From assembly GCA_011364925.1 (NCBI GenBank), contig RDOA01000068.1, positions 1-13,453 of the forward strand: 13,453 nucleotides of DNA, in the 5' to 3' direction. The notes under the pieces were generated by a model. The model saw only the letters and a list, made by a program, of their open reading frames with translations, ran no database searches and had not been told where the DNA came from. Numbering within the stretch: position 1 is the first letter of the stretch; each line of letters starts with the position of its first letter. Shown piece by piece: positions 1 through 13,453 of this stretch. This DNA comes from Promethearchaeota archaeon. GTDB taxonomy: Archaea; Asgardarchaeota; Lokiarchaeia; Sigyniarchaeales; SOKP01. The position numbers and the translations under genes are program-made.

Positions 1-120
1 ATAGTGATTATAGTGGTTTCCAAACGACAAATTATGGATTGGAAATCGGGAATTTTATTCATATCGATTTACTTACTAGGATTTCCCATTCTCCTTTCTA
101 GTTTTTATTTTTACTTCTGA
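1..120 (+). CDS. 3' end of a membrane protein (partial), possibly a CaCA/Na-Ca exchanger-like C-terminus
   Basis: Frame 1 is open from the window edge to TGA at 118-120: IVIIVVSKRQIMDWKSGILFISIYLLGFPILLSSFYFYF*. The pattern is hydrophobic, then a basic loop, then hydrophobic. The segment 'WKSGILFISIY' loosely resembles the last helix of CaCA antiporters, but this family call is weak. Confidence 0.5.
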   Translation: MVIIVVSKRQIMDWKSGILFISIYLLGFPILLSSFYFYF

Positions 121-260
121 ATAGAATTAATGGTAACCAGCTAGATCATGGGTAAGACTCGAAACATCTCCAAGGTATTAAGGTTATAATTAGTCATAAC
201 CCCATTGAGAAAGAGATTAAAAAGAAATGTGAATATTTTTTCGAAAAAGAAATAAACAAA

Positions 261-581
261 TTAGTGTTTATTTAAATCTACTTCAGCTTTTACTTTAGAA
301 ATTAACGAATTGAAATGTTTGATCTCTTCTTCGGTTAATTTATTTTTTACGTTAGAAATTAACGATTTGACTTGTTCTATCCCTTCTTCGGTTAATGGCT
401 TTACTTCACTCCATTTATTTGTATATGGAGATTTGGAATAGACCTTTCTACTTTTCTTGATTGTTTTTTGGTCTATGAGTTTAAAGGCATTCTCTCTATT
501 AATAATTATAAACCTGTGATACTTCTTAGTAAAAATGTTAAAATAGGTAAATTTTTCAGACATATCAATAAATACTTTCAT
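261..581 (-). CDS. hypothetical basic protein with a C-terminal tandem 19-aa repeat
   Basis: ORF track gives 261..590 with a GTG start. The ATG at 581 is preceded by SD-like AGGATGTGA, so it is the more likely start. No family recognised. Confidence 0.6.
   Translation of the reverse strand: MKVFIDMSEKFTYFNIFTKKYHRFIIINRENAFKLIDQKTIKKSRKVYSKSPYTNKWSEVKPLTEEGIEQVKSLISNVKNKLTEEEIKHFNSLISKVKAEVDLNKH
288..401 (-). repeat. 57-bp-period tandem duplication inside the CDS (2 copies)
   Basis: 288-339 and 345-396 match at 45 of 52 nt by manual alignment. They encode LTEEGIEQVKSLISNVK and LTEEEIKHFNSLISKVK. Confidence 0.9.
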
Positions 582-612
582 TATAATCACATCCTAAAAA
601 ATAAAAAAATTA

Positions 613-1005
613 TTATAACCTTTCTGGAACGCTTTTCGGAACATTAAATATTATCCTTATATCTTTCTTAATTTTTTCTAAATTAGAAAAGTCATTCATA
701 TAATCCATTGCTTCTATAATTTTTCCTTCCATACTTAGTTCGAAATGTTTTTTCAGCATTATAACACTACTCAGGTTTATAATACAATATGTTATGTTTA
801 GCTCATCGTTTTCCTTTAAAACCCTTTCTAAATTAGCTTCCCATTCTTCTTTCCGTTCCAAATAAAAATCTAGTAGTTCCTGAAAGCGTTTTTTCCTTAT
901 TTCATTACTCTCTTTCTTTTCTTCAGGAACATCTCTTGCTTGAAGATGTTTAAGAAAATAATCTTGCTTATCTTCTTCTTTTTTTTCTTTTTTCAATTCA
1001 CTCAC
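613..1005 (-). CDS. hypothetical charged, helical protein (130 aa)
   Basis: ORF track. The GTG start is preceded by purine-rich GGAAGGAA and overlaps the stop of the upstream small ORF (GTGAGTGA). Confidence 0.7.
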   Translation of the reverse strand: MSELKKEKKEEDKQDYFLKHLQARDVPEEKKESNEIRKKRFQELLDFYLERKEEWEANLERVLKENDELNITYCIINLSSVIMLKKHFELSMEGKIIEAMDYMNDFSNLEKIKKDIRIIFNVPKSVPERL

Positions 1006-1123
1006 TTCCTTCCATAAATTTTTTTAATTCTTCAATCTTTTCTGCGAATCTTAACTTCTCGATTTCAATTTTATTTTGATTGTAAGTTTCAGTAGCGAAT
1101 TTTCCTAAAGAAGTTCCTAACAT
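998..1123 (-). CDS. small hypothetical protein, 41 aa (not in ORF track)
   Basis: Manual translation: MLGTSLGKFATETYNQNKIEIEKLRFAEKIEELKKFMEGSE*. Composition is E/K-rich and helical, and its stop overlaps the next start by 8 nt. Confidence 0.55.
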   Translation of the reverse strand: MLGTSLGKFATETYNQNKIEIEKLRFAEKIEELKKFMEGSE

Positions 1124-1219
1124 TTCGTTCCAATACTAAATATCATATTAGACCGTCCGTCTGTTCTTTTAACTTTATTTTTTTGTGGTATCTATATGTT
1201 TATAAGTTGACAAAAAAAT

Positions 1220-1924
1220 ATGATCAACAGAGATGTAGTAACTATGGTAATAAAGGCTAAAATATTCTTGTATTTAGCTCTTGGATGTTCTTTAATCGGT
1301 TTAATATTCCCTACTCATATAAGTCAAGCTATAGGTTTTGATATAGGGGACATGATTCATTGGGTTTATGGGTTTTACATTCTTATACCTCGTAATCCCA
1401 TTGGAAACCCTAGGTTTTACCTCAGTTTAGATGTTCAGGGACTAATATTATTAACTAGTGCGATTCTTCTTATAATTATAATTTTCGTTCAGTTGCGTAA
1501 GGTAAATCGTGGTAAGCAATACGATAAAAATCTAATTTATATTTATGCCATTGTCCAAATAATAGCTTACTCATTTCATTCGTTTACTGAGTTTATAGTG
1601 GTGCCCTTATCTTCTTGGGCGTTTTTATTAGGCGCAATCTTTGCGATAATAGGGAATAGGGAACTTAAAATCGCCTACATTGACAACAATAATGTGAATG
1701 CGAGGAGAGAAAGAATACTTGGAATTGTTTTAGTCGCCTTAGCTTCGAGTGCTTTAATATATACGAATGTTATGTTTTTAATTTTTGGTCTTCCATACGG
1801 TTTGAATCTTTTTTCTTTTCTGTTCGCCTTTACGATAATCCCAGGTCTCATTTTACAATTAATAATATTATTTTATGGAATTTTTTCAATAAGAAGAGCT
1901 AAATTGCAATCCAACTTAGAATAG
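1220..1924 (+). CDS. hypothetical polytopic membrane protein (about 6-7 TM)
   Basis: Multiple hydrophobic segments separated by basic loops. TATA-like TTTATAAG at about 1199-1206 suggests the true start could be the ATG at 1244. Confidence 0.8.
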   Translation: MINRDVVTMVIKAKIFLYLALGCSLIGLIFPTHISQAIGFDIGDMIHWVYGFYILIPRNPIGNPRFYLSLDVQGLILLTSAILLIIIIFVQLRKVNRGKQYDKNLIYIYAIVQIIAYSFHSFTEFIVVPLSSWAFLLGAIFAIIGNRELKIAYIDNNNVNARRERILGIVLVALASSALIYTNVMFLIFGLPYGLNLFSFLFAFTIIPGLILQLIILFYGIFSIRRAKLQSNLE

Positions 1925-2024
1925 TTTTTCTTACGCATCTCTTTTCCTTTTAAATCTCTCTACTATCAGAGTTACTACTGTAGCTCTTTAGAAAATTTTT
2001 CTTCTACTATAAAATGATCGTTCC

Positions 2025-2879
2025 TTACCGTTTGATTTTCTTAAAACATAGAGCTACTGCTCCAATTATAACCCCTATACCAATAATCCGAATAAAAGTA
2101 ATAAAAATTAAAGGATCAGGTGCGCCAGATGGAACTCCCAGATATGAAATCCCTACGAGATTGATGTTAATTATCTCATTATCCCACATCCATGCATAGC
2201 TTTTTCCATCTTCGAATTCTGAGGAGATACTTTGATTAGCAGCGAAAAAATGATCTGGTTGCCTTCCGTGAACTTTAAATTCTACAGATTCGGAAATATT
2301 ACCATTCCATACTCTGGAGGTACCTACATCATAAATAATGTCATAATTTGAATATCCAATATCGCTATAAATCCCATAAGTTAGTGTATTGAAATTCAGT
2401 TCTACGTTTAGCGAATCATTTGGAGGAAAAGGTATATTACATACAATGATAGATCTGGGATAATCATCGCTTAAGGTGTCTAAATACTCGGTCCACATAT
2501 CAGAATTACTCTCAAAAAATTCAATGTAACCAGGATTTATTGGATTCCCATCAACTTCAAGCGATAGATTGGCAAAGTATGGGCTAAAAAAAGGAAACGC
2601 TATTGGAATCTCTGTTAAATTATTAGGATTGTAGATTGTATAATTTCCTTCAAAATTCCATTTGAGATTCTTTGGAAAATCAGTAGCGTCAATTTCAAGT
2701 AGAACATCGGCTGTTGTTAAAGAAAGAGACACATTTTGCATAGGGAGAAATCCCCCAATTATTCTTACGGGTGCTGGGTTAGCAGTAGTGTTTATTACAG
2801 CATAGTCTTGAAATTGGATAAATATCAAAGTAAGTAAAATGATGGTGATAGAAAATGATTTCTTCCTACAAAACATCAC
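2025..2879 (-). CDS. secreted, C-terminally anchored surface glycoprotein, DUF4424-like
   Basis: N-terminal signal-like segment ending in TTA-NP. Beta-rich body with 'YDVGTSRVWNGNI', which resembles the DUF4424 Y..TG..W.G.I motif. Eight N-X-S/T sequons (NTT, NVS, NYT, NLT, NLS, NDS, NIS, NQS). C-terminal TM helix followed by KKIKR. Confidence 0.75.
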   Translation of the reverse strand: MMFCRKKSFSITIILLTLIFIQFQDYAVINTTANPAPVRIIGGFLPMQNVSLSLTTADVLLEIDATDFPKNLKWNFEGNYTIYNPNNLTEIPIAFPFFSPYFANLSLEVDGNPINPGYIEFFESNSDMWTEYLDTLSDDYPRSIIVCNIPFPPNDSLNVELNFNTLTYGIYSDIGYSNYDIIYDVGTSRVWNGNISESVEFKVHGRQPDHFFAANQSISSEFEDGKSYAWMWDNEIININLVGISYLGVPSGAPDPLIFITFIRIIGIGVIIGAVALCFKKIKR

Positions 2880-3113
2880 ATTAAGCTAACTATTGTTTTA
2901 TCAAAAAAGTATTAATTAAAATACAAGCGATGTCCTCTTTTAATTCTTATATTTTTCTAGGCTATTATTTGCAATTCCCAAACTATATTTCACACAAATT
3001 AACTGATCTTTAGTTCTAAAACTAAACATGTAATCTAAATTCGGAAAATAAGATAACTTGTACAAATTTATATACTATGATTAATTGCTAATCTATAAAA
3101 GCAACTCAGTTGT

Positions 3114-3542
3114 ATGATGTTTTCTAAGGAGAAAGTTCAAGATTTGATAGATAAACTGATAGACGAGACTGGTAATGCTTCTAAGGATAACACGATTATA
3201 AAGAAGATAGAAGAAATGTTAAATTTCTTGAGAGAAAAGGAAGTTCGGGAAGAGATTGAGCGAAGATGGGAAGAATTAGAAAAGCAAGAGTCTCAAACTT
3301 ATATTTCAGATGTTCACGAATACACTGAAAGTATAGGATCGCTGAAAATTGAATCAATTAAAAAAACTCAAAATGGTTTAGAACTGTCCTTTTCGGGCAA
3401 AGCAGGTGGATTAACGGAATTTGGAACAGAATTAACTTATAACATAGCGGGAATTCTCACGTTAGGAAAAAATGGAACATTAGGAAATGTTAAGTGGACA
3501 AAAAGAGAACTCATAGAAACGAAGTCTTTTGGAATGGACTAA
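3114..3542 (+). CDS. hypothetical protein (helical N-half, beta-rich C-half)
   Basis: 142-aa ORF with typical coding composition. TATA-like TTTATATA at about 3067-3074. Confidence 0.75.
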   Translation: MMFSKEKVQDLIDKLIDETGNASKDNTIIKKIEEMLNFLREKEVREEIERRWEELEKQESQTYISDVHEYTESIGSLKIESIKKTQNGLELSFSGKAGGLTEFGTELTYNIAGILTLGKNGTLGNVKWTKRELIETKSFGMD

Positions 3543-3760
3543 AATTAGTTCGAATCAGCATCTTCATCCAAGTTTTCACAAATCTCTCTTTCAACAACTT
3601 CTTTGTCGTATTCAATATCTTCTAAAAGATTGCGCGTTTTATGAGGTATTACTTTTTTCTTTTCGATTTTATCAATACATTCTTTTATTTCCTTATTATC
3701 AGCTATTTATACCACCTTTTTCTTTTAATAGAGCTTAAAACTAACTCTTACAGTCAGTTT

Positions 3761-3779
3761 AAAAAAAAAATAAAAAAAA
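3761..3779 (-). terminator. oligo-T tract after Hsp20 (archaeal-type terminator)
   Basis: An A-run on the + strand reads as a T-run on the - strand directly after the Hsp20 stop. Confidence 0.5.
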
Positions 3780-4133
3780 TTATTCGATTTTTACATCTAT
3801 AGTGTGCATTTTAATCTCCTGATAGGGCACAGTAATCTTCAACAAACCTTCTTTGTACGAAGTCTTAGCTTTTTCAGGTTCTACAGGACAACATAAACTA
3901 TAGAATCCTGAATACCTAACGGTCTCAGTCTCTCCCGTAATATAGATATATTCGCTATCCATTCTTAATTTAATCGTATCCTTATCGACACCTGGTAAAT
4001 AAACTTCAATATCGAAACCAGTGCTATCTTCACTTTCTACAGCGCACATTTGAGGGTAAGCAAGTAATTTCGAAGGTTTCTCTTTTACTGGCTCTATGTC
4101 TGAAGATTCTTTTTTTTCTTCTATTTCAGACAC
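3780..4133 (-). CDS. hsp20: small heat-shock protein, Hsp20/alpha-crystallin family
   Basis: Motifs 'IEVYLPGVDKDTIKL' and 'PVEPEKAKTSYKEGLLKITVP', plus a C-terminal V-K-I (IXI-type) motif. SD-like AGGTG at 4141-4145 precedes the GTG start. Confidence 0.92.
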   Translation of the reverse strand: MSEIEEKKESSDIEPVKEKPSKLLAYPQMCAVESEDSTGFDIEVYLPGVDKDTIKLRMDSEYIYITGETETVRYSGFYSLCCPVEPEKAKTSYKEGLLKITVPYQEIKMHTIDVKIE

Positions 4134-4317
4134 TTTTTTACACCTTTAAATGGAATTCAGTTCTATTACCATCAAATAGAAATTATGAAATTTATATGTC
4201 ACCTTGAAATTCGGTAAAGATACCAAGATATTAATCAATTAGAATTAAGCATAACTCATAGGAAAATTATAAAATATAAATTTAAATTTTTAAATGGTGT
4301 TTTTGGGCATTAGGTAT

Positions 4318-4524
4318 CTATAAAAATTCGGTTCTCATTATTTCTTTATATTCAGGAGCTCTTGCTTCAAATGGTATGTGCTCTTCTCCAGTATATATAT
4401 CGAGAAGATCGACCTTGTGAAAAAAGTCTGTAAACGGAGTAATTAGCTCAGAGTAATCGAATTCATCATCTATGATCTTTTCGTCTAAAATTTGGGATTT
4501 TTTTTCTATAATTTCTAAACTCAT
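4318..4524 (-). CDS. small acidic hypothetical protein (68 aa from the ATG at 4524)
   Basis: ORF track gives 4318..4533. The ATG at 4524 lies about 25-30 nt downstream of TATA-like TATATTTAAAAA, consistent with a leaderless transcript. Confidence 0.65.
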   Translation of the reverse strand: MSLEIIEKKSQILDEKIIDDEFDYSELITPFTDFFHKVDLLDIYTGEEHIPFEARAPEYKEIMRTEFL

Positions 4525-4627
4525 ATCGATCAAGACAGAGAACTTTTTAAATATAGAAAAAAATCAAAGAGAAATAAATGAAGACTCTCGACAAATTTAG
4601 TAATAAAAGTGGAAATGAGGATTAAAA

Positions 4628-5173
4628 CTAATCAGGCATATAATAGTAAAACGACCTAAAGATTGATAAAAATAAAAAACCAAAGAAAGCTATCCAACAT
4701 ACTATACCAATAATACCGAGAACGAAACCTGCTGTAGCCATTCTTCTATCATCGTCTTTCTTTCTTCCAATAGCACCAAAAACTATACCTATTATTGATG
4801 CAACAATCGCAAATTGCCCAAATAATCCTGAGAATCCAAAGATTCCTACGAAAAAGCCAAAGAAGATACCTAAGGTTGATCCCCCGATTACTAGTGCCCC
4901 TAATAGTCCTAATAATCCAAAAATTAAGGCGATTATACCATTTGTGTTTGTATTTCGCGGATAATTACCGATAGGTTGAGGGGCAGGTTTAGGAGGGGAA
5001 TAAGTTTGCTGAGGAGGTTTTGGGGGAGAATAGGTTTGCTGAGGAGGTGGAGTTTGGATAGGTTGTTTTTGAGGTACTCGTTCTGGGTTAAGAATATTAC
5101 CACAATTCGGGCACACATTCCACGAAGCTATGAGTTTATGGCCACATTGAGAGCAAAAATTCACGGGACTCAT
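4628..5173 (-). CDS. zinc-ribbon + Pro/Gln-rich linker + DUF4190-like membrane domain protein
   Basis: N-terminal CSQC-x10-CPNC, a proline-rich linker, and Gly-rich TM segments with 'IVFGAIGRKK' and 'MATAGFVLGIIG', which are typical of DUF4190. Confidence 0.85.
   Translation of the reverse strand: MSPVNFCSQCGHKLIASWNVCPNCGNILNPERVPQKQPIQTPPPQQTYSPPKPPQQTYSPPKPAPQPIGNYPRNTNTNGIIALIFGLLGLLGALVIGGSTLGIFFGFFVGIFGFSGLFGQFAIVASIIGIVFGAIGRKKDDDRRMATAGFVLGIIGIVCWIAFFGFLFLSIFRSFYYYMPD
4985..5044 (-). repeat. 30-bp tandem repeat encoding (PPQQTYSPPK)x2
   Basis: 4985-5014 and 5015-5044 match at 26 of 30 nt. All four differences are synonymous. Confidence 0.9.
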
Positions 5174-5369
5174 TTTTTTATGTCCACTTCTCGATTTCTA
5201 ATTCCTATGTTATTGTATCAAGATCGCATATAAAAAGTTATGTGCTTAAAAACGGAAGTGTTATTGCATCTTTGTAATCTCTTATTCTACCAATTAAACA
5301 AATCGAGCACATAATTGGAGAAGAAAATTAATTATCAAATAAAAAAAAGAAATCAACACGCAGTTTGTA

Positions 5370-5378
5370 TTTATAAAA
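5370..5378 (+). promoter_or_regulatory. TATA box of the small zinc-finger gene
   Basis: TTTATAAAA centred about 27 nt upstream of the ATG at 5401. Confidence 0.55.
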
Positions 5379-5400
5379 GAATCGTGATTATTCCATCTTT

Positions 5401-5571
5401 ATGAGTGATCTAAAAGAAAAATCGTACGAGAACCTGATTCCTAATTATTTCTATAGAAAAAGAGAGTGCTATAGCTGTGATTTGAAGCATCATAGGTTAT
5501 TTTTGGAAGAGTCCCCTAATTTCGTAGAATTATTTTGTAAAGATTGTAAAGATAAGTTTATAATAGAATAA
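5401..5571 (+). CDS. small zinc-finger protein, 56 aa, CxxC-x19-CxxC (not in ORF track)
   Basis: Manual translation: MSDLKEKSYENLIPNYFYRKRECYSCDLKHHRLFLEESPNFVELFCKDCKDKFIIE*. It has two CxxC motifs and a correctly spaced TATA box. Confidence 0.75.
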   Translation: MSDLKEKSYENLIPNYFYRKRECYSCDLKHHRLFLEESPNFVELFCKDCKDKFIIE

Positions 5572-5638
5572 TATAGGAAAAAAGATAAACAGATAAAAAA
5601 AAGAGTTATTTAATTTAATTTATTTTTTAGGAGATGCA

Positions 5639-6310
5639 TCATACTTCTCTTAGTATTGAGGGGATAACATTCCCAAAATTCATAGTATTAACTAATCCTT
5701 CATTCTCATCTGAAGGTTTTACTATATTCACTATAGCAATATCCGCTCCGTTGAAATAAGCCTTTCTAACTGAATTTTGATCTAAACCGCCAGCAACAGA
5801 AATTAGGACTCCGTACTTTGAGCGTACTTTATTAATGTCCTTATATCGAATAATGCTCCTCGGATTAGCCTCTTCGTCTCTACCCTTATGAATCACCACA
5901 GCTTTCGGTTTAAATCGTAAAGGCTGTAATTTTCCTAACGGATTTTCTTGCCCAAGCATATCAATCATTGATAAAACACCGAACTGATCGCAAACTTGGT
6001 TAAAAAAATCCAGAGTTTCAGCTGGAGCAGTTCCAGCAGCTGTTATTGCATTAGCTCCTGCAGAGTGAGCAAATTGGACTTCCTCGCGAGCTCCGTCTGT
6101 CACTTTTAAATCAGCGACGACTAAGCCACGCCAAAGTCTCCTAATCAACCTAATTCCTCCTAATCCTTCCCTCTTAATGTAAGGCGTGCCTGCTTCAATA
6201 ATTATCCGGGAATCGTAAGGTATCCTTGGTAAGATATTTACAACATCTGCCGCTGTGTGGTTAAATGCGATTTGAACGTATCTTTGATTCTCTATAAAGG
6301 TTCTACTCAT
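5639..6310 (-). CDS. OMPDC/HPS (3-hexulose-6-phosphate synthase-like) TIM-barrel protein, atypical
   Basis: Motifs YVQIAFN, IIEAGTPYIK, VVADLKVTD, IDMLG, HKGRDEE, VAGGL and GADIAIV match the HPS domain of archaeal Fae-Hps. SD-like GGGGGT lies in the 15-nt gap after the SPFH gene. Confidence 0.85.
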   Translation of the reverse strand: MSRTFIENQRYVQIAFNHTAADVVNILPRIPYDSRIIIEAGTPYIKREGLGGIRLIRRLWRGLVVADLKVTDGAREEVQFAHSAGANAITAAGTAPAETLDFFNQVCDQFGVLSMIDMLGQENPLGKLQPLRFKPKAVVIHKGRDEEANPRSIIRYKDINKVRSKYGVLISVAGGLDQNSVRKAYFNGADIAIVNIVKPSDENEGLVNTMNFGNVIPSILREV

Positions 6311-6325
6311 TCATGAACCCCCCAA

Positions 6326-7102
6326 TTACGTAAATTTCTTAAGAATATTACCAATTTCAGATGGCATGAAAATCACAATCTTTTCTGACGGATCTTGAGA
6401 AATGTCTCTTATTGTCTGCAGCGTTCTAAGCTGTATTGCACCCGATTGACTTGCCATAGTATTAGCAGCTTCCGCGAGATTTTTGGCAGCAGCAAGCTCT
6501 CCTTCACTTGCAATGATAGCAGCTCTTTTTTCTCGCTCTGCTTCTGCTTGTTTTGCCATAGCTCTTTTCATTTCAGCGGGTAATTCTATTTCTTGTATTT
6601 TAATACTTTTAATATCTATACCCCATTCGTTAGTTTCTTGATCTACAATTGCTCGAATATCAGCGGCAATTTTATCACGCTCAGTTAATACACTATCAAG
6701 CTCCATATTACCGACGACATCCCTTAGAGCAGCTTGAGTATACTGCTGAACAGCAAATGCGTAATTCTCGATTTTAATAACTGCGTCAGATGGTTTTTCA
6801 ACTTTATAGTAAACAACTGTATTTGCTAAAACAGGTATGTTATCCCTCGTAATGACTTCTTGACGAGGAATATCAGCAGTTACGATTCTTAAATCCACTT
6901 TTTTTGCCTTTTCAAAAATTGGAAGGACATATACTACTCCTGGACCTATTGTACGTTTGTACTTACCCAATCTAAAGATTATAAGGCGTTCATACTCTAA
7001 AATAACTTTAATCCCAGCAAGTAAGAAACATGTAAAAAAAATCAAGACGACGACGACAATAGGTATTATTACAAATAATGGATTAAATCCTTGAAATATC
7101 AT
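6326..7102 (-). CDS. SPFH/band 7 stomatin-like (slipin) membrane protein
   Basis: N-terminal TM followed by 'EYERLIIFRLG', 'GPG', 'VDLR', 'QEVITRDN', 'WGI' and 'MAKQAEAEREKRA', ending in 'QLRTLQTI'. SD-like GAGGATGA upstream. Confidence 0.95.
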   Translation of the reverse strand: MIFQGFNPLFVIIPIVVVVLIFFTCFLLAGIKVILEYERLIIFRLGKYKRTIGPGVVYVLPIFEKAKKVDLRIVTADIPRQEVITRDNIPVLANTVVYYKVEKPSDAVIKIENYAFAVQQYTQAALRDVVGNMELDSVLTERDKIAADIRAIVDQETNEWGIDIKSIKIQEIELPAEMKRAMAKQAEAEREKRAAIIASEGELAAAKNLAEAANTMASQSGAIQLRTLQTIRDISQDPSEKIVIFMPSEIGNILKKFT

Positions 7103-7327
7103 ATTTCATCCTCTATTTTAAATTGTAAAGTTATGCTATATATAGAAAGATGGGATATTTAAATGTATTCGCTAAGAACTGTGAAATTGGGAGACATATA
7201 GAGCCCTTTTTATATTTTAGTTTGGATATATTATTTTACTCCTAAGAAAAAGGAGTTTAACCATAACTTTTTTAAGGTGAATTTTGTAGTATATCTTAGA
7301 AAGTAAATTATTCTGAGTAAAATAGAT

Positions 7328-7648
7328 ATGCTGGATGGTTTATTCCCTTTTGATATTTTTAGTTTCATAAATGGAATAATTATTTTAGTTTTTATTATTG
7401 CAATCGTTTTTTTTATAATTGTCATTCTAATTGTTTATAAGCTTCTTCATACGAATGTTGATAATGTCAAGAAGAGGTCTAAAAAAGCCCCTAAAGTTCC
7501 TGCTGAAAGTGTTGATCTTCCTCAAAAAGAATTAAAAAAAGATAATTCAATCTCAGTCAATAACATTACTAAGTGTAAATATTGCGGTCAAGAAGTCGAA
7601 GAAAATACAGTTTTTTGTCAATATTGCGGTTCAGACTTAACCCTTTAG
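7328..7648 (+). CDS. single-TM protein with a C-terminal zinc ribbon
   Basis: Long hydrophobic N-terminal helix, a Lys-rich linker, and CKYCG-x9-CQYCG at the C-terminus. Confidence 0.85.
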   Translation: MLDGLFPFDIFSFINGIIILVFIIAIVFFIIVILIVYKLLHTNVDNVKKRSKKAPKVPAESVDLPQKELKKDNSISVNNITKCKYCGQEVEENTVFCQYCGSDLTL

Positions 7649-7666
7649 CTTCATTATTAGATTATA

Positions 7667-9268
7667 TTAATTCAAAGTTTTTATCACATATAAGGGCCAT
7701 TTCTTTAGAATCCCTTTAGCGATTTTACCAGTTCTAACTCTATTTGTCATAACTGGTCTATCTTTTATGAAATCGACTGGTTTATCAGATATAAATTCCA
7801 AATCTATTGGGGCATTATCTTTAAATAGTCCTCTGATACAATTTGAAATTTCTTCGTAATCTGAAGGGGGACTAGGCAAGAAGAGCTTACTTATTTTGGT
7901 ATTATCTTCTTCCAATACTAATAAAAGAGAATCAGTGAAGTTAGGATATATTTTATTTATGCATCCTATGAGATCTCGAGGTTGCTGAAATTCAAAACTG
8001 GCTAAATCGAAATAATCTCCAACCAAAATTTCATATCGTTGAGGTAGATTTATCTCTTGAGATAATCTTATAGGATATTTTAATGTAAAACTACTTCTTA
8101 AAATTTTTCCATCTATAAGAGGTAAAGTTTCTTGAGATTTGATATTGATAACATCTCCAATGTCGATATTAAGAATTGGTTTATTATCTTCCATTTTGGA
8201 GACCAATAGCTTTCCAATTGTATTTTTAGAATTGGAAATTATACTTTTTTTGTCTTTATTCTCTAAAACTGGTAATGAGAGAGGTAGTACATACATTTGA
8301 TTTGAACGCGAAGTTTGAAAATTACCCAAACTCGATGCTATCGGTCCCACTTCTGAAGCTACATATAAATTAGTGAATCTTTCAAATCCTTTTTTCCATT
8401 TCATAAATCTTCTGATTAGTACCCAATCATTTTCTGAAAGAGAACTGATACTAAATACAATTGTAGCGTTTCGCAACTTTTCAGACAGTATTTGCTGTAT
8501 TTTTCTTGTAGCAGCAGTTATACCATTGTTCTTAATTATTTTTAATAATCCTTCTAATTGAGGATTACTTACAGATTTCAAAGATTTAACAGAGTTCTTT
8601 ATTCCTTCCTTAAATCTGTCGAAATCAGCCCATTTTAAAATTGTGACTGCTGGGGCAGAGATAACTGCTATATCCTCCAAATTTAATATGTTTGAGATGA
8701 CTTCTATATTTGTAGCGTTCTTGTATTCAAAGAATGAATAAGAATATGGTTTAATTATTGCTAGCATTATTCTTTGTGAAAACTCTGATGAATAGAAAGA
8801 TATGAATCTTGTCCCATTTACTTCATTAAAACCATCAATCTCTAATCTTGAGGGAACGAAAATAATTACAGAGTTCTTTTTATTCAAGCCACTTGATTCA
8901 AATATTGCTTGCATTCCAGGAGCCCAATATCTTCTTACATTTGATAGAGACATTCTATACCACTTTAAGGCGGATGTTCTGCTATCTGTAGTTCCTGAAG
9001 TGTGACAGAAAATCACCGGTCCGTCTTTATGTGGTTGCTTGATTTCGTTTTCTAAATCGATGGAAAAACTTCTGGAGTTAGTTTTTTCCTTTTGTATTCT
9101 TGTATAAAGATCGTCGACAACATAGAGCCCGGAATTATTTAGAATGTAATTTAAAAACTCCTGTTTCGAATTAATATCTAACCAATTGTTCCATTTAGTA
9201 ATTGAAAGATCGGAATATAGGTCATTAATTATTTTCTGGGTTTTAAGATCAAGATCAAACGAACTCAT
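7667..9268 (-). CDS. GH3-like / ANL-superfamily adenylate-forming enzyme
   Basis: P-loop FCHTSGTT...LK, motif NLYVASEVG (YxxSE), NIDIGDVI (GD motif), and a C-terminal K-K-W-P. ORF track starts at TTG 9277; the ATG at 9268 is more likely. Confidence 0.7.
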   Translation of the reverse strand: MSSFDLDLKTQKIINDLYSDLSITKWNNWLDINSKQEFLNYILNNSGLYVVDDLYTRIQKEKTNSRSFSIDLENEIKQPHKDGPVIFCHTSGTTDSRTSALKWYRMSLSNVRRYWAPGMQAIFESSGLNKKNSVIIFVPSRLEIDGFNEVNGTRFISFYSSEFSQRIMLAIIKPYSYSFFEYKNATNIEVISNILNLEDIAVISAPAVTILKWADFDRFKEGIKNSVKSLKSVSNPQLEGLLKIIKNNGITAATRKIQQILSEKLRNATIVFSISSLSENDWVLIRRFMKWKKGFERFTNLYVASEVGPIASSLGNFQTSRSNQMYVLPLSLPVLENKDKKSIISNSKNTIGKLLVSKMEDNKPILNIDIGDVINIKSQETLPLIDGKILRSSFTLKYPIRLSQEINLPQRYEILVGDYFDLASFEFQQPRDLIGCINKIYPNFTDSLLLVLEEDNTKISKLFLPSPPSDYEEISNCIRGLFKDNAPIDLEFISDKPVDFIKDRPVMTNRVRTGKIAKGILKKWPLYVIKTLN

Positions 9269-9323
9269 CTTAGACAATAATAAAAAATAAAAATAATATT
9301 AATTAAATTAACTTCTTTAGCAT

Positions 9324-9854
9324 TTAAATAATTCCATACATTCCACTTTCAGGGTCTAAGAAAATTGGGAGGTTGGGGGGGAAAAAAGTGAACACAAAAA
9401 ACAGCACGGCGATTAAAATGAATATAACCCAAGAACTATAAGTTGCCCATTTAGGTTTTTCCGCCAAAGATAATACTTTTGCACTTACATATTGGCCAAT
9501 AAAAACACCAATGATAAAGCTTAGAATATCAATTACGAGAATTTCAGTTCCTAATATGGCTGTATAAGTATAAAAAGTTATTAGAATAACAGCAAAATCG
9601 ATTAATACTGCTAAAGTTTTAGCAATGATCATATTATTTGAATTCTCTCTAATAAATTTTAATTCAATTAAGCTATAGATTACTAGAGGCCAATAGGGTA
9701 ACTTTAAGTGTTCCCATACGCTTTCGTTCACAGGAAAGAAACCTCCTATCGGAGGAAAACTCCCTAACCACTCAAATATAAAATGGAATAATGCTCCAAT
9801 AATGCTGATAAAAATTGCGCCAAAAATTTCCCATTTTAAAATTTTTTTATCCAT
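9324..9854 (-). CDS. DUF6512-like membrane protein (about 5 TM)
   Basis: Motifs 'GALFHFIFEW' and 'PVNESVWEHLKL', and C-terminal 'FTFFPPNLPIFLDP', match my recollection of the DUF6512 family. Confidence 0.8.
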   Translation of the reverse strand: MDKKILKWEIFGAIFISIIGALFHFIFEWLGSFPPIGGFFPVNESVWEHLKLPYWPLVIYSLIELKFIRENSNNMIIAKTLAVLIDFAVILITFYTYTAILGTEILVIDILSFIIGVFIGQYVSAKVLSLAEKPKWATYSSWVIFILIAVLFFVFTFFPPNLPIFLDPESGMYGII

Positions 9855-10195
9855 AATACTTCACATAACAATTAGTTCTTGAAATAAAGTCAGAAATTTA
9901 TTGATTTTGTTTATGTAATATTATTAAAATAGGAGTGTTCTAATTTACTTTAAAGGTGAATTACAGCATTTTTTTATCATTTAAAATTTATTGATGAGTG
10001 ATAGAGGTTTTATCGAGAATAGTTGTTTTAACGAATGAAAGTGGTCGGAGAATCTAGTTCTGATATATTATGAACCTGTTGAATAATAACAAAATATTGA
10101 AAAAATATACAATTATGTATGAAAGACTCAATATTATTCAATATTTAAATAAAACTTTATCAAAGATATATATTAATTAAATCATCCATAAAGAA

Positions 10196-11383
10196 GTGGT
10201 TGAAATTCGTTTTATATATCATATTATCATCTCGATTCTGTTAATAATAGTTGTGCCTATCCTACAAATATGGTTGTTATGGGAAATTCGTGGTGTAACG
10301 GAAATCTACACCTCAATTGGTTTTTATTCGTACTTAATTCAACCTTTTGTATCTACATTTATGATGGTTCTCCTTTATTTAGGTAGCATCAAATTAGAAA
10401 GAGATAAAAGGGGATTTAAAAGAATGAAGCTACTAAGGATTTATAGCATTGTACTCATCATAAGCCAACCCTTTATAAACTATTTCTATTCTTTCCCTCC
10501 CTTATTTCTTTATGGATTCATAATTTCTCAACTTGCCTCACTTACGGGTTATTTAGCGTTCTTCTTAGCTGGGATAAGCAATAGAGTCCAATATGGAAAT
10601 TATTTAGTATCAGGGGCTCTTCTCTCTATAACAAGTGGAATCACCAACGCGGTAAATTTTTTGATAGGGGGAATTGATGTTGTATTCGGTCTTCAATATG
10701 CGAGCTTTTTTACCTCTGCGATGTTCTTAACAGGAATGCTAGGTGTTACATACATCCTATTTTTTGGTTTGAGGATAGGAAGTAAATATCTGGTTTTGTA
10801 TAGCATTCTTTCTCTTATCCTCAGCTTTTACTTGTTTATATTAACGCCCTTCGCGGTTTTACTGATTGTATACGTTCCAGTCGTTTTTGGAATATTAATT
10901 TCAAGCAAATTCTTCGAACTAGGAAAACGGTTTAGAAAGGGATTTCGTGTTTTCATTACTCACGCCGTTGATGATTTTAAACGCTACAGAATTGATGACC
11001 TTGCGAAATTTTTGGAAGCTCAAAAAGAAATAGGTCGAGTCTTTTACTGTGAGACCGATCTTATCGGTAATATAGACCAATGGATGAATAAAATGGTCCC
11101 ACGGTGTCAGTTACTGATCTTTTTCTCTACTGAGAATTCAATCGATTCGCGCGACTGTACCACTGAATTAACTCTTGCTCGCGAACACAATCTCCTTATT
11201 ATACCGATATTGGGAGTTGGATTGGATTGGGAGGCCCTTAGAAAATTAGATTTGGACAGAGAACTAGGTTCTGTATACGATCCAATGGAATTTGAGACCT
11301 TTTGTACTGAAGTTTACCAAAACGTACTAAAATATAAGCAATCTGTAGCAACCGAAATCCCTGAAAAGAAAAAAAGGAAATAG
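10196..11383 (+). CDS. multi-TM (about 7-8 helices) protein with a C-terminal TIR domain
   Basis: Residues 1-240 are hydrophobic. From about residue 249 the TIR_2-type motifs appear: VFITHAVDD, VFYCETDL, LLIFFSTENSIDSRDCTTEL and IIPI. Confidence 0.88.
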   Translation: MVEIRFIYHIIISILLIIVVPILQIWLLWEIRGVTEIYTSIGFYSYLIQPFVSTFMMVLLYLGSIKLERDKRGFKRMKLLRIYSIVLIISQPFINYFYSFPPLFLYGFIISQLASLTGYLAFFLAGISNRVQYGNYLVSGALLSITSGITNAVNFLIGGIDVVFGLQYASFFTSAMFLTGMLGVTYILFFGLRIGSKYLVLYSILSLILSFYLFILTPFAVLLIVYVPVVFGILISSKFFELGKRFRKGFRVFITHAVDDFKRYRIDDLAKFLEAQKEIGRVFYCETDLIGNIDQWMNKMVPRCQLLIFFSTENSIDSRDCTTELTLAREHNLLIIPILGVGLDWEALRKLDLDRELGSVYDPMEFETFCTEVYQNVLKYKQSVATEIPEKKKRK

Positions 11384-11448
11384 ACTTTACAAAAATGTGG
11401 GAGATTTTAATCCTTATTAAGAAGACTCTTATTAATTTTTTTTACTCT

Positions 11449-12249
11449 TTAAAATTTAGTTTTTTTCTGAAATATTATGACACCTAGAAATATAAAAACA
11501 GTCGTATACCCAAGAACGATTAATAAACCGCCCCATATGGGGATTGGAATGAGTTTAGCACTTGAACCTATAAATGTGCTGCTATATAAATTATTATTCA
11601 ACCCATCACCGAAAATAGTCAATTGAAGATAAATCTGTTTAGCCCAATAGGGTGGAGTGAAATAAACGATGGGACTTTCAAATGGTACCAAACTACCAGA
11701 AAGAAAAATCAATATCATGAACACGACTAACGAAAATGCATTAGCTACTTGAACATTTTTAGACATACTTGCTATTATTATGCCTAATCCTACAGAAGAA
11801 ATTCCAAATAACATCGCTACTAAGAACCCAAAGAATAACTCTAATAATCCTTTGAAATATAGACCTAAGATAACATACCCCATCAAAAACATAATAACTA
11901 TTTGAAACATCAAAAACAGTGATTCAGAGATGAGCGCTCCTAAAAATATATTTTTCCGCCCAGTGGGCATTGTATCTAAACGAGTTAACATACCTGAATT
12001 TCTTTCTCCCGCAAAAGAGATAGCTGCATTCATCGTTCCTAACCCAATTGCGTACATTATCATTCCAGAAAATCCAAAATCAAAATATGTAAATCCAGAC
12101 GGGGTTTCCTCTATACCAAATATAAAGTAGAACATTATGGTAAACATAATCGGAAAGCCAAGTGAAAAAAATATATATTGCCAATGACGCATTTTATCTT
12201 TTACATTTTTTATCGCTATGAGAATTGCTTTATTTCTTAGAATTTTCAA
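11449..12249 (-). CDS. ABC-2 type exporter permease
   Basis: About 6 TM helices, 'ERNSGMLTRLDTMPTGR', and 'FLSGSLVP'. TTG start lies 1 nt from the ATPase stop. Confidence 0.93.
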   Translation of the reverse strand: MKILRNKAILIAIKNVKDKMRHWQYIFFSLGFPIMFTIMFYFIFGIEETPSGFTYFDFGFSGMIMYAIGLGTMNAAISFAGERNSGMLTRLDTMPTGRKNIFLGALISESLFLMFQIVIMFLMGYVILGLYFKGLLELFFGFLVAMLFGISSVGLGIIIASMSKNVQVANAFSLVVFMILIFLSGSLVPFESPIVYFTPPYWAKQIYLQLTIFGDGLNNNLYSSTFIGSSAKLIPIPIWGGLLIVLGYTTVFIFLGVIIFQKKTKF

Positions 12250-12250
12250 T

Positions 12251-13222
12251 CTAATCTCGTAACCTCCTACCAGTTAAATTTAAAAATACATCTTCAAGCG
12301 AATTTTGTCTAAATTTCAGATCTTCGACATTGTCTATACTTCCAGTGAATCCTTGCTGTATAATGCTGATGAGATTTTTCAAACCTCCGTAAAATGAAAT
12401 TAATAAAGATTTATTTCCATCTTTATCGATTTCTTTCCAATGAGTAATAAACGAAATTTTTGCTATTTTTTCCTTTACGAGTTCTAAATGCTCTTGCTCA
12501 AAAAAAGATATTTCTAACACATTATCACTACCATACATTTCTTTTAATTCGGTCGGTGTTCCTTGCGCAATTATTTTTCCTTGGTCTATGATTGCAATAC
12601 GATCACTTAGTAACTCAGCTTCGACCATATCGTGCGTCATTAAAATGATCGTAGTATCTTTCCTCTTCAAATCACCAATAAAATCCCATACGAGCCGTCT
12701 TGCTTGAGGATCAAGCCCCGCAGTGGGTTCATCGAGAAATAAGATTTCGGGTTCGAATACTAAAGCCATCGCAAGATTTAAACGCCGTTGCATACCACCG
12801 GAAAAATGCTTGGACCAATCTTTCCTTCCTGCTATTCCAAATTCACCCAGTATTTTTTTAGTTTTTTCTCTTGCGTCTTTCTTTGACATTCCATGCATGC
12901 TGGCAACAAATTCAACGTTTTCTTCTGCTCTTAAAATGTCATAAATCGTAATATCTTGCGGACACACCCCAATTATTCTAACGATGTCATCTTTATTTTT
13001 TAAGATACTAAAGCCTTTTATTGTCGCATCTCCAGATGTTGGAGTTAAGATTGTTGTCAACATCCGTGTTAAGGTCGTTTTTCCTGCTCCATTGGGCCCA
13101 AGAATACTAAATAGTTCTCCTTTTCTAATATTTAACGAAATTCCGTCAACAGCATTAACTTCCTTAAAATGCTTTTTGAGATTTTTAATTTCTATAATGA
13201 CCGAATTGTCATCTGAGCTCAT
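12251..13222 (-). CDS. ABC transporter ATP-binding protein (DrrA/CcmA-like)
   Basis: Walker A GPNGAGKT, Q-loop VCPQ, signature FSGGM, Walker B ILFLDEPT, H-loop MTHD, and C-terminal SLEDVFLNLTG. Confidence 0.97.
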   Translation of the reverse strand: MSSDDNSVIIEIKNLKKHFKEVNAVDGISLNIRKGELFSILGPNGAGKTTLTRMLTTILTPTSGDATIKGFSILKNKDDIVRIIGVCPQDITIYDILRAEENVEFVASMHGMSKKDAREKTKKILGEFGIAGRKDWSKHFSGGMQRRLNLAMALVFEPEILFLDEPTAGLDPQARRLVWDFIGDLKRKDTTIILMTHDMVEAELLSDRIAIIDQGKIIAQGTPTELKEMYGSDNVLEISFFEQEHLELVKEKIAKISFITHWKEIDKDGNKSLLISFYGGLKNLISIIQQGFTGSIDNVEDLKFRQNSLEDVFLNLTGRRLRD

Positions 13223-13453
13223 AAGCTATCTTTCACACAATTTTCAGTTTTTCTCTATTTATAGAATTTCTAATTCGTATAAAAAATAAGTGGAGTCCAA
13301 ATTTAATCCTTTCTATAGGAGAAAGGCATTTCTAATTAATTATACAAAAAAACTAGTCATTTTTCTCATGTAAAACATGCTTGTTTTTTAATCCATAGAG
13401 AATTACACTTACAATTCCTATTAAAAAGAAGATTAAACTTCCACTTCCAACAC

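Follow-up and report, generated by a model that had tools for sequence, protein, structure and literature searches.

A stomatin/SPFH gene and a gene for a barrel related to 3-hexulose-6-phosphate synthase (HPS) and KGPDC stand side by side in an Asgard archaeon, and their adjacency extends far beyond chance: the two are co-inherited across two domains of life, with the pair turning up in ~150 archaeal (Asgard, DPANN) and bacterial (CPR, Chloroflexi) genomes. The barrel looks like an undescribed stomatin partner, standing where NfeD usually does, and we consider it probable that the two genes form a conserved module of stomatin and active barrel at the membrane, in NfeD's partner position. To our knowledge, NfeD is the sole well-known genetic partner of prokaryotic stomatins, whose role is still largely unsettled. 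A strictly linked, enzyme-like second partner would offer a handle on that role, namely which reaction is organised at the membrane. Small-genome lineages with host-dependent or syntrophic lifestyles (CPR, DPANN, Asgard), whose membrane biology is poorly known, are also where the module is commonest. Our literature search found no paper on a stomatin–HPS-like pairing.

The window, that is, the whole stretch of DNA analysed, comprises 13,453 nt (positions 1–13,453 of contig RDOA01000068.1, Promethearchaeota archaeon, GCA_011364925.1). The features considered here are:

7110–7145, minus strand: upstream region of the stomatin gene, with an SD-like GAGG and the AT-rich, TATA-like CTATATATA (7137–7145)
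6326–7102, minus strand: stomatin/SPFH gene P0001, 258 aa (Pfam Band_7 PF01145, E 1.7e-40)
6311–6325, minus strand: intergenic spacer of 15 nt, read from the sequence
5639–6310, minus strand: N-type HPS/KGPDC-like barrel gene P0002, 223 aa (Pfam OMPdecase PF00215, E 1.7e-15)
5578–5602, minus strand: oligo-T tracts on the coding strand (T8 at 5595–5602, T6 at 5578–5583), 37–61 nt past the stop codon of the barrel gene

An earlier, sequence-only reading of this DNA had described co-oriented SPFH and HPS-like genes 15 nt apart, each with an SD-like site, and the coordinates agree: a GGGGGG run (6318–6323) lies 7 nt ahead of the barrel-gene ATG and GAGG (7110–7113) lies 7 nt ahead of the stomatin ATG. 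As the 15-nt gap is too small to hold a promoter of its own, the genes are probably co-transcribed, and the ORFs beyond the barrel gene vary among relatives, which fits a two-gene unit. The TATA-like CTATATATA might be the promoter of the stomatin gene, although such strings are common at ~31% GC, and the T8 and T6 tracts are a possible archaeal terminator, a weak signal in an AT-rich genome. The same reading had noted that the window holds no NfeD, PHI or Fae gene, and none turns up when the other 13 long ORFs are scanned with Pfam. An Hsp20 gene is present in the window; tRNAs and Rfam matches are absent from it. Neither the stomatin nor the barrel protein matched any family among the PADLOC anti-phage defence models, and a defence-system reading of the pair was set aside.

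We assessed conservation of the pair by surveying gene neighbourhoods. Across 400 Asgard genomes, matches to P0002 were bimodal, with orthologues at 57–87% identity in 74 genomes and paralogues at ≤40%. In 73 of these 74 genomes, spanning five families, a P0001-type stomatin gene (P0001 orthologues, 67–94% identity) immediately precedes the barrel gene on its strand. Closed Asgard genomes carry the pair, so that it may be testable in culture. Outside Asgard, 80 N-type loci were drawn from CPR, DPANN, Chloroflexi and other groups; a P0001-like SPFH gene lies within 3 kb in 75/80 and within 300 nt in 59/80, and the remaining five genomes have a matching stomatin elsewhere. The adjacency is thus conserved well outside the window, and the similar pairs that the earlier reading had suggested for CPR bacteria are there. 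Linkage is kept in three gene arrangements: convergent (most CPR loci), stomatin followed by barrel, and barrel followed by stomatin. Because the genes are convergent in most CPR loci, the pair is not one transcript there. The window's own genus is split roughly in half, with 20 genomes that carry the pair and 21 that do not; those without have neither gene, even where they are 98–100% complete, in keeping with behaviour as a unit.

The stomatin and barrel trees have their main splits in common. In the stomatin tree, the CPR, operon-group and Asgard splits are supported at 98, 99 and 97, and both the genome's second stomatin and an NfeD-linked Asgard stomatin (genome L159) fall outside the P0001 clade; in the barrel tree, support is 100/100 for the Asgard clade and 95/91 for the CPR clade. 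The pair in this respect resembles SPFH1–NfeD1, in which an SPFH1-type stomatin is tightly linked to one dedicated partner, the two being inherited and transferred together, with parallel scaffold and partner gene trees (PMC2636767). ORF clustering of 21 Asgard and 80 non-Asgard loci found no third conserved gene and hence no pointer to a pathway, and the Pfam families of 81 ORFs that flank or separate the two genes were scattered housekeeping ones only. Weak searches for stomatin–barrel fusions found no long barrel relatives at E ≤ 1e-20 and no PF00215 domain in 62 long stomatin proteins (0/62). For the two-gene module proposed earlier, in which a membrane scaffold is coupled to a repurposed TIM barrel, co-inheritance is now established, while physical coupling is something we still infer.

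In classical operons, stomatins are paired with NfeD/STOPP genes, as in P. horikoshii PH1511/PH1510 and E. coli QmcA/YbbJ. The present locus is not of this kind, having no PF01957 gene, and its partner differs in nature, being a soluble HPS/KGPDC-like TIM barrel rather than an OB-fold NfeD membrane protein or a ClpP-like protease. NfeD had no match in the window's genome (100% complete), while control genomes do match; none was found in five non-Asgard carriers of the pair, nor among the families common to the 81 flanking ORFs. Three Asgard genomes hold both NfeD and the stomatin–barrel pair, which rules out replacement of NfeD at the level of the genome and limits any "replacement" to the P0001 stomatin clade. 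The 2009 survey of SPFH proteins by Hinderhofer et al. listed no HPS-like barrel partner; in 50 genomes it found an SPFH1 gene for which NfeD could not be identified (PMC2636767).

The stomatin itself is a clear family member (139.4 bits against PF01145, cut-off 23.6, residues 33–202). A single hydrophobic segment lies near the N-terminus, at about residues 8–30; after it come a stretch rich in K/R, the SPFH domain, a putative coiled coil and a C-terminal tail that is conserved. Both the hydrophobic stretch and an Ala/Glu/Lys-rich helix region at residues 175–215 are conserved. By the positive-inside rule, this layout would place the protein on the cytoplasmic side. The C-terminal tail was considered as a partner-specific interface and proved uninformative, as it is also kept where the barrel is lost.

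Stomatin can persist without the barrel: a few genomes have the stomatin alone, and in three sister genera (g22, g23 and g16) the barrel's place behind the orthologous stomatin gene is taken by a same-strand gene for a rubrerythrin whose zinc ribbons are rubredoxin-like. Formaldehyde detoxification is a known activity of HPS. Together with the Hsp20 gene in the window, the rubrerythrin succession could be taken to mean that the pair is a stress-protection module, in which stomatin positions a detoxifying enzyme at the membrane (an aldehyde-condensing barrel here, rubrerythrin in the sister genera). We rate this as quite improbable, since the rubrerythrin adjacency was seen in a single Asgard family and could be a local coincidence; it is also a special case of the membrane-module reading rather than a true alternative to it.

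The barrel protein belongs to the OMP-decarboxylase suprafamily (57.9 bits against PF00215, cut-off 27), and it falls below the cut-off of every NCBIfam HPS, KGPDC and Fae-HPS model. Its best match among these is to the HPS half of the Fae-HPS model NF009833 (140 bits, cut-off 274), and it scores 86 bits against the HxlA model TIGR03128 (cut-off 200) and 51 bits against the UlaD (KGPDC) model NF009831 (cut-off 294). Sequence matches in the PDB are the HPS entries 9lj9, 3f4w and 3ajx, the last being M. gastri HPS. The AF2 model of P0002 is a (beta/alpha)8 barrel (pLDDT 91.5), for which the top Foldseek matches are KGPDC (first) and HPS, with TM ~0.8.

Alignments show that P0002 retains E39, D67-x-K69-x-x-D72 (ADLKVTD, on strand 3), D117, H141-x-G-x-D145 and A173-G-G, motifs that it has in common with HxlA and Fae-HPS along with the fold. 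In contrast to these enzymes, the beta1 Asp is replaced by Asn (N17) and the beta8 loop is shortened, reading IVNIV instead of IVG(R/G)xI. The HPS signature of 3ajx comprises D8, E30, G32, T33, P34, D59, K61, D64, D109, H134, G136, A164, G165, G186 and G187 (PMC5980557 Table 1). Thirteen of these positions match the barrel (including E39, G41, T42, P43, D67, K69, D72, D117, H141, G143, A173 and G174). The HPS active-site signature is nonetheless incomplete: N17 stands in the place of D8, and N195 with a loss of two residues in that of G186-G187. The clade as a whole shares these two changes, its beta8 Gly-Gly/Gly-Arg loop being deleted (Asgard, operon group) or replaced by Trp-Lys (CPR). The barrel is assigned to a clade that we call N-type, having a beta1 Asn and a remodelled last phosphate loop with the Mg/Lys/His catalytic set kept. 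In 54 N-type sequences with identity down to 33%, E39, D67, K69, D117, H141, G143, D145 and G174-G175 are invariant, as is the beta1 Asn across the clade; this invariance of the Mg ligands, Lys, His and second phosphate loop spans bacteria and archaea at 33–50% overall identity. The dN/dS of the barrel is ~0.05–0.07, that is, under purifying selection.

KGPDC has the same Mg2+/Lys/His active-site layout, in addition to being the first fold match. At the positions of its specific residues T169 and E112 (1xbv; PMC5980557 Table 1), by contrast, the barrel has Ala173 and Asp117, as HPS does. There are no ula or sgb genes near the barrel gene, and both the score and the specific residues place the protein outside KGPDC.

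HPS works with PHI, the genes being commonly adjacent or fused. Given that HPS and KGPDC are the best sequence and fold matches, the barrel could be imagined as an ordinary 3-hexulose-6-phosphate synthase, serving formaldehyde fixation or detoxification or pentose synthesis by the reverse RuMP pathway, with the stomatin link reflecting mere co-inheritance. Several results make this very unlikely. The score of 86 bits is far from the HxlA cut-off of 200, and N-type barrels separate from canonical HPS and Fae-HPS with a split support of 100/99. The genome already carries a true HxlA on contig C36 (207.5 bits, cut-off 200) and a Fae-HPS fusion on contig C54; the barrel neither groups with canonical HPS nor is the sole RuMP synthase, a combination that would have spoken against the module as first proposed. 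The PHI-like genes of the genome are on other contigs and score below cut-off, and none of the five non-Asgard carriers examined has PHI, which HPS needs, or HPS above cut-off. N-type barrels are never beside PHI or Fae and are nearly always linked to stomatin; both domains and all three arrangements show this linkage, with the flanks changing throughout.

The changed residues bear on whether the barrel is an enzyme at all. By analogy with the role proposed for the OB-fold domain of NfeD, a pseudoenzyme might regulate or cap the scaffold, either through a bound sugar phosphate or other small ligand or simply by docking to the stomatin ring. It could be argued that the two HPS-signature positions that are gone (the beta1 Asp and the beta8 Gly-Gly/Gly-Arg loop; signature from PMC5980557), the scores far under cut-off against all curated HPS and KGPDC models and the want of a conserved pathway neighbour all lean this way. 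We nevertheless regard a pseudoenzyme as unlikely: Mg ligands, Lys, His and second phosphate loop that are invariant at 33–50% identity are typical of retained chemistry, dN/dS is ~0.06, and the invariant beta1 Asn points to a tuned rather than a decayed site. The substitution of the beta1 Asp by Asn and the altered phosphate loop could, for their part, mean that catalysis was lost and that the role is purely one of binding or structure.

Under the membrane-module reading that we favour, the SPFH1-type stomatin would assemble into an oligomeric scaffold at the cytoplasmic membrane face, and the product of the second gene would be a soluble (beta/alpha)8 barrel, probably a dimer, with its ancestry in the HPS/KGPDC branch of the OMP-decarboxylase suprafamily. 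We propose that the barrel is an active Mg2+-dependent enzyme of enediolate type, aldolase- or decarboxylase-like, whose substrate would differ from ribulose-5-phosphate plus formaldehyde. Held or enclosed by the stomatin assembly, the barrel would act at the membrane and thereby fill the partner position that NfeD has in classical stomatin operons. HflK/C–FtsH, an SPFH cage enclosing an enzyme at the membrane, is a precedent. There, the SPFH hetero-oligomer faces the periplasm and its client is an AAA protease of the membrane; the client proposed here would instead be a small barrel of metabolic type, soluble and placed on the cytoplasmic side. More tentatively, and with rather more doubt than confidence, one may picture a stomatin cage or ring on the inner membrane face that houses a dedicated sugar-phosphate enzyme, forming a protein-bounded site for a membrane-linked metabolite. 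Such a module, ancient or widely exchanged among CPR, DPANN, Asgard and Chloroflexi, would be the first SPFH scaffold with a metabolic-type enzyme, not a protease or NfeD, as its fixed partner.

Some N-type genes encode membrane anchors of their own, in line with a location at the membrane. Among 87 N-type genes in species-representative genomes, 12 (all CPR) have an N-terminal TM helix with a K/R stretch behind it, and 9 of these 12 lie downstream of a soluble N-type gene. In some CPR bacteria, the anchor of the paralogue may do the holding job of stomatin. Most N-type proteins lack an anchor, and the notion that all close relatives of the barrel are membrane-anchored was ruled out by the 12/87 count. 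Public records carry N-type genes under the names "Fae/Hps", "KGPDC" or "OMP decarboxylase". As a result, metabolic reconstructions may wrongly credit CPR, DPANN and Asgard lineages with RuMP or ascorbate steps.

The window (GC ~31%; a whole contig of 13.5 kb) contains the following two genes, separated by a 15-nt spacer:

6326-7102, minus strand: stomatin gene P0001, SPFH/Band_7, 258 aa (PF01145, E 1.7e-40)
5639-6310, minus strand: barrel gene P0002, OMP-decarboxylase/HUMPS family, 223 aa (PF00215, E 1.7e-15)

Each has an SD-like site (GAGG 7 nt before the stomatin ATG, GGGGGG 7 nt before the barrel ATG), so the co-orientation, spacing and ribosome-binding sites described in the sequence-only reading can be read directly from the DNA. 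The absence of NfeD, PHI and Fae from the window likewise held in a Pfam scan of the other 13 long ORFs. We infer that the two Asgard genes are co-transcribed; TATA-like strings 5′ of the pair and oligo-T tracts 3′ were given low weight in view of the AT-rich genome. Divergent from the stomatin gene, 7328-7648 (+) encodes a protein of 106 aa that has a single TM segment and, at its C-terminus, a zinc ribbon; it has homologues at the same place in 3 close relatives (L045, L047, L061), not in more distant carriers. Elsewhere in the window, the 395-aa product of 10196-11383 (+) is hydrophobic in several segments and gives a weak TIR match near its C-terminus (PF13676; 27.4 bits, just missing the cut-off of 28), and the 536-aa ORF at 7667-9277 (-) matches nothing in Pfam at E <= 0.001.

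For linkage within the phylum, the coordinates of P0002 matches were compared with those of P0001 matches in a sample of 400 genomes. The P0002 matches formed two classes: orthologues of 57–87% identity (74 genomes) versus paralogues of at most 40%, mostly frames of Fae-HPS size. In 73/74 of the orthologue-bearing genomes the gene immediately upstream, on the same strand, is a stomatin of 67–94% identity, and the carriers span five families and at least three classes. The sole exception is a 124-aa C-terminal barrel remnant with no stomatin nearby (L027:1519-1893, G029); another barrel copy, split by an in-frame TAG (G058:C46:22195-22837), still adjoins its stomatin. Among 21 Asgard loci of different genera the flanks vary, no third common gene was found, and only the pair is shared. 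Both genes are missing from roughly half of the genomes in the window's genus, including some rated 98–100% complete, and because the two are absent together, the pair behaves like one unit in gain and loss. One pair, L047 (G239:C1:26049-27508), is the only barrel carrier among 54 genomes of genus g22; its barrel and stomatin are 74% and 87% identical to those of the window, and both trees place it with the window's genus; the likely explanation is lateral transfer or a binning error.

Outside the Asgard archaea, a profile of 29 N-type proteins (the clade of P0002-like barrels with Asn for the first-strand Asp and an altered last phosphate loop) was searched against prokaryotic genomes, one for each species, which gave 80 loci. 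Most are from CPR/Patescibacteria, and the remainder are from DPANN (Woesearchaeota, Micrarchaeota), Chloroflexi/Anaerolineae, and single MAGs labelled Armatimonadia, Desulfuromonadaceae and other groups, with taxon labels as deposited (several CPR-like sequences are titled 'Gammaproteobacteria'). In 75/80 loci the barrel has a P0001-like SPFH gene within 3 kb, and in 59/80 within 300 nt; the other five genomes have a P0001-like stomatin elsewhere. Similar pairs therefore do occur in CPR bacteria, as the sequence-only reading suggested. In the non-CPR loci (Chloroflexi, DPANN, others) the arrangement is that of Asgard, the stomatin first and the barrel 0–54 nt after it, and in CPR it is mostly convergent, tail to tail. 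Other orders are seen at a few loci. Tandem N-type genes occur in 14 CPR loci:

L062-L071, L079, L082, L094, L117: CPR tandem N-type loci, convergent stomatin gene usually next

The second copy in 9/14 of these carries a TM helix at its N-terminus, and after it come a K/R stretch and a low-complexity linker of ~80 aa; this suggests a membrane-tethered heterodimer. The non-Asgard loci also have no third conserved gene, and five non-Asgard carriers (three CPR, one Anaerolineales, one Woesearchaeota) have no NfeD, PHI or HPS over the cut-off, their only HPS-like genes being the N-type ones. The N-type clade thus strictly co-occurs with one stomatin clade, in both archaea and bacteria and under several gene orders. 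The proposed adjacency is conserved beyond this genome, in linkage counts (73/74 Asgard; 75/80 non-Asgard) that come from genome samples with many incomplete MAGs and overstate the number of independent events, as kin are not independent; the several gene orders and two domains represent at least a few independent lines of linkage.

P0002 belongs to the OMPDC suprafamily, and it falls far under the cut-offs of all curated HPS, KGPDC and Fae-HPS models (86 bits versus a cut-off of 200 for HxlA; 140 versus 274 for Fae-HPS). Its score, two signature positions and the missing PHI partner all speak against membership of HPS, and the tests for KGPDC fail as well. The genome has its own HxlA (230 aa, contig C36; 207.5 bits, above the cut-off), a Fae-HPS fusion (427 aa, contig C54) and a PHI-like gene slightly below its cut-off. 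P0002 is not the genome's RuMP enzyme, let alone its sole RuMP synthase. In a careful IQ-TREE run of 60 rows, N-type barrels and canonical HPS/Fae-HPS were split with support of 100/99, so P0002 does not group with canonical HPS. That an ordinary HPS lies beside the stomatin by chance is unlikely, given this split and the conserved linkage.

The barrels form a separate HPS/KGPDC-like clade with a conserved but altered active site. In a full scan of 1.84 billion representative proteins, the closest relatives of P0002 other than its orthologues were 38–54% identical to it. The first strand reads Y-(L/V)-Q-I-A-(L/F)-N in N-type proteins versus Q-V-A-L-D in HPS and KGPDC, and the loop after strand 8, I-V-G-(R/G)-x-I in the canonical enzymes, is V-V-W-K-x-F in one N-type group and I-V-N-I-V (a two-residue deletion) in that of P0002. 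The rest of the published HPS active-site signature (PMC5980557, Table 1) is kept in P0002 (E39, G41, T42, P43, D67, K69, D72, D117, H141, G143, A173, G174). Across 54 N-type sequences, down to 33% identity with P0002, N17, E39, D67, K69, D117, H141, G143, D145 and G174-G175 are invariant. AF2 models P0002 with confidence as a (beta/alpha)8 barrel (pLDDT 91.5), which has KGPDC and HPS as its best structural matches (TM ~0.8, 20–25% identity). Against five congeners, dN/dS was ~0.02–0.03 for the stomatin and 0.05–0.07 for the barrel, values that are rough (synonymous sites are saturated) and clearly far below 1.

The trees of the two genes, unrooted apart from outgroup choice, have the same top-level structure. 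The barrel tree supports an Asgard clade (100/100) and a CPR clade (95/91), and Asgard barrels are nested within a bacterial/DPANN 'operon group', with which a larger quick tree concurs. The stomatin tree (quick search, single model) has a CPR-linked clade (98) and an operon group (99) of non-Asgard (94) and Asgard (97) parts. Outside this stomatin clade fall an NfeD-linked Asgard stomatin and the genome's second stomatin (contig C27, 33% identical to P0001). Among known systems the stomatin-NfeD/STOPP operon comes closest, since there too a scaffold is paired with a fixed partner and the trees are parallel; the partner here, however, is of an entirely different kind. We found no description of the stomatin-barrel pairing in the full texts searched, including the 2009 SPFH survey. 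We regard the pair as an SPFH module whose partner belongs to a new class.

As to how the module would work, the SPFH domain and the barrel are probably both on the cytoplasmic side, because the hydrophobic segment of the stomatin is followed by a K/R-rich stretch, as is the TM helix in anchored CPR paralogues. The barrel would be a dimer like its relatives, as the trans-acting Asp of D-x-K-x-x-D is retained. The stomatin assembly would place it at the membrane, a role that the anchored paralogue may take in some CPR. There the barrel would act as a Mg2+-dependent enzyme on a substrate other than Ru5P plus formaldehyde; the altered phosphate loop and one negative charge fewer near the metal would fit a different substrate, perhaps more anionic or membrane-linked. 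The main rival to such an enzyme is a non-catalytic barrel that serves as an NfeD-like binding partner.

The converse linkage does not hold, as stomatins of the P0001 clade are also found without a barrel gene. In the three sister Asgard genera g22, g23 and g16, a rubrerythrin of 284–344 aa, with two or three rubredoxin-like zinc ribbons, takes the barrel's place on the same strand, 70–130 nt downstream of an orthologous stomatin (59–66% identical):

L142:3074-3952, L143, L144, L145:3115-3969, L146:2965-3960, L160:2901-3935, L161:2058-3056: rubrerythrin loci

Either a partner swap or a local accident could explain this. It is the only pointer to a stress-protection version of the enzyme reading. 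In the stomatin tree, the solitary Asgard stomatins and those linked to rubrerythrin branch within the Asgard clade, a pattern that reads as secondary loss of the barrel. NfeD is rare in the window's Asgard family (7/135 genomes, 0/41 in the genus), and no NfeD domain was found in the window's genome (rated 100% complete) by a search that was positive in 12/14 control genomes. Since NfeD can co-exist with the pair in this family, its substitution is limited to this stomatin clade rather than to whole genomes. Where NfeD does occur (L159:4874-5434, G181), it has a C-terminal zinc ribbon and follows a different stomatin, 43% identical. Public data include long stomatin proteins fused to NfeD domains, several of them also to PF01087 (galactose-1-phosphate uridylyltransferase-like) and one to PF02350 (UDP-GlcNAc 2-epimerase):

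P0283, P0287, P0295, P0316, P0317, P0326, P0329, P0330, P0288: long stomatin-containing fusion proteins

Stomatins joined to sugar-nucleotide-type enzymes may thus exist, or the fusions may be gene-calling artefacts.
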